From contig JBMNHS010000001.1 in assembly GCA_050950505.1 (NCBI GenBank), positions 288,001 through 352,000 of the forward strand: a stretch of DNA of 64,000 nt, given 5' to 3'. A program made the position numbers and the translations under genes. The number at the start of each line of letters is the position of its first letter. Positions within the stretch are counted from its first letter, which is position 1. A model generated the notes under the pieces. It searched no databases and had not been told where the DNA came from. It saw nothing but the letters and a program-made list of their open reading frames with translations. This stretch comes from Candidatus Methanomethylophilaceae archaeon. GTDB lineage: Archaea > Thermoplasmatota > Thermoplasmata > Methanomassiliicoccales > Methanomethylophilaceae. Below are positions 1 through 64,000 of the stretch, piece after piece.

Positions 1-74
1 TAACCGTCGACGGGAATTTGAACCGCGTCCTCATGGAAGGACCTGCGGAATTTGTATTCAAAGGAGAGATGTGA
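1..74 (+). CDS. dapF: 3' end of probable diaminopimelate epimerase (partial)
   Basis: Frame from nt 3 reads TVDGNLNRVLMEGPAEFVFKGEM* (TGA 72-74), resembling the DapF C-terminal MxGPAxxVFxG; abuts a DapL-like gene. Confidence 0.7.
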   Translation, partial: TVDGNLNRVLMEGPAEFVFKGEM

Positions 75-75
75 C

Positions 76-1230
76 ATGAAATACGCTCAATCAGAAAGAC
101 TCCAGAAACTGCCGCCTTATCTCTTCGTCAGATTGGAAGAACTCACTTCCAAAAAGAAGGAAGAAGGCATGGACATGATCGATTTCGGAATCGGGGATCC
201 GGATCTTCCCACCCCTCAGCCCATAGTGGAAGCGATTCAGGAAGCCATGCCCGTGAACAAAAACCAGAAGTACTCTTCGTCCCAGGGCGAAAAGGATCTC
301 CGGGAAGCCATTGCCGAATGGTACAGCCGCAGATACGGCGTGGATGTCAATCCCAAGACCCAGGTCTGCGTCACCCTCGGTTCCAAAGAAGCGATATTCA
401 ACATATCCCAGGCTTTCGTCAATCCCGGCGAAACCGTCATCGCGCCCAGCCCGGGATACCCCGTGTATTCGGGAGCCTCCGTGCTGTTCAACGAGGCCGA
501 GTGCGCAAGCGTGAACCTCAAACCGGAAAACGACTGGCTATTGGACGTCAACGACTGTCCCACGGATGCGAAGATGATGTATCTCAACTATCCGAACAAT
601 CCCACCGGAGCCACCTGCGACGTCGATTACCTCAAAGGCGTGGGAAAGTGGTGCGATGAGACCGAAACCATACTCTGCTACGACAACGCGTACTGCGAGA
701 TGTGTTACGACGGGTACGAAGCGCCCTCGGTTCTGCAGGCCACCGACAACGCCATCGAATTCGGTTCCTTTTCCAAAACGTTCAACATGACCGGATACAG
801 ACTGGGTTATGCCGTAGGACACCCCGATCTCGTTTCCGGCCTGACGAAATGCAAAGGACAGATTGACTCCGGTGCACCCATTTTCGTACAGAAAGGAGGA
901 ATCAAAGCCCTCAGCATGTACGGCGAGGACGGTTCGGTTCCCGCCGAGGTTCAGAAAAGCATGGACGTTTACGCCGAAAGAAGAACCGCCATAGTCAACG
1001 GCCTCAGGGAACTGGGATTCGACGTGAAGATGCCCAGAGGCACCTTCTACGTCTGGTTCGACTGCGGAATGACTTCCATGAAATTCACCGAGAAACTGAT
1101 CGACTGCGGAGTGGTGTTCACTCCGGGATCGGGATTCGGGGCTTCCGTTGACACTTACGTCAGAGTGGCAACGACCCAGCCTCTTGACAGAATCGAGGAA
1201 GCCTTCGAAAGAATCGGCAAAGTGCTCTGA
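76..1230 (+). CDS. dapL: PLP-dependent class I/II aminotransferase, probably LL-diaminopimelate aminotransferase
   Basis: LPPYLF, GIGDPDLPTP, NYPNNPTGA, DNAY and SFSKTFNMTGYRLG motifs; follows the dapF-like fragment. Confidence 0.8.
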   Translation: MKYAQSERLQKLPPYLFVRLEELTSKKKEEGMDMIDFGIGDPDLPTPQPIVEAIQEAMPVNKNQKYSSSQGEKDLREAIAEWYSRRYGVDVNPKTQVCVTLGSKEAIFNISQAFVNPGETVIAPSPGYPVYSGASVLFNEAECASVNLKPENDWLLDVNDCPTDAKMMYLNYPNNPTGATCDVDYLKGVGKWCDETETILCYDNAYCEMCYDGYEAPSVLQATDNAIEFGSFSKTFNMTGYRLGYAVGHPDLVSGLTKCKGQIDSGAPIFVQKGGIKALSMYGEDGSVPAEVQKSMDVYAERRTAIVNGLRELGFDVKMPRGTFYVWFDCGMTSMKFTEKLIDCGVVFTPGSGFGASVDTYVRVATTQPLDRIEEAFERIGKVL

Positions 1231-1242
1231 TTCTCCGAAAAA

Positions 1243-2472
1243 TCACTCCGAAAACTTTTTTCTGGAGTGCTTGAGGGCTTCCACCACGGGCAGAGGTCTG
1301 CCCATAAGGAAGGACTCGAGCGCTCCCCCTCCGGTGCTGGTGTAAGCGAAACTGTCGGAGAGATTGAATCTCTCGGCGGCGGCACCGGTATGTCCCCCTC
1401 CTATGACCGACTGGCCTTTGCTGTCGATCATCGCTTTCATGAGGACATGGGTTCCCACGGCGAAATCCTCTTCTTCGATCATTCCGGCGGGACCGGACAT
1501 GAAAGAAGTTCTTGAAGACTCTATGACTTTTCTGAATTTCTCCGCACTGTCGTCCCCGATGTCAAGGGCGGGTTCTTCGGTAGGCATGTCCCCCACATTG
1601 ACCGAGACGCGTTTGCCGTTCCTGTTGACGGCAACATCCACCGGCAACAGTATTTTGGAGCCGTGAACGTTCAGCACTTCTTTGGCGAGATTGAGATTTT
1701 CTTCGGTAAGTTCTTTTTTAAGTATTTTCAGACTGGATTCGCCGATGTTCACCCCTCTGGCATAAAGGAACGCGTTTCCCGCCAGTCCGGTGAGAATCAC
1801 GGTGTCGGCGGTCTGCGCGGTCAGAACGTGATCCACCATCGACGATATGTCCCCGAACTTCGCCCCGCCCAAAATGAAAACGGAAGGGCGGCGGGGTTCG
1901 TCGAATATCGCGCTCAATGCGAAAAGTTCCTTCATCATCAGCCGTCCGGACGCGGAAGGCAGACGGTCCTGGAATCCCACAAGGGAGCTTTGGGAGCGGT
2001 GGGATGCGCCGAAGGCATCGCACACGAAATAATCGAACATGGGCGCCAAGACGTTTACGATTTCGGAATTTGCCTGAACGTCCATGTCTGCTTCCACGGA
2101 TTCCGAATCGATTTCCCTGACGTTTCCCAACAGCAGAATTTCCCCCGACTTCAGGGATTGGATTGCTTGTTTGGCTTTTTCGCCGATGACGTCGTCAACG
2201 TACTTCACGGGATAATTCAGATTTTTGGAAAGACGCTCGGCATGCTGTTCCAAGGGAATGAAATCCCATTGGCCTTTTCTGCCCTGATGGGCGATAATCA
2301 CAAGCTTCGCCTGTTTTCCCACGAGCTCCCGTACCGTCGGCACCACTCTTCTTATGCGGGAATCGTTCAGTATCCTCAGTTCGTCCTTTTCCAGGGGACA
2401 ATTGATATCCACCCTTAACAGAACTTTCTTGTCCTTGAAGTTGAAATCACTGAGAGTGTGGAATTCCCGCAT
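1243..2472 (-). CDS. pgk: Phosphoglycerate kinase
   Basis: RVDINCP, AHQGR, DAFGASHRS, LGGAK, IGGGHT and STGGGA motifs. Confidence 0.97.
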   Translation of the reverse strand: MREFHTLSDFNFKDKKVLLRVDINCPLEKDELRILNDSRIRRVVPTVRELVGKQAKLVIIAHQGRKGQWDFIPLEQHAERLSKNLNYPVKYVDDVIGEKAKQAIQSLKSGEILLLGNVREIDSESVEADMDVQANSEIVNVLAPMFDYFVCDAFGASHRSQSSLVGFQDRLPSASGRLMMKELFALSAIFDEPRRPSVFILGGAKFGDISSMVDHVLTAQTADTVILTGLAGNAFLYARGVNIGESSLKILKKELTEENLNLAKEVLNVHGSKILLPVDVAVNRNGKRVSVNVGDMPTEEPALDIGDDSAEKFRKVIESSRTSFMSGPAGMIEEEDFAVGTHVLMKAMIDSKGQSVIGGGHTGAAAERFNLSDSFAYTSTGGGALESFLMGRPLPVVEALKHSRKKFSE

Positions 2473-2481
2473 AGAACGACC

Positions 2482-3501
2482 TCATCTCTTGTATGGTATT
2501 CCGAGGGATATGTTTGTTTTTCTCCTGGACTCGTTGACATCGCAGAGTTTGCACATGGATCGTATGCAATCGATGTTTTCGGGAACGACGTCGGATTCCT
2601 GGTGAACCGCCTGATAGTAATACAATGTGTTTCCGGTGGATTTGACTCCGTTTTCCCAGACAACCACTTCGTACATGTCGGACCTGTTTCTTCCCAGATC
2701 CCTTGCCAGTTCCATGATTTCCGCCGTGGACTTTATTCCCGAGGAGGTGTCCACCAGCCGCACCCTTGAAGAATTGCCTATGACTTCGAGGGCTTCCTCG
2801 GTGGTTGTTTTGTTTTTGAGTTCCAAGGTCACCGTGTGCATGTGCATGATTGTGGTCGACGCTTTGATCGCCATGGTGTTGATGTTGATCCAGGGCATGA
2901 TGCTCCTGACGTCGGGACCGTGATGGGTGGGCAGACTCACGGAAGGTTCGAGGGCGTTGATGGGGCCTCCTTTGCTGTCTCCGGGATCCGCCGCTCTTCT
3001 GACAAGGGTGACGTAAGCGTTTTCAATGCCGAATTCGCGGTCCAGGGGGAACAGGGTTCTGAGAAGTCCGGTAGTGTTGCAGGAAACCACTCTGGAAAAC
3101 TGGGCACCCCAGGATTCCTGATAATTGGCGGTCGAGTTGAACGAAGTGCCGGTGAGGCTGTGGTCTTCCCCGCCCTGGAAAATCGCTTTGACTCCCGCTT
3201 CGGCGTACATGTCTTTGTACATCTGACCCACGTTTCCAGGGGTACAGTCCACGATGATGTCGGCTTTCTCACACAGTTCTTCCACGGTTCCCTCCACAGG
3301 AACCCGGGCTTCTTCGAACAATCCCTTTCTGTCCGACGGTACGTAGAGATCGAATCCGCTCGCCCTCGCCGCGTTTACTTCGAAAGTGGGCCGGGTCTTG
3401 GTGACACCGATGACTTCCATGTCGCTCTGGGCGTCCACCGCAGAGGCAACTCTTTTTCCGATTGTTCCGAAACCGTTGATACCTACCTTGATAGCAGTCA
3501 T
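2482..3501 (-). CDS. gap: Archaeal type II glyceraldehyde-3-phosphate dehydrogenase
   Basis: GINGFGTIGKRVA, FQGGE, VVSCNTTGL, RRAADP and AVHQESDVVPENID. Confidence 0.97.
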   Translation of the reverse strand: MTAIKVGINGFGTIGKRVASAVDAQSDMEVIGVTKTRPTFEVNAARASGFDLYVPSDRKGLFEEARVPVEGTVEELCEKADIIVDCTPGNVGQMYKDMYAEAGVKAIFQGGEDHSLTGTSFNSTANYQESWGAQFSRVVSCNTTGLLRTLFPLDREFGIENAYVTLVRRAADPGDSKGGPINALEPSVSLPTHHGPDVRSIMPWININTMAIKASTTIMHMHTVTLELKNKTTTEEALEVIGNSSRVRLVDTSSGIKSTAEIMELARDLGRNRSDMYEVVVWENGVKSTGNTLYYYQAVHQESDVVPENIDCIRSMCKLCDVNESRRKTNISLGIPYKR

Positions 3502-3624
3502 GAAACACCTATTGGCAACATATGTTGCCGGTTGTACATAAAGTTCTTCCGTGGTTGCCTTATCTTCCCGTTTTCAGAAACACTATTATAAAAACTGACG
3601 CAATTACCAGTCGGAGATTATATC

Positions 3625-5298
3625 ATGAAAGGAAACAGAGCATTGCTCCAAATGCTGGAGGACAGAGGTGTAGAGACCATGTTTGGATATCCGGGAGGCA
3701 GCGTGATTTCGATTTATGACGAAATCATGGACTCCTCGATCGATCACATCCTGGTACGCCACGAGCAATGTGCCGCTCATATGGCCGACGGATTTGCCCG
3801 CGCCAGCGGAAAACCCGGCGTCTGTATAGCCACAAGCGGTCCCGGCGTCACCAACATGATTACCGGCATAGGCACCGCGTATGCGGATTCGACTCCCATG
3901 ATTGCGTTGACCGGACAGGTCGGAACCGGTTCTCTGGGACTGGGCGCATTCCAGGAAGTGGACGCCTACAGTCTGCTCATGCCCATAACGAAGCATAACT
4001 TCAGGGTTCTTGACGTTAACCGGCTTCCCCACGCCGTGGACGAAGCCTGGCAAATCTGCCAGATCGGAAGACCGGGGCCGGTTCACATAGACCTTCCTTC
4101 GGATCAGATGAACTCCGAAATAGACGAAAGTCTTCTCGGCATGACTTACGGGGTCAAACAGCCCAAAGAAGACATGTCCGAAATCAAAACAGCGGTGCAG
4201 TGGATCAAAGAAGCCCAAAGACCCGTTCTTTTGGTCGGCGGGGGTTCCATAAACGCCAACGCCGGAGACGAAGTCGTCAAACTCGCTGAGATGATTAACG
4301 CACCCGCGGTGTTCACCCTTATGGGCATCGGCGCAATGCCGACCGCCCACCCCCTGAACCTCGGCCCGCTGGGAATGCACGGAAGACTCTGCGCTCTGGA
4401 TGCTTTCAAGAACGCGGATCTGGTCATTGCCATAGGCACCAAGTTCTCCGACAGGACTTTCAGCGTGCACACAAGGTTCAGCAACAAGTGCAGAGTCATT
4501 CAGATCGACATCGACGCCACGGAATTCGAGAAACACGGAAACATGGACATCAACCTTCTGTGTGACGCGAAGAAAGGAACGCAGGCGCTGATAGACGGGC
4601 TGGCGGGCTACAAGAACAATCACGCCGCCTGGGACAAGACCTATTCCGAATACAAGACAAAATGTCATTGCAACACAGACATCAACGAAACCCCGATTGT
4701 TCCGCAGAAGATTCTCTTCGAACTGAACAAACTCATCGACAAAGATCCCGACATGATCGTCACCACCGACGTGGGACAGAATCAGATGTGGGCGATGCAC
4801 TATCTGCACGTTCACAAGCCGAGACACTTCCTGTCGTCCGGAAGTTTCGGAACCATGGGATTCGGTCTGCCTTCGGCCATAGGCGCCAAAGCCGCCAAAC
4901 CCGACAACACCGTGGTCACCATCACGGGCGACGGGGGATTCCAGATGGTTCAGCAGGAACTTGCCACCGCGGTCGCCGAAGATCTTCCGGTGGTCATCAT
5001 TCTGCTGAACAACGGATGGCTGGGTATGGTCAAACAGTGGCAGAAACTGTTCTGGGACCAAAGGTACAGCGCCACGGATTTGCGCAACGGACCGGATTTC
5101 GTCAAGATTGCCGAAGCTTACGGCGCCAAGGGACAGACGGTCGACAAACCCGGAGACATCGCCGATGCTCTGAAGGAAGCCGTCAACAGCGGAGAAACGT
5201 ATCTTCTCAACATCCATGTGGATCCCGAGGAAGACGTGCTCCCGATGCTGCCCGCGGACCCGAAGCAGTCGATGGTCAAAGGACGCTGTCCGTACTGA
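3625..5298 (+). CDS. ilvB: Acetolactate synthase large subunit
   Basis: FGYPGG, RHEQ, TSGPG, FQEVD, DVGQNQMW and the ThDP motif GDGGF...NN. Confidence 0.96.
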   Translation: MKGNRALLQMLEDRGVETMFGYPGGSVISIYDEIMDSSIDHILVRHEQCAAHMADGFARASGKPGVCIATSGPGVTNMITGIGTAYADSTPMIALTGQVGTGSLGLGAFQEVDAYSLLMPITKHNFRVLDVNRLPHAVDEAWQICQIGRPGPVHIDLPSDQMNSEIDESLLGMTYGVKQPKEDMSEIKTAVQWIKEAQRPVLLVGGGSINANAGDEVVKLAEMINAPAVFTLMGIGAMPTAHPLNLGPLGMHGRLCALDAFKNADLVIAIGTKFSDRTFSVHTRFSNKCRVIQIDIDATEFEKHGNMDINLLCDAKKGTQALIDGLAGYKNNHAAWDKTYSEYKTKCHCNTDINETPIVPQKILFELNKLIDKDPDMIVTTDVGQNQMWAMHYLHVHKPRHFLSSGSFGTMGFGLPSAIGAKAAKPDNTVVTITGDGGFQMVQQELATAVAEDLPVVIILLNNGWLGMVKQWQKLFWDQRYSATDLRNGPDFVKIAEAYGAKGQTVDKPGDIADALKEAVNSGETYLLNIHVDPEEDVLPMLPADPKQSMVKGRCPY

Positions 5299-5378
5299 CG
5301 GAGGATTTCGCGAAGCCGGAAAAACGATACCTTTTAGTCTATAAAGTAATTTGACCAGTCAATACAAGGTGTAATTCA

Positions 5379-6365
5379 ATGAAAATTTACCATGATTCGG
5401 ATGTGGACATAAACGTCCTCAAAGGAAAAACAGTCGCGGTTTTGGGTTACGGCTCCCAGGGAAGGGCTCAGGCTCTCTGTTTCAGGGATTCCGGACTCGA
5501 AGTCGTCATCGGACTCAGAAAGGGAGGAAAATCCTGGGAAAAAGCAAAAGAAGACGGATTCAAGGTTCTTGAATTCGGAGACGCCGTGAAAAACGCGGAC
5601 GTCGTCATGATGCTTTTGCCCGACGAAGTTCAGCCCAAAGTTTACAAAGAGTTCGTCGAACCCAACATCAAAGAAGGCGCGGCTCTCGAGTTCGCCCACG
5701 GATTCGCGATCATCTACGGAACCATCGTTCCCCCCAAGAATGTTGACGTCATCATGATGGCCCCCAAAGCCCCCGGTGACAAAGAAAGAGACGTTTTCGT
5801 GGAAGGATTCGGAGTTCCCGCCCTTGTCTGCGTGCACCAGGACTTTACCGGAAACGCGATGAAGACCGCGTTGGCTCTGGCCAAAGGTCTCGGTTCCACC
5901 CGTGCCGGTGTGTTCGAGACCACTTTCGAAAACGAGACCCTCACCGACCTTTTCGGCGAGCAGGCCGTCCTCTGCGGAGGCACCACCGCCCTCATCAAGT
6001 CCGGATTCCAGGTTCTTGTTGATGCGGGATATCCCCCGGAAATGGCTTACTTCGAAGTCTGCCACGAAGCCAAACTCATCGTCGATCTGATCAACGAGGG
6101 AGGATTCGAAAAGATGTGGCATGTGGTTTCCAACACCGCCGAATACGGCGGTTTGACCAAGAGGGACCTGGTCATCACCAAAGAATCCGAAGAGGGAATG
6201 AGAAAAATCCTCAAAGACATCGAATCCGGCAAATTCAGGGATGAATGGACCGCCGAATGGGATAACGACCTCAAGTACCTGAGAGAAATGGAAAACAAAG
6301 AAAAGGATCTCGGAATCGAAGTGGTCGGCAGGGAAATCAGAAAACTCTTCGAAAGAAAGAACTGA
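5379..6365 (+). CDS. ilvC: Ketol-acid reductoisomerase
   Basis: GYGSQGRAQA, LPDE, FAHGF, DLFGEQAVLCGG and VSNTAEYG. Confidence 0.97.
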   Translation: MKIYHDSDVDINVLKGKTVAVLGYGSQGRAQALCFRDSGLEVVIGLRKGGKSWEKAKEDGFKVLEFGDAVKNADVVMMLLPDEVQPKVYKEFVEPNIKEGAALEFAHGFAIIYGTIVPPKNVDVIMMAPKAPGDKERDVFVEGFGVPALVCVHQDFTGNAMKTALALAKGLGSTRAGVFETTFENETLTDLFGEQAVLCGGTTALIKSGFQVLVDAGYPPEMAYFEVCHEAKLIVDLINEGGFEKMWHVVSNTAEYGGLTKRDLVITKESEEGMRKILKDIESGKFRDEWTAEWDNDLKYLREMENKEKDLGIEVVGREIRKLFERKN

Positions 6366-6387
6366 AACTTTTGAGCCGGGTGGTGTT

Positions 6388-6765
6388 GTGAAAAAAATCA
6401 GGATCGTCACGCGAAGCGGCGAATATGCCGCCGTCCTTGACGACTCGGACATTTCCAACGCCATCTGGCTGTCTTTACCCCAAAGACCGACCGTCAACAT
6501 GATGGGCGGCGAAATTTATTTTGAAATGCCTTTGGACCCGGATACCGCGGGATCGGCCAGAATCACGGAACTTGAAAAAGGCGATGTTGCCTGGTGGCCC
6601 GGACCCCGGGCGGTAAGAATATTTTACGGATCCACGCCGTTGAGCGGAGAAGACGGTAATCCGGTTTCCTCCCATCCCGTGATCAGGATAGGTCACATCG
6701 AAAACTGCGAAGGGATTGAAGATTCCGGCGACAGGCAGAGAATTCTGATGGAACGGGAATTCTGA
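6388..6765 (+). CDS. Cyclophilin-like fold protein (TM1367/AF2241-like)
   Basis: LP...GGEIYF...GDVAWWPG...IFYGSTP pattern; GTG start uncertain. Confidence 0.65.
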   Translation: MKKIRIVTRSGEYAAVLDDSDISNAIWLSLPQRPTVNMMGGEIYFEMPLDPDTAGSARITELEKGDVAWWPGPRAVRIFYGSTPLSGEDGNPVSSHPVIRIGHIENCEGIEDSGDRQRILMEREF

Positions 6766-6908
6766 TTTGACGGTTTTATCGTCCGCTCGGCATCTTCAAT
6801 GCGTCTTAGTGTTTCTTCAGAACGAAAGCCGATTTCTTCCTGTCCTCTTCGGAAAGAACGGAATCTGCCGCGCATAATGAAAGACTTCATTGAATCCGGG
6901 AAATATTT

Positions 6909-7994
6909 TCACAGAACCGTCAGGGACTTGTCGAAGGACGTCAGTCTCTCGGCCCCGCCTTTCTTCACCAAACAGGTATCCTCGATTCTTATTCCTCCGA
7001 CGTTCGGAAGATAGATTCCGGGTTCGGCGGAAACCACATTCCCCTCTCTCAGAATCTGTTCCGATTTGCTGTAAACGGAGATTCCTTCGTGAATGTTCAT
7101 TCCCAGACCGTGACCGAAGGTATGAATCATTTTTCCTCTGAACTCTCCGGCATCGATTATCTCTCTGGCACGTACATCGGCATCCGCGGCGGAAGCACCG
7201 TCTCTGTAACACAGAAATCCTTCTTCCTGGGCTTCCCTGACGACTTCGTAAGCTCTTTTCAGAACTTCGGGAGGTTCACCGAAAAACACCGTTCTCGTCA
7301 GGTCCGAACAGTACATTGAGTATTTCGAACCGAAATCAAAAAGTGCCGTATCCCCGCGCTCAAGTTTCCGGTCCGTGGGGGAGTGATGGGGCATGGAGGA
7401 ATTCGGACCGAAGGCCGCGATGGTTTCAAAGGCGTTCCCGTCCCCTCCCCGTTCCCGCATTCTTCTGTCGATTTCGGCGGCGGCTTCCTTTTCGGTCATG
7501 CCCGCTTTGAGAATCTCCGGGATCTCCCCGGCGACGGTTGAGGTTATTTTGCAGGCTTTCCTCATGATTTCTATTTCTTTTTCGTCTTTGACCGCAACAG
7601 TCTCTTCGATGCCTTTTGTCACGTCAACGGGATTTGCGTCAGCTGTTTTTCTCACGTACTCGACGCCGGCGTAGGAAACGCTGTTGGTGTTGAATCCGAC
7701 GTTCTTGCAGCCGCGGAGAAGATCTTTCAGAATGCCGTCTCTGTGTTTCCTGTTTTCATACACATGACAGGTTCCTTTTCCCAGAGCTGCCCCTTCGGCT
7801 TCCAAAGGACTGACTATGGTGTTCAGTTCCCCGTCCCTTACGACGGCGATGCCGCCTTCGAAGGTTCCGGAAAACAATTCCGTGAGATACCAGTAAGTGG
7901 TGTCCAAGAACTGATTCTGTCCGTTCACTATCACCACCGCGTCCGCGTCCGGAGTGTTCAACGTGAGCCTTTCGGCCCGAGGCGTGCGTGACAT
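6909..7994 (-). CDS. M24 family Xaa-Pro peptidase
   Basis: PHH, DFG..YCSDLTRT, HTFGHGLG..IHE, EPGIY and GIRIED metal ligands; start moved to ATG at 7994. Confidence 0.93.
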   Translation of the reverse strand: MSRTPRAERLTLNTPDADAVVIVNGQNQFLDTTYWYLTELFSGTFEGGIAVVRDGELNTIVSPLEAEGAALGKGTCHVYENRKHRDGILKDLLRGCKNVGFNTNSVSYAGVEYVRKTADANPVDVTKGIEETVAVKDEKEIEIMRKACKITSTVAGEIPEILKAGMTEKEAAAEIDRRMRERGGDGNAFETIAAFGPNSSMPHHSPTDRKLERGDTALFDFGSKYSMYCSDLTRTVFFGEPPEVLKRAYEVVREAQEEGFLCYRDGASAADADVRAREIIDAGEFRGKMIHTFGHGLGMNIHEGISVYSKSEQILREGNVVSAEPGIYLPNVGGIRIEDTCLVKKGGAERLTSFDKSLTVL

Positions 7995-8005
7995 TTTACC
8001 GGGAA

Positions 8006-8812
8006 TCAGATTGCAATCCAGACGTTCTTGACCAGACTTCTCAAAGCATGGGAAGCCGATAAGGCCGACAGATGGGACGTTCTCGGGTTGTCGGGGGACG
8101 GGATGTTGAATGTTTGGCATTCCGCCCTTCCGAAATCTCCGCTGTACACCAGTTTGTGAGAGTTGCAGGTTGCTTCGGGATCGACCACAATGCGGACTTT
8201 GGTTTTGTCGAAACCTATTCCGAACATGCTGACCGTCGCCGCCACGTTGATGTTCTTGGGGAACAGTTTGACGGCCTCCCTTGCGGTTCCGTAGAAAACC
8301 TCGGTTCTCTCCTTGAGGTCGTCGACGACTATCCCTTTCTCAAGGACGTATTCCACGTCCTCTATGCTCTTGGGACCTTTGGTCGAGATGAGTTCGACGC
8401 TGTCCACGCCGGCTTCGATGGAGGATCTCAGACCGTCCAATCCGGATACCGCTCCCGACGGGATGTATATGCAGGCTTCGGCTTCCGACGCTTTCACCAA
8501 AACTTCCTCTCGGAAATCATCGTCCACAAGGGCCCCGACGGACATGACCATCATGTTTACCCCTCTCTCCACGACCACGGGGAGATAGGTTTTGGCGGCT
8601 TCCTGGGATGCCGCTTCGATGACAAGGTCCGAATGATAGAGTTCTTCCTCGACGGATTCCACCACAATGGCCTTTTCCGTCTTTTTCACAAGTTTTTCCG
8701 CCGCGCTGGGCTTACTGTCGAAGATGTAGATCTTGCTCACTTCAGGCATGCTGTCCGCCGTCATGGCCAGACTGGTGCCTATGGACCCGCATCCGATAAT
8801 CAGTATTCTCAT
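8006..8812 (-). CDS. nadX: L-aspartate dehydrogenase
   Basis: IGCGSIG, EAAS, SVGAL, PSGAVSGLD, FPKNINVAA and NPRTS. Confidence 0.93.
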   Translation of the reverse strand: MRILIIGCGSIGTSLAMTADSMPEVSKIYIFDSKPSAAEKLVKKTEKAIVVESVEEELYHSDLVIEAASQEAAKTYLPVVVERGVNMMVMSVGALVDDDFREEVLVKASEAEACIYIPSGAVSGLDGLRSSIEAGVDSVELISTKGPKSIEDVEYVLEKGIVVDDLKERTEVFYGTAREAVKLFPKNINVAATVSMFGIGFDKTKVRIVVDPEATCNSHKLVYSGDFGRAECQTFNIPSPDNPRTSHLSALSASHALRSLVKNVWIAI

Positions 8813-8986
8813 AATCTCTGGAATTATACGGATATATTAAGAACTTGTGTACTATCTCTTTTTAAATCCGTATATCGAAATCCCACCCTGTTTTTAATGC
8901 GGTTACAGCAAAGAAATTACGATTATCGGAACGCCCGTTTTGTTTTGTCCGAAGATTCCTTTAATGGGCCGACCCATTCGGTTGCC

Positions 8987-9394
8987 GTGCACGAGTACGA
9001 GAGGTTGGAACACACGGCGGATGCTTTCGTGAAATGTACCGGCAAGACTTTGGAAGAGTGTTTTGCCAACGCCGCATACGCAATGTTCGATCAGACTTTG
9101 GACCTGAAAGGCGTGGAACCGAAAGAAACCCTTCGCATCGAAACCGACGGCAGGGATTACGAAGAACGTCTGTACAACTTTTTATCGGAATTGCTGTTCA
9201 TCGAAGATACGGAGAGAATGTTCTTTTCCGAATTCAACGTGATGTTTGAGGATGACAGGGTGATCTGCGACGCCGCGGGCGAAGGTTTGGATTTTAACAA
9301 ACATACCGTGAGAACCGAAGTCAAAGCCGTGACGTACCACATGTTGGAAGTCAACGAAAAAGAACTTTACGTCACGGTGCTGTTCGACATATAA
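8987..9394 (+). CDS. Archease
   Basis: LEHTAD N-terminal motif and EVKAVTYH...LFDI C-terminus; real gene is the 3' part of track ORF 8072..9394 (GTG at 8987). Confidence 0.92.
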   Translation: MHEYERLEHTADAFVKCTGKTLEECFANAAYAMFDQTLDLKGVEPKETLRIETDGRDYEERLYNFLSELLFIEDTERMFFSEFNVMFEDDRVICDAAGEGLDFNKHTVRTEVKAVTYHMLEVNEKELYVTVLFDI

Positions 9395-9423
9395 TAAAAT
9401 ACAGAGATAGGAGTTAAGGGTCG

Positions 9424-10245
9424 ATGTTGAAGATAGGCTGGTTCTCGACGGGGAGAGGTCCCGGTTCAAGAAACCTGCTCAGAGCCGTAATGGATGAGAA
9501 GGAAAAAGGGAACTTGGATATCGAAATATCTTTTGTGTTCTGCAATTGGGACAATACGGAAACCGACAATCCCCGCAAAGACCAGAGAGAAATTTTCTTC
9601 GATATGGTCAAAGGATACGGCATCCCCCTGATCACATGTTCCTGGAAGAATTTCGAACCGGAACTGAGAAAGGAAGACGAACATTCCTGGAGAATCGAAT
9701 ACGGAAGACTCCTGAGGGAAGAAACCGGAAAATACGGATTCGACCTGGGAATACTTGCGGGATATATGCTCTGGATGGATGACGAAACCTGTGAAACATA
9801 CGATATGATCAATCTTCACCCCGCCCTTCCCGACGGTCCGAAAGGAACCTGGGAAGAAGTCATATGGGAACTCATGAAGGACCGTGCCGAATCCCAGGGT
9901 GCCATGATTCACCTCTGCACCGAAGAGTGGGACCGGGGGGCGCCTCTGACATACTGCGGATTTTCCATCCGCGGCGAAGAATACGATGTTCTTTGGGAAA
10001 ATTTTGAAGAAAAACTGAAAAACGACACTTTGGACGGTATCAAAAAGAAGGAAGGGACCGACGAACCCCTGTTCAGGAAAATAAGGGAAGAGGGGGCAAA
10101 ACGGGAACTTCCCCTGATTGTTTCCACCCTCAGGGCTTTTGCCGACGGCGAGGTTTGCGTCAAAGGCAAAACTCTGTACGCCGGAGACGACAGACTCGGA
10201 GAACCTTACGATCTGACGGAAGAAGTCGATGCTTCCCTGAGGTGA
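9424..10245 (+). CDS. purN: Phosphoribosylglycinamide formyltransferase (long variant)
   Basis: FSTGRG, LAGYML, INLHPALP, GAMIH and DRG formyltransferase motifs. Confidence 0.8.
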   Translation: MLKIGWFSTGRGPGSRNLLRAVMDEKEKGNLDIEISFVFCNWDNTETDNPRKDQREIFFDMVKGYGIPLITCSWKNFEPELRKEDEHSWRIEYGRLLREETGKYGFDLGILAGYMLWMDDETCETYDMINLHPALPDGPKGTWEEVIWELMKDRAESQGAMIHLCTEEWDRGAPLTYCGFSIRGEEYDVLWENFEEKLKNDTLDGIKKKEGTDEPLFRKIREEGAKRELPLIVSTLRAFADGEVCVKGKTLYAGDDRLGEPYDLTEEVDASLR

Positions 10246-10249
10246 TTCT

Positions 10250-11371
10250 TTGGCTGAATTCGACACTCTGGATGATTTGGGGTTCATAAACGACAAACAG
10301 TTCGTCTGCAGCTGCTGGGGATTCCTTACCAGAAACAACGGAACACGGGACATCTGCGAACGTTTCATAGGGGACGGGGGGCACTTCTTCGATATCATAT
10401 CCCGGTACGATTCCCTCTGCGCTTATGTTTTGGACCGGGAGGACGGGAGGACGGGAAACACCATGAAAATGATCGCCCCGTTCCTGAAAGCTTACGGTGC
10501 GACGGATCTTCAGGTTCACAACATCAGCGCGGAATCCCTGGAACTCATACCCAAGGCGGGACACACCATGCGTTACGCCCTGAACGTGATGCCGACTTTC
10601 ATCACCACCGGTCTGTACGAACATGACGTGATGAACATCTGTGAAGCGTTGGAAATTCCCATGGGAAATCTTACCTGCACGGATCTGAGCCTGGATTCCC
10701 ACGACATGCCCCGACAGGAGGCCAGAGTCCTCAGGGAAAAAATATCCGAGATATCCGCTCTGAGACTGCCCAGGATCGAATATCCGTTGAACGTTCCGAT
10801 GGAACTTGACGAACTGGACGTGAGAATGCTGAAAGTTATGGACGAAATCGGGGAAACCGTCAATTCCCTGGATTCCGCCGGTACGATTATGAGGTCCATG
10901 TCTTCGATAGGCTCCAACGAAAAAGCGTACACCCTTTTGGAAATCAGAAGAAGAACGTCCATAGAACTGGACGGTACGGCGTACATAGGAAGCGACACTT
11001 CCGATTATCAGGCGATGGAACTGGTAAACGAAAGCGGAGGTCTGGCTCTGTCTTTCAACGGAGAGGATTTTGCGGTTCGGGGAAGCAACATCGCCGTCCT
11101 TTCCAACGATTGCACGGTGGCCGCCGTGATTCTTCAGGAATTTTACAACAGCGGCATCGAAGGCGTGTTGGATCTGGCCGAGAACTGGAACATGGATTAC
11201 ATAGAAAGCAGAAGCTTTTCGGATCCTTACCTGGTGGAGGCCATGCTCAGAGAGAATCCCAAGAAACTCCCCGAAGTCTACGCCGTTAACAAAGGCAATG
11301 TGGACGAAATCGCAAAGAAAAGCGCGGCTTACCGGAAAAAGATACTCGGATTCCGGACAAGATACCCGTGA
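10250..11371 (+). CDS. Conserved hypothetical protein, divergent HAD-like (EhaR-like family)
   Basis: FI.DG..FF.IISRYD, GNTMKMIAPFLKAYG and GGLALSFNG..FAV resemble this archaeal family; TTG start; catalytic Asp motifs altered. Confidence 0.55.
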   Translation: MAEFDTLDDLGFINDKQFVCSCWGFLTRNNGTRDICERFIGDGGHFFDIISRYDSLCAYVLDREDGRTGNTMKMIAPFLKAYGATDLQVHNISAESLELIPKAGHTMRYALNVMPTFITTGLYEHDVMNICEALEIPMGNLTCTDLSLDSHDMPRQEARVLREKISEISALRLPRIEYPLNVPMELDELDVRMLKVMDEIGETVNSLDSAGTIMRSMSSIGSNEKAYTLLEIRRRTSIELDGTAYIGSDTSDYQAMELVNESGGLALSFNGEDFAVRGSNIAVLSNDCTVAAVILQEFYNSGIEGVLDLAENWNMDYIESRSFSDPYLVEAMLRENPKKLPEVYAVNKGNVDEIAKKSAAYRKKILGFRTRYP

Positions 11372-11387
11372 ACCGAAAGAAGTGTAA

Positions 11388-11463
11388 TGGTGCTCCCGTC
11401 GGGATTTGAACCCGAGTGTCGGCCTCGAAAGGGCCGAATGATTGGCCGCTACACTACAGGAGC
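11388..11463 (-). tRNA. tRNA-Glu(TTC)
   Basis: Minus strand GCTCCTG...CGGCC-CTTTCGA-GGCCG...GGTTCAAATCC...CGGGAGCACCA; CCA encoded. Confidence 0.97.
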
Positions 11464-11581
11464 GTACGCCGTCAATAATTGAAGATAGATAAAAAAGTTT
11501 GTATCTTTTTAAGGGTTTTCTTTAATTCTTATCTTAAAAAATGTGAAATCATTAATATAAAGATGCAAGCATAGGTCAGGT

Positions 11582-11911
11582 ATGGCAATGAAAACGGTAC
11601 CGGTCGACGGTGAAGAAGATGTATCGCGTATTCGCATGCCCAACATAAAAGAGGGCGAGATGTTCGGAATAGCCGACCAGCTTTTGGGGGCCTCCAAAAT
11701 CCGCGTGATGTGCGAGGACGGAGTATCCAGAATGGGTCGCATTCCGGGAAAAATCAAAAAACGCATGTGGATCAGGGAAGGAGACCTTTTGATTGTATCC
11801 GTATGGGATTTCCAGCCCGACAAATGCGATATTAAATTCAGATACACAAGAACCCAGGCAATGAACCTCAGCAGAAGGAACAGGATCCCCAAGTCCATTG
11901 ACATATTCTGA
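11582..11911 (+). CDS. eif1a: Translation initiation factor aIF-1A
   Basis: QLLGAS..RVMCEDG..RMGRIPGKIKKRMWIREGD. Confidence 0.96.
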   Translation: MAMKTVPVDGEEDVSRIRMPNIKEGEMFGIADQLLGASKIRVMCEDGVSRMGRIPGKIKKRMWIREGDLLIVSVWDFQPDKCDIKFRYTRTQAMNLSRRNRIPKSIDIF

Positions 11912-11923
11912 GGTTGAAGCGAC

Positions 11924-12706
11924 ATGGCCTCCTACGATGAGATTTACTCCTACATGGAGAAACATGTCGATGCTTTGAAAACAGACCGAACGGGGGATGA
12001 GAGGCAGACCGAGGGCGAAGTCTTCGACAGAAGAACCCTGATGGTTCTCTACAACTTCATGACCTCCGGAATCATCGACACCGTCCAGTACCCCATTTCC
12101 ACCGGCAAGGAAGGAAATGTCTTTTACGCGGAAGATCCGGACGGGGCGCCTTTGGCTCTGAAAATATTCAGAACCTCCACCGCGACTTTCAAAAGAATCG
12201 CAAGATACATCGACGGAGATCCGAGATTCAAAGGGATGACCGGGAACCGGGTCAAAACAATTTATACCTGGACTCAAAAAGAGTTTCAGAATCTTCACCG
12301 TTATGCCAATGCCGGACTGAGGGTGCCGGAACCCGTGGCCCGTGAGAAAAACTGCCTCGTGGAGGAATTCATCGGCGACGGCACGGGTCCCGCGCCTCAG
12401 ATAAAAAACGCCGAACTCGAAAATCCTACGGAAACTTACGAAGAAATAGTGTCCTTCATCGTGAAGGGCTGGAAAGAAGCCCGTTTGGTTCACGGCGATT
12501 TGAGTGAATATAATATACTGATGTCCGATGAAGGCCCGGTGGTAATAGACTGCGGACAGGCGATGGACACCGAATCCTACGGTGCCGTCGAACTTCTTGA
12601 AAGGGACATTGCCAACGTAAACAGATTCTTCGGACTCAGAAACGCGGATGTGTTGGAATCCGAAGAGATAATGAAAATGATATTCGACAAAGAACAGGAG
12701 GAGTGA
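11924..12706 (+). CDS. rio1: RIO1 serine/threonine kinase
   Basis: ISTGKEGNVF, LVHGDLSEYNIL and IDCGQA; conserved aIF1A-rio1-KH order. Confidence 0.95.
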   Translation: MASYDEIYSYMEKHVDALKTDRTGDERQTEGEVFDRRTLMVLYNFMTSGIIDTVQYPISTGKEGNVFYAEDPDGAPLALKIFRTSTATFKRIARYIDGDPRFKGMTGNRVKTIYTWTQKEFQNLHRYANAGLRVPEPVAREKNCLVEEFIGDGTGPAPQIKNAELENPTETYEEIVSFIVKGWKEARLVHGDLSEYNILMSDEGPVVIDCGQAMDTESYGAVELLERDIANVNRFFGLRNADVLESEEIMKMIFDKEQEE

Positions 12707-12709
12707 ATC

Positions 12710-13246
12710 GTGAGAACCGTCAGAATAGCCGCGGACCGGGTCGGCGCGCTTGTGGGAAAATCCGGAGAAACAAAAAAGATGCTGCAGAGAGTGTCGGGTC
12801 TGGAACTTGATATTTCCAAGGACGGGGTCGTTGTCATAAACAGACGCGAAGACGGAGATCCTCTCATGGAACTGAGCCTTGCGGACGTTGTCAAAGCCAT
12901 CGGACGCGGTTTCAATCCCGAAAAAGCCCTGCGGCTTCTGGAAGATGACGAATACCTGGAAATCATAGATTTGAAAGAGTACGTTTCCGACAAACAGATG
13001 ATGAGAGTCAGAGGGAGATTGATCGGAAAGGAAGGAAAAACCAGGAAGATCATCGAAGACCTCACTCTCTGTGACATGATCATCTACGGAAACACCGTGG
13101 GACTCATAGGAAACTCCATAAGCCTCCCGGTGGCAAAACATGCCGTCGACATGCTGATCAACGGCAGCGAACACTCCAGCGTTTACGGGTATCTGGAAGG
13201 CCAGAGGCCCCGACTGAGAATTTCCGAAATGGGATTCGATCTCTGA
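12710..13246 (+). CDS. KH-domain RNA-processing protein (Dim2/Pno1)
   Basis: GALVGKSG, KAIGRGFNPEKA, GRLIGKEGKTR and GSEHSSVY. Confidence 0.93.
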   Translation: MRTVRIAADRVGALVGKSGETKKMLQRVSGLELDISKDGVVVINRREDGDPLMELSLADVVKAIGRGFNPEKALRLLEDDEYLEIIDLKEYVSDKQMMRVRGRLIGKEGKTRKIIEDLTLCDMIIYGNTVGLIGNSISLPVAKHAVDMLINGSEHSSVYGYLEGQRPRLRISEMGFDL

Positions 13247-13256
13247 GGTTTTTGAC

Positions 13257-14492
13257 ATGGACGATTGGGTTTCCGGAAATTTGGACAAAGCCGAAGGGCT
13301 TGCCGAGAAGGGATTGTGCGACCGTTGTTTGGGTCGGATGTTCGGAAAGGAAGGAACGGGCATGACCAACGAAACCCGGGGGATCATGCTCAGGGAAGCG
13401 TTGAAGGAATCCGGTAAAGACCTCCCGGCAAAGAATCCCTGCACTCTGTGCGGGAACGTTTTCGATTTGTTGCCCAGATTCGCTGAAACCGTTGCGGAAG
13501 CCGTGAAGCCTCTGGAAACGGAAAACTTCCTGATAGGCACGAAAGTCGACCCTTTCATAACCGAAGCCGAAAAGAAACTTGTCGAAGAGTTCGGACTTGA
13601 ACACAGCGAGATGATAAAATCCGAGCTGAACAGAGAAATAGGAAAACTGGCCGGCCCCATGATCGGCCGTCCGGTGGAATTCGACGGACCCCATGTGGTT
13701 GCCTGCATAGACACCCGTTTCGCGGACGTGGATTTGGACATCAAGCCTCTTTTCATCGCGGGACGTTACAATAAATTCAGCAGGGAAATCCCTCAGACCA
13801 AATGGCCCTGCAGAGAATGCAGGGGAAGAGGATGCGAACGCTGCAACCACATCGGAAAAATGTATCCCACTTCCGTTCAGGAAATCATCGGAGACATCGC
13901 GTTGGAAATGGCCGGAGGGGAGGAGCACTTCTTCCACGGCATGGGAAGGGAAGACGTGGACGCGCTCATGCTTGAGGACGGGCGTCCCTTCGTCCTGGAA
14001 ATCAGCGGTCCCGTCAAGAGAAGCATAGACCTGAAAGAACTGGAAGAAAGAGCCAACATGTCGGAACTGGCAGGATACAATTCTTTGCACTTCACCGAGC
14101 GGGAAACCGTCAGGGAATACAAAGGCGCCACCCCCGACAAGGTCTATCGCGCACGCGTAAAAGCAAAGAGCAAAGTTAATAAACAGGAACTAATTGATGT
14201 AGCACTGACGTTCAAAGACGTCTGCATCGACCAACGGACCCCAAACAGGGTAATGCACAGACGTGCCGACCTTGTGAGACGGAGAGGAATACGTTGGGTC
14301 GAGGCGGAACCGGTCGACGATTATACCTTCGACCTTACACTTGAGACCGAAGCCGGGACATATGTGAAAGAGTTCGTTTCCGGCGATGAGGGAAGGAGCC
14401 TGCCAAACTTCTCCGACTCTCTCGGGATTCCCTGTGTAGTCAGCGAATTGGACGTGTTGGCAATCAAATATAACAAATCAGAGCGTGAATGA
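13257..14492 (+). CDS. pus10: tRNA pseudouridine(54/55) synthase Pus10
   Basis: [35 protein letters not shown] and GTYVKE. Confidence 0.95.
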
Positions 14493-14493
14493 G

Positions 14494-14787
14494 ATGAAAG
14501 CATCTAAAGGACCAAGGACGAATACCCGCTACAAGCTCCAGAAGAAACCCAGGAACCGCGGTCTTTCCCCTATCACCAGAGGTCTCCAGACTTTTGAGTC
14601 GGGAGAGAAGGTCAACATAGTTATTGACCCCAGCGTGCACAAAGGAATGCCGTTCTCCAGATTCCACGGTCTCACCGGAGTCGTTATCGGATCCAGAGGG
14701 GCGGCTTACGAAGTAAGCGTCAAAACCGGCGACAAATACAAAACCGTTGTCGCAAGACCCGAACACCTCGTAAGAAACGTGAACTGA
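14494..14787 (+). CDS. rpl21e: 50S ribosomal protein L21e
   Basis: [17 protein letters not shown] and RPEHL. Confidence 0.96.
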
Positions 14788-14814
14788 ACGGAGCAATGAC
14801 AGGTGGAATTCAAA

Positions 14815-15132
14815 ATGGCTGAAAAATACGTAAGTCTCGCAGAAGTCGGAGAACTTCTTACCTCCGACAAAGAGGCCAGAGGCCTTCTGGTGGTACAGAA
14901 CGCCGCAATGGAACATGCACAGGCGGTCAGCCGTCTCTCCGCGGAGGATACCAGAAACCTCATCGAAGAGTTGAAGGAAGTTCCCCTTGTCACCGATTTT
15001 ACCGCTGTGAAGATAGCGGATGTGCTGCCGAAGTATCCGGTGGACCTTCGTGCAATATTCTCCAAGGAAAGAGTGGTCTTGGAACCCGAGGACTCCCGCA
15101 CCATCTTGGAGATAGTTGCTAAATACCTGTAA
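14815..15132 (+). CDS. rpo4: RNA polymerase subunit F (Rpo4)
   Basis: YVSLAEV..LL and AVKIADVLP...DLRAIFSKER; L21e-rpo4-DUF655-rsmA order. Confidence 0.9.
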   Translation: MAEKYVSLAEVGELLTSDKEARGLLVVQNAAMEHAQAVSRLSAEDTRNLIEELKEVPLVTDFTAVKIADVLPKYPVDLRAIFSKERVVLEPEDSRTILEIVAKYL

Positions 15133-15156
15133 CTTGGTACGAGAAGGGGGATCACC

Positions 15157-15705
15157 GTGGAAGAATACGTACGCGTTATTGATTATTTACCGCAGGGCAT
15201 ACCCAGCGGAGGCTATTCCAAAAAGGAGCCTGTATGCTTCGGAGTCGGTGAATCCGAATTCAAATTGTTCGAACTTGTGCCCAAAGCGGGAGCCCGGATC
15301 ACCATGGGCGACCGTGTTTACGTGGGAGAGGACAAATCGAAACGCGAACAGATCGACCATATCCGGAAAAGAGTCGGATACGAGGATCTCACAAGCACCG
15401 CACAGTCCGAACTTGAATACGCGGTGGACGACATTGTCAGAGCCAATCCCGGCAGATACATCAGATTCTACAATGAGGCCGGCCCCATAACAATGCGCAA
15501 ACACGCATTGGAAGAACTTCCCGGACTGGGAAAGAAAAGCATGGACGCCATCCTGAAAGAACGGAACGTTGAGAAATTCAAAAGCTTCGAGGACCTTGCG
15601 GAAAGAGTCCCCGTGGTCAAAAATCCTGAAAAACTCATAATTGAAAGAGTCCTGATGGAAATCTCCGAGAACAACCTCAAACGCTATATCTTTGTTTCAA
15701 GATGA
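15157..15705 (+). CDS. DUF655 family putative RNA-binding protein
   Basis: EEY..VIDYLP.G, GE..FKLFE and H.LEELPGLGKK. Confidence 0.9.
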   Translation: MEEYVRVIDYLPQGIPSGGYSKKEPVCFGVGESEFKLFELVPKAGARITMGDRVYVGEDKSKREQIDHIRKRVGYEDLTSTAQSELEYAVDDIVRANPGRYIRFYNEAGPITMRKHALEELPGLGKKSMDAILKERNVEKFKSFEDLAERVPVVKNPEKLIIERVLMEISENNLKRYIFVSR

Positions 15706-16487
15706 AAAATCCGGGGCATCTCATCAGGGAGACCGAACTGGTCCCGAAAAAAGAAAAGGGACAGAACTTTTTGACTGACGGATCCGTGGCCGACCGTCAG
15801 GTGGGTCATGCGGATATTTCCGAAGGGGACAGAATTCTTGAAGTGGGTCCCGGTTTCGGAATACTCACCGAACGCCTGGTCGGAACCGGGGAACTGACCT
15901 GCATAGAGCTTGACGACAAGCTTGCGGAATACATCGGGGACAAATTCGGAGACCGGGTGAGATTGATTCACGGAGACGCCGTGAAAGTGAAATGGCCGGA
16001 ATTTGACGTTTTCGTCAGCAATCTTCCTTACAGCGTTTCAACCCCGATCATATTCAAACTTCTGGAACATGATTTCAGGAAAGCCGTCGTGATGGTCCAG
16101 AAAGAGTTCGCGGACAGAATGGCCGCGGAACCGAACACCAAAGACTATTCGAGGCTGACCGTGGGAATTTATTACAGGGCGGACTGCGAGATTCTTGAAA
16201 AGGTACCGGCCTCCAAATTCAATCCCCGTCCGAAAGTGGATTCCGCCGTGGTATCGCTGACCCCCCGTCCCCCGCCTTTCGAAGTCCTGGACGAAAAACT
16301 GTTTTTTAAAATCGTCAACCTGTGTTTCGGCCAAAGACGGAAAAAAATAGGCACCTCGCTGAAGAAAGCCGGTATCATAGACAAAGACGCGGAACTGCCC
16401 TATCTTGACGAAAGGATTGAAAACCTTACGCCGGAACAGATCGGCGAATTGACGAATGCCGTGACCGCCCATGCGACAAATGTATAA
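15702..16487 (+). CDS. rsmA: 16S rRNA adenine dimethyltransferase
   Basis: GQNFL, EVGPGFG, SNLPY, MVQKEFA and F.P.PKVDS. Confidence 0.96.
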   Translation: MKNPGHLIRETELVPKKEKGQNFLTDGSVADRQVGHADISEGDRILEVGPGFGILTERLVGTGELTCIELDDKLAEYIGDKFGDRVRLIHGDAVKVKWPEFDVFVSNLPYSVSTPIIFKLLEHDFRKAVVMVQKEFADRMAAEPNTKDYSRLTVGIYYRADCEILEKVPASKFNPRPKVDSAVVSLTPRPPPFEVLDEKLFFKIVNLCFGQRRKKIGTSLKKAGIIDKDAELPYLDERIENLTPEQIGELTNAVTAHATNV

Positions 16488-16516
16488 TCTTCCCAAAGAG
16501 ATACAGGGTCGATTCA

Positions 16517-17704
16517 ATGCTTATAGGAATTGTAGGTAAGCCCAACGTGGGCAAATCAACTTTCTTCGGAGCCGCGACCATGGCTTCCGTGGAAATCGCC
16601 AATTATCCTTTCACGACCATAGAGCCCAACAAGGGTGTCGGATACGTCAGATCCGCCTGTCCCTGCAAGGAACTGGGTGTCGAGTGCACCCCTCACAACT
16701 CTTCCTGCAAAGACGGAGTCAGATGGATTCCGGTGGAACTTCTGGATGTTGCGGGATTGGTTCCCGACGCCTGGGACGGAAAAGGACTGGGAAACAAATT
16801 TCTTGACGATCTGAGACAGGCTGACGCTTTGATTAACGTAATAGACGTAAGCGGTTCCACCGACATCGAAGGAAACTCCGTCGACATAGGCACTCACGAC
16901 CCGGTGGAGGACATCACCTTCCTGCAGAAGGAAATCGACCGCTGGATGCTGGAAATCATCAAGAACGGTCTTTCCAGAATAGCAAGACAGGCGAAAATGC
17001 AGGGCACCAAGCCCGAAGTCGTGCTCGCCGACAGACTGGCCGGCCTGAAGGTGACGGAGGGTCAAATCAAAGAAGCAATCAAAGTCACCGAACTTTCCAC
17101 CGATCCTTCGACTTGGAGCGATGATATCCTGCTGCCCTTCTGTACCAGACTCAGGGAAATCGGCAGACCCATGATGGTTGCCATGAACAAATCCGACATC
17201 GCCCCCGCAAAATGCATTGACCGGGTGAAAGAATTCGCCGACCCGGGAGTTCCCACCATGGCGGAAACGGAATTGGCCCTCAAGAAGGCCGCGTCCGGAG
17301 GGCTGATAGATTACGAACCCGGCGACGAAACCTTCGCCGTGAAGGACGGGGTGCAGATAAACGAAGCCCAGAAGAAAGCTTTGGACTTCATGAAAGAAAA
17401 AATTTCCATGCACAAAGGCACCGGGGTTCAGGACTGTCTGGAAACCGCGGCCTTCGATCTGTTGGATCAAATCACCGTTTATCCCGTTGAGGATGAGAAC
17501 AAATTCACCGACCACTTCGGAAGGGTCCTTCCCGACGCTTTCCTGATGAAAAGAGGTTCCACCGCCAAAGATTTGGCTTACAGAGTCCACACCGACCTGG
17601 GGGATAAATTCATCAGAGGCGTGAACGCGAAAACCAAACGCACCGTCGGAGCGGACTACATCCTTCAGGACGGAGACGTCATCAGAATCGTGGCGGACAA
17701 GTGA
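16517..17704 (+). CDS. ychF: YchF/OLA1 family GTPase/ATPase
   Basis: GKPNVGKST, NYPFTTIEPN, DVAGLV and a C-terminal TGS domain. Confidence 0.95.
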   Translation: MLIGIVGKPNVGKSTFFGAATMASVEIANYPFTTIEPNKGVGYVRSACPCKELGVECTPHNSSCKDGVRWIPVELLDVAGLVPDAWDGKGLGNKFLDDLRQADALINVIDVSGSTDIEGNSVDIGTHDPVEDITFLQKEIDRWMLEIIKNGLSRIARQAKMQGTKPEVVLADRLAGLKVTEGQIKEAIKVTELSTDPSTWSDDILLPFCTRLREIGRPMMVAMNKSDIAPAKCIDRVKEFADPGVPTMAETELALKKAASGGLIDYEPGDETFAVKDGVQINEAQKKALDFMKEKISMHKGTGVQDCLETAAFDLLDQITVYPVEDENKFTDHFGRVLPDAFLMKRGSTAKDLAYRVHTDLGDKFIRGVNAKTKRTVGADYILQDGDVIRIVADK

Positions 17705-20124
17705 TGAAAATGAACAACTGGGACGTCAGACTTTTTGCCGCTTCCTACAAACAGGAAGGCGAAGAAATGGTTATGGAAATGTTCGGAAAAACCCGCGAGG
17801 GAAAATCCGTAACAATCCTGTCCCGGGGATTCAGACCTTACTTTTTCATCGTTGAACCGAACTCCGAAATAGAAGGATACCACAAACGGGATTCCGACGT
17901 TCTGTCCGTCGAACACGACGAGTTGCTTTTGGGGGGCGTCATGAAAAAGGTGCTGAAAGTCACCATCAAGTACCCTTACAAAATGACGGAATACAGAAAC
18001 CGGGTCAAAAGAGAAGGTTTCGAAGTTCTTTCCGCGGATATTCCCTTCCACCTCAGATTCATTTACGATTTGGATCTGGGAGCCTGTCTCAAAGTCATCG
18101 GAAAAGAAATCAAAGGGGAATACTGCACCGATCTTACCGTCGAAATGGAAAGCCATGAAGATTTGGAGCCTTTCACGCCCCCTCTCAAAATAATGTCTTT
18201 CGATTTGGAAAACAGCGTGGAACACGATTATCTTTACTGTATCTGCGCGGTGATTTCCGAGGGGGATGAGCTCCGGGAGTGCAAACCGATCACGGGGACC
18301 GAAAAGGAAATCATAACCGAATTCGGAGAACTGATACGTTCCGAAGATCCCGACGTGATAACGGGATACAACATAGACAATTACGACATAAGGAAAATCA
18401 AGGAACGCGCGGACGCCATAAAGTTCGCCGATGGGATGCCTTGGGGGCGCGACGGCAGTCAGCCCCGCCTGATAAGCGACCGATTCTGGAGAATAAAAGG
18501 ACGGTTGGTGATTGATGCCTGGTGGGCGGTCAAACGCGAGATAAGGCCCAAACAGGAAACCCTCAACGCGGTTTCCATGCAACTCTTCGGTGAAGGGAAA
18601 CTTGACGTGGACCCCGCCGACATGGACCGTCAATGGAAGGAAAACCGGGAAGGTGTCATAAAATACTGCATGAAAGACGCGGAATTGGCATACCGCATTC
18701 TGGACGAAATAGAGTCCGTGCGCAAAAACATGGATCTTGCCGCGGTTTCCAAACTTCCGGTCGAGGACGTTCTGACTTCGGGTTCGTCGCAGCTTGCAGA
18801 TTCTTTGGTCATACGTCTGGCCGACCGAAGCAAAGTCGCCGTCCCCAACATGGGAGGGCGGAGGGCGGGAGCGGATCAGATCGAAGGCGGTTACGTGCAC
18901 ACCATGAAACCCGGTCTGTATCACTGGGTGGTGGTTCTGGACTTCAAATCCATGTATCCTTCCCTGATTATTTCCAAGAACATATGTTTCACCACTCTGT
19001 CCGAGGACGGGGAAATAATAAGTCCCTCCGGCGCAAGATTCATGTCCAAAGAGAGAAGGGAAGGTCTGCTGCCCGCAATTCTTTCGGACCTCATGAACTA
19101 CAGGGACAGCATAAAAAACTCGATGAAACTCGCACATGACGATCACGAGTACCAGTACCTCAACGGTCTGCAGGAAGCCGTGAAAATCCTGATGAACACG
19201 TTCTACGGGGTGTTCGCTTCCTCATTCTACAGATTTACCAACAAGAACATCGGGGCCGCGATAACAGCCTTCGCGAGAGGAAACGTGAAGGGAATAATCA
19301 GTGAAGCCGAAGCCGACGGGATAGACGTAATTTATTCCGATACCGACTCGGTGTTCGTACAGTCTCCCGAGAACAACCTGGAAGGTTCCGTGAAATTCGG
19401 AATGTCGTTGGCGGAACGGTTCTCCACCGACGAAGGCGTTCTGGAATTTGAAAAACTCATCGAACCCCTGTTCTCCCACGGAAAGAAGAAACGTTACGTG
19501 GGGCGGGTCGTGTGGCCGGTCAAAGAAGAGGATCTTCTGGTCAGGGGCTACGAAATACGCCGTTCGGATTCTTTCGACCTGCAGAGCGAACTGTTGGAAG
19601 AACTGTTCGAGAAAATTCTTGACGAAGACAACGAAGGTGCCGTGGCTTACGTGAGGAAAACCGTACAGAACACCCTGAACGGCGAGGTGGATCCGAAAGA
19701 GCTGGTGATTTCCAGAACCTGCAAAGGAATGGACGCTTATGTGAATCCCGAAAGGATGGCCAACGTGCAGGCGGCCCGCAAAATGGTCAAACTCGGATAC
19801 GACTTCATTCCGGGAATGAAGGTTTCGTGGATCGTCACCGACGGTTCCGTCGTCCCCCAGAAGGTCGAGCCTTTCATCAGCGGCAAAAAATTTGAACACC
19901 GGCCGGACTACAGATACTACGCCGGAAGACTGGCGCAAACGGCGTCCAGGATCACGGAAGTCTTCGGATGGACCGAAAAGGACCTTATGCTGGGAAGCCG
20001 GCAGTTTACTTTCGACATGGATTTCGATTCCGACGATTCACCCGAGGAAGATGGAAAACAGATCGAAGTCAAAAAGAAAGGTCCCAAAAAAATCAAAGGG
20101 ACCAGTCTGAAAGACTTCTTCTGA
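17704..20124 (+). CDS. polB: Family B DNA polymerase (no intein)
   Basis: Exonuclease FDLE, GYNIDNYD and YCMKD; polymerase DFKSMYPS, KILMNTFYG, YSDTDS and KKRY. Confidence 0.97.
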   Translation: MKMNNWDVRLFAASYKQEGEEMVMEMFGKTREGKSVTILSRGFRPYFFIVEPNSEIEGYHKRDSDVLSVEHDELLLGGVMKKVLKVTIKYPYKMTEYRNRVKREGFEVLSADIPFHLRFIYDLDLGACLKVIGKEIKGEYCTDLTVEMESHEDLEPFTPPLKIMSFDLENSVEHDYLYCICAVISEGDELRECKPITGTEKEIITEFGELIRSEDPDVITGYNIDNYDIRKIKERADAIKFADGMPWGRDGSQPRLISDRFWRIKGRLVIDAWWAVKREIRPKQETLNAVSMQLFGEGKLDVDPADMDRQWKENREGVIKYCMKDAELAYRILDEIESVRKNMDLAAVSKLPVEDVLTSGSSQLADSLVIRLADRSKVAVPNMGGRRAGADQIEGGYVHTMKPGLYHWVVVLDFKSMYPSLIISKNICFTTLSEDGEIISPSGARFMSKERREGLLPAILSDLMNYRDSIKNSMKLAHDDHEYQYLNGLQEAVKILMNTFYGVFASSFYRFTNKNIGAAITAFARGNVKGIISEAEADGIDVIYSDTDSVFVQSPENNLEGSVKFGMSLAERFSTDEGVLEFEKLIEPLFSHGKKKRYVGRVVWPVKEEDLLVRGYEIRRSDSFDLQSELLEELFEKILDEDNEGAVAYVRKTVQNTLNGEVDPKELVISRTCKGMDAYVNPERMANVQAARKMVKLGYDFIPGMKVSWIVTDGSVVPQKVEPFISGKKFEHRPDYRYYAGRLAQTASRITEVFGWTEKDLMLGSRQFTFDMDFDSDDSPEEDGKQIEVKKKGPKKIKGTSLKDFF

Positions 20125-20143
20125 TGTTTAAATGAAGGGCGTA

Positions 20144-20503
20144 TCAGAACAGCACGTAGACCGCAAAGAACGCCGCGGACAGCAACACCGCCGCCATGCA
20201 CAGCATCATACGGAGCAGATAGTTTCCTTCAAGGTTCCGTTGAACGTACGCTACGGACACTCCCCGGATTCCCGCGATGAGGCCCAAAGCCGGAACGAAT
20301 ATCCCTATGGGGTCGTCAATCAGACCCGCATACATCCCGAAAAAGGAAAAACCCGCACCCACCAATATTCCGAACATACCTAAGAAATAAGGTTCCGGAG
20401 ATGCTTTTGCGTCGTCTTTCGTTGCGGTGTGATCGACACCGCAGGCAGGACAGACGAGAGCATTTTCCGGCACTTCAAAGCCACAATGGGCACAGTTCGG
20501 CAT
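20144..20503 (-). CDS. Zinc-ribbon membrane protein
   Basis: CAHCG...CPACG followed by about three hydrophobic helices. Confidence 0.7.
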   Translation of the reverse strand: MPNCAHCGFEVPENALVCPACGVDHTATKDDAKASPEPYFLGMFGILVGAGFSFFGMYAGLIDDPIGIFVPALGLIAGIRGVSVAYVQRNLEGNYLLRMMLCMAAVLLSAAFFAVYVLF

Positions 20504-20571
20504 GAGGTATGAATTTTGTAATAGAGATAAAATGATTTGTAATGAAAAACCGCATAGTCAATGATTAAATA

Positions 20572-20628
20572 CTGAACCACAATCAGGACAGATACGGAGC
20601 ATTATAGGCTCTGCGGAAATGTGCCCGT
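20572..20628 (+). promoter_or_regulatory. Candidate structured 5' leader of rpl15e
   Basis: CTGAACCACA...GGAAATGTGCCCGT enclosing hairpin CGGAGC/GCTCTG, upstream of the GGTGAT RBS. Confidence 0.4.
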
Positions 20629-20657
20629 AACAAGGTGAATCCGGAATGGTGATACAA

Positions 20658-21317
20658 ATGGAAAACAACACCCAGGAAAATGCACGTCCCGTTAACGGTA
20701 AAAGCATGTACAGCTACATCGGAGACGCATGGAACGTGCCCGATAAATCTTATGTGAAAGACCTGAACCGCGAGAGAAAGATTCTTTGGAGAAGGGAAGA
20801 GAACTTCATCAGGATCGAAAGGCCCACCCGTTTGGACCGGGCGAGAGCTCTCGGATACAAGGCAAAACAGGGTTATGTCGTCGTAAGGGCCCGTGTCAGA
20901 AAGGGCAGTCTAGGAAAAAGAACCATCAAGGCCGGAAGAAGGGCCAAAAGAAAGGGTATTAACAAAATTACCGCAGGCAAGAGCCTTCAGCGCATGGCTG
21001 AAGAGAGAACTGCGAAGAGATACCCCAACATGGAGGTTCTGAACTCTTATTGGGTCGGTGCCGACGGACAGCACGAATGGTATGAGGTCATCCTGGTGGA
21101 TCCCGCACACCCCGTCATCAAAGCCGACAACAAGATCAACTGGATTTGCGACAACACCAGCAAAGGCCGTGTTTACCGCGGAAAGACTTCCGCAGGCACC
21201 AAGGGCCGCGGAATGAGGCACACCGGAAAGGGAGCTGAAAAGGCCAGACCCTCGGTCAGGGCCAACAAACGCGGCAACAGTGAAAAACAGCGCCTCAAGG
21301 ACCCGAAGAGACACTGA
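20658..21317 (+). CDS. rpl15e: 50S ribosomal protein L15e
   Basis: [26 protein letters not shown] and RG.TSAG. Confidence 0.97.
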
Positions 21318-21352
21318 TACGGAACCTCCGTTCCGTTTTAAACCCTTTAACT

Positions 21353-22195
21353 TTATTTTACTTCATTTTTCAGAATGTCCGTCATTTCTTTCACTTTGGA
21401 ATCTGACATTCCTATGGTCGGAAAATAAACCGGCAGGTCGTAATCGGTCACGTTCACGTTTTTGAGATCTTTGAGCGAAGTTCCCAGTACGTAACCCAAC
21501 GCATTGGGCTCTTCTTCGTCCTCTTCGATGAATCTCATATCCGGGTCGTAATGTGCCAGTATTCCGGTTTCATCGTTCCCTTTGGCAATTACCCTGCAAC
21601 CTCTTTTCATCATGAGCCATGCGGACAAGGCGTCACGGTCGTTGCCCACCAGTGCAATTACCCGTCCTTGGGTTCCCACGGGAAGACCTCCGTGGCCTCT
21701 TATGTACTCGTCAAAAACGAAGGCTTTGTTTTCCCTGACCTCGATGAAGAAAACCTTGTCGGGATCCGTCAGGTCAACCCTTACGTTCAGATGTTCGTTG
21801 GCCCGGTAAATCGCCGAGCCGGCTTCGCGTCCGACATCCGTGCTGCGGTAAGGATGCGTTCCCTCCCGTCTTGGTTTTACGGCAAAAGACTCGCCCTCGG
21901 ACAGACGGCCTTCGGAATACTTTGCGGCCGTTCCGCAGATGTCTTCCATTGACGACGAAGTGACTTCGGCGACGGAAAGAGAACCTATTCCGAAAACTTT
22001 CTTCAGGGATTTTATCGTTCCTTCGGTGTCCGAGGTTCTGACGTAAAAACGGGTGTCGCCTCTGTCGATGAGAGCTTCGACACCGTCAGCAGCCAACATG
22101 GACAGCATGGAATCTCTGAGCTGATTCTCATATCTTGTTCTGACCGGGGTACTCTTGAGACCGATCTCCGAATACCTCACCATTATGACGGACAC
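21353..22195 (-). CDS. THUMP-domain ThiI-like protein with degenerate PP-loop
   Basis: VRYSEIGLKS, KVFGI, VDLTDPD and GGLPVGTQG..AWLMMKRG present; SGGxDS absent; GTG start inferred at 22195. Confidence 0.8.
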   Translation of the reverse strand: MSVIMVRYSEIGLKSTPVRTRYENQLRDSMLSMLAADGVEALIDRGDTRFYVRTSDTEGTIKSLKKVFGIGSLSVAEVTSSSMEDICGTAAKYSEGRLSEGESFAVKPRREGTHPYRSTDVGREAGSAIYRANEHLNVRVDLTDPDKVFFIEVRENKAFVFDEYIRGHGGLPVGTQGRVIALVGNDRDALSAWLMMKRGCRVIAKGNDETGILAHYDPDMRFIEEDEEEPNALGYVLGTSLKDLKNVNVTDYDLPVYFPTIGMSDSKVKEMTDILKNEVK

Positions 22196-22268
22196 GGAGT
22201 CTGCTAGACGAAATCCGATAATAACACTTTGCCACACTCTTAATATGGAATCGTCCATCACGGAGCAC

Positions 22269-23090
22269 ATGGACCCGGTATTGTTGATTGCCCTCGTGTT
22301 CGTGGGGCTGTTTGCAGGAATCATGGGGGCCTTGTTCGGCATCGGGGGCGGAATGATCATCGTGCCGATTCTGACAATCGGACTCGGTATGGCCGCAAAG
22401 GATGCGGCGGCGATAAGTCTGGTGGGAATCGTCGCAACCTCCGTCGGCGCGTCTTCGGTTTACGTGGGGCGGGGAATTTCCAACATAAGATTGGGCCTTT
22501 TCATGGAAATCGGTACGGTTATCGGGGCCATCGTCGGTGTTTTCATTGCGATTTACATCAGCAACTTTGTTCTGACGATTGTGTTTTCTGCCGTTACGGT
22601 TTATGCCGGATACAGAATGCTCGCCGAACCGGAAAAGAAAGTGATGCCGACGGATGACCAGGGAAAATATAATATGAAATATTTTGATGAAACCGATAAG
22701 AAATACGTCGGATACAACGTCCGCAATCTCGGAAAGGGCGCCGCGATTTCCTCTGTCGCGGGAGTCATCGCATCCATGACCGGAATGGGCGGAGGAACGA
22801 TCAAAGTGCCCGTGATGAACATGTACATGGGAGTTCCGATGAAAGTGGCCACCGCCACCAGCAATTACATGATAGGAATCACCGCCTTTGCAGGCGCGAT
22901 TCTGTACTTCATCCTGGGCGAAATCGATCTCATGTTCGCCGGAACCGTCGCCGTCGGAGGATTCATAGGTTCAATGATCGGCACGAGAATATCCCCTCAC
23001 ATCGACGGAAAAGCTTTGAGAAAATATTTCGCCGTATTGTTGTTCGTCGTCGCGGTAATCATGGTACTCAATGCGGGAGGTTGTCTGTGA
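22269..23090 (+). CDS. TauE/SafE (TSUP) family exporter
   Basis: GIGGG.IIVP, GMGGGTIKVP and KVATATSNYMIG; multiple TM helices. Confidence 0.9.
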   Translation: MDPVLLIALVFVGLFAGIMGALFGIGGGMIIVPILTIGLGMAAKDAAAISLVGIVATSVGASSVYVGRGISNIRLGLFMEIGTVIGAIVGVFIAIYISNFVLTIVFSAVTVYAGYRMLAEPEKKVMPTDDQGKYNMKYFDETDKKYVGYNVRNLGKGAAISSVAGVIASMTGMGGGTIKVPVMNMYMGVPMKVATATSNYMIGITAFAGAILYFILGEIDLMFAGTVAVGGFIGSMIGTRISPHIDGKALRKYFAVLLFVVAVIMVLNAGGCL

Positions 23091-23362
23091 TGGATCTTTA
23101 CAAAGCGACATCGAAAACCCTTTGGGGAGGCGCGGTGCTGGGTATTGCCATTACCGCAATCGGATTGATGGTGAACATGTTGGGTCACGGCGAAGGAGTC
23201 CTGTGGGCGGGATTGCTGATTTTGATACTGTCCCCGATCATCGGAGTCATGGTAAGCGCCGTTTTTCTCCTGTTGGCCAAAGACTATGCCTGGGCGTCGG
23301 TTGCTTTGATTCTGATTGCGATGACCGCGGTATCGATTATGTTGACGATGTATCTCAACTGA
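23087..23362 (+). CDS. Small membrane protein (DUF1634-like partner of TauE)
   Basis: Three hydrophobic helices, GLLILILSP; GTGA overlap with the TauE stop. Confidence 0.65.
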   Translation: MMDLYKATSKTLWGGAVLGIAITAIGLMVNMLGHGEGVLWAGLLILILSPIIGVMVSAVFLLLAKDYAWASVALILIAMTAVSIMLTMYLN

Positions 23363-23452
23363 GATGCCATAACGCGAACCGCGACATGTTCACCCTTTGT
23401 TGACCGAATCAAAAGTACCGGTAACCTGTTCTGAAAACTTTCCTAAAACCGA

Positions 23453-23540
23453 TGGTGCGGGGGATGGGATTTGAACCCACGAACGCCTACACGAATAGGC
23501 CCTGAACCTATCGCCTTTAGCCAGGCTCGGCAACCCCCGC
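23453..23540 (-). tRNA. tRNA-Leu(CAG)
   Basis: GCGGGGG acceptor, ATAGG-TTCAGGG-CCTAT anticodon arm, long variable arm, CCA encoded. Confidence 0.96.
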
Positions 23541-23635
23541 TTTCTTCGGTTCGGGAGTAACACTTAGTTGTATAAAAAGAAGTACGGCCGGACAGATATC
23601 CGACCTAAAAGCATTTCAGACTTTCAGGATCCCAA

Positions 23636-23872
23636 TCACATCGGGCAGGTTTGGTCGGCCTTCATGATCTTCATCCAGCCGCCGGACTCGTAAATAGCCA
23701 ATCCTCTTTCTTCGATTGCTTCTTCGAATTCATCCCAGGAGATAATCGAGAGCCGTTCGTTGTCGCCCTTGGTGAACTGAACGCCTTCGGTTCCCTTCAC
23801 GCGGCCGGGCTGTAAACCCTTGGCTCTAGCAATCATCTGTGCCTTTCCAAAATCTATTCTATCCATCGCCAT
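23636..23872 (-). CDS. Small hypothetical protein
   Basis: 78-aa ORF with host-like codons, upstream GAAGGGA and an AT-rich TATA-like region; ISWDEFEE..EERGLA motif. Confidence 0.7.
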   Translation of the reverse strand: MAMDRIDFGKAQMIARAKGLQPGRVKGTEGVQFTKGDNERLSIISWDEFEEAIEERGLAIYESGGWMKIMKADQTCPM

Positions 23873-24073
23873 TATTTTTCCCTTCTGAGATAAGCCAGAC
23901 TTACCCCGGCAGAAGAATCTATTTTAATAGTATATAAAGATTAGTTAAAATACCGAGTTATTTCCCATGCTGGCTCATTGAAACTGTCTGAAATCCGTCC
24001 AAAAGAACGGAGAGGCACAAAGGAACAAAGGACCCAACCTGACCCGATTCGGTTGCTTCTGACGGTACTTGCG

Positions 24074-24487
24074 TCATAAATCGAAGCAATCGTCCCGGGT
24101 GTCCGAAAAAATCTTAAGATTCATGACTTCCCCCCGGGAGTTGTAGGCTTTCCAGCTGTTTCTGTCGTAAGGCATACAGGAAATTATGTGAACCCCGCCC
24201 CGGTTGGAAAAATATGACAGGTCTTCCGGAGACGGCCGGTTGGAATATCCGGGATGGGAATGCATCGTCCCCACCAAACTGAAATCCACCGGCGCCATCC
24301 AATCGTTCAGGAAACTGTGGGAATCCCCGTATACCGTGCCCGGGATCAGAACCATCTCCGAAAGTATTCCGTCGTCTTCCCGGATCATACAGAGAAATTC
24401 CTCCGGATGGACGGAACGGGCGGCTTCGTTCAACGCATCTATCAGTTCGATGTATATCCCGCGGATTTTCTTTTTGCCGCCGATCAT
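24074..24487 (-). CDS. JAMM/MPN+ metalloprotease
   Basis: HPEE...HSHPGYSNRPSPED matches E-xn-HxH-x7-S-x2-D; ATG at 24487 overlaps the upstream stop. Confidence 0.9.
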   Translation of the reverse strand: MIGGKKKIRGIYIELIDALNEAARSVHPEEFLCMIREDDGILSEMVLIPGTVYGDSHSFLNDWMAPVDFSLVGTMHSHPGYSNRPSPEDLSYFSNRGGVHIISCMPYDRNSWKAYNSRGEVMNLKIFSDTRDDCFDL

Positions 24488-26091
24488 ATGGCATTCACCA
24501 ATTTGTCTCTCACGTGGGAATAGAAGTCCTTGTCGAGTTTGATGAATCTTGCATAATCTTCCGCTTTGGTGAACTCCACGTGGGTCTCGCCGTCCATTTT
24601 GTATTCGTGCTGACCGTCGATCACAATCAGGCAGCCTTTGTCCATCACCGCTTCGACGGTTATCTTTGCCGTCGACGGAACCACGAAGGGCCTTGACGCG
24701 AATTTGAAAGCCGCCATGGGCACAATCAGGAAAGCTTCCACGTTGGGGTCCGTGATCGGAGCGCCCAGACTCATCGCGTAACATGTGGAGCCGGTGGTGG
24801 TTGACACGATTACCCCGTCGGCTCTGACTTCGGTGGCCAAATGCTCGTTCACATAAATTCTGAACTGCCTTATCTTCGCGACGGAATCCGTATGGATGAC
24901 GGTTTCGTTCACGGCTTCGGCGAGATATTCGTTGTTGTACCAAGTTCTGAGCTTGGATCTTTTTTCAACCGTGTATTCCCCCCGTCTTATTCTTGCGATG
25001 GATTCTTCGATCTCATCCGGCTCTATTTCGGCAAGGAAGCCCACGCCGCCGGCGTTTATGCCGATGACCGCCGCTTCGGTGTGTTGGAACGCCCTGAGTA
25101 TAGTTCCGTCACCCCCCACGACAAGGACTATGTCCGCCTCTATATCGTCCAAAGGCACCCCTTCGGTTCCCATGAGTTTTGCGGCGGAAGTGTCCAGTGT
25201 GACGTTTTCCCCTTTCAGGGCCTCATAGGCCCTCCGAACATACTCTTCCGCGTTTTCCACGAATTCGTTCGCGTATATCGCAAAACGGGCGGAACCGTGT
25301 TCCTTGATGTACGGCCTCATGACGTGATCGTAAACTTCTTTTCCCGAACATGCCACAAAACTTGCGTGTGACCTGTTGTCAAGAGGCATATCCAAGGGGT
25401 TTCCCCCCAGATCGTAAACTTCGCCGCCGGCCTCCCTCAGAATCAATGCGCTGGCGGCAATATCCACCGCCCTGACCCCCCGGCTGTACCTCACGGTGTT
25501 CATGTAATACAGATCCGCGTTGCCCATGGCGAGAAGAGCCATTTCCAGGGAAGCGCATCCCATTGAACGGGAGGTCTTCACGTTTTTGGCCATGCGGAAG
25601 GCTTCGTCCGGCGCGGCGTTCCCCATATAGATCATGGCGAACAGATTTGCCAGATCCGGTTCCCTGACGTGTATTTTCCTTCCGTTGTAGTACGCACCTT
25701 TTCCTCTGAATGCCCAGAATTCGTCTCCGGTGGCCAAATTCCTAAGAAACGCGGTGTGTATTCCGCAAATCGAATCTTTTCCCACAGCCATGGAAACGGA
25801 ATAGAAAGGAATTTCCGCAGCGGAATTGTTGGTTCCGTCAATCGGATCGAGAACCAGTATTTCGGTCCCGCCGTTGTCGACGAAGCCGATTTCTTCACTG
25901 AGGACGTTTATCCTGAGTCCTTCGGACTCTATGAACTTCAACACCGCATTTTCCGCGACTTTGTCTATTTCTGAAGTCGGCGTACCGTCATCGCCGATGC
26001 AAATCTCGTTGCCGCGGTCACAGGGGGAAGGTATCAGCGATACCGCTTCCTGCACAACGTCGGCAATCCGTCGGAGGGTGTTCAAATCCAT
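24484..26091 (-). CDS. Bifunctional NADP phosphatase/NAD kinase
   Basis: IMPase-like SEE and DPIDGT fused to NAD kinase GGDGT, GFL, NE and ADG....TGST.Y.MS.G. Confidence 0.92.
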   Translation of the reverse strand: MDLNTLRRIADVVQEAVSLIPSPCDRGNEICIGDDGTPTSEIDKVAENAVLKFIESEGLRINVLSEEIGFVDNGGTEILVLDPIDGTNNSAAEIPFYSVSMAVGKDSICGIHTAFLRNLATGDEFWAFRGKGAYYNGRKIHVREPDLANLFAMIYMGNAAPDEAFRMAKNVKTSRSMGCASLEMALLAMGNADLYYMNTVRYSRGVRAVDIAASALILREAGGEVYDLGGNPLDMPLDNRSHASFVACSGKEVYDHVMRPYIKEHGSARFAIYANEFVENAEEYVRRAYEALKGENVTLDTSAAKLMGTEGVPLDDIEADIVLVVGGDGTILRAFQHTEAAVIGINAGGVGFLAEIEPDEIEESIARIRRGEYTVEKRSKLRTWYNNEYLAEAVNETVIHTDSVAKIRQFRIYVNEHLATEVRADGVIVSTTTGSTCYAMSLGAPITDPNVEAFLIVPMAAFKFASRPFVVPSTAKITVEAVMDKGCLIVIDGQHEYKMDGETHVEFTKAEDYARFIKLDKDFYSHVRDKLVNAI

Positions 26092-26174
26092 ACATCCCAA
26101 TGTAACTGATTCCCTATTTAGGTTTTGTAGAATTTCAGACAGGTATTATTAGAAGAACCCGGATAAAGCAGAGT

Positions 26175-26828
26175 ATGGAACCGCTGAAGGATTTTCCCGG
26201 GGTTTACGTCAGGGAAAACTCTCTGTATACCCTGTCCGCTAATCCGGGCGTCCGCGTTTACGGGGAACGTATACTGTCCCACGGGGGAAACGAATACAGA
26301 GAGTGGTCTCCGAGACGCAGCAAACTTTCCGCCTACCTCACGTTGGACGGGGATTGTTTTCCTTTCAAGAAAGACAGCAAAGTGCTGTATCTCGGAGCTT
26401 CGGGGGGAACCACGGCTTCCCATGTCGCGGACATCTGTTCCGAAGGTTCCGTGATTTGCGTGGAATTCTCGCCGAGAATGTTCAGGGATCTGGTAACCGT
26501 CTGCGAAGGGCGGAAAAACATGATTCCGCTGTTGGGGGACGCCACCCGTCCTGAGGATTACATGTTCGTGTCCGAAGGCGCCGACATCGTTTACCAGGAC
26601 GTTGCTCAGAAAGGACAGGCGGGAATCATTTCCGACAATATGGAAAAATCAAATGCGAAATACGGAATGGTCGCGATAAAATCCAGATCCGAGGACGTCA
26701 CGGCAGATCCGGCGGAAGTGTTCGGCAGATCCGAAAAATACCTGAAAAACAAAGGATACAGGATTTTGGACAACCGGTCTCTGGAGCCTTTTGAAAAGGA
26801 CCATTCCATGATTGTGTTCGGAGTGTGA
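26175..26828 (+). CDS. flpA: Fibrillarin-like 2'-O-methyltransferase
   Basis: VYGE, YREW.P.RSKL, LYLGASGGTT.SH and YQDVAQ. Confidence 0.96.
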   Translation: MEPLKDFPGVYVRENSLYTLSANPGVRVYGERILSHGGNEYREWSPRRSKLSAYLTLDGDCFPFKKDSKVLYLGASGGTTASHVADICSEGSVICVEFSPRMFRDLVTVCEGRKNMIPLLGDATRPEDYMFVSEGADIVYQDVAQKGQAGIISDNMEKSNAKYGMVAIKSRSEDVTADPAEVFGRSEKYLKNKGYRILDNRSLEPFEKDHSMIVFGV

Positions 26829-26832
26829 CATT

Positions 26833-27174
26833 TTGAAGACCGTGTACACAGTCGCGTTCAAAGACGGAAAATTTCTGATGGTTTTCAATCCCGAAAGAAA
26901 TGGCTGGGAAATGCCCGGCGGAAAAATAGAGAAAAACGAAGACGTGAAAGACGCGGCAATAAGGGAATTTCTGGAAGAATCGGGATATGAGGTGGATATC
27001 GTGTCCGTGAGAAATCTGAACCACTGCTGGGTGTGTTCCGCACGTCTGAAAGACAAAGTGTCGGATTCGGAGATGGAAAGCGAATTGTTCGAAACTCTGC
27101 CCGATGAATTGTTTTTCGATAAAAAAGAGTACGATGAAGTCATACCTTGGGCGCTGAAAGAACTGAACGAATAA
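26833..27174 (+). CDS. NUDIX hydrolase
   Basis: WEMPGGKIE...AAIREFLEESG Nudix box; TTG start inferred. Confidence 0.88.
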   Translation: MKTVYTVAFKDGKFLMVFNPERNGWEMPGGKIEKNEDVKDAAIREFLEESGYEVDIVSVRNLNHCWVCSARLKDKVSDSEMESELFETLPDELFFDKKEYDEVIPWALKELNE

Positions 27175-27254
27175 TCGGGAATGGTCAACCTTTTAATAGT
27201 GGTTGCAGATTGTTGACGCAGTCAAGCCACCAAACCTATTCGGAGTAACAAATC

Positions 27255-27710
27255 ATGGCAAGAATGCACACGAGAAGAAGAGGAAAATCCGGTTCCGACC
27301 GCCCGTTGGTGTCCGAGAATCCCTCATGGGTCCCCATTGGAGAAACAGAAATAGAGGACCTTATTGTGAAACATGCGAAGGACGGTGCGGGATCCGCCAA
27401 AATCGGACTCATACTCAGAGACCAGTACGGCGTACCCGACGTCAAACTCGCCACAGGCAAAACAATCACGCAGATCATGGAAGAAAACAACGTTCTGTCT
27501 TCCATTCCCGAGGATCTTTCGAACCTCATGAGGAAGGCGATTTCCCTTAACGGTCACCTGAAAGAAAACAACCGCGACATAGCCAACAAAAGAGGTCTGG
27601 CTCTCATCGAGGCGAAAATCAGAAGGCTTGAGCGCTACTACAAAGGAAACGGTACTCTTCCCGCAGACTGGAAATATTCTCTGAAGAAAGCAGAACTTAT
27701 GCTTAAGTGA
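27255..27710 (+). CDS. rps15: 30S ribosomal protein S15 (S13e family)
   Basis: MARMHTRRRGKSGS, IGLILRDQYG, PEDL and KIRRL..YYK. Confidence 0.97.
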   Translation: MARMHTRRRGKSGSDRPLVSENPSWVPIGETEIEDLIVKHAKDGAGSAKIGLILRDQYGVPDVKLATGKTITQIMEENNVLSSIPEDLSNLMRKAISLNGHLKENNRDIANKRGLALIEAKIRRLERYYKGNGTLPADWKYSLKKAELMLK

Positions 27711-27718
27711 GAATAACC

Positions 27719-29053
27719 ATGGACCGCAGCGTCCCCCCCAAACTTCTTGAAGAACTTTCAAAAGCCGCGGACATCGTCCGCGGCCACGACTTTATTCATA
27801 TTTTTTCACATTACGACGCGGACGGTCTGTCCTCGGCGGCGATTCTTGCCAAAACCCTGCTGAGGGAAAAGAAAGAATTCCGCGTTACGCTGTTCACCAC
27901 TCTGGATGACGAAACTTTCCGTGAAATCGCCGCAAGCAACGCGGATTGCTTCATTCTTTCGGATATCGGCGCTTCCTACGTGAAAGAACTCGATGGCCTG
28001 AAACCCGACATAATCGTTTTGGACCACCACACCCCCGAGGGAACGGCGGAACGGATCTGTTGCATCAACCCCCATCTCCACGACATCGACGGCATGAAAT
28101 ACGGCTGCGGCGCGACCATGTCCTGTCTGTTCGGAATAACCATGGATGAAAACAATTGGGACTTGGTTCAGATTGCTTTCGCGGGGATGTCGGGAGACCG
28201 TCAGATAATCGACGGGCTGAACGGATATCTTCTGGACGGCGCCGTCAAAAGAAATCTGATAGAAATCGTCGACGGTTCGGTCATTCCTTTCGGAAGCCTT
28301 ACGGACAATCTGTTCCTTGCCGTAGATCCTTACGTCAGAGGGGTGAGCGGAAACGCCGAAGGCGTTGCCGGACTGTTGACGGATGCGGGAATACCGAGAG
28401 ATGCGAAAAGTCAGAATCTTTCGGAAACCGAGAGAAGAAAACTGTCTTCGCTGATTGTTTTGGATCTCGTCGAACAGGGAGTTTCCGCCGAGACCGTCGA
28501 ACAGGTGGCCGACAGAAAGTATTCTCTCAACGGCCGGAACATGGACTCCGCGGAACTGGCTTCTTTGTTGGACGGCTGCGGAAGAAACGGACTCACGGGG
28601 CTGGGGGTCGCTGTGGCCTGCGGGGACGAAGACAGTCTTGCCGAAGCGGAAGAAATCCGCAAAGAATACAGACGGAGCATAGTCCTGGGCGCAAAAGAAC
28701 TGGACGACCGCGGACTGACCCAGGAATCCGATATTCAGTGGTTTGACAGCAGCGAATCCGGTTACACCGGAGTGCTTTGCGGCGTCGCGATGAGTTATTT
28801 TGCCGATCCTTCGAAACCCACATTCGGTATAAACACTTCCGAAGAACTGGGTAAGGTTTCCGGGAGAGCCACCGACAAATTGCTGTCAAGGGGGGTAGAC
28901 CTGTCCGAAGCGCTGAAAAAAGCATGTGCCGCCGTCGGAGGTTCCGGAGGGGGCCACCGTATTGCCAGCGGAGGTTCTTTCCCTTCGGATCACAAAGAAG
29001 AATTCATTAAAATTTTGAATGAAACGATCGGCGAACAGTTCAGCGCCAAGTGA
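27719..29053 (+). CDS. DHH/DHHA1 phosphoesterase (archaeal RecJ-like)
   Basis: HYDADG, DIG, LDHH and GGGH..ASG; conserved position after rps15. Confidence 0.92.
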
Positions 29054-30026
29054 CTTCCACTTCGTCCGTTCTGAACTTTTGTCTGACTTTAGTTTCGGAT
29101 ATCTCCATTCTCGTACCGGAATCGTACATGAGATGACCCAGCCACGCAATCATGGCGCCGTTGTCCACACACAGTCTGCGGTCGGGAACAAACATTTCCG
29201 CTCCTCTGGCTTCTGCCATCTCCCCCGCCATTTCCCTGAGACGTTGGTTCTGCACCACGCCGCCTCCGAGAAGGACTTCGTGTTTTCCCGTGTGGGCCAT
29301 TGCTCTTTCGGTGACTTCCGTCAACATCGCAAAGGCCGTTTCCTGCACGGACATGGCTATGTCTTCCAATCTGTGACCTTTTTTGTAAAGAGCCAGGGCC
29401 GCGGTCATGATGCCCGAAAAAGAAACGTCCATCCCTTTCACGGAATACGGAATGTCCAGGAGTTCTTCGCCGCCTCTCGCAAGTTCTTCGATTTTTGGTC
29501 CGGCATAGAAACCCAGACCCAGTTCCCTTCCGAGTTTGTCAAACATGTTTCCGATGCCTATGTCTTCGGTTTCCCCGAATATTCTGTATCTTCCTTCGGA
29601 GAACGCGATTATCTGGGTGTTGCCGCCGGAAGCGTACAACAGGGCGGGGTCTTCGCAACCCTGAAGTTTACGGCCGATTTCGATGTGGGCGATGCAATGA
29701 TTCACGCCCATTATCGGAATTTTGAGTCTGTGGGAAAGGGTTCTCGCGGCAGTGGCGGATGTTTTCAGACAGGGTCCCAGTCCCGGGCCCATCGAAAAGG
29801 AAACGAGATCCACGTCGTTTATGCTTATGCCCGCCTGATCCAGAGCTTTTTCGACATCCGCCGCCACATTCTCCGCATGATGGTTGGCGGCCTCTCTGGG
29901 ATGGAGTCCTCCCTGAGGGGGGCGGTACATGTCTATCACATTCGCTATGACAACGCCGTCATCGTCGGAATCGACGATTCCCACACCCAAAGTGTGAGCG
30001 GTGCTTTCGATACCCAGTGTTATCAT
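29040..30026 (-). CDS. kae1: KEOPS t6A synthase Kae1 (stand-alone)
   Basis: [31 protein letters not shown] and DNGAMIAW. Confidence 0.96.
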
Positions 30027-30265
30027 TTGTTTTCTGCGATCTCCATGATTTTCTCAAGAACTTTTATGGAACCTTCGGCGACGAACTCGTCATCGAGCAC
30101 CAGTACCGGAAAGGTTTTGTCCAGGATTTCACAGAACGCTCCCTCGGCCAGTCCGTCGACGGTGTCGACGTTCAGGATTTTTGGTTCAATTCCGGAAGGA
30201 AGTCTTTCCTTTACATAATCGCATTTCGGACAATCGTTCTTGGTGAACAGTTTGATCTCGACCAT
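30023..30265 (-). CDS. Glutaredoxin/NrdH-like redox protein
   Basis: CPKC active site and cis-Pro-like FPVL; ATGA overlap with kae1. Confidence 0.8.
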
Positions 30266-30389
30266 GATGCGGGAGAAACTTCTCACGATTAAAGACTATC
30301 GTGAACGTGTGCCAGAACGACCGCTGAAACGAAGAGGGATTCGACCGAATGAAAAGATATAATTACTTAGAGAGTATCGGTTGTTCATC

Positions 30390-30466
30390 GGGCTCGTGGT
30401 CTAGTTGGTTATGACGTCGCATTGACATTGCGAAGGTCGCCAGTTCAAATCTGGCCGGGCCCACCA
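30390..30466 (+). tRNA. tRNA-Val(GAC)
   Basis: GGGCTCG acceptor, TCGCA-TTGACAT-TGCGA anticodon arm, GTTCAAATC, CCA encoded. Confidence 0.96.
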
Positions 30467-30626
30467 TATCTTACTTCATTCCCGCAACTTTGTTGACTTT
30501 ATAGATAATACTTATTATACCGGGGTTATACGCAAAACAAGCCACGGTATTGAAAATGACGGAATCCCGCATCCGTTTCTTCGGAATGGGGATCCGTTGC
30601 TTGCAAAAGGATGGGACTGAGAAAAC

Positions 30627-32093
30627 ATGGACGGCATATTATCAAACATTTCGTTGGATGACATAATCGCCGTCGTCGATGAATACATCTGGTATTTGGC
30701 GTTCATAGTTCTGATAGGTGCCGGACTTTATCTCACATACAAATTCAAAGGGATTCAGTTCACGAGATTCATTGAATCCATGAAACTCTCTTTCGGAGGC
30801 ACCAAAAGTACAAGCGAACAATCGGTTTCGTCCATGGAAGCTTTCTGGGTGGGGGTCGGGGCCCGTATAGGCATCGGCAAGATCGCCGGGGTCGCCATGG
30901 CAATCATTCTCGGCGGAGCCGGAGCAATATTTTGGATTTGGGTATTTGCTTTGATAAGCTGTGCCAGCTGTTTTGCCGAATGTACTCTGGGACAGATATT
31001 CAAAGACAAGAAGTCCGACGGTCTGTTTCACGGCGGTCCCGCGTATTATATCAGAGACGGGTTGAAAAATCCGAAATTTGCGAAATTGGTAGCCATTCTT
31101 ATAGTGCTCACTTACGCGGTGGGTTTCATCGGAATACAGGCTTCCAGCGCCACCGCCTCCCTCGTGGACACTTTCGATGCGGAAAAATACAGAATGATAT
31201 TTGCAATCGCCTTGGCCGCAACGACCGGACTGATGATGATCCGCGGAATCAAAGGTGTGGCAAAATCTCTGGCGAAAATAGTTCCCTTGGTGTCCATAGT
31301 GTGGTTTTTCATGGTAATTGTGACCGTGGTCTTCAATTGGAGATACATCGACGACGCAATCATCATGATTGTCAAAGGGGCCTTCGGATTGGACAGTATC
31401 ATGGGCGGAACTTTGGCCGCAGCGGTGATGTGGGGCATGAAACGGAGCGTTTTCTCAAACACCGCGGGAATAGGGGCCATCCCCAACGTATCTTCCGCCG
31501 CGGATGTCCGTCACCCCGTGGAACAGGGACTTTCACAGTCCTTCGGTGTGATTCTGGACACCATCATCTGTACCGGAACCGCGCTGATCATCCTCACAAG
31601 TTCGGACATGGGTTCGCTTCTGGGCATCGGTAACGGGATTGAACTTGTTTCCGCGGCGATGGCCGCCGGTCCTTTCGGGGTTTACGCACCCTATCTTCTG
31701 ACGGGAATCATTCTGATTTTCGTCATAATCAGCATTGTCAGTTCGTATTCCATCTGTGAAGTCAATCTTATGTTCCTCAGTGAAAAACCCATATACTCGG
31801 CGATGCTGAAAATCGGAATCCTTCTTTCCATATTCGTATCGTCGATATTGCCGGCGGACATAGTTTGGAGTCTGTCCGACATTCTGATGGCCGCGTTGGG
31901 AATCGCGAACATGGTTGCCGTCCTCAAACTGACGGATTACGTCATGGAAGCTCTCAGGGATTACAACCGTCAGAGGGCCGCGAACAAAGTTCCGGTGTTC
32001 AACAGAAGCAGAATTTCCTTGGATGCTTCCGGAATATCCGTTTGGGGAGAACGTACCGATGTGGACGTCAAACCCGAAGCGGCGGAATCGTGA
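30627..32093 (+). CDS. Alanine/glycine:cation symporter (AGCS) family
   Basis: IAGVA.AI..GGAGAIFW.W, GGPAYYI, KR.VFSN.AG.G, HPVEQG and DT.ICT.TA. Confidence 0.9.
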   Translation: MDGILSNISLDDIIAVVDEYIWYLAFIVLIGAGLYLTYKFKGIQFTRFIESMKLSFGGTKSTSEQSVSSMEAFWVGVGARIGIGKIAGVAMAIILGGAGAIFWIWVFALISCASCFAECTLGQIFKDKKSDGLFHGGPAYYIRDGLKNPKFAKLVAILIVLTYAVGFIGIQASSATASLVDTFDAEKYRMIFAIALAATTGLMMIRGIKGVAKSLAKIVPLVSIVWFFMVIVTVVFNWRYIDDAIIMIVKGAFGLDSIMGGTLAAAVMWGMKRSVFSNTAGIGAIPNVSSAADVRHPVEQGLSQSFGVILDTIICTGTALIILTSSDMGSLLGIGNGIELVSAAMAAGPFGVYAPYLLTGIILIFVIISIVSSYSICEVNLMFLSEKPIYSAMLKIGILLSIFVSSILPADIVWSLSDILMAALGIANMVAVLKLTDYVMEALRDYNRQRAANKVPVFNRSRISLDASGISVWGERTDVDVKPEAAES

Positions 32094-33221
32094 TTACAGA
32101 AGAACCATGTTTTCCCTGTCGACGATGTCCGTATCCCGGTTACAGCCCATCATCTCGTTGATTTCGGAAGTCCGCAGGCCAATCATGGAAATCACATCTT
32201 CGGAGTTATAATTGGTGATGCCGTGAGCTATGGTTTTTCCTTCGAACTTTATGCGTATCATGTCCCCGCGGTCGAATTTTCCGGAAACTTCCGTCACCCC
32301 GACCGGGAGCAAAGACCGATGTCTGCCCAATGCCTTCGCGGCGCCCTCGTCAACGGTGACGGAGCCTTTCGGGTTTGCGAATTTCAACCAACGTCTTTTC
32401 TTGGGGATTTCGGAATCCGACACGAATGCCGTTCCGATGTCCTGACCTGAAACTATGTCCTCGATGATTCCTTTCTTCAGTCCCGACGCGATTACCATCA
32501 GACATCCCGCGTCGGCGCAGATGCGGGCGGCTTCGAGTTTGGTTTTCATTCCCCCGACGCCGACACGGGTGGTGGGCTCCCCGGCCATATGCATGACGTC
32601 GTCAATGGATTCTACGATGTTCATAAGCTTGGCGTCTGAGTATATTTTAGGATTTTTATCGTAAAGTCCGTCAACGTCGGAAAGGATTATCAGAAGATCT
32701 GATTCCGTGTTGCTGGCTATCACCGCGGACAGTTTGTCGTTGTCTCCGAACATCACGTCGATTTCTTTGGTGCATATCGCATCGTTTTCATTGAAAATCG
32801 GAACGACGCCGTTGTCCAGCAGGGTTTCGATCGTGTTGTCCAGATTGTTGGCGGTTTCCCTGACGGAATATGCGTCCATGGTCAGAAGAATCTGAGCCCC
32901 CAGAAGACCGTATTTTTCAAACGCGGTGTTCCATCGGTGCATCAGCACAGACTGACCCACGGAAGCGGCCGCCTGACGCATGGGAATGTTCTTGGGATGG
33001 GCATCTATGCCCATCACGTCCAGTCCCAGCCCTATCGCCCCCGAGGACACAAGCAGAACCTCGATTCCTCCGTCTCTCAGTGTCTTTACCTGACGCGCCA
33101 CATCCTCCAGGAACTCCATGGATTCCTCGGCGGAATTCCTTGTTATGGAAGACGTGCCCACTTTGACGACTATGCGTCTGAGATCTTTCACCAGAGACTT
33201 CCGGTCGCTCAAAGCGGACAC
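32094..33221 (-). CDS. proB: Glutamate 5-kinase with PUA domain
   Basis: VVKVGTS, VSSGA, NEND, FGDND.LSA and GGM.TK. Confidence 0.96.
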   Translation of the reverse strand: MSALSDRKSLVKDLRRIVVKVGTSSITRNSAEESMEFLEDVARQVKTLRDGGIEVLLVSSGAIGLGLDVMGIDAHPKNIPMRQAAASVGQSVLMHRWNTAFEKYGLLGAQILLTMDAYSVRETANNLDNTIETLLDNGVVPIFNENDAICTKEIDVMFGDNDKLSAVIASNTESDLLIILSDVDGLYDKNPKIYSDAKLMNIVESIDDVMHMAGEPTTRVGVGGMKTKLEAARICADAGCLMVIASGLKKGIIEDIVSGQDIGTAFVSDSEIPKKRRWLKFANPKGSVTVDEGAAKALGRHRSLLPVGVTEVSGKFDRGDMIRIKFEGKTIAHGITNYNSEDVISMIGLRTSEINEMMGCNRDTDIVDRENMVLL

Positions 33222-34531
33222 TCCCTTTCGATGTGTTTATGGGTGAACTTTTTGTCTCCCGAGGCGTAATCTTTGACTTTCTGACCTTCGCCGATCAGGA
33301 CATACTTGTAAATCATCAGACCTTCCATTCCCACGGGACCTCTCGAGTGAATCTTTCCGGTGCTTATTCCCACTTCCGCCCCTTTTCCGAATCTGTAGCC
33401 GTCGGCGAATCTCGTGGAAGCGTTCACGAACACGTCCGCCGCATCCACCATTTTGACGAAATAGGTCATGTTTTCTTTGTTTTCGGTAACAATCGCATCC
33501 GTGTGTCCGGAACCGTATCTTCCGATGAACTCGGCGGCTTCTTCGACGGAGTCGACGGTTTTGATTGCGATTATGAGTTCGTTGTATTCCTCGGCCCATT
33601 CGTTTTCCGCCGCGGGAATCACGTCTCCGACGTCTTTGATTTTCCGGACTCTCTCGTCTCCGCGGATTTCGACGCCGTTGTCTCTGAAGAGTCTGCACAT
33701 GTTCGGCAGGAACTTTTCCGCGACGGCGGCGTGAACCAACAGATTTTCCATGGCATTGCAGGCCGCGGGATACTGTATTTTTGAATCCAGGACAACAGAG
33801 TAGGCTTTCTCCAAATCCGCAAATTCGTCAACATAAACGTTGCACAGTCCTTCGGAGTGCCCCATCACCGGAATCCTTGTGTTGTCTTCGATGTACTTCA
33901 CGAAACTGTTGGAACCTCTGGGTATCAGCAAATCGATGTACTCGTCCAGGCCGAGGATGTTGCTGATGTCCTCATGGGTTTCCATCAGAACAAAGGCTTC
34001 TTTCGGAACTCCGGCGGAAGCCGCGGCTTCGGACAGGATTTCAAACAATGCCCGGTTGGAGTTGAAAGCTTCCGAGCCTCCTTTGAAGGCCACGGCGTTG
34101 CCGCTCTTGATGCACAATGACATGATCTGAGGCAACACATCCGGACGGGATTCGAATATCACCCCTAACAAACCAATCGGGCTTCTTACCTGATACAGCG
34201 TGAGGTTGTCGTCCAATTCTATGGTGGACATGGTTTCCCCAACAGGGTCGTCAAAGGACTCCACATCGTTTATTCCGACGATCATCCCGTTGATTTTGCC
34301 GTCGTTCACAAGAAGTCTGTCCACCATGGATCTTGTGAGTCTGCCCTGTTCCACCAATTTTTCGGCATTGGCCACGTCTTCCGCGTTGGCCTTCAGGATT
34401 CTGCTCCTGTTTTTGTCCAAAGCATCGGCCATTGCCCTCAGTGCTTTGTTCTTGACCCTCCCGTCAAGGGAGGAAAGCCTGACCGCGGCCTTCTCCGCTT
34501 CGATAATCTGTTCAGTGATGTCCTTAGGCAT
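33209..34531 (-). CDS. proA: Gamma-glutamyl phosphate reductase
   Basis: IFESRPD, KGGSEA, IPRG, CNAMENLL and NASTRFADG..FG.GAEVGIST. Confidence 0.96.
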   Translation of the reverse strand: MPKDITEQIIEAEKAAVRLSSLDGRVKNKALRAMADALDKNRSRILKANAEDVANAEKLVEQGRLTRSMVDRLLVNDGKINGMIVGINDVESFDDPVGETMSTIELDDNLTLYQVRSPIGLLGVIFESRPDVLPQIMSLCIKSGNAVAFKGGSEAFNSNRALFEILSEAAASAGVPKEAFVLMETHEDISNILGLDEYIDLLIPRGSNSFVKYIEDNTRIPVMGHSEGLCNVYVDEFADLEKAYSVVLDSKIQYPAACNAMENLLVHAAVAEKFLPNMCRLFRDNGVEIRGDERVRKIKDVGDVIPAAENEWAEEYNELIIAIKTVDSVEEAAEFIGRYGSGHTDAIVTENKENMTYFVKMVDAADVFVNASTRFADGYRFGKGAEVGISTGKIHSRGPVGMEGLMIYKYVLIGEGQKVKDYASGDKKFTHKHIERECPL

Positions 34532-34637
34532 ATTATTCCCTGTATGGCCGTCAATTGTATTATTATATGTGACAATGCGGCAGACCGGCCATCGCAATAG
34601 GAAATTTAAAAATATGCGGATGGGATTGTCTCGCTGA

Positions 34638-34724
34638 GCCGAGGTAATCTAGTCCGGTAGGGTGGCGGTCTCGAAAACCGCTGGCCGCGAGGCCTCGGGA
34701 GTTCAAATCTCTCCCTCGGCGCCA
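34638..34724 (+). tRNA. tRNA-Ser(CGA)
   Basis: GCCGAGG acceptor, GCGGT-CTCGAAA-ACCGC anticodon arm, long variable arm, GCCA end. Confidence 0.96.
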
Positions 34725-34738
34725 CGACCTTTTTTCGT

Positions 34739-35869
34739 TTACTTGAATCGATCCCTGAAGGACTGCCGGGTCTTTTTTGGACCTGCGGCTTCGTCCAGTT
34801 TCGTGAGCAGTTCGGTTTCCGCTTTGGAAACTCTCTTGGGCACATCCATCTTGACGCGGACCATGAGATCGCCTCTCGAAGACGAACCCATGGAACGGGG
34901 CATTCCCTTTCCGCTGAGTCTCAGCACCGATCCGACCTGGGTTCCCTTGGGGATTTTGAGAATGACTTTTTCTCCTTCCAGAGTTCTGACTTCCTCTTCC
35001 CCTCCCAGCACCAGTTTCGGATAGGATGTGGTTATGCCGGTCCAAAGGTTGGGGCCGTCCCGTTCGAAGGTGTCGTTCGGGGTGATGTGAATCATCACGT
35101 AAAGGTCTCCGGGTTGACCGCCGTCGGCGCTTGCGTTGCCCAGTCCCCTCAGCGTCAACGTGGAACCGTCGCTGACCCCTTTCGGAATCTTCACGTCCGC
35201 TTTGGTTACTTTGCGGACGTTTCCCGCGCCGTCGCATTCAGGACATCTTTCATCGAAAGAACGTCCCCTGCCCCGGCATTTGGGGCAGTCGGACACCGAC
35301 ACCATGTTTCCGAACATGGTCTGCCTGACCGTACGGGCCTGACCGGAGCCGTTGCATTGAGAACAGGACACGGTCTTGCCGTTTTTGGCCCCGGTTCCGT
35401 CGCAGGCTTCGCATTTGACGGAATGGGGGACTTCAACTTTTTCCGTTTTGCCTTCAAGAGCTTCCAGCAGAGAGATTTCGATGTCCATTCTGAGAGAGGC
35501 CCCTTTCTGGGGACCTCTTCTGGATGAACCCCGACCTCCGCCGAATCCGCCGAAGATGTCTCCGAAGATGTCTCCGAAGATATCGCTGATGTCTTCCGCG
35601 TGGGTAAAGTCGTCCCATGAGAACCCGCCTCCGGAGAATTGCTGGTTGACGGCGTCGCTGCCGTACCTGTCGTAAGTCTCCTTCTTCTGAGGGTCGGAAA
35701 GAACCTCGTACGCCTCGGAAATCTCCTTGAATTTGGCTTCGGCAACCTCTTTGGGTTCCGAAGACACGTCAGGGTGATACTTCTTGGCGAGATTTCGGTA
35801 TGCTTTCTTGACTTCCTCCGGCGATGAGTCTTTGCTCACGCCGAGGATCTCATAGTAATCTTTACCCAT
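34739..35869 (-). CDS. dnaJ: Chaperone DnaJ
   Basis: HPD J-domain, G/F-rich region and four CxxCxGxG repeats. Confidence 0.97.
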   Translation of the reverse strand: MGKDYYEILGVSKDSSPEEVKKAYRNLAKKYHPDVSSEPKEVAEAKFKEISEAYEVLSDPQKKETYDRYGSDAVNQQFSGGGFSWDDFTHAEDISDIFGDIFGDIFGGFGGGRGSSRRGPQKGASLRMDIEISLLEALEGKTEKVEVPHSVKCEACDGTGAKNGKTVSCSQCNGSGQARTVRQTMFGNMVSVSDCPKCRGRGRSFDERCPECDGAGNVRKVTKADVKIPKGVSDGSTLTLRGLGNASADGGQPGDLYVMIHITPNDTFERDGPNLWTGITTSYPKLVLGGEEEVRTLEGEKVILKIPKGTQVGSVLRLSGKGMPRSMGSSSRGDLMVRVKMDVPKRVSKAETELLTKLDEAAGPKKTRQSFRDRFK

Positions 35870-35883
35870 TTGTGAATCCCAAC

Positions 35884-37737
35884 TCAGTTCTCTTCGTCGT
35901 CGACTATGGTGTAATCCGCATCAACGACGTCGTCGTCAACGTCCTCTTGGGCTTTCTGCTCCGCTCCGCCGTGAGCCTGCTGCCCGGCAGAAGCTTCCTG
36001 GTAAATCCTGGTGGAGATGGGTTCCATGGCCTTCATGAGGTCGTCCATCTTCTTCTTGATGCGTTCTGTGTCATCGGTCTTGTTGGCTTCCTCAAGGTCG
36101 GTGATTGCGGCTTCGACGGCGGATCTCTCTTCCTGGGATACTTTCTCCCCCAGTTCGTCAAGGGACTTGCGGACCATGTGCACCGAAGATTCGGCCTGGT
36201 TGTGGGTCTCGATGACTTCCACCTTCTTCTTGTCCGCATCGGCGAACTTCTCGGCTTCCTTGACCATCTGTTCGATCTCTTCGTCACTGAGTTTGCTGGA
36301 AGAGGCGATGGTGATTTTCTGTTCCTTGCCGGTTCCGGTGTCCTTCGCGGTCACGGTGACGATACCGTTGGCGTCGATGTCGAAGGTTACTTCAATCTGA
36401 GGCATTCCGCGGGGGGCCGGGGGTATTCCGTCAAGGATGAAACGGCCGAGGGAGGTGTTGTCCGTGGCCATCTTCCTTTCGCCCTGCACAACGTTGATTT
36501 CCACCGAAGGCTGGTTGTCCGCCGCGGTGGAGAATATCTGGGACTTCTTCGTAGGGATGGTGGTGTTTCTCTCAATGAGAGGGGTCGCCACTCCGCCGAG
36601 GGTTTCGATACCCAGAGTCAGAGGCGTAACGTCCAAAAGAAGAACGTCTTTCACGTCTCCGGAAAGAACGGCTCCCTGAATCGCCGCACCCATGGAAACA
36701 CATTCCATCGGGTCGATTCCGCGCTGAATCTTGGGGCCGACGACGCTTTCCACGTAGTTCTGGACCGCGGGCATTCTGGTCGGACCTCCGACCATGATGA
36801 TTTTGTCAATCTGGTCCATGGACAGTTTGGCGTCCTTGACGGCGCCCAGGATGCTGTCCTTGCATCTTACGATGACCGGTTCGACGAGTTCCTCAAGCTT
36901 TGCGCGGGTAAGTGTCTGCACAAGGTGCTTGGGTCCAGAATCGTCGGAAGCAATGAAGGGAAGGTTGATTTCCGTCTGCATCGTGGTAGAAAGTTCTATT
37001 TTGGCTTTCTCGCAGGCTTCCCGGACTCTCCAGAAGGCCATCTTGTCTCCGGTGAGATCGATGCCGGTCTGTTTCTTGAATTCGTCGGTAACGAACTTGG
37101 TGATGTTCTCATCCATGTCCGAACCTCCGAGCTGGGTGTCTCCCTTGGTGGAGAGAACTTCGAAAACACCGTCGCTGAGGTCCATTACCGTAACGTCCAG
37201 AGTGCCGCCTCCGAAGTCGAAAACCATGATTTTCTGTTCGGTGTCGCTCTTATCGAGACCGAATGCGAGAGCCGCGGATGTGGGCTCGTTTATCATGCGC
37301 ACGACGTCGAGTCCGGCAATCGCGCCGGCGTCTTTGGTCGCCTGTCTCTGGTTGTCGTCGAAGTATGCGGGGACGGTTATCACAGCTTTGCTGAGATCCT
37401 CGCCGAGGAAGGCTTCCGCGTCCCTCTTGATTTTCTGAAGTATGAATGCAGAGATCTGCTGCGGGGAGTATTCCTTTCCGAACACCGTGATTTTTTCGCC
37501 GGAGCCCATCTTTCTCTTTACGTTCTTTATGGTTCCTTCGGGGTTGGTCACGGCCTGTCTCCTTGCAGGCTCTCCCACCAAAAGCTCTCCGTCCTTCGTG
37601 AACGCCACGTAAGACGGGAACGATTTGCCGCCGACGCTGGTACCCTCGGCGCTGGGTATTACGATTGGCCTTCCGCCCTCCATCGCGGCGGCGGCCGAGT
37701 TGCTTGTTCCAAGATCTATACCTATAATTCTTGACAT
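35884..37737 (-). CDS. dnaK: Chaperone DnaK (Hsp70)
   Basis: [23 protein letters not shown] and VGGPTRMP. Confidence 0.98.
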
Positions 37738-37742
37738 TTCTT

Positions 37743-38303
37743 TCACTCCTGTTTGTTTTCTTTCGCCGTCTCTCCGGCCGTCCCCTCCGTTTCGGAGGAT
37801 TTAGTTACTTTCACTTTCGAATATCTCAGGACCCTGTCGTCGCAAAGGTATCCTTTCTGATACACTTCGGCAATGTCCCCGTCCCGTTCCCCGTCCACGG
37901 TGCTCAGGGCCTCATGGAACCCGGGATTGAATTTACCGTCTGTCGGAATCTCCTTGACTCCGCGTGTTTCCAGAGTCTTCATCAGATTCTGGCGCACGCC
38001 CCTGATACCGAGAATAAAATCGTTTTCTTCCTCGGCCAGGCACAATGCCCGGTCCAAATCGTCGATTGTCTGCAACAGTTCCGCAATCAGATCGTCGTTG
38101 GCTCTTTTCTTGGCATCTTCCATGTCTTTGACGGATCTCTTTCTGTAGTTGTCAAAATCCGCCTGGATTCTTCTAGCCGCATCCAGATACTGTCCGGCCA
38201 GTTCTTTGGCTTCTTCGAGCTCGTCCTTTATTTCGAATTTCTCTTCGGTTTCCGGTGATTCCGTTTCTTCCGGTCCGGCTTTCTTTCTAAACTTGTCAGT
38301 CAT
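37743..38303 (-). CDS. grpE: Nucleotide exchange factor GrpE
   Basis: [14 protein letters not shown] and QKGY...RVLR. Confidence 0.95.
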
Positions 38304-38331
38304 GCTACGATCATCCAAAGGGGTAAGAATT

Positions 38332-38356
38332 AGGGAGGAAGCAATGCTTCCTCCCT
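38332..38356. terminator. Perfect GC-rich hairpin between the thermosome gene and grpE
   Basis: AGGGAGGAAGC-AAT-GCTTCCTCCCT, an 11-bp perfect stem; function (terminator or stabiliser) inferred. Confidence 0.5.
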
Positions 38357-38372
38357 TGTTTGGTTTACAGTT

Positions 38373-39992
38373 TCACTCATCCATATCCAAGTCGGACATG
38401 TCCATTTCCTGGGTGCTCGAAGATGCAATCACATCATCGATGCGCAGGATCATGACGGCAGTGTCGGTGGCGGCGTTGATTGCCTGTTTTCCAACCCTGT
38501 AGGGTTCCACAACATTGTTTTCGTACATGTCATCGACTATGCCGGTGAAGGGGTTGAGACCTGCGGTGATCTTACCCTCTTTGTGCTGTTTCCTCATTTC
38601 GATAAGGGTGTCGATGGGGTCGAGTCCGGCATTCTCGGCAAGTGTCGCGGGAATCACTTCCATGGCGGAGGCGTATGCTTCGAGAGCAATCTGTGCCCTT
38701 CCGCCGACGGATGATGCGTAATCCCTGAGGCGCATGGCGATTTCCATTTCTTTGGATCCGCCGCCGCATTCGATGAGGCCGTCTTCGATGGCCACTCTTA
38801 CCGCGGACCATGCGTCGACGAGGGATCTTTCGACTTCGTCCGCCACGTGAACGGTTCCGCCTCTCACGAGAACGGATACGGTCTTCGGGTCTTTGACGTC
38901 GGTGATGAAGGTCATTTCTTCGTTCTCGACTTTCTTTAGCTCGACGAGTCCGGCGTTTCCGAGGTCGTCCTTGGAGATGTCCTGGATTTTGTTGACGATA
39001 GATGCACCGGTGGATCTGGACAGTCTGTCCATGTCGCTCTTCTTGACACGTCTGCATGCATAGATGCCTTCCTTGGCAAACATGTGCTGTGCCACGTCGT
39101 CGATTCCCTTCTGGCAGAATACGACGTTTGCACCGACATTCTTGACTGCGGTGACCATTCTCTTGAGCATGTTCTCCTCTTCCGCCACGAACTCGGCAAT
39201 CTGGTTGGGATCCGTTATCTGGATCTTTGCGTCCATTTCGGTCTTCTTGACTTCGAATGCCGCATCGATGAGCGCAATCTTTGCGTTCTTTATGGACTTG
39301 GGCATGCTGGGCTGAACCGGCTCTTTGTCGATTACGAGACCCTTGTGAAGTTCGGTCTCTTCCATTCTCGCACCGGCTTTCTTGACGGTCTGGATGTTGG
39401 TAAGATCGACTTTGTATTTTCCGTTCGCGTCCTTTTCGGCAACAGTCTTGACGGCGTCAACGACGAGTTCCGCAAAGAATTCTTTCGAACCGCTGACCTG
39501 TTTGCTGATCATTGCGACTTCGGCAACTTTTCTGAGAACGTCTTCGTCCTCGATGGTGACTTTCTTGGCGATGTCCAGGAGAACTTCCTGAGCCTTGTCG
39601 TTGGCCATCCTGTACCCGGCGGAGATAATCGTAGGGTGAACGTTGGCTTCGATCAAATCAACGGCTTTCTTCAGAAGTTCGCCGGTGAGTATGACGGAAG
39701 AAGTTGTTCCGTCACCGACTTCGGCGTCCTGCGCTTTTGCGACTTCCACCAGCATTTTTGCGGCGGGATGCTGAACGTCCATTTCCTTCAATATTGTCAC
39801 ACCGTCGTTGGTGATTACGACGTCGCCCAAAGAGTCAACGAGCATTTTGTCCATTCCCCTGGGGCCCAAGCTGCTTCTTACGGCATCGGCGATGGCCCTG
39901 GCGGCGGCAATGTTGTTGAACTGAGCATCTTTTCCTTTGTTTCTCTTTGTTCCTTCTCTGAGAATCAGAACAGGTGTGTTACCCATACCCAT
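38373..39992 (-). CDS. ths: Thermosome (group II chaperonin) subunit
   Basis: [27 protein letters not shown] and ILRIDD. Confidence 0.97.
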
Positions 39993-40054
39993 GTTTTTTT
40001 AGCCTCCAATTAATTCCATTTACCTGGATTCTGAGTTGATAAAGTTTGTTCTTC

Positions 40055-40062
40055 TATATAAA
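40055..40062 (-). promoter_or_regulatory. Probable TATA box of the thermosome/dnaK cluster
   Basis: TTTATATA on the minus strand about 65 nt upstream of the ATG; GGAGG RBS before the start. Confidence 0.55.
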
Positions 40063-40603
40063 CCTATCATTCAGATGCACACAATCCGCTTTATCTTCCT
40101 GTTGAAGAAACACCCCCGGAAAAACCGTGCTGAATGTGTTGTCCGTTCATACCGGAAAGACGGTCACGATACTGATTGGCGGACAGGGCGTCTCCGCGAC
40201 GGGAAGAATCCTCGTCCGATAAAATGATCTCCGAACCTTTCTGTGGAATGCATTGGAGAGAAGTAAACAGAAATACGCAAAAGTGACTTAATTTTCCGAG
40301 AAACCCCTTATTCGCGCGGATTATAATGGGATACCGACAGTTTATGTTATATCCTATCTATCAATACGTAAGAGGGAACGTTGGAATAAACGGACCCGTG
40401 AAACGCAGGAACACACGATAAAGTTTAACAAACAAAACTTATGTCGGATGTCTGCCCGCGTGTTTGCGGAATCCTCCGTACAGCGGTACGGAATGATGAA
40501 CACAAACATGATTCCGAAAGGGTCGCAAAAGTCAGAAAAATGACCGGGGTACGGACTCCAAACATCAGAATCCGCAAAATATAATCATCAAGGAGTGATA
40601 GAA

Positions 40604-41137
40604 ATGCCGATGGAAAAGTTGATCGAACAAGAGGAAGGAATGGATTCCCTCATCGAACGTGTCGGTCTGTATATTCCCATTTACAGGGGATACAAAGAAC
40701 AGAATCTTCGCAGGGACGAAGACAGAGCCATAAGGCAGGAACTTGTACTCACGCTCGAAGGCGCCGAGGAAAACATGAAAGTTATTTCGGAAGCTTCCGC
40801 GGAAAGCACCGATATTGCCGCCGATGTCGACAGAATAAGCGAAAAAATCAACGTATTCCTGGAATCCGTGGCTGAAAACGTCAACGGATACAGCGGATGG
40901 CATGCCTCCGCCGATTCCTTGGAAAAGGAAATGGAAGAATTGGTGTCCTTGGATTCCAAATTGATAGAAGATACCGTTCTTCTCAGAGGGACCGTCGCCA
41001 ATCTCGTCCAGAAAATAGATTTGGGGGAATATGCCATAATGACCCCTCTCAAGGAAATTGAAAAGATTCTTGACAGATTGATCGAAGATTATGACGGCAG
41101 AGAAACCGTCATGAAAAAATTCCTCAAAGAAGTCTGA
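40604..41137 (+). CDS. Conserved hypothetical all-helical protein
   Basis: GGAGTGA RBS; IP.YRGYKE...RR.EDRAIR motif; followed by a T-rich terminator-like tract. Confidence 0.8.
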   Translation: MPMEKLIEQEEGMDSLIERVGLYIPIYRGYKEQNLRRDEDRAIRQELVLTLEGAEENMKVISEASAESTDIAADVDRISEKINVFLESVAENVNGYSGWHASADSLEKEMEELVSLDSKLIEDTVLLRGTVANLVQKIDLGEYAIMTPLKEIEKILDRLIEDYDGRETVMKKFLKEV

Positions 41138-41349
41138 ATCCGAATCTCCCCGTCCTCTGAGGTTTCGGTACCGTTTTGAGTTTTTTGACGGACACGGTTG
41201 TTTCTTTTCTGTTTATTTTTCAGAATCTGCCGCGCATAGCGGCGTTTCTCATTTTATTCTTATTTTTCACTCAAATACACTTTTCAACAAATAAAATACG
41301 ATATTCGTATTAATAATTCGATAATCAACGTAATTCGTTATTCGATTGG

Positions 41350-41357
41350 TATAAATA
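41350..41357 (+). promoter_or_regulatory. TATA box upstream of the structured RNA candidate
   Basis: TATAAATA about 25 nt before the first stem at 41383, within very AT-rich DNA. Confidence 0.55.
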
Positions 41358-41374
41358 GTAGAAAAATAATGTAA

Positions 41375-41560
41375 GTGTCGGTGGCAGGGAGTCGCCGACG
41401 AGCCTACAAGACCCGAAAGAGCGGCAAGTACGTTCGAAGACAAAATTCCGGAAGCAAGGAGCAGGAGACCGGTCTGTTGACACTCTACTCTGATTGACCC
41501 GGAATGAAAAACGTACTTCGAGAACCCGCAACGGATGACCCGATTCCCTGCCCACATCCA
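41375..41560 (+). ncRNA. Candidate ~175-185-nt structured non-coding RNA, family unassigned
   Basis: GC-richer block with nested stems 41383-41394/41541-41552, 41426-41434/41510-41518 and 41445-41451/41499-41505; TATA upstream, T-run downstream; no credible ORF. Confidence 0.6.
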
Positions 41561-41625
41561 TTTTTGCGTTTCTTCTTCAGGATAAAAATAATATTCTGTC
41601 ACGCGTTCGCTTATACGGAAGACTC

Positions 41626-42150
41626 ATGAAAACCGTTGAAGATTATATCGTAACCGTGCCCGATTTCCCCCATAAGGGGATAATGTTCAGGGACGTCACA
41701 ACAATTCTGCAGGATGAAAAGGGATTCGCGCTGGCCGTTGACGGCCTGAAGGATATGCTCGACGGTGTTGATTTCGACCTTATCGCCGGATCGGAATCCC
41801 GGGGATTCATTTTCGGGGCTCCGGTCGCTTACGCAATGAATAAAGGATTCCTTATTGTGAGAAAGGCCGGAAAACTTCCGAGGGAAACGGTTTCCGAAAC
41901 TTATGATTTGGAATACGGAACCGCGACTTTGGAAATGCACAAAGACAGCGTAAAACCCGGTCAGAAAGTCGTAATCGTCGACGATCTTATTGCCACCGGC
42001 GGAACCACCGAAGCCATAATAAAAATGATTGAAAAACTGGGCGGCGAAGTCGTAAAGATCTGTTTCGTCATAGAATTGGCGGGATTGAAGGGCCGGGACA
42101 AGCTGAAAGGTTACGACGTGGAGTCTCTGGTCGTTTATCCGGGCAATTGA
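41626..42150 (+). CDS. apt: Adenine phosphoribosyltransferase (bacterial type)
   Basis: PDFP..GIMFRD, ESRGF, RK.GKLP, LEYG and VDDLIATGGT. Confidence 0.96.
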   Translation: MKTVEDYIVTVPDFPHKGIMFRDVTTILQDEKGFALAVDGLKDMLDGVDFDLIAGSESRGFIFGAPVAYAMNKGFLIVRKAGKLPRETVSETYDLEYGTATLEMHKDSVKPGQKVVIVDDLIATGGTTEAIIKMIEKLGGEVVKICFVIELAGLKGRDKLKGYDVESLVVYPGN

Positions 42151-42577
42151 TTCCTGCGCTGTACGTCCGATAAGAGATTTGGAGTCTCCGGCAATCATAA
42201 AGGCGGTTCTGTTCTGAACATCGACGTCATTATCCCAAACCGGTTTCATAAAATCCTTCAAAAAACATGTAGCATATTATTGCCGGATGCCCGTTTTGCA
42301 ATGGTTTTACAGTAATTCTATCGAAAATGTATCGAATCTCAAATTTGATAAAATGGAAAAACGACTCGTTTTCAACATCGATCCTTGTTCTTCCGTATGT
42401 GTAAGGAAACCCCGAGGGGGTTTGCCGATCTTTATTGGTAATCAGAATCATTGCCAAAAGAAGATGGGAGTCTTTGAAAACGCGGGTACGTTGTTGAGAG
42501 GTTTCCTGTCATAGAGAAATTCACAGTGTTTTAGAAAGTGGTAATCTTACAGAAAACAGCCCGTTTTCGACCGTTAA

Positions 42578-43331
42578 TCAGACATTGTATCTTTTCCACC
42601 CTATGCCGTCGATGCCTCGGATGCCGCTCATTAAACGAGGATAGATATGCTTCTTGAACGCATCACTTTTTTCTTTGATACAATCCTCAAATTTTCCGTC
42701 GGCTATGTAATTTAATGCGAAATTTGCGATAACGTCACATATCTGTAATTCCGGCCATTCATGAGAAAGCCCTCCCAATATGTTCGGTATAATCATCGTG
42801 ACACAGTTTTCTCCTATTATGCGGATTCACGTATTCTTCTATGAGTTTACTGAAATCGTCCAATTCTTGTGTGTCTGAAAGATCCCAAATGATAATGTAT
42901 CGGTCATCGCCCATATGATTGGCATAACCGGATATCCTTTCCATCAAAAGTTCTCTGGCTATATCTTTCGGCAATACGCCCTTGGATGGGTTTGACGGAA
43001 TGAACATGCTAGTAGGCGTTTCCGGATTATTACAGGTTGAAGTAATCCATACTTTAAGGTTGAATTCGTCAATCGATTCAGCAATGCGTCTGGCAATGTC
43101 ATCGGCGGTCACTCCGTCCTTTAATTTATTTCCGGACACTCCCGAGCCTTTCAATTCCTTCTTTTCATACATTCTCATACAATCTCGTTTTAAGCTCTGA
43201 AATTGTATCGATAATTCATCATGTGTACTCATATCCGCACATATTCCGACGGAGACCCAGACATTGCCTTTGTTATTATGCGGAGATCCTTCTCCCGATT
43301 CATCAATAAATATAGTTTTAAACAGTGACAC
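42578..43331 (-). pseudogene. DUF3800-like (RNase H-fold) gene split by a frameshift near 42796-42810
   Basis: ORF1 has FIDESG and ELKG; the overlapping ORF2 in another frame carries S..WPELQICD (QxxD motif); AT-rich. Confidence 0.7.
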
Positions 43332-43415
43332 GTAATATCTGGCATATTTACATATATAAAAATACCCTAATATTTATTGGCGTATCCTTTTATACGCTTA
43401 TCTCCATGTTTATAC

Positions 43416-43459
43416 TGGAGCGGAGAGGGTGGGTTTTTACCTGCTAGGCTCTGCTCCGC
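43416..43459 (-). other. 44-nt tRNA-like hairpin ending in TCCA
   Basis: Minus strand GCGGAGCAGAGCCTAGCAGGTAAAAACCCACCCTCTCCGCTCCA; GCGGAG/CTCCGC stem plus T-CCA overhang. Confidence 0.4.
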
Positions 43460-43680
43460 ATTTATTATATGTTAAGTTTTTATCGGTTCGTTATAGGGAT
43501 GATAGAACCTCATAAACCTCAAATTCTGAATCTTCGTCGGAACCGATCGTTTCTTCACACTGTATGGTCAATTCTTCCTTGAAGACTGAATTACTATTTT
43601 TACTACAGATCTTCTACCGGATGTCCAAAATTTCACAGAAGGATGGGGGTTCTTTTTACAGAATGGGATATTACAGACAG

Positions 43681-43752
43681 CGGGCCCTCCGGGATTCGAA
43701 CCCGAGTCCTCGGCTTCGAAGGCCGACAGGATATCCGCTACCCCAAGGGCCC
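43681..43752 (-). tRNA. tRNA-Arg(TCG)
   Basis: GGGCCCT acceptor, TCGGC-CTTCGAA-GCCGA anticodon arm, GGTTCGAATCC; CCA not encoded. Confidence 0.96.
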
Positions 43753-43843
43753 TGCGTCCGACGTTAAGCTGAAGGATTATTTTACTCTGCCCCCGCATCG
43801 GTGATAAGACAAGTCTTTAATTAGGCTCATTCATGTCGAAGTC

Positions 43844-44890
43844 ATGGCAAAAGTCGTAATGAATCACGGGGCGGGCGGGGAGGCCATGCAGGAATTTCTG
43901 TCAAAACACATAGTGTGTCATTTTCCCAAAACCGAGTCCGAAGTGTCCCTGGATTCCATGGACGATTCCGCCGTGATCGACGGCATCGTATTCACCATAG
44001 ACGGACACACCGTGAAACCTTTGGTTTTCCCCGGCGGGGATTTGGGAAAAATATCCGTAGCGGGAACCGTCAATGATATTTCGGTCATGGGCGCTGAACC
44101 CCTGGCCATCGGATGTTCCACCATAATCGAAGAAGGCCTTGAAATCTCGACCGTCGACGAAATCATGGCGAGCGCGGGAAGAACCAGCGAGGAATGCGGA
44201 GTGCCCATCGAGACAGGGGACACCAAGGTCGTGGAAATGGGAGCCGTGGACAAAATGTTCATGGCGACTTCCGCCGTGGGCAGAAGATCGAAATACCTCG
44301 ATAAAAACTTCGATACCGCCAAAGAATACAGAAAGGTCAAAGAAAACTGGTGCACCGATTCCAACATTGCGCCCGGCGATGCCATCATCGCATCCGGATA
44401 TTTCGGAGACCACGGAATCGCCCTGATGTCCTTCAGGGAAGGATACGGCTTTGAAAGTGAAATACAGAGTGACGTTGCACCTTTGAACAAGATGATTGAA
44501 AAAGCCCTCAAAGTCGGCGGGGTGGCGTCCATGAAGGATTCCACCCGCGGAGGTCTCGCGAACACCCTGAACGAATTGGCTTCCAAATCAAAAGTGGGAA
44601 TGGAAATCGAATACGCATCGATACCCCTGAGAGACGGAGTGATCAATGCCTGCGACCTGCTGGGTCTGGATCCTTTGAGCATAGGCAACGAAGGCAAATG
44701 CGTCATCGGCTGCGTGCCTGAAATGGCCGACGAGATTCTGAAAGCCCTCAGATCCACCCCCGAAGGGAAGGATGCGGCAATCATCGGATACGCCAATGAC
44801 GGACCGAACAGGGTCATTCTGAGGACGGAAGTGGGGGGACGGAGGATTCTTGAACCTCCGATCGGAGATCCCGTACCGAGAATCTGCTGA
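43844..44890 (+). CDS. hypE: Hydrogenase maturation protein HypE
   Basis: HGAGG, FPGGDLG, GTVND, GDTKVV, D.TRGG, NEGK and C-terminal PRIC. Confidence 0.96.
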   Translation: MAKVVMNHGAGGEAMQEFLSKHIVCHFPKTESEVSLDSMDDSAVIDGIVFTIDGHTVKPLVFPGGDLGKISVAGTVNDISVMGAEPLAIGCSTIIEEGLEISTVDEIMASAGRTSEECGVPIETGDTKVVEMGAVDKMFMATSAVGRRSKYLDKNFDTAKEYRKVKENWCTDSNIAPGDAIIASGYFGDHGIALMSFREGYGFESEIQSDVAPLNKMIEKALKVGGVASMKDSTRGGLANTLNELASKSKVGMEIEYASIPLRDGVINACDLLGLDPLSIGNEGKCVIGCVPEMADEILKALRSTPEGKDAAIIGYANDGPNRVILRTEVGGRRILEPPIGDPVPRIC

Positions 44891-44941
44891 GTACCGCGTT
44901 CATTTGAAATATACGTAACATGGTACTTTGAACGATTGGAT

Positions 44942-46123
44942 ATGGTTACTTTCTTACCTTTTCCGGGATACAGGCCTGCAATCGGCGACGGAGAGACCGT
45001 GGAGGATCGCATCAGCCCGCCTTATGACGTGATTGATGACGATTACCTTGCGGAACTTCAGAGCAAAGCCCACAACATCACAAGATTGACGCTGAACCCC
45101 GATGATGACAAAAGATACCACGGTTCCAGAAAAGAACTCGACCGGTGGATTGCCGAGGGTGCCCTGAAACAGGACGGCCCCTCGTTCTACGTGTACGAAC
45201 AGACTTTCGAAGACCACGGGGAGAAAATGACCCGGATGGGCATTGTGGGACTCCTTAAGACCGAACCTTACGAAAAAGGGGGCATAATACCCCACGAAGA
45301 GACATTTTCCAAAGTCAAAGCCGACAGACTGAATCTGCTCAGGGACATGGAGGCTCATCTTGAATCCATTTTCGGAATCCACGATTCTTTGAGCAACTCC
45401 CTGCACAGAAAAATCAGGGATCACTGCAGACTTGTTTGCAGATATGTGGACAACGAAGGGGTGGAACACAGATATTCCATACTTGAAAACGAAAAAATCT
45501 GCAATGAGATTACAAGCGAACTTCGGGATCAGAAAGTTTTGATCGCCGACGGACACCACAGATACGAAACGGCACTGGCATATTCCCAGGAGAACCCGAA
45601 ATCCGAGAAGAAGGGATACGTTCTCGCGACTCTTGTGGCCGGGGACGATCCGGGTTTGGTCATTTGGCCCACCCATCGTTTGGTCAAGACCGAGGAAATC
45701 TCCGAGAAGAACGCAATCAAGAAGATTGTGGATTCCATGGAAACAAAGGAAGTTTCCGAAGAAGAGATGCTTGCTGAATTGGGCGATTGGATGATGGGAT
45801 TGAGATTTCGCTCGGGAAAATGTTATCTGGCACGTTTCGGCGGTGACGGAATGTACACTCTCGACACGTATGTCGCTCAGGAAAAGATTCTGAAATACGT
45901 CTACAAGTGGGACGAGGACAAATGCGTCGTGGATTACGACGCGGAAATACCGTCGACCCTGAAGAAAATGGAAGACGGACTTTACGATCTGGCAATTCTT
46001 CTGAACCGACCCGATTTGGGAGAAGTTTGGAGCCTTTCGATAAAAGGCAAGCGTATGCCGAAGAAGACCACTTTCTTCTTCCCGAAGATCTGGTCCGGAT
46101 TCGTCATTTACAGAATGGTCTGA
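44942..46123 (+). CDS. DUF1015 family protein
   Basis: PPYDVI, PHEET, IADGHHRYETA, PTHR and MP.K.TFF.PK. Confidence 0.9.
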   Translation: MVTFLPFPGYRPAIGDGETVEDRISPPYDVIDDDYLAELQSKAHNITRLTLNPDDDKRYHGSRKELDRWIAEGALKQDGPSFYVYEQTFEDHGEKMTRMGIVGLLKTEPYEKGGIIPHEETFSKVKADRLNLLRDMEAHLESIFGIHDSLSNSLHRKIRDHCRLVCRYVDNEGVEHRYSILENEKICNEITSELRDQKVLIADGHHRYETALAYSQENPKSEKKGYVLATLVAGDDPGLVIWPTHRLVKTEEISEKNAIKKIVDSMETKEVSEEEMLAELGDWMMGLRFRSGKCYLARFGGDGMYTLDTYVAQEKILKYVYKWDEDKCVVDYDAEIPSTLKKMEDGLYDLAILLNRPDLGEVWSLSIKGKRMPKKTTFFFPKIWSGFVIYRMV

Positions 46124-46141
46124 AACCCGTTATTGCATAAT

Positions 46142-46166
46142 TCCGGCGGGCATATTGCCCGTCGGA
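46142..46166 (+). terminator. Hairpin after the DUF1015 gene
   Basis: TCCGGCGGGCA-TAT-TGCCCGTCGGA, 11 bp with one G-U; lies between convergent units. Confidence 0.45.
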
Positions 46167-46400
46167 CCGAATATTCGGACGGACGTGAATTTAAACCGTG
46201 CAGTAATGCCGGGAATCATCGGAACATACTTTGAAAAATCACACGTTCGGTTAAAATTGTTGAAATGCGTTGTGTAAAATCGGCACAAACGGAACCGAAA
46301 TCAAAGTTTTTTAACCGATTTTTGTGCAACGACATTGAATTTTTGCCTTAGAACGATGAAACGGTAGGATACCGTAACGTATTTCCTGAAAGAAGTGCCA

Positions 46401-46475
46401 TGGAGCCGCTGGAGGGAATTGAACCCTCGACCTGCGCATTACCAATGCGCCGCTATACCCCTTAGCCACAGCGGC
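46401..46475 (-). tRNA. tRNA-Thr(GGT)
   Basis: GCCGCTG acceptor, GCGCA-TTGGTAA-TGCGC anticodon arm, TCCA end. Confidence 0.96.
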
Positions 46476-46579
46476 CTGTAAAATGGCTTATTCGGTTGTT
46501 ATTGATAAAGGTTTCTGGTATCGAAACTGACACAGACAACCGACTAAACTAAATCATACGTCCATAATCCTTACCGTAC

Positions 46580-48523
46580 ATGAAGAAAGAAATGAGTTCC
46601 CTCGATGTCAGATCCGTCGTTTCCGAGATGGCTGATTTGGAAAATGCCCATATGGACAAAATATTCCATTGGGGCGCGGGGAACGTTCTTTTCCGGATTA
46701 CCGTGCCCGGCGGCAAGAAAGAATTGTTTTTCAGAGACAAAAAATGGCTTTACATCTCGCCGACAAAACCGGATACGCCCGTGATGCCCACCTCCTTCGC
46801 TTCATTCCTGCGCAAACGTTTGGACAATGCCAGGATCGGCAAAGTCTATCAGGCCGGCTTCGACCGTGTGGTAATCATGGAACTGAAGAAGGCCGATATC
46901 GATTATCAGATTGTTTTCGAAATCTTCGGCGGAGGAAACGTTCTTTTGGTTTCCGAAGGTAAGATAGTGAACTGTCTTATCCACAAAACGTACAGAGACC
47001 GCGCGACAAGACCGGGTGAAGACTATATCATGCCGAAACCCAGGTTCGACCCGGGAACTTCGTCGTACGAGGACTTCGTTTCGTTGTTCCGTTCGTCGGA
47101 ATCGGACACCGTACGGACTTTGGCGACCTCCGTGAATCTCGGAGGTCAGTATGCCGAGGAAGTTTGCGTCCGGGGGGGCATGGACAAAAATGCGCCGGCC
47201 GGATCCGTTTCCGAAGACGGTTTGAAAACAATGTTCGAAAAAATAGGGGAACTGGTGTCCGCCGCGGAAACCTCCCCTGAACCCACTCTGTACAAAACAG
47301 ACGGGAAAATCGTTGATCTGGCTCCCGTGAAACTCATGTCCTGCGAAGGTGCCGAAACCGAGACTTTCGATTCTCTTTCGATGGCCATTGACGCCATGGT
47401 GAAAGAAGACGAAACCGACGCCATCGAAGAGTACGTGGATCCTTCAATCGTGAAACTCCGGCGCAGAATCGAGAGACAGCGGGAAACCGTTGAAGAATAT
47501 TCCGGGGACTCGGAAGAATTCCGCCTTCAGGCCGATGCGCTGTACACGGAGTATTCCAAAGTCGAAACTCTGCTCAAAGTCCTTAAAGAACAGTCCGAAA
47601 AACTGACCTGGGATAAACTGAAAGAAGGTGCCATGAAAATCCCTTATGTGAAATCCATTGATCCTTCCAAAAATGCGGTCACGGCGGAAGTCGGCGGATA
47701 CAATACCGTTCTGGATTACACCAAAGGCATAGACACCAACGCTTCTTTGATTTATCAAAAAGGAAAAGATATCGGCGAAAGGGGAAAACGTGCCGAAGAG
47801 GCTTTGGAAACAAGTCTTCGGGAACTTGAAAAACTGGAGAAAGGGTTCGAAAAGAAAAAACAGTTGGAACTTACCCGCGCCCAGCCCACCAAACAGTTCT
47901 GGTTTGAACGGTACAAATGGTTTGTCACGGAGTCCGGAAAACTTGTCATCGGCGGAAAGAACGCCCACACCAACGACAACGTGGTGAAGAAACACATGAA
48001 GGAAGCCGATGTTTACGTCCACGCCGACGTTCACGGAGCGCCTTCGGTCATAATCAAGGACGGCAACGTAGCGACTCCCGAAGAGCTCAGACAGGTCTGT
48101 ATTTTCGCTTACTGCCATTCCAAGGCATGGGTTTCCGCAATGTCCAACGGAAGCGCCTACTGGGTATACCCGGATCAGGTCAGCAAAACCCCCAATCCCG
48201 GTGAATTCGTGCCCCGCGGTGCGTTTATCATCCGCGGGAAAAGAAATTATGAATATCACATCGAATCGGAGATGGGCGTGGGCGAAACTGAATATCAGGA
48301 CGAACGGAAGATTATGTGCGGACCCGTCGAACTGATTGAGAAAATATGTGAAAAATATTTCATCATACGTCCGGGAAGGGGCAAGAACAAGAGAACCCCC
48401 AACGAAATCGCCAAAGCTTTCGATGTTCCCGAAGAGGAAATTTCAAGAATCATACCTCCCGGAGACTCCGACATCGTCAAAACGGTCTGGCCGAAAGACG
48501 ATGAGGAAATTTCCGAAGAGTAA
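46580..48523 (+). CDS. rqcH: Ribosome quality-control protein RqcH/Rqc2 (NEMF)
   Basis: MSSLD, FDRV, EIFGGGN, WFERYKWF, GG.NA..ND, HADVHGAP and GAF.IRG. Confidence 0.93.
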   Translation: MKKEMSSLDVRSVVSEMADLENAHMDKIFHWGAGNVLFRITVPGGKKELFFRDKKWLYISPTKPDTPVMPTSFASFLRKRLDNARIGKVYQAGFDRVVIMELKKADIDYQIVFEIFGGGNVLLVSEGKIVNCLIHKTYRDRATRPGEDYIMPKPRFDPGTSSYEDFVSLFRSSESDTVRTLATSVNLGGQYAEEVCVRGGMDKNAPAGSVSEDGLKTMFEKIGELVSAAETSPEPTLYKTDGKIVDLAPVKLMSCEGAETETFDSLSMAIDAMVKEDETDAIEEYVDPSIVKLRRRIERQRETVEEYSGDSEEFRLQADALYTEYSKVETLLKVLKEQSEKLTWDKLKEGAMKIPYVKSIDPSKNAVTAEVGGYNTVLDYTKGIDTNASLIYQKGKDIGERGKRAEEALETSLRELEKLEKGFEKKKQLELTRAQPTKQFWFERYKWFVTESGKLVIGGKNAHTNDNVVKKHMKEADVYVHADVHGAPSVIIKDGNVATPEELRQVCIFAYCHSKAWVSAMSNGSAYWVYPDQVSKTPNPGEFVPRGAFIIRGKRNYEYHIESEMGVGETEYQDERKIMCGPVELIEKICEKYFIIRPGRGKNKRTPNEIAKAFDVPEEEISRIIPPGDSDIVKTVWPKDDEEISEE

Positions 48524-48532
48524 TTGAAAAAG

Positions 48533-48606
48533 CGCTCGCGCCGGAATTCGAATCCGAGTCAAGAGATCCGCAATCTCTCAGGATATCCAGGCTACCCTAC
48601 GCGAGC
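48533..48606 (-). tRNA. tRNA-Arg(GCG)
   Basis: GCTCGCG acceptor, AGAGA-TTGCGGA-TCTCT anticodon arm; CCA not encoded. Confidence 0.95.
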
Positions 48607-48639
48607 AAAAATGGCGGAAAGTCTTACGACTAAAGAGTT

Positions 48640-48831
48640 TCAAATCTCAGGATGAGACATGTAACGTACAATGTATCCCGCGATTTTGTTCCTCATTGAA
48701 ATTGAGGTTACGTCCGTAAGAGCGCTGACCATCTCTTTGTTGTTCTCAAAATCCGTGTTAAAGACCTGAGGATACTTTTCCAAGAGTTCGATAGACACTC
48801 TCTTGATATATGTGGGTCTGATTCTTCCCAT
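48640..48831 (-). CDS. rps17e: 30S ribosomal protein S17e
   Basis: MGRIRPTYIKR, DFENNK and RNKIAGY. Confidence 0.96.
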   Translation of the reverse strand: MGRIRPTYIKRVSIELLEKYPQVFNTDFENNKEMVSALTDVTSISMRNKIAGYIVRYMSHPEI

Positions 48832-48869
48832 ATCTTCACCGAGTGACTCCGATTAAGTGGATTCTGTAT

Positions 48870-49532
48870 TTAATGCTTTTTAACTCTTTTCGGACGCCCG
48901 CAGGACTTTTCCCCTTCGGGGCACGGTCCTGTCACGCAGGGGGCGCCGGCATCCCTGAAAATCGTCGGGGATACCTCTTTGCACAGACGGAGCATCTCTT
49001 CCGCCATTTCCCGGATTTCCCACTGGGCCCTCTCACAGCACCTCAGCGCAAAAAAGTGGAGGAGTTCCCTGGCATTCATCGTTATGGTTATGTTCGTTAC
49101 GCATCCGTTGGGCAATACGTACCTTGCGTCTTCCACCGGAACCTTTTCGCTTAGTTGCGAATAAATGTTCCAGATGTCTTCCATGGCTTTTTTGTAGATT
49201 TCGGAAGTTTCCGGGTTTTCCGCAATGGTCGGAGGCGTGACGTAATCGGGATCGTTCAGCGGAACATACCTTTGGGATTGTTGGGAAAATGACGCTATCC
49301 TGTGTCTCACCAACTGATGGGTCAGGGATCTCGACACTCCGGACACGGAAAATGTGAACACCGCATGTTCTATGACGGAATAATGTCCCATTCCCACTAT
49401 AGAACCCAATGTTTTTTCGGGATTCCCGGTTCCGATTATTTCATCCGCGGGTTTTTCCGAATAGCAGGATCTTCCGGCGGCCGCGCATATTTCGTCGGCA
49501 TCCTTTGTGTAAGACAGCAGCACTACTTTCAT
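48870..49532 (-). CDS. thyX: FAD-dependent thymidylate synthase
   Basis: GH.SVIEH, HQLVRHRIASFSQQSQRY, EDARYVLP and AQWEIR. Confidence 0.96.
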   Translation of the reverse strand: MKVVLLSYTKDADEICAAAGRSCYSEKPADEIIGTGNPEKTLGSIVGMGHYSVIEHAVFTFSVSGVSRSLTHQLVRHRIASFSQQSQRYVPLNDPDYVTPPTIAENPETSEIYKKAMEDIWNIYSQLSEKVPVEDARYVLPNGCVTNITITMNARELLHFFALRCCERAQWEIREMAEEMLRLCKEVSPTIFRDAGAPCVTGPCPEGEKSCGRPKRVKKH

Positions 49533-49533
49533 T

Positions 49534-50247
49534 TCACTCAAACCTGTCATACCATATGTCCGCCAGTATTTCCGTGATTTTTTCCTCATCCCGGATTTCG
49601 GCAAGACGGATGGTTCTTATTTCCATGTCCTCGGGAAGGAGTTCAATCAATCCGCGGACATGAGCATCGCCCACCACGGCGATCATCTTTTCATGTCTTT
49701 CGGAAGCTTTGATGATTTCCTTTGCCATGTTCTCGTTCCGTTCGTCGTGAAGAATCCGCATCATTGTCGGATATCGTTTCCTCAGGGACTCCATCTGTTC
49801 CTTTTCGTAAAGAGCGAAATCCTCATGGGCTTTTTCCGTATTTTTCTTTGATGTGAAACTGTTTCTGATTCCCGAGAACTTCCAGCGGAGTTTTTCTCCG
49901 AAGGACATCTCGTTCCACATTCTGACGAGGAATTCCACCGCGTCCCCGTCCATCAGTATCACTTCGGCACCGGATGTCTCGGCGGTTTTGCAGGCCTCCA
50001 GCAGTTCGAACCCTGTGTGGGCGCCGAATTGGGCCGAAGTTCTGTCCTGATTTTTGCCGATTCTTTTCACCATGCGGGGGATTTTGATCGGCTTGGCATC
50101 TTTCGGATGTTCGTATGTGCCGTCCATGGCCTGATACCTTTTCTCATCCAATTCCACCAACACGGCGTCGGGCCAAAGATGCTTGATTATGAAGCGTATG
50201 GGCTCTTCTATCTTGAATACGTGCCCGGTACCTATTATCAGAAGCAT
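49534..50247 (-). CDS. TraB/PrgY/GumN family protein
   Basis: IGTGHV, VELD, ERN..M and VVGDAHV. Confidence 0.88.
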   Translation of the reverse strand: MLLIIGTGHVFKIEEPIRFIIKHLWPDAVLVELDEKRYQAMDGTYEHPKDAKPIKIPRMVKRIGKNQDRTSAQFGAHTGFELLEACKTAETSGAEVILMDGDAVEFLVRMWNEMSFGEKLRWKFSGIRNSFTSKKNTEKAHEDFALYEKEQMESLRKRYPTMMRILHDERNENMAKEIIKASERHEKMIAVVGDAHVRGLIELLPEDMEIRTIRLAEIRDEEKITEILADIWYDRFE

Positions 50248-50342
50248 CGAATCTCCATACACCCGGATGTTAAATAAATTGTTTTTCAGAAATCTCCGAA
50301 ATCGGAGATACTGTTTTAATCGTGTCCTCTCATAAAACCGAC

Positions 50343-50987
50343 GTGAGATACGAACTTGTCTGTTTTGACATGGACGGAACTTTGACCAAAGTGGACAGTT
50401 CCTGGGATTGGATTCACGAATACTACGGGGTGGACAACGAAGAGTCCTACGAAATGTACTGTTCGGGAATCATCGACGAAAAGGAGTTCATGCGCAGAGA
50501 CATCGGGATGTGGTTGGAGAAACATCCGGAGATTACCGCGAATGACATAGCCAAACAGTTCGCCACCCTGCCGCTGATCGACGGGATTCAGGAAACCGTT
50601 GCGGCGTTGAAATCCGAAGGAATGAGGAACGTAATAGTCAGCGGAGGCATCGATTCCGCCGCACGGATGATTGCCGATGAATTCGGATTTGATGATTTCA
50701 TCGCCGATTCCCTGGAAGTCTGCGACCGCGGCATACTGACGGGGGAGGGAATTCTTCACGTGGATCTGAGCGACAAAGGAATCAACGTGAAAAATTTTCA
50801 GAATGAATACGGGATAGGGAAAGAACGCACCGTTTCCGTGGGGAATTCGTTCACCGATATTCCCATGTTCGAAAACAGTGCGCTGTCCATAGCGTTCAAT
50901 CCCATTGACGAAAAGGTCATCGAAGCGGCGGACGCCGTCGTTGAATCGGATAACCTTTCGGACATATTGGAAATAATCTTCGAATGA
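50343..50987 (+). CDS. HAD phosphatase, phosphoserine phosphatase-like
   Basis: FDMDGTL, VSGG, K and GNSFTD; start uncertain (50322 or 50343). Confidence 0.85.
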   Translation: MRYELVCFDMDGTLTKVDSSWDWIHEYYGVDNEESYEMYCSGIIDEKEFMRRDIGMWLEKHPEITANDIAKQFATLPLIDGIQETVAALKSEGMRNVIVSGGIDSAARMIADEFGFDDFIADSLEVCDRGILTGEGILHVDLSDKGINVKNFQNEYGIGKERTVSVGNSFTDIPMFENSALSIAFNPIDEKVIEAADAVVESDNLSDILEIIFE

Positions 50988-50988
50988 C

Positions 50989-51621
50989 TCATTCGTCGTC
51001 GAAATCCATGACGGAGTATTGTTTCTTGCGGATCTTTCCGTAAACTCTCGTTATGTCTCCCGCTTCGGCGGAACCGCGGCGCAAGAGATTTCTTTTCGTT
51101 TTGATCGCGTGAACGAAACAGTCGAAATCGTCAAAAGGAACCGTCATCCCCACTGCGAAAATATCTTCGGGTTCCGCTTCCACAGAGGCAGAAACGGTTC
51201 TGTAATTGTCATTGACCGAGAATTTGACCCGGATCACTCCGAACTGTTTGACCCAAAGGGATTCTATGTCCGTGGCCTGGGCCCTTTTTGCGGATTTTCC
51301 GAATCCGGTTTCGATTTTTGTGACCCGGACCCGTTCTCCGCTTTCAAGATAAAAATCATCTCCCAGCTCGACTATGTCGTTGCTCATAAGCCGGGTTTCG
51401 GTAACGACGGTTTCATCATCGTCGCTGTACAGCACTTTGACTGTGATTTCTTCCGGGAGGCGTATGGTGGTCGAGGATACGGTTCCGCATTCGGTACATC
51501 TGAAGGTACCGGAGACCGAGGCCTTGCCGAACCTTCCTTTCAGTATCTCATGCTCGGTGAAGTCGTCGCATTCCCCGCATTCAAAAATTATTACGTCCGG
51601 AAGTTCTTCGTTGATTGTCAT
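50989..51621 (-). CDS. HVO_0476-like archaeal zinc-finger protein
   Basis: CGEC...H.ILK...CTECG, I..LW.K and a duplicated beta domain. Confidence 0.8.
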   Translation of the reverse strand: MTINEELPDVIIFECGECDDFTEHEILKGRFGKASVSGTFRCTECGTVSSTTIRLPEEITVKVLYSDDDETVVTETRLMSNDIVELGDDFYLESGERVRVTKIETGFGKSAKRAQATDIESLWVKQFGVIRVKFSVNDNYRTVSASVEAEPEDIFAVGMTVPFDDFDCFVHAIKTKRNLLRRGSAEAGDITRVYGKIRKKQYSVMDFDDE

Positions 51622-51625
51622 GGTT

Positions 51626-52204
51626 TCATATACGGGTCGGAAACGGGAGCCCGTGTCCCGGTATTATCACGTCCGCGTATCTTCTTATCTTCTTAATACT
51701 TTCTAAGGCCAATCCTTCATCGTAGTTTGATGCCGGCGGGACCATTTTCACGAAATTGTTTTTTGTGGGTATTGCGTCTCCGGCTATCGCATATCTGAGT
51801 TCGGCATCCACAAACACGCTCATGGACCCTCTTGTATGGCCGGGGGTGTGAACCAGCAGCACATCGGGTTCCAATCTGTGCTCTTCGCCTTTCACGCGGA
51901 CGGCGCCGGGAATGTCGATTTCCTCGTCGTCGTGAATGTAAACTTCGGCTTTGGGAAACCTGCCGAGATTTTCGGTATGGTCTCTGTGGGCATGGGTGAG
52001 AATGACGGTGTCCACGTCCGCCGGGCGTATCTTCAGTTGCACAAATGACGTTCTTACCATGGGCCAAAGGTATTCGGTGCTCGGATCGACAAGAATTATC
52101 CTGTTCTTCGTGCGGACAAGGGCGGAGGTTGAATCTGCTTTGGTTACTTTTCCTTCTTCGTTTCTTTCGAGGATACCGATGGCCATGATGTCAAGCACCG
52201 TCAT
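51626..52204 (-). CDS. Metallo-beta-lactamase fold hydrolase
   Basis: THAHRDH, TPGHT.G, GDA and IPGH; start placed at ATG 52204. Confidence 0.9.
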   Translation of the reverse strand: MTVLDIMAIGILERNEEGKVTKADSTSALVRTKNRIILVDPSTEYLWPMVRTSFVQLKIRPADVDTVILTHAHRDHTENLGRFPKAEVYIHDDEEIDIPGAVRVKGEEHRLEPDVLLVHTPGHTRGSMSVFVDAELRYAIAGDAIPTKNNFVKMVPPASNYDEGLALESIKKIRRYADVIIPGHGLPFPTRI

Positions 52205-52278
52205 GGTTTTGTATCCCCGACCGAGGATTATACGTTTTCCGTTTGCTTTATCATCGGTATCCGCCATGTATGGCGCAC

Positions 52279-52854
52279 ATGGAATACGACCCGGATATTC
52301 TGATTGACGAATCTCCCGATGTGTATCCCCCGTCGGAAGACAGCCTGTTGCTCATCAGAAGTTTTGACGTGACTCCCGGCGAAAAAGTTTTGGAACTGGG
52401 TTGCGGCTCCGGAATCGTCTCTTTGCATTGTGCGAAGGCCGGCGCCGTCGTCACGGCGGGAGATCTCAATCCTTCCGCGGTAAGGCTGACAAAAAAGAAC
52501 GGGGAGAAAAACAATCTGAACGTAAACGTTGTTCTTACGGACGTCTACGATTCCGTTGACGGAAAATTTGACACCGTGGTGTTCAATCTTCCTTATCTTC
52601 CCGTTGATGACGACCTTCCCCTGGCCGAAGCCTGGTCCGGCGGAGAGGACGGGTTGGGACCGTTGCCGAGAGTCCTGGAGGGCATTCATGACCGCGGCAA
52701 CGACGGATGGAGAATCGTCGTTGTGGTGTCTTCTCTCATGGACGAGGAGAGACTGGACTCTCTGCTGGCACCTTATCGCGTGACCGTATTGGGAGAGCTC
52801 CCGCTGTTCTTCGAAAAATTAAGGGTTTTGCAGATTTCAGCCGACGATCTTTGA
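52279..52854 (+). CDS. HemK2/Mtq2 family protein methyltransferase
   Basis: VYPPSEDS.LL, ELGCGSG, FNLPY (NPPY-like) and WSGG.DG. Confidence 0.9.
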   Translation: MEYDPDILIDESPDVYPPSEDSLLLIRSFDVTPGEKVLELGCGSGIVSLHCAKAGAVVTAGDLNPSAVRLTKKNGEKNNLNVNVVLTDVYDSVDGKFDTVVFNLPYLPVDDDLPLAEAWSGGEDGLGPLPRVLEGIHDRGNDGWRIVVVVSSLMDEERLDSLLAPYRVTVLGELPLFFEKLRVLQISADDL

Positions 52855-54705
52855 AATTTCTTCGATCAAAAGCCTGTTCGCTTCCTTTCCGTCGACTTTT
52901 CCCCTTAAGGCTCCCATCACGGGCCCCATAAGCGGTCCGATGGCCGCCATGCCCCGCTCACGGACGAAGTCTTCACGTTCTTTAACGATGGATGCGATGA
53001 TGTCCGCGGCCTCCGAACTGTCCATGGAAACAAGACCCAGTTTCTCAGGGGCTTCGGAAGGTTCGGTGCCCTTCGCGACTTCCCTCATGATTTCCGGCAA
53101 CGCTTCTTTGGCAAACCGGTTTTCGGACAGCATTCCGAATATCGCCGTCATGGACTCATCGGTTATTTCCGAAACGGGGATGCCTTCGCGCTCCAGTTCG
53201 TTGTAAGTGTTGGTAAGTGCGGCGGCGATGTTCTGAGACAGTTCTCTGTACTCGCCGGCAAGACTCTCAAACAAATCGTTGTTGTCTTCCCTTATCAGCT
53301 GACGCGCCTGCTGTTCGTTGATTCCGTACTGCGCAATCAGTCTTTTCTCGATTTCTTCGGGAAATTCCGGCATCGATTTTTTTATCGCGGCAAGTTTCTC
53401 TTCGGATACGGCTGTGGGCGGCACGTCGGTTTCGGGATACATCCTTGCCGCTCCGGGCAACGGCCGTGAATATTTGGATTTGCCTTCGGGCAACGGATCT
53501 CTGGTTTCTTCGGGAACGCCTACAAGAGCCGCGTTGGCGCGTTGGGCGGCGGCTTCGATGGCGGCAACGGCCGTTCTGCGATGTGCCGCGCATATCGCGA
53601 AAGCATCCTGTTCTCCGGTCATACCCAGATGTTGTTTCAACGCGTCCACGTACTCCTGCTCTATGCCGTAATTCGGCAGTTCGTCGGAATGGAATATTCC
53701 CCTTACTCCGTGAATCATGGCATATTGGGCCATTTCTGAACCCAGTCTGAGTTTTCCGTTGTCGCCGTTCAGCAGACCGGCGAAACCCGGGAGTCTGATC
53801 GCCATGATTGCGCCTTTGCTTTTGAGGGCGGTGGAAATGATCTTGGAAGGACAGTCTTTGAAAATTTCGGTGACGTCCGCAGATTCGGTAGAAACAGGTT
53901 TCACGTTCCTGTTTTTGAGTGTATCCTTGATTTTCAGAAGCATTTTCTGCCTGTTGACTTCGTTTCTTACGAAATCCGGAAGCAGTCTCAGTTCCTGAAC
54001 CCCTTTGATTTCAATCCTCGCCCCTCCGGGAATTGAAATGTTCAGATCTTCCCTGATGGTCCCTATCCCTCTTTTGACCATTTTTGTGGCACGCAGAAGG
54101 GAACCGAGACGCATCGCAACTTCCATTACTTCCTCGGGGGTCCTCATATCCGGACCGGTGGCCACCTCTATCAGGGGGAAACCCAGACGGTCCAATCTGT
54201 ATGTGACTTCGTTTCCGCGGGTCTCTATTTTCCTTGCCGCGTCCTCTTCGAGACATACGGAAAGAATGGATATTTTTCTGCCGTTGACATCAACTTCCCC
54301 GCCGGTGGATATGAGAGAAGATCTCTGGTACCCTCCGGAGTTTGAACCGTCAATGACGATTTTTCTCATGGTGTGAATTTCGTCGACTATATCGGCTCCC
54401 AACATCGCGGAGTAAGTCAAAGCGGTATCCAATGCCTCTTTGTTCAGGGCACCGGGCGGTTCCTCGTCCAATTCCACCAAGCAGGAGGAATCGCAGCACT
54501 GATATCTGAAACTCATGTGTCTTTCGTACTGTGCCAGCGCGGCACGGTCCACTTCGCCGGTTTCGCTTACGGTGGGTCTGAGTTTCCTGAAATAATCACC
54601 GTGACCTTCATCATGGAGAGTCGTGTCGCAGGAACAGTACAGCTTCTTCGTGTCCAGCTGCTGATGGATTTCTATCCCGCACATCATTTCGTAATCTTCC
54701 ATCAT
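52837..54705 (-). CDS. gatE: Glu-tRNA(Gln) amidotransferase subunit E
   Basis: GIEIHQQL, MRKIVIDGSN, LEEDAAR, LDRLG and PGAARMYPETD. Confidence 0.97.
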   Translation of the reverse strand: MMEDYEMMCGIEIHQQLDTKKLYCSCDTTLHDEGHGDYFRKLRPTVSETGEVDRAALAQYERHMSFRYQCCDSSCLVELDEEPPGALNKEALDTALTYSAMLGADIVDEIHTMRKIVIDGSNSGGYQRSSLISTGGEVDVNGRKISILSVCLEEDAARKIETRGNEVTYRLDRLGFPLIEVATGPDMRTPEEVMEVAMRLGSLLRATKMVKRGIGTIREDLNISIPGGARIEIKGVQELRLLPDFVRNEVNRQKMLLKIKDTLKNRNVKPVSTESADVTEIFKDCPSKIISTALKSKGAIMAIRLPGFAGLLNGDNGKLRLGSEMAQYAMIHGVRGIFHSDELPNYGIEQEYVDALKQHLGMTGEQDAFAICAAHRRTAVAAIEAAAQRANAALVGVPEETRDPLPEGKSKYSRPLPGAARMYPETDVPPTAVSEEKLAAIKKSMPEFPEEIEKRLIAQYGINEQQARQLIREDNNDLFESLAGEYRELSQNIAAALTNTYNELEREGIPVSEITDESMTAIFGMLSENRFAKEALPEIMREVAKGTEPSEAPEKLGLVSMDSSEAADIIASIVKEREDFVRERGMAAIGPLMGPVMGALRGKVDGKEANRLLIEEISKIVG

Positions 54706-55991
54706 AACATCCTCCTGTTTCCGATTTCACCGGCTATCGGAGTGATCATGAGTTCCCGAATATCTCTGTCTTTGCGGTTGGCCAACAGCCACATCAACTT
54801 GACGTAAGCCGTTTCCGGCAGCATGTCCCCTGCGGGAATCGCGCCTGCGGCCAGGATTTCCCGCCCTGTGTCGTAAACGTTGAGGTTAACGGTGCCTTCC
54901 AGACACTGGGTGGTCATAACCACGGGTATGCCGGCCTCCGTTGCTTTTCGGATCAGGGGAACCATCTCTTCCGTAACGTGTCCCAGTCCGGTTCCCGCCA
55001 GCACAACGCCTTTGCTTTTCATGATCACGCTTTCGAAAACTTCCGGCCTCATTCCGGGGAAACAGTGAAGCAGCACACAGTTCTCTTCCATTTCCGTATT
55101 GATTCCGACTTTTCCGTCCGAAACGGGTTTTCCGTCGGTCAGATGTTTGACTTTTCCGTCCCCGCCGATGTGTGCCGCGGGTGAAACGTTCATGCTGCGG
55201 AAAGCGTCACGGCGGGAAGAATGCATCTTCCTCACTCTGGTTCCGAGGTGTATTGCAAAAGAATCGTCTTCAATGGTTCCGTGCATTGCCACGAACACTC
55301 CCGCCCGGTTTCCCTTCGCACAGAATTCGGCGGCGGCAATCAGATTTCCCACCGCATCGGTGGACGGCCGGTCGGCGGATCTCTGGGCCCCGACCAACAC
55401 CACGGGTTTGGAAAGATCCGTCAGCATAAAGGACAGTGCGGCCGCGGTGTAACCCAGGGTGTCGGTGCCGTGGGCAATGATTGCTCCGTCCGCCCCGCCG
55501 TTCAGTTCTTCGGCGACGGCAACGGCAATTTCCTTCCAATGCTTCGCGTTCATGTTGTCGGAATACATGGAAAAAACAGACCTGGCATTAATGTTGGCCA
55601 CATCCCTTATCTCGGGAACAAGATCCAATATCTCATCCCCGGACATTGCAGGTTCGACCCGTCCGGTACGGTAGTTTATTCTGGAAGCTATGGTTCCTCC
55701 CGTGCCGACCAACGTCAGATTCTTCAGACCTTTCTTAGGAGGCACAGCTTCGGTTTCGGTTTTCGTCTTTACGGGTTTCTCAAGAACTTTAATGATTGTG
55801 TCGGACCGTATTCTTACGCCGATGTTGTAACCGCTGTCAAGTTTCAGCACCAATGTGTCGGAATCGCCGGTGCCGTGACGGGGCATCAAAAGTCCCGCGT
55901 ACTCACGGTCCCCGGTCTTTACGGAGACTTTGCATCCCTCTGCGGCATCCGCGGATGCCAGAAGTTTGGATAATGATTCGGAATAGCTCAT
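54702..55991 (-). CDS. gatD: Glu-tRNA(Gln) amidotransferase subunit D
   Basis: TGGTIAS, HGTDT, GAQRS.DRPS, RKMHSSRRDAF and GTGLGH. Confidence 0.96.
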   Translation of the reverse strand: MSYSESLSKLLASADAAEGCKVSVKTGDREYAGLLMPRHGTGDSDTLVLKLDSGYNIGVRIRSDTIIKVLEKPVKTKTETEAVPPKKGLKNLTLVGTGGTIASRINYRTGRVEPAMSGDEILDLVPEIRDVANINARSVFSMYSDNMNAKHWKEIAVAVAEELNGGADGAIIAHGTDTLGYTAAALSFMLTDLSKPVVLVGAQRSADRPSTDAVGNLIAAAEFCAKGNRAGVFVAMHGTIEDDSFAIHLGTRVRKMHSSRRDAFRSMNVSPAAHIGGDGKVKHLTDGKPVSDGKVGINTEMEENCVLLHCFPGMRPEVFESVIMKSKGVVLAGTGLGHVTEEMVPLIRKATEAGIPVVMTTQCLEGTVNLNVYDTGREILAAGAIPAGDMLPETAYVKLMWLLANRKDRDIRELMITPIAGEIGNRRML

Positions 55992-56079
55992 TTGAACAAC
56001 CCCCCATCTGACTTCGTATTTATGATTATTTCCGCTTTTCCGCGGTTAGTATTATTACAGGAAATGATGTTCACGTTTC

Positions 56080-56730
56080 ATGCACTTCATACAGGTGGGC
56101 ATGGAATTCGACATTCTGAAAGAAAATTCCAAATTGGCCCATAAGAATTACCGTCTGCTGAAAGAACACGGTATCAAATCCGTGGACTTCATGGGATCCA
56201 TAGGCGCGGGCAAAACCTCCCTGATAATCAGATTGGCCGAAAAGCTCAGGGACAGAGGCGTTCGGGTTCTGGCTATAGCCGGGGATGTCGTCGGTGACGA
56301 TGACTTCGCCAGAATGAAGGCTTCCGGAATGGATGTCATCAACTGCAACACCGGCAACGAATGCCATTTGGATTCCAATCTCATTGCGAAGGCTTTGGAC
56401 AAAGTGGATCTGAAAAACTACGACGTATTGTTCATAGAAAACGTCGGAAACCTTGTCTGTCCCGCGGATTTCCCCCTGGGAACGGATTACAGGGTTGCGG
56501 TCATATCCACCACCGAAGGTGACGACATGGTGAGAAAACATCACAGCATCTTCATCCATTCGGATATTGCCATCCTCAACAAAATGGACATCGCCGACGC
56601 GGTGGGGGTGAATCCCGACATCATCGCCGGAGATTACAGCAAGCTCACGGGCGGTCTGAAAGAGATATACAAATGCAGCGTGAGAACCGACGAAGGCGTT
56701 GACGGAATACTGAACGCCCTGAAACTCTGA
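56080..56730 (+). CDS. hypB: Hydrogenase nickel-insertion GTPase HypB
   Basis: GSIGAGKT, CHL, ENVGNLVCPA, EGDD and NKMD. Confidence 0.96.
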   Translation: MHFIQVGMEFDILKENSKLAHKNYRLLKEHGIKSVDFMGSIGAGKTSLIIRLAEKLRDRGVRVLAIAGDVVGDDDFARMKASGMDVINCNTGNECHLDSNLIAKALDKVDLKNYDVLFIENVGNLVCPADFPLGTDYRVAVISTTEGDDMVRKHHSIFIHSDIAILNKMDIADAVGVNPDIIAGDYSKLTGGLKEIYKCSVRTDEGVDGILNALKL

Positions 56731-56740
56731 GGGTGTTTCG

Positions 56741-58066
56741 ATGAAAGTTCTCACGATAGGCGGCGGCGGAAGGGAATGCGCCGCCGTGGAAGCGTTCCGC
56801 AGAGCCGGGTCCGAAGTGTATGCCGTGATGAAGAACGGCAATCCCGGAATCATACGGATGGCGAAAGATTTCATTTATACCGACGAAGGGAATCTGGAAA
56901 GAATCGTCGGTTATGCGAAGGAAAAGGGAGTGGAATTGGCCTTTGTCGGTCCCGAAGCCCCTTTGGAAATGGGAATCGTCGATGCGTTGGAAGAAGCGGG
57001 AATACCCTGCGCCTCCCCCACCAAAGCCGCAGCCAGAATTGAAACGTCAAAATCCTTCATGAGGGATTTGGTGCACAGATACGGCGTGGACGGCAATCTC
57101 GGATACGCCGCTTTCGACAGTGCCGAAGGCATTGAGGAGTATCTCGGAACCCTTGATTACGAAGTCGTCGTGAAACCCATCGGGCTGACCGGCGGAAAGG
57201 GCGTCAAAGTCGAAGGGGAACATCTGCATTCGATGAAGGACATAATGGAATACGTCCATGAGATTTTCAATCAGAACATCGGCAAAGCCGGAGTCATCAT
57301 AGAAGAAAAAGCCGTCGGGGAAGAGTTCACGCAGATGGTGTTCTGTGACGGCAAAACCATCGCTCCGATGCCCATGGTACAGGATCACAAAAGAGCCTAC
57401 GAAGGAGACGTGGGGCCCAACACCGGAGGAATGGGCTCTTACTCCGACGCGAATCACCTGTTGCCTTTCGCAAACGGGAAGGACCGGGAAGACTCTTTGG
57501 ACATTCTCAGACAAATCGTCAAGGCCATGTCCGATGACGGCTGCCCCTATCACGGTGTGATGTACGGTCAGTTCATGCTTACCAAAAACGGTCCGAAGAT
57601 AATCGAAATCAATGCCAGGTTCGGAGATCCGGAAGCGATGAACGTGCTTCCCATTCTCGAAGACAATTTTGAAAAAATCTGCAACGACATGGCTCACGGA
57701 ACACTGTCCGAAAAAGTGAAGTTCGCCAACAAAGCCACGGTATGCAAATACGTGGTGCCCAAAGGATACGGTACTTCTCCGGAGGCCGGACATGAAATCA
57801 GGGTCAACGAAGAAGGCATCCGGGAAGCGGGCTCCGTGATGTACTACGCAAACGTGGACATCGTGAACCGCAAAGTCGTCACCGGAACCTCTCGTTCCAT
57901 CGGAATGGTCGGTATCGACGACACATTGGAAAAAGCGGATTGGAACTGTGAATCCGCGCTGAAATACGTAGTGAGCGACGGGGTCACCGTAAGACATGAC
58001 ATCGGTACCCGCAAACTCATTCAGCGCAGAATCGACCATATGAAAGAGATCCGCGGAGATGACTGA
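56741..58066 (+). CDS. purD: Phosphoribosylamine-glycine ligase
   Basis: GGGGRE, GPEAPL, GKGV, QDHKR...GPNTGGMG and NARFGDPE. Confidence 0.97.
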   Translation: MKVLTIGGGGRECAAVEAFRRAGSEVYAVMKNGNPGIIRMAKDFIYTDEGNLERIVGYAKEKGVELAFVGPEAPLEMGIVDALEEAGIPCASPTKAAARIETSKSFMRDLVHRYGVDGNLGYAAFDSAEGIEEYLGTLDYEVVVKPIGLTGGKGVKVEGEHLHSMKDIMEYVHEIFNQNIGKAGVIIEEKAVGEEFTQMVFCDGKTIAPMPMVQDHKRAYEGDVGPNTGGMGSYSDANHLLPFANGKDREDSLDILRQIVKAMSDDGCPYHGVMYGQFMLTKNGPKIIEINARFGDPEAMNVLPILEDNFEKICNDMAHGTLSEKVKFANKATVCKYVVPKGYGTSPEAGHEIRVNEEGIREAGSVMYYANVDIVNRKVVTGTSRSIGMVGIDDTLEKADWNCESALKYVVSDGVTVRHDIGTRKLIQRRIDHMKEIRGDD

Positions 58067-58835
58067 TCTTGCCGTAAAAATCGCCTACATCGGCGAAGGT
58101 TTCCACGGATCCCAGAGACAGCCGGGACTGAGAACGGTGGAGAGTGAGATTCTGAGAAATCTCGTTACCGTTTACGGCACCGACGATATCGAATTCTCAC
58201 TGAAACTGGCCAGCCGGACCGACAGAGGGGTCAATGCCCTGGGAAACGTGGCCGTGTTCGACGCCGGCGACAGGGACCCCGACGGTCTTCTGAAGGCACT
58301 CAACGGAATCTCCAGAGGGGTTTTCTACCGTTCGCACGCTTATGTGCCGGAAGATTTCAAACCCCGGTACGCACACCGGAGGTACTACCGTTACATCATG
58401 CCTGCCGAAGGTGTAGACATAAAACGTGCGAAAAAATGCGCTTCTTTGTTTTTGGGGGAACATGATTTCTCCCGTTTCTGCAAATACGACGGAAAGCCGA
58501 CCATGAACAACATCGTGTCTTCCGACATAAGAATCGAAGAAGATTTTCTGATTTACGACTGCGGCGCAAGATTCTTCCTGTGGCAACAGGTAAGACGGAT
58601 GGCTTCCGCGATTGCGGAAGTGGGCCTGAACCGCGCGGATTACGACGATGTTACAAGAGCGTTGAACGGAGAAGACATCCATCTGGGAACGCTGAGGGGG
58701 GACGGATTGACCCTGATGGACGTCGAATACATGAATGTGGAATTTACGAAGCCTGTCAAAACCATGTACGAACGCAAAACCGGTGAGGAATCGTACAGAA
58801 ACAAAGTCCGGAGTCTGTTTTTCGCTTCCCTTTAA
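58059..58835 (+). CDS. truA: tRNA pseudouridine(38-40) synthase
   Basis: GSQRQP, ASRTDRGV, G.HDFS.F and FLWQQVR. Confidence 0.94.
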   Translation: MTDLAVKIAYIGEGFHGSQRQPGLRTVESEILRNLVTVYGTDDIEFSLKLASRTDRGVNALGNVAVFDAGDRDPDGLLKALNGISRGVFYRSHAYVPEDFKPRYAHRRYYRYIMPAEGVDIKRAKKCASLFLGEHDFSRFCKYDGKPTMNNIVSSDIRIEEDFLIYDCGARFFLWQQVRRMASAIAEVGLNRADYDDVTRALNGEDIHLGTLRGDGLTLMDVEYMNVEFTKPVKTMYERKTGEESYRNKVRSLFFASL

Positions 58836-58857
58836 ACCTGTGATGCGATACGCAGGC

Positions 58858-59442
58858 ATGGAAAAGCTTGAGGAAACCGTCGCGGCGGTCGCCGACAGAT
58901 TTGCCGAGGCCGAAGAGAACCGGGAAATGGCCATACGCCTGTCCCGCAAAATTGTGAGAAGTTCCAAAAAAGTCATTCACTCCATCCACGAAGGCGGAGC
59001 CGACGCGGAGGAAATAAAAGAAATGGAAAAGTCCGTGAGGGAACTCGCCTCCGAGATGGAAAAGGATCCCTCCCTCGCTTATGCCGGACCCGCTTCCGAC
59101 GCGCTGTCTGAATACGCCGAAGCCGTGATTCTCAGGGACTTGTTGGCAGAGAACAGAATACCTTCTTTCGAGGACCTGTCGATAGACGAACGTTCGTGGG
59201 TTTTGGGTTTGGCCGACGTGGTGGGCGAACTGAGGAGAATCGTTCTGAAAAAACTCATGGAGGGAAAACTGGACGAAGCTTCTTCGGTATACGGAAACAT
59301 GGAAGAGATCGTTCACAATCTGCTGATGTTCGATGTTCCGGACGCCATTGTTCCCCTGAGAAGAAAACAGGACGTGGCGAGAGGGGTCATGGAAAGAACC
59401 CGTTCCGACATAGCCACCGCTGTGATTATGTCAAAAATATGA
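58858..59442 (+). CDS. Translin/TRAX family protein
   Basis: RE..I..SR.I.R, EYAEA, LGLADVVGELRR and LRRKQD. Confidence 0.88.
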   Translation: MEKLEETVAAVADRFAEAEENREMAIRLSRKIVRSSKKVIHSIHEGGADAEEIKEMEKSVRELASEMEKDPSLAYAGPASDALSEYAEAVILRDLLAENRIPSFEDLSIDERSWVLGLADVVGELRRIVLKKLMEGKLDEASSVYGNMEEIVHNLLMFDVPDAIVPLRRKQDVARGVMERTRSDIATAVIMSKI

Positions 59443-59471
59443 AATTGACGGGGTTTCCCCCGTAAATGAGT

Positions 59472-60242
59472 TTAGCGTCTTCCCTTTGGCTTGCCGTAGT
59501 TCTTAACGGGTTTGCGCATGACGTACACGAACACGATGATCAGAATAATGAACATCAGGCCCATGACTATGGATGCCCATCTGTATTCGTTATGTCCGAT
59601 GTAGAACTCTCCTTCCTCGGTGATTTCGCCGTCTTCCGTTACTAACTGGTAGGTATGTTTTCCGCCGCCCAGGGAATCTGTCACCCATTCGTAAGTGACG
59701 GTCTTCTTACCGTTGGGGGCGATGTCTTTCACAACCTGTTCGCTGTCCCCGATAAGTTCTCCGTCGACCCAGAACGCCACGGTGATTGAACCTTTCACAC
59801 CACTGTCGTTGACGACTTCCGCCTTCAGGGTTATGGGAACCACGACCTTGACCTTGGTTTGACTCATTCCAGTTTTCGGACTGTCCTCATCGTCGGTTTC
59901 GTATTCGACGACCAGTCTGTACGTTCCCGCATCACTCGGCGCAGTTACGGTAATAGTCTTTACGTTCTCGGAAGATGAGGTTTTCCAAGTGGACGGCGAT
60001 ACCCCTCCGGAGTGCTTGTCTCCGTTGGGTTTCAGAAGATAGGCCGTGAAGTTTACTTCGGCATCGCCCAAATCATTATCGTAGAACACGGATTCGTAAC
60101 GGATCGTACCTCCGGTTTTCACAACGATTTTATCTGCTTCTTCGGGATGGACGTCGAAATACTCCCCGTACGAATCTTCGACGGAAGCCATCACGAACAT
60201 TCCCGAAAGCAGGAACAGAAGCGCCACACCGAGTGCGGGCAT
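59472..60242 (-). CDS. Secreted, C-terminally anchored Ig/CARDB-like surface protein
   Basis: N-terminal hydrophobic segment, beta-rich body, C-terminal TM helix plus basic tail; TGATG overlap with the upstream stop. Confidence 0.7.
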   Translation of the reverse strand: MPALGVALLFLLSGMFVMASVEDSYGEYFDVHPEEADKIVVKTGGTIRYESVFYDNDLGDAEVNFTAYLLKPNGDKHSGGVSPSTWKTSSSENVKTITVTAPSDAGTYRLVVEYETDDEDSPKTGMSQTKVKVVVPITLKAEVVNDSGVKGSITVAFWVDGELIGDSEQVVKDIAPNGKKTVTYEWVTDSLGGGKHTYQLVTEDGEITEEGEFYIGHNEYRWASIVMGLMFIILIIVFVYVMRKPVKNYGKPKGRR

Positions 60243-63200
60243 CACTTTCTTCGTGTGAACACCCCCCTCTTGGAACCTGTCCATACAACCAGCACAATCA
60301 TGATCACGCTCAGTACGGTGAACACCCAGAATATGGGCTGCATCGCATTGCCTGTGTGGTACACGTTGTTTCCTTCAACGGACAGCTTCGAGCTCAGTTT
60401 GATTTCTTCGTGAACGAGATCCAAAGTCGCACCGCCGTTCAATTCGATGTCCGGCGTGATCACGTCGATTCCAACGGATATGTCCGGAACGTCCTGCAAA
60501 CCGCCTACGGAATTCATGAGTTTCACATAAAGTACCGTCTTGGTGTTGCTGGCCAACGTCAATTCGTTGTCCGGCGAATCAGAGGTGAGCAGATATCTTC
60601 CCATTTCGTCGGATACGGCATATATCCAATCGTCTCCGGGATCGGACAGCAGGTCGAGTTTGACTTTCACTGTGCCGTTGTCGTAATTTCTGAAGGTTAT
60701 GGCGTACATGTACTCATTGTCCGTTATCAGATCGGGGGATGCCCCGCTTTCGGCGGACACGATTACGTCCACCTTTTTCTTCGGGTTGTCTGAGGGCATG
60801 TATATATCGAATATCTCGCCGGTCGCAACCGTCTTGCCTTCCAGACTTACCAATGAAACTTTCATCTTGGCATCCCTGTCGTCCACGTTGGTGGGGCTGA
60901 ACACACCGTTGATTGAGATTGTTTGGGGCGTGCTTCCGTTCAACGTGACCACGTAGGATTTGTCAAGTTTCCAGGGACCGACGGCTTTTACCGCATAGGT
61001 CGTCTCGCCTTCGGCATCATCCTCAGGGTTGACCGTGAGTTCGAATTGGAATTCGTTCCCGTTGATAATGGGGGTGTTTGTGGTGATTTCCAGTTCGTCG
61101 GATATTTTGACAATCGCACCGTCACCGCTCAGATAAGCGTTGGTGGTGACCGATGTTTTCTCCTCGTCTTCCAGATCGTCGGGTATGTTTACGGTGAAAC
61201 TGCCCGCGTATCCGTAAGTGTACTCCGAACCCGTGGGTTTGTACTTCAACTCGACGTCAATTTCGGCGGAAGAGGCAATCTTCGGCACATCGACGGAATA
61301 GGAACCGTCTTTGACTTTGGTGAACAGCTCAATTCCTCCGATTTCAATCGTTGCCAGACCGTTTCCGCTTACACCCAGATATCCTTTGAGGGTAATCTTG
61401 TCTTTAAGATCGAATTCGACTTTGTCGTCTGCCGGGACATCAATCATCATGTAGGATATCTTGTCCCCCTCGGTGGCCTTGAACAGATACGTTCCTTCGG
61501 TCATCAGGTACACCAGGTCGCCGTCCTTTTCAAACTGGACCTTGAAGTACTCCGCGTCCTCGCAATCCGGATGGATTTCCACGGATACCGTGGAATTTTC
61601 GGGTTTGTCCACTTCCACGGGACGGAGGAGTTCCGTCACTTCCGTGTCGGGTTCCGTGAAGAACACGGACTGTCCGAAGTACACCTTCACTTTGCTGTAG
61701 GTGTATTCAGTTCCGTTCAGTTCCACCAAGTAGTATGTGCCCGGAGTGACTTTTACATCGGTCTTGTCGCCGTAATTGGGCGTTTTATCGGTCTTGGAGG
61801 ACCACAGCCACATGTCCGTCAGATCATCGAACTCGGGAACGGGTATGTCTTTGCCCGCGACTTTCAGTTCCGCGGATGTGCCGGTGGTTGCGTCCTTGGA
61901 AAGGTCTTCCCAACTCAGGACGCCGATTTCTCCTTCCGCCACGGATACCGTGACGTTCGAACTCTTCGGTACGGTTACCGAAGCTCCTCCGGATGCGTCG
62001 GTGGTTGCGTAAACGGTGTATTCTTTACCGTCGTGCTCCACTTTCAGGGTAACATTAACGAAAGGTACCCCTTTCGTACCGTCGGCAAGGGAACTGTATG
62101 TGAATTTGGTCTTCAGCGTGCGGCCGTCATCGGTCTTGAACACCGTGGGCTCCTCCGATGTCGTCGCCGGCACGTTCACATCGTTTTCAATGAGAACCGT
62201 CCCATTCTTGCCGATGACATGCACAGTGTAATCTCCCGCGGGGAGTTTGGCGGTGACTTTTCCTTCCTCGTCGGAAGCGTATGTGAAAGTCGTTCCGCCT
62301 GCACCGTAGAATGTAATCGAACCTGCGATTTCCGTGTCAGACTTGGATTTGATTACCGCATTGAAGGTGACGGTATCCGCATAATCCGTGAAGACGGGGT
62401 TGCCTTTCTCATCAAAGGTGACGGTTCTGACCTTGTCGGTATCCAGGTCAAAGAGCGTGTAAGTGACATCGCCGAAATCGGGCAGATAAACCTTATCTTG
62501 GCCGTAGGACGAGTATCCCGGGGCCATGACCGCTGTGTTTCCGGCAATCGGATCCGCCGTGCTGAACACCGTGATGTTCGTCGAAGTGGAAGTTCCTTTC
62601 ACTTTCACGTCGGAAGAGGTGCTTACCTTGTCTTTGATGTGCACGATGTACTCACCGACGTTTGCAATGTCATCGCTGCTGGGCAGCAGTTTGAATTCCG
62701 CAAGGCCGTTTTCATCGGTGATTCCGTTGATGACCGAGCCGTCATACTTGTTCTGGACCACCACCGTTTCATTCTCCACAGGGGCGCCGTAGATGTCTTT
62801 CACGGTGACTTTCAGCGTGGACGAGAGATCGAAATCGACTCCGGAATTGGATCCGGGATACGCCGTTATGGACAGACTGTCGATTTCCTTTCCGTTCAGT
62901 CTGAGGGTCACGGTGTATTTGCCCGGAGCTATGTCGTTGAATGTGTATTCTCCGCCGGATACGTCTACATAATGTTTCTCGCCGGAGTATCCGTTCAGCA
63001 GTTCGACGGTCAGATCCCCGATTTCGCCTTCGACCGAACCTGTTACGGTGGATGCGTCCAAATCAAAGTTCGGATTGTCGCTTGCGTTGTATTGCAGATC
63101 GGTTCCGCCGACGGTCTTTTCCGTCGCGATGAAAATCCTGAATTCGTAATCGTTGGAATTCACGGGAACCAGAACGGAGTAGTTGCCGTCCTCGTCGGTA

Positions 63201-64000
63201 AACGCAGTGGAACGCTGGACGAGAATTCCGTTGGGGTCCTTTTCGAACACGGCGACTTTCGCTCCCTCAAGAGCCGTACCGTCGAAGGTGACCTGTCCGG
63301 TCTCCGTCTCATAGTTGTCGGAAACCTTCATCACAATCAGACTTGAGAAGTAATTGATCAATCCGCCTTCTTTCTTTTGTTTGTCCACGGCTTTGTAACC
63401 GTCCATGTACACCCATCCGTCGTCTGAGAATCCCGCGTCTTCGTTCGGGTTGTATTTGACCTGCCAGTAGTCGACTTCGAATCCGCCGAGGCCGAGACCG
63501 GGGGCTGCGGCCACGGAACCGTCGCTGGAAAGAAGAGACAGTACGGCACTGTAATTGATTCCGGTTTCATCGTTGATTCCCATCATGGCCTTCCATATGA
63601 AAGATTCGAACATTGCGTCCATATAATCTATGATGTAACTGTATTCGTAATACTTGGAAACGCTTCCGTCAGAATTTATGGCGTAATCGTTGAGATATGC
63701 CAATGTGGAGAACATAGTTCCGTCTCCCTTGTACATGGGAAGCATGCTCGCGTTGAGAACAACGTAAGTTATCGCTCCGTCGCTCCTTTCGCGGACTCCT
63801 TTGTAAACTTCATGTATATCCGCTTCGGTCATTTCGGACGTCATCAAACGGACGGATGCGAGATAAACCGCGTTTTCTTCATCCAAATCCGAACCCAGCC
63901 CGGGATAGGCTTCCTGATCCCCGAGCACATCTTTCTTGGTCTCCGACGGGTTGTCGATTATCTTCTTCAGACCTTCGACCAAATCGTCGTCCATCAGATC
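60242..64000 (-). CDS. 3' part of a giant membrane-anchored surface protein, probably AglB/STT3-like with tandem carboxypeptidase-regulatory-like beta domains (5' partial)
   Basis: >1250 aa open to the window edge; repeated TDxxGxY, GxYTV and GxV/I modules; C-terminal TM plus basic tail; first ~220 aa recall the STT3 soluble domain; WWD motif not visible in the window. Confidence 0.6.
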   Translation of the reverse strand, partial: DLMDDDLVEGLKKIIDNPSETKKDVLGDQEAYPGLGSDLDEENAVYLASVRLMTSEMTEADIHEVYKGVRERSDGAITYVVLNASMLPMYKGDGTMFSTLAYLNDYAINSDGSVSKYYEYSYIIDYMDAMFESFIWKAMMGINDETGINYSAVLSLLSSDGSVAAAPGLGLGGFEVDYWQVKYNPNEDAGFSDDGWVYMDGYKAVDKQKKEGGLINYFSSLIVMKVSDNYETETGQVTFDGTALEGAKVAVFEKDPNGILVQRSTAFTDEDGNYSVLVPVNSNDYEFRIFIATEKTVGGTDLQYNASDNPNFDLDASTVTGSVEGEIGDLTVELLNGYSGEKHYVDVSGGEYTFNDIAPGKYTVTLRLNGKEIDSLSITAYPGSNSGVDFDLSSTLKVTVKDIYGAPVENETVVVQNKYDGSVINGITDENGLAEFKLLPSSDDIANVGEYIVHIKDKVSTSSDVKVKGTSTSTNITVFSTADPIAGNTAVMAPGYSSYGQDKVYLPDFGDVTYTLFDLDTDKVRTVTFDEKGNPVFTDYADTVTFNAVIKSKSDTEIAGSITFYGAGGTTFTYASDEEGKVTAKLPAGDYTVHVIGKNGTVLIENDVNVPATTSEEPTVFKTDDGRTLKTKFTYSSLADGTKGVPFVNVTLKVEHDGKEYTVYATTDASGGASVTVPKSSNVTVSVAEGEIGVLSWEDLSKDATTGTSAELKVAGKDIPVPEFDDLTDMWLWSSKTDKTPNYGDKTDVKVTPGTYYLVELNGTEYTYSKVKVYFGQSVFFTEPDTEVTELLRPVEVDKPENSTVSVEIHPDCEDAEYFKVQFEKDGDLVYLMTEGTYLFKATEGDKISYMMIDVPADDKVEFDLKDKITLKGYLGVSGNGLATIEIGGIELFTKVKDGSYSVDVPKIASSAEIDVELKYKPTGSEYTYGYAGSFTVNIPDDLEDEEKTSVTTNAYLSGDGAIVKISDELEITTNTPIINGNEFQFELTVNPEDDAEGETTYAVKAVGPWKLDKSYVVTLNGSTPQTISINGVFSPTNVDDRDAKMKVSLVSLEGKTVATGEIFDIYMPSDNPKKKVDVIVSAESGASPDLITDNEYMYAITFRNYDNGTVKVKLDLLSDPGDDWIYAVSDEMGRYLLTSDSPDNELTLASNTKTVLYVKLMNSVGGLQDVPDISVGIDVITPDIELNGGATLDLVHEEIKLSSKLSVEGNNVYHTGNAMQPIFWVFTVLSVIMIVLVVWTGSKRGVFTRRK

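Follow-up and report, generated by a model that had tools for sequence, protein, structure and literature searches.

Apart from guide RNAs and those RNAs that are universal, very few structured noncoding RNAs of archaea are known. Among described systems, the raiA motif RNA, an orphan structured RNA of bacteria, is about 200 nt long and made up of several covarying stems with conserved junctions; it has its own transcript, it adjoins a particular gene without proven regulation, and its job is not known. The RNA family described here is alike in all these respects, and differs in being archaeal, in having a TATA-type promoter, in its spread over one family and in the lack of an Rfam match. Bacterial 6S RNA (RF00013) resembles the family in size and abundance and likewise has an elongated fold interrupted by internal loops. 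Riboswitch aptamers with a terminator (purine and PRPP classes) also have a closing P1 helix, conservation centred on junctions and a 3' hairpin overlapping P1, and in both cases a purine-salvage gene may lie downstream. Finally, the archaeal H/ACA, C/D and L7Ae/K-turn RNAs are promoter-driven and structured, as is this family.

The family member studied here is encoded in the window, by which we mean the whole 64,000-nucleotide stretch of archaeal DNA that was analysed. A sequence-only reading of this DNA had reported a structured RNA preceded by a promoter at 41350-41575, and we confirmed this observation: the TATA box, the stems, an ACA, a T-run and the potential pairing partners GTCGG (41377-41381) and CCGAC (41395-41399) are all present on the + strand where that reading had put them. 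Our main reading, to which we assign a probability of about 0.5, is that this RNA of about 185 nt is the product of a separate gene and would be an abundant, stably folded noncoding RNA, a diverged member of an undescribed family, that acts in trans as part of a ribonucleoprotein. The parts of the locus are as follows.

41297-41309, + strand: palindrome TACGATATTCGTA, a candidate regulator site about 45 nt upstream of the TATA box (sequence)
41350-41357, + strand: TATA box TATAAATA, read from the sequence, part of the conserved GATATAAATAGTAG promoter
41379-41566, + strand: RNA gene, covariance-model match in its own genome (G000:C1:329379-329566, 126 bits, E 5.6e-33)
41383-41394, + strand: 5' strand of P1, GGCAGGGAGTCG, pairing with CGATTCCCTGCC at 41541-41552 (12 bp, one G-U)
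41395-41420, + strand: J1/2, diverged, without the family AAU(C/A)GGNAAACG motif (segment comparison)
41421-41424, + strand: 5' strand of P2, GCGG, pairing with CCGC at 41526-41529
41426-41434, + strand: 5' strand of P3, AAGTACGTT, pairing with AACGTACTT at 41510-41518 (9 bp)
41445-41451, + strand: 5' strand of P4, ATTCCGG, pairing with CCGGAAT at 41498-41504 (7 bp, in the centroid fold)
41458-41491, + strand: irregular hairpin at the apex, GGAG-CA-GGAG-ACCG-GUC-UGUU-GAC-A-CUCU-A-CUCU, more conserved in the genus than any other block
41498-41504, + strand: 3' strand of P4, CCGGAAT (sequence, fold)
41510-41518, + strand: 3' strand of P3, AACGTACTT (sequence, family covariation)
41526-41529, + strand: 3' strand of P2, CCGC (family alignment)
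41533-41540, + strand: GGAUGACC, beside the 3' strand of P1
41541-41552, + strand: 3' strand of P1, CGATTCCCTGCC (sequence, fold, covariation within the genus)
41554-41556, + strand: ACA (sequence)
41561-41565, + strand: T5 run, a likely archaeal terminator that no contig bridges (sequence)
41582-41593, + strand: ATAAAAATAATA, TATA-like box of apt, seen by eye (context, outside the RNA)
41626-42150, + strand: apt, adenine phosphoribosyltransferase (context; NCBIfam NF002633, 241.5 bits, cut-off 224)

The RNA is predicted to start at about 41379-41381 and to end at or before the T5 run. The GC content is 0.46-0.53 within the element as compared to 0.24-0.31 immediately upstream. The TATAAATAGTAG promoter, which stands about 25 nt before the first G in the window copy, is common to the family copies; its TATAAATAGTA element is invariant in 11 of 11 sequences from the genus and recurs before copies in other genera. 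The spacing from TATA box to RNA start resembles that of tRNA promoters. The upstream palindrome was found at none of the 41 tRNA promoters listed, and in this genome the full 13-mer precedes only the two copies of the RNA (see below), the second having its counterpart TACGAAATTCGTA at the same relative place. Near-identical palindromes also precede RNA copies in other genomes. A wider palindrome regulon was considered and rejected, since a loose version of the pattern shows no clear enrichment (it occurs at 30 sites on contig C1, where shuffles of C1 give 10-26, and at 36 sites genome-wide).

Four of four RNA-labelled sequencing runs, from four studies, yielded one contig each, 151-161 nt long and wholly inside 41388-41554; these contigs are assemblies that carry no true ends, strand or copy number, and one of the four runs may be DNA. 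Their word depth reaches 372, and no contigs lie on the flanks, although we do not count absent contig cover elsewhere in the stretch as a sign that the flanks are silent. These data are evidence of a discrete RNA piece at high abundance in RNA-labelled libraries.

The fold proposed in the sequence-only reading is no better than that of shuffled controls when a single sequence is folded, but is supported by the comparison of homologs. On the + strand, the minimum free energy of -55.6 kcal/mol is matched by 22 of 200 shuffles (z -1.28); for the minus strand, z is -1.62. Neither value is significant, and we rejected single-sequence folding as evidence. In an alignment of nine sequences from the genus, 93.4% of the cells are paired and two-sided changes occur at 12 pairs, compared to 1-4 in slid controls. 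Relative to the genus relatives, P1 carries C-G/U-A and G-C/A-U exchanges (pairs 7-195 and 9-193). In the family alignment (76 distinct sequences), which was fitted to the covariance model and so favours the structure, pairing holds in 88.9% of the cells and compensatory change is seen at 38 of the 45 pairs. The compensatory cells number 472; shuffles give 141 ± 12 and slid controls no more than 80, and none of 500 shuffles reaches the observed level. The strongest covariation in the family is found in P3, where all four Watson-Crick pair types occur, and the apical pair switches between C-G (23) and U-A (40). By this measure, compensatory changes are shown to maintain the stems. Together, homologs, covariation and discrete contigs bear out the earlier proposal of a structured RNA of about 180 nt with a promoter before it and a T-run after it.

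G-U pairs are also frequent in the family alignment; pair 2-387 has 21 of them and pair 55-300 has 28. Because these would be A-C mismatches on the other strand, they fix the + strand as that of the RNA; a minus-strand gene was rejected on this ground and because the conserved promoter lies on the + side. We also rejected a protein-coding reading of the open reading frames at 41267-41602 (-), 41325-41561 (-) and 41375-41497 (+), given gaps of 1, 2, 7 and 11 columns among the homologs and the paired changes.

The fold as a whole consists of the closing helix P1, an invariant 4-bp helix P2 (GCGG/CCGC), the 9-bp P3 and a long, irregular hairpin whose tip is conserved. The four pairs of P2 (G-C, C-G, G-C, G-C) are unchanged in all 73 of the 76 distinct sequences that have letters there. 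In the window copy, the weaker arm near the tip pairs GGAG-CA-GGAG (41458-41467) with CTCT-A-CTCT (41483-41491) and is capped by GTC-TGTT-GAC (41472-41481). Conservation in typical members is highest in the unpaired junctions J1/2 (AAUNGGNAAACG), J2/3 (CGA) and J3/2 (GCAAGACUCGACUGAUGA). A pseudoknot between AUCAGU in J1/2 and ACUGAU in J3/2 is no more than a candidate, since by eye its variable position shows no clean covariation.

This architecture bears on whether the RNA could be an archaeal counterpart of bacterial 6S RNA, that is, a rod-shaped, polymerase-binding RNA with an open bubble. The sequence-only reading had noted such a shape, with a 31/22-nt bubble between the first two stems. 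This stretch is divided by a helix which that reading had missed, namely P2 (41421-41424 with 41526-41529), and this helix is the invariant one. The loops on its two sides are strongly asymmetric in typical members (about 26-30 nt facing 6-11 nt in one, 3 nt facing 18 nt in the other). No Rfam 6S model matches at E<=10, and the RNA is missing from many close relatives, which would be odd for a global polymerase regulator. Archaea, moreover, have no sigma-70 holoenzyme, unlike the bacterial setting of 6S RNA. Despite the agreement in size, abundance and elongated fold with large internal loops, we consider a 6S-like role highly improbable.

Searches against Rfam 15 argue for the novelty of the RNA. 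At the gathering score, the whole window contains only six tRNAs, with no match at 41350-41575; at E<=10, the interval 41200-41700 gives two chance-level matches, both outside the RNA; and at E<=5, six typical loci give nothing on the RNA, including no riboswitch family. As the sequence-only reading had held, this is not RNase P or SRP RNA, both of which are matched elsewhere in the same genome (205.6 and 157.1 bits). Its suggestion of a retron msr-msd found no support: this genome, 99.6% complete, contains no match to RVT_1 (PF00078), while a control search returned matches in 3 of 14 named genomes. In the literature covered by our searches, we came across no description of this RNA. For Methanomassiliicoccales, passages of PMC4153887 describe no structured noncoding RNAs other than Rfam-based calls, and its Table S1 may contain noncoding RNA calls.

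The covariance model, R1, matched all 83 loci given to it and finds full-length copies in 57 of 121 genomes of the same family, belonging to 9 of its 19 genera. It finds none in the other 10 genera and none in 32 genomes of the order's other families. BLASTN with the core 41449-41500 detects the RNA in 11 of 15 genomes of the genus. Of the titled contigs on which the RNA occurs, most bear the label Methanomethylophilaceae or Methanomassiliicoccales, and many come from gut or rumen samples. So far, the RNA has been seen only in one family of the order. In one genus that R1 misses, g8, inspection by eye suggests a diverged form of the RNA at 6 of 21 apt loci and none at the other 15. With filters off, R1 gives these six candidates 8-16 bits, among noise, and BLASTN of one of them within its genus returns only itself (1 of 21). 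Since the homology of the g8 candidates rests on synteny, promoter and motifs, it is weak. Of the first two such relatives examined, L135 is without J2/3 and J3/2 and L134 has altered forms of both. Judging from the genera in which R1 finds nothing and the few g8 apt loci that carry the RNA, it looks dispensable.

We now turn to the neighbouring genes. In 82 of 113 loci (a redundant set that includes truncated loci), apt follows the RNA in the same orientation, mostly 35-130 nt away. A second subfamily stands 69-93 nt before a gene for a QueG/dehalogenase-like Fe-S protein in 6 of 7 loci examined; members of this subfamily precede a gene other than apt, or no conserved gene, so the RNA is not fixed to apt. 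In both subfamilies, a co-oriented gene follows at 35-130 nt. Between RNA and apt, a TATA-like box 27-44 nt before the apt ATG was seen by eye in every genus inspected. This box, belonging to apt itself, points to the RNA as a separate gene rather than an apt leader. The earlier note had also raised a possible link of the RNA to a DUF3800 gene 1 kb away. The open reading frame at 42759-43328 (-) matches DUF3800 below threshold (19.6 bits, cut-off 21), and on plain inspection we noticed no such gene beside the RNA at the homologous loci looked at; this link was not upheld.

Several features of the RNA are reminiscent of riboswitches, namely the end-to-end closing helix, the conservation at junctions and, in most members, a 3' hairpin that draws on the CCCC otherwise paired with the 5' GGAGG of P1. 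By eye, this hairpin covaries (CCCC/GGGG, CCUCC/GGAGG, CCU/AGG, CCCG/CGGG). In a riboswitch-like cis regulator, the RNA would sense a metabolite such as a purine or PRPP, and the choice between P1 and the 3' hairpin with its T-run would set read-through into apt or, in the second subfamily, into the Fe-S gene. The aptamer-like junctions and closing helix, the covariation of the competing hairpin and the position of both downstream genes fit this model, as does the absence of both a close apt (E<=1e-20) and the RNA from five of five genomes of the order's other families. Nevertheless, the TATA-like box of apt points to an mRNA that has a promoter of its own and is nearly leaderless. For termination at a T-run, archaeal RNA polymerase does not need a hairpin, and the window copy has no 3' hairpin in its sequence. 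The RNA is discrete and abundant, with no contig that bridges it to apt or covers apt, 15 of 21 apt loci in g8 have no RNA upstream, and no known riboswitch family matches. Hence, of the suggestion that the RNA is a switch for apt, the adjacency of the two proved to be conserved while the RNA contigs end before apt; we regard such a switch as unlikely.

As a separate transcript, the RNA might instead be a base-pairing regulatory sRNA that acts on mRNAs through a short exposed seed, perhaps with an Sm-like protein on its 3' U-tail. Its own promoter, the 3' hairpin and U-run of most members, the high abundance and the lineage-restricted spread would agree with this role. What is conserved, however, is not one seed but several junctions and a covarying scaffold of 200 nt. 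A 22-nt block spanning J3/2 and P2 has no complementary site in this genome at up to three mismatches, and we rejected an antisense target for it; shorter junction motifs gave only chance-like complementary matches in this genome. We therefore hold an sRNA of this kind to be quite improbable.

The family was also compared with archaeal guide and protein-binding RNAs. The ACA after P1, which had suggested an H/ACA guide, follows the closing stem only in this genome, in 1 of 11 sequences of the genus, and this assignment was dropped. Typical members contain CUGAUGA, which is like box C. A box C/D sRNA was rejected as the C-like and D-like words stand in the wrong order, and the 9 nt between UGAUGG and CUGA, which would have to be the guide, are themselves a covarying stem strand. 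The GCGG-CGA-GA of typical members resembles the bulged strand of Kt-7. The standard placement of a K-turn is ruled out, as its G-A positions lie in P3 and covary as Watson-Crick pairs (G-C 45, A-U 16, G-U 11 at one position; A-U 46, G-C 23 at the other). Tandem G-A pairs between J2/3 (CGA) and the ...GAUGA beside P2 may form in typical members; the window copy has neither strand. The hammerhead ribozyme is characterized by CUGAUGA and a GAA beside a helix. This candidate was rejected because the RNA has no stem I, carries one C too many and is not matched by Rfam. We also rejected a mimic of the 16S rRNA 3' end (GUAACAAGGAUCUGCGG), which occurs in some genera only, while the 16S rRNA of this organism has CUGCAGAU there.

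The same genome contains a second copy of the RNA (G000:C1:898568-898769). The window copy has kept the helices and the tip and is without the consensus of J1/2, J2/3 and J3/2; by these comparisons it is a diverged member of the family. The second copy keeps J2/3 and J3/2 together with a recognisable variant of J1/2. Since one copy is without the junction strands that the other keeps, it is probable that they now differ in their partner or role. J2/3 and J3/2 are also both absent from the closest relative of the window copy, in genome G015, and on this pattern they look like one module. The GGAUGACC at 41533-41540 may be a displaced remnant of the ...CUGAUGA-CCGC junction strand of the family, which is otherwise absent from the window copy. 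The evolutionary history of the family is one of duplication, divergence and loss.

Loss of the junction consensus could also mean that the window copy is a decaying duplicate whose strong promoter is still active and whose job has been taken over by the second copy. R1, although built partly from the window sequence, scores 126 bits there and 210-228 bits on typical members of the genus, and both this genome and G015 have a second copy with canonical J2/3 and J3/2. On the other hand, between this genome and G015 the helices are kept by two-sided changes (by eye, U-A to G-C and C-G to U-A in P3), the promoter and the apical hairpin of the window copy are intact, and the RNA is abundant in four runs. 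Genome G008 also has a second copy, yet it has retained a typical apt-linked one. Decay is therefore a doubtful explanation.

Our best guess as to function is a trans-acting, protein-binding RNA. The conserved unpaired strands of J1/2, J2/3 and J3/2 would form the binding surface, and the RNA would belong to a ribonucleoprotein, in which a protein finds its scaffold or decoy; on this reading, the RNA is neither an apt leader nor an antisense RNA. A more speculative proposal, to which we give little credence, is that the family constitutes a new class of archaeal regulatory RNA that senses a ligand or a protein. It would then be an orphan aptamer that stands alone, with conserved junctions that bind either a metabolite related to purines or a factor of transcription or translation; it would act globally in trans like 6S or CsrB and also gate read-through into apt, with the two copies of this genome splitting these roles.

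In summary, sequence comparison provides good support for a new RNA family in one group of methane-producing archaea. With its clear promoter, strong covariation and signs of high abundance, this RNA lends itself to pull-down, probing and structural studies. Should it prove to be a sensor or a protein decoy, it would represent a new kind of RNA regulation in archaea; otherwise, it would still be a useful marker and annotation for the genomes of these methanogens.

The RNA element upstream of apt was described from sequence as a promoter-preceded, rod-shaped transcript of about 175 nt. Every component listed by that sequence-only reading was found within one base of its claimed position, and a four-base-pair helix that had been overlooked was added:

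41297-41309, palindrome TACGATATTCGTA upstream of the TATA box of the RNA, candidate transcription-factor site
41350-41357 (+), TATA box TATAAATA
41383-41394 / 41541-41552 (+), helix P1, 12 bp with one G-U
41421-41424 / 41526-41529 (+), helix P2, GCGG / CCGC, 4 bp, overlooked earlier
41426-41434 / 41510-41518 (+), helix P3, 9 bp
41445-41451 / 41498-41504 (+), helix P4, 7 bp
41472-41481 (+), cap GUC-UGUU-GAC of a weaker, interrupted arm
41554-41556 (+), ACA
41561-41565 (+), T5
41582-41593, TATA-like box of apt, ATAAAAATAATA

Both stems that bound the proposed large bubble are thus present, but the bubble itself is divided by P2. GC content is 0.46-0.53 within the element versus 0.24-0.31 upstream. 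As a single sequence the element folds unremarkably (MFE -55.6 kcal/mol, z -1.28; 22 of 200 shuffles equal or better), and its minus strand gives z -1.62.

The fold is established by comparison. A BLASTN search of 41 related genomes with 41340-41590 gave matches in 12, the source genome included (11 of 15 within the genus, none of 25 beyond it). RNAalifold assigned 45 pairs to 11 oriented genus sequences. In a cleaner nine-sequence alignment, with the structure adjusted by hand, 93.4% of cells pair and 12 pairs change on both sides, compared with 1-4 in slid controls; none of 500 shuffles reached this number. A covariance model (R1; 204 positions, 45 pairs) recognised all 83 loci given. Within the same taxonomic family, 57 of 121 genomes (9 of 19 genera) hold a full-length match at E ≤ 0.01; in the order's six other families R1 matched none of 32 genomes. 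Across 76 distinct family sequences the share of paired cells is 88.9%, compensatory change affects 38 of the 45 pairs, and P3 occurs with all four Watson-Crick pair types. Compensatory cells number 472, versus 141 ± 12 after shuffling and no more than 80 after sliding, in an alignment whose fitting to R1 biases it towards the structure. Despite this bias, the predicted fold and strand are secure, given how large the effect is and how often G-U pairs occur. The relatives and covariation that the earlier reading had asked for are therefore in hand.

When about 186,000 species genomes were scanned with a 22-letter pattern taken from the block of highest conservation, 72 contigs matched. On 65 of them the label is Methanomethylophilaceae, Methanomassiliicoccales, Methanogranum, Methanoplasma, Methanoprimaticola or some wider archaeal name. 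The other seven lie in bacteria-labelled bins, yet carry the archaeal RNA with an archaeal-type apt downstream, and are therefore probably mis-binned archaeal contigs (L067, L073, L087, L093, L097, L105 and L115; bin labels Bifidobacteriaceae, Bacteroidaceae, Lachnospiraceae, Ruminococcus, Bacteroides ovatus and Firmicutes). No antisense target of the conserved 22-mer was found in the source genome.

Rfam 15 at gathering score returned six tRNAs and nothing else in the whole window. At E ≤ 10 the region gave no match on the element and two chance-level matches outside it, and six typical family loci gave none at E ≤ 5. The RNase P RNA (205.6 bits) and SRP RNA (157.1 bits) of this genome are located elsewhere. 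Several suggested identities gained no support: a retron msr-msd, as the source genome holds no reverse transcriptase; an H/ACA-like guide, as ACA occurs in 1 of 11 genus sequences; and a 6S-like rod, as the loop is split and asymmetric, no model matches and many relatives lack the RNA. A C/D box or standard K-turn was also rejected because the letters in question covary as Watson-Crick pairs. The proposed DUF3800 link rested on a 189-aa ORF (42759-43328, -) whose match is sub-threshold (E 0.0016, 19.6 bits, cut-off 21), and such a gene was not noticed at the homologous loci viewed. Full-text literature searching found no description of this RNA; according to passages of PMC4153887, the ncRNAs of this order are called with Rfam only. 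As neither the window copy nor typical members match Rfam, and no published description was found, we regard the family as undescribed.

Expression was examined by placing contigs of four of nine available runs, from four studies (three recorded as metatranscriptomes, one possibly DNA) on the 801-nt stretch 41100-41900. Each run yielded exactly one contig, 151-161 nt long and fully inside 41388-41554, with word depths of 2.5 to 372; none fell on the upstream gene or apt. Contigs are assemblies and give neither ends, strand nor level, but short, element-confined contigs in four studies match the trace expected of an abundant, discrete small RNA. Variants were A>G at 41507 in a junction and one C fewer at 41498, at a helix end. 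The promoter CGAYTGRTATAAATAGTAG is invariant in 11 oriented genus sequences, about 25 nt before the G-rich start, a TATA-to-start spacing that resembles that of tRNA genes in this genome. The palindrome TACGAWWTTCGTA precedes the TATA box in both copies of the source genome and in copies from other genera and occurs in none of 41 listed tRNA promoters, which suggests a candidate site for a dedicated regulator.

The downstream gene encodes a genuine adenine phosphoribosyltransferase (241.5 bits), and the RNA lies directly upstream of it on the same strand in 12 of 12 genus loci. The order 177-aa protein, SPFH/zinc-ribbon protein, RNA, apt is widely kept: of 113 loci, in a redundant set with some incomplete members, 82 have apt following in the same orientation and 59 have the SPFH gene upstream. 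In this block (window 40601-41134 and, for example, L018:189-1301) the 177-aa protein has no Pfam family and the SPFH/Band-7 protein has 371 aa; the SPFH gene is absent from the block in the source genome and in G015, which holds the closest relative of the window copy. The flanks are ordinary: a thermosome subunit (Cpn60_TCP1, 38373-39992, -), a tRNA gene (43681-43752, -) and an AIR-synthase-related protein (43844-44890, +). A TATA-like box separates the RNA from apt throughout the genera inspected, 27-44 nt before the ATG (invariant CTTTTTATACTG in the rest of the source genome's genus), as would be expected if apt had a promoter of its own and an almost leaderless mRNA. A riboswitch-like reading, with the RNA as a switch for apt, has the conserved position on its side and this putative second promoter against it; we consider it improbable, and it is the main rival to a trans-acting RNA.

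In a genus missed by R1, 20 of 21 genomes have apt, and a diverged RNA lies upstream in only 6 of 21 apt loci (by eye); a coding gene abuts apt in the rest. The six candidates share the promoter type and read GGAGGCG..AAUAGGNAAACG and ..CGCGGCCAAAC, but their family membership is weak because R1 scores them at only 8-16 bits. The RNA is therefore frequently lost where apt persists. No close apt homolog (E ≤ 1e-20) was found in five other-family genomes (G025, G027, G029, G030, G139), a weak result since no control genome matched; these five also lack the RNA, and this apt type and the RNA may share one restricted spread.

Typical members read, 5' to 3':

GGAGG(U/C)AAG, 5' strand of P1
junction J1/2, about 30 nt, with AAU(C/A)GGNAAACG
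GCGG, 5' strand of P2
CGA, junction J2/3
P3, 9 bp
variable inner domain ending in the conserved tip GAAAGACUGGUC-loop-GACACUUUC
3' strand of P3
GCAAGACUCGAC(U/G)GAUGA, junction J3/2
CCGC, 3' strand of P2
(A/G)ACAAAC
optional covarying hairpin
CCUUACCCC, 3' strand of P1
3' hairpin and/or T-run

In typical P1, for example in L118, GAGGU(A/G)AG pairs with CUUACC(U/C)C, letters like those used when the eukaryotic 5' splice site pairs with the U1 snRNA 5' end; we take this likeness as coincidence. The window copy and its G015 relative keep P1-P4 and the tip and lack the J1/2, J2/3 and J3/2 consensus. A second copy in the source genome (C1:898568-898769, equal to L117:2001-2202, outside the window; 55.8 bits, E 3.7e-13) is more typical, retaining J2/3 and J3/2 as well as J1/2 in a variant but recognisable form, and its promoter is of the type that precedes the window copy; copies of the same kind occur in G015 and G008. 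This second subfamily (UGAGGUGAGACC...) is a form found in one further genus. At 6 of the 7 loci examined (L118:2271-3011, L119, L125, L070, L077, L088), a gene for a QueG/dehalogenase-like Fe-S protein begins 69-93 nt downstream of it. The 247-aa 4Fe-4S product bears a distant likeness to QueG/reductive dehalogenase (QueG 44.8 bits, far under the cut-off of 200). In the source genome the gene near the second copy is instead cas3 (Cas3_HD + DEAD), which starts about 410 nt downstream.

Taken together, the window element is a real new RNA gene with a probability of roughly 0.9. Conservation in typical members is concentrated in unpaired junction strands, and J2/3 and J3/2 are jointly absent in the window copy, G015 and L135 and both altered in L134, the last two being loci of the genus missed by R1. 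From this pattern we infer that the typical RNA would offer a composite surface for binding next to P2 and would function in trans within a ribonucleoprotein; that it is a trans-acting protein binder is a tentative reading. The window RNA is separate, promoter-driven, abundant and stably folded, and belongs to a new family with a history of duplication, divergence and repeated loss. Since the window copy keeps only scaffold and tip, its partner or role has probably changed.
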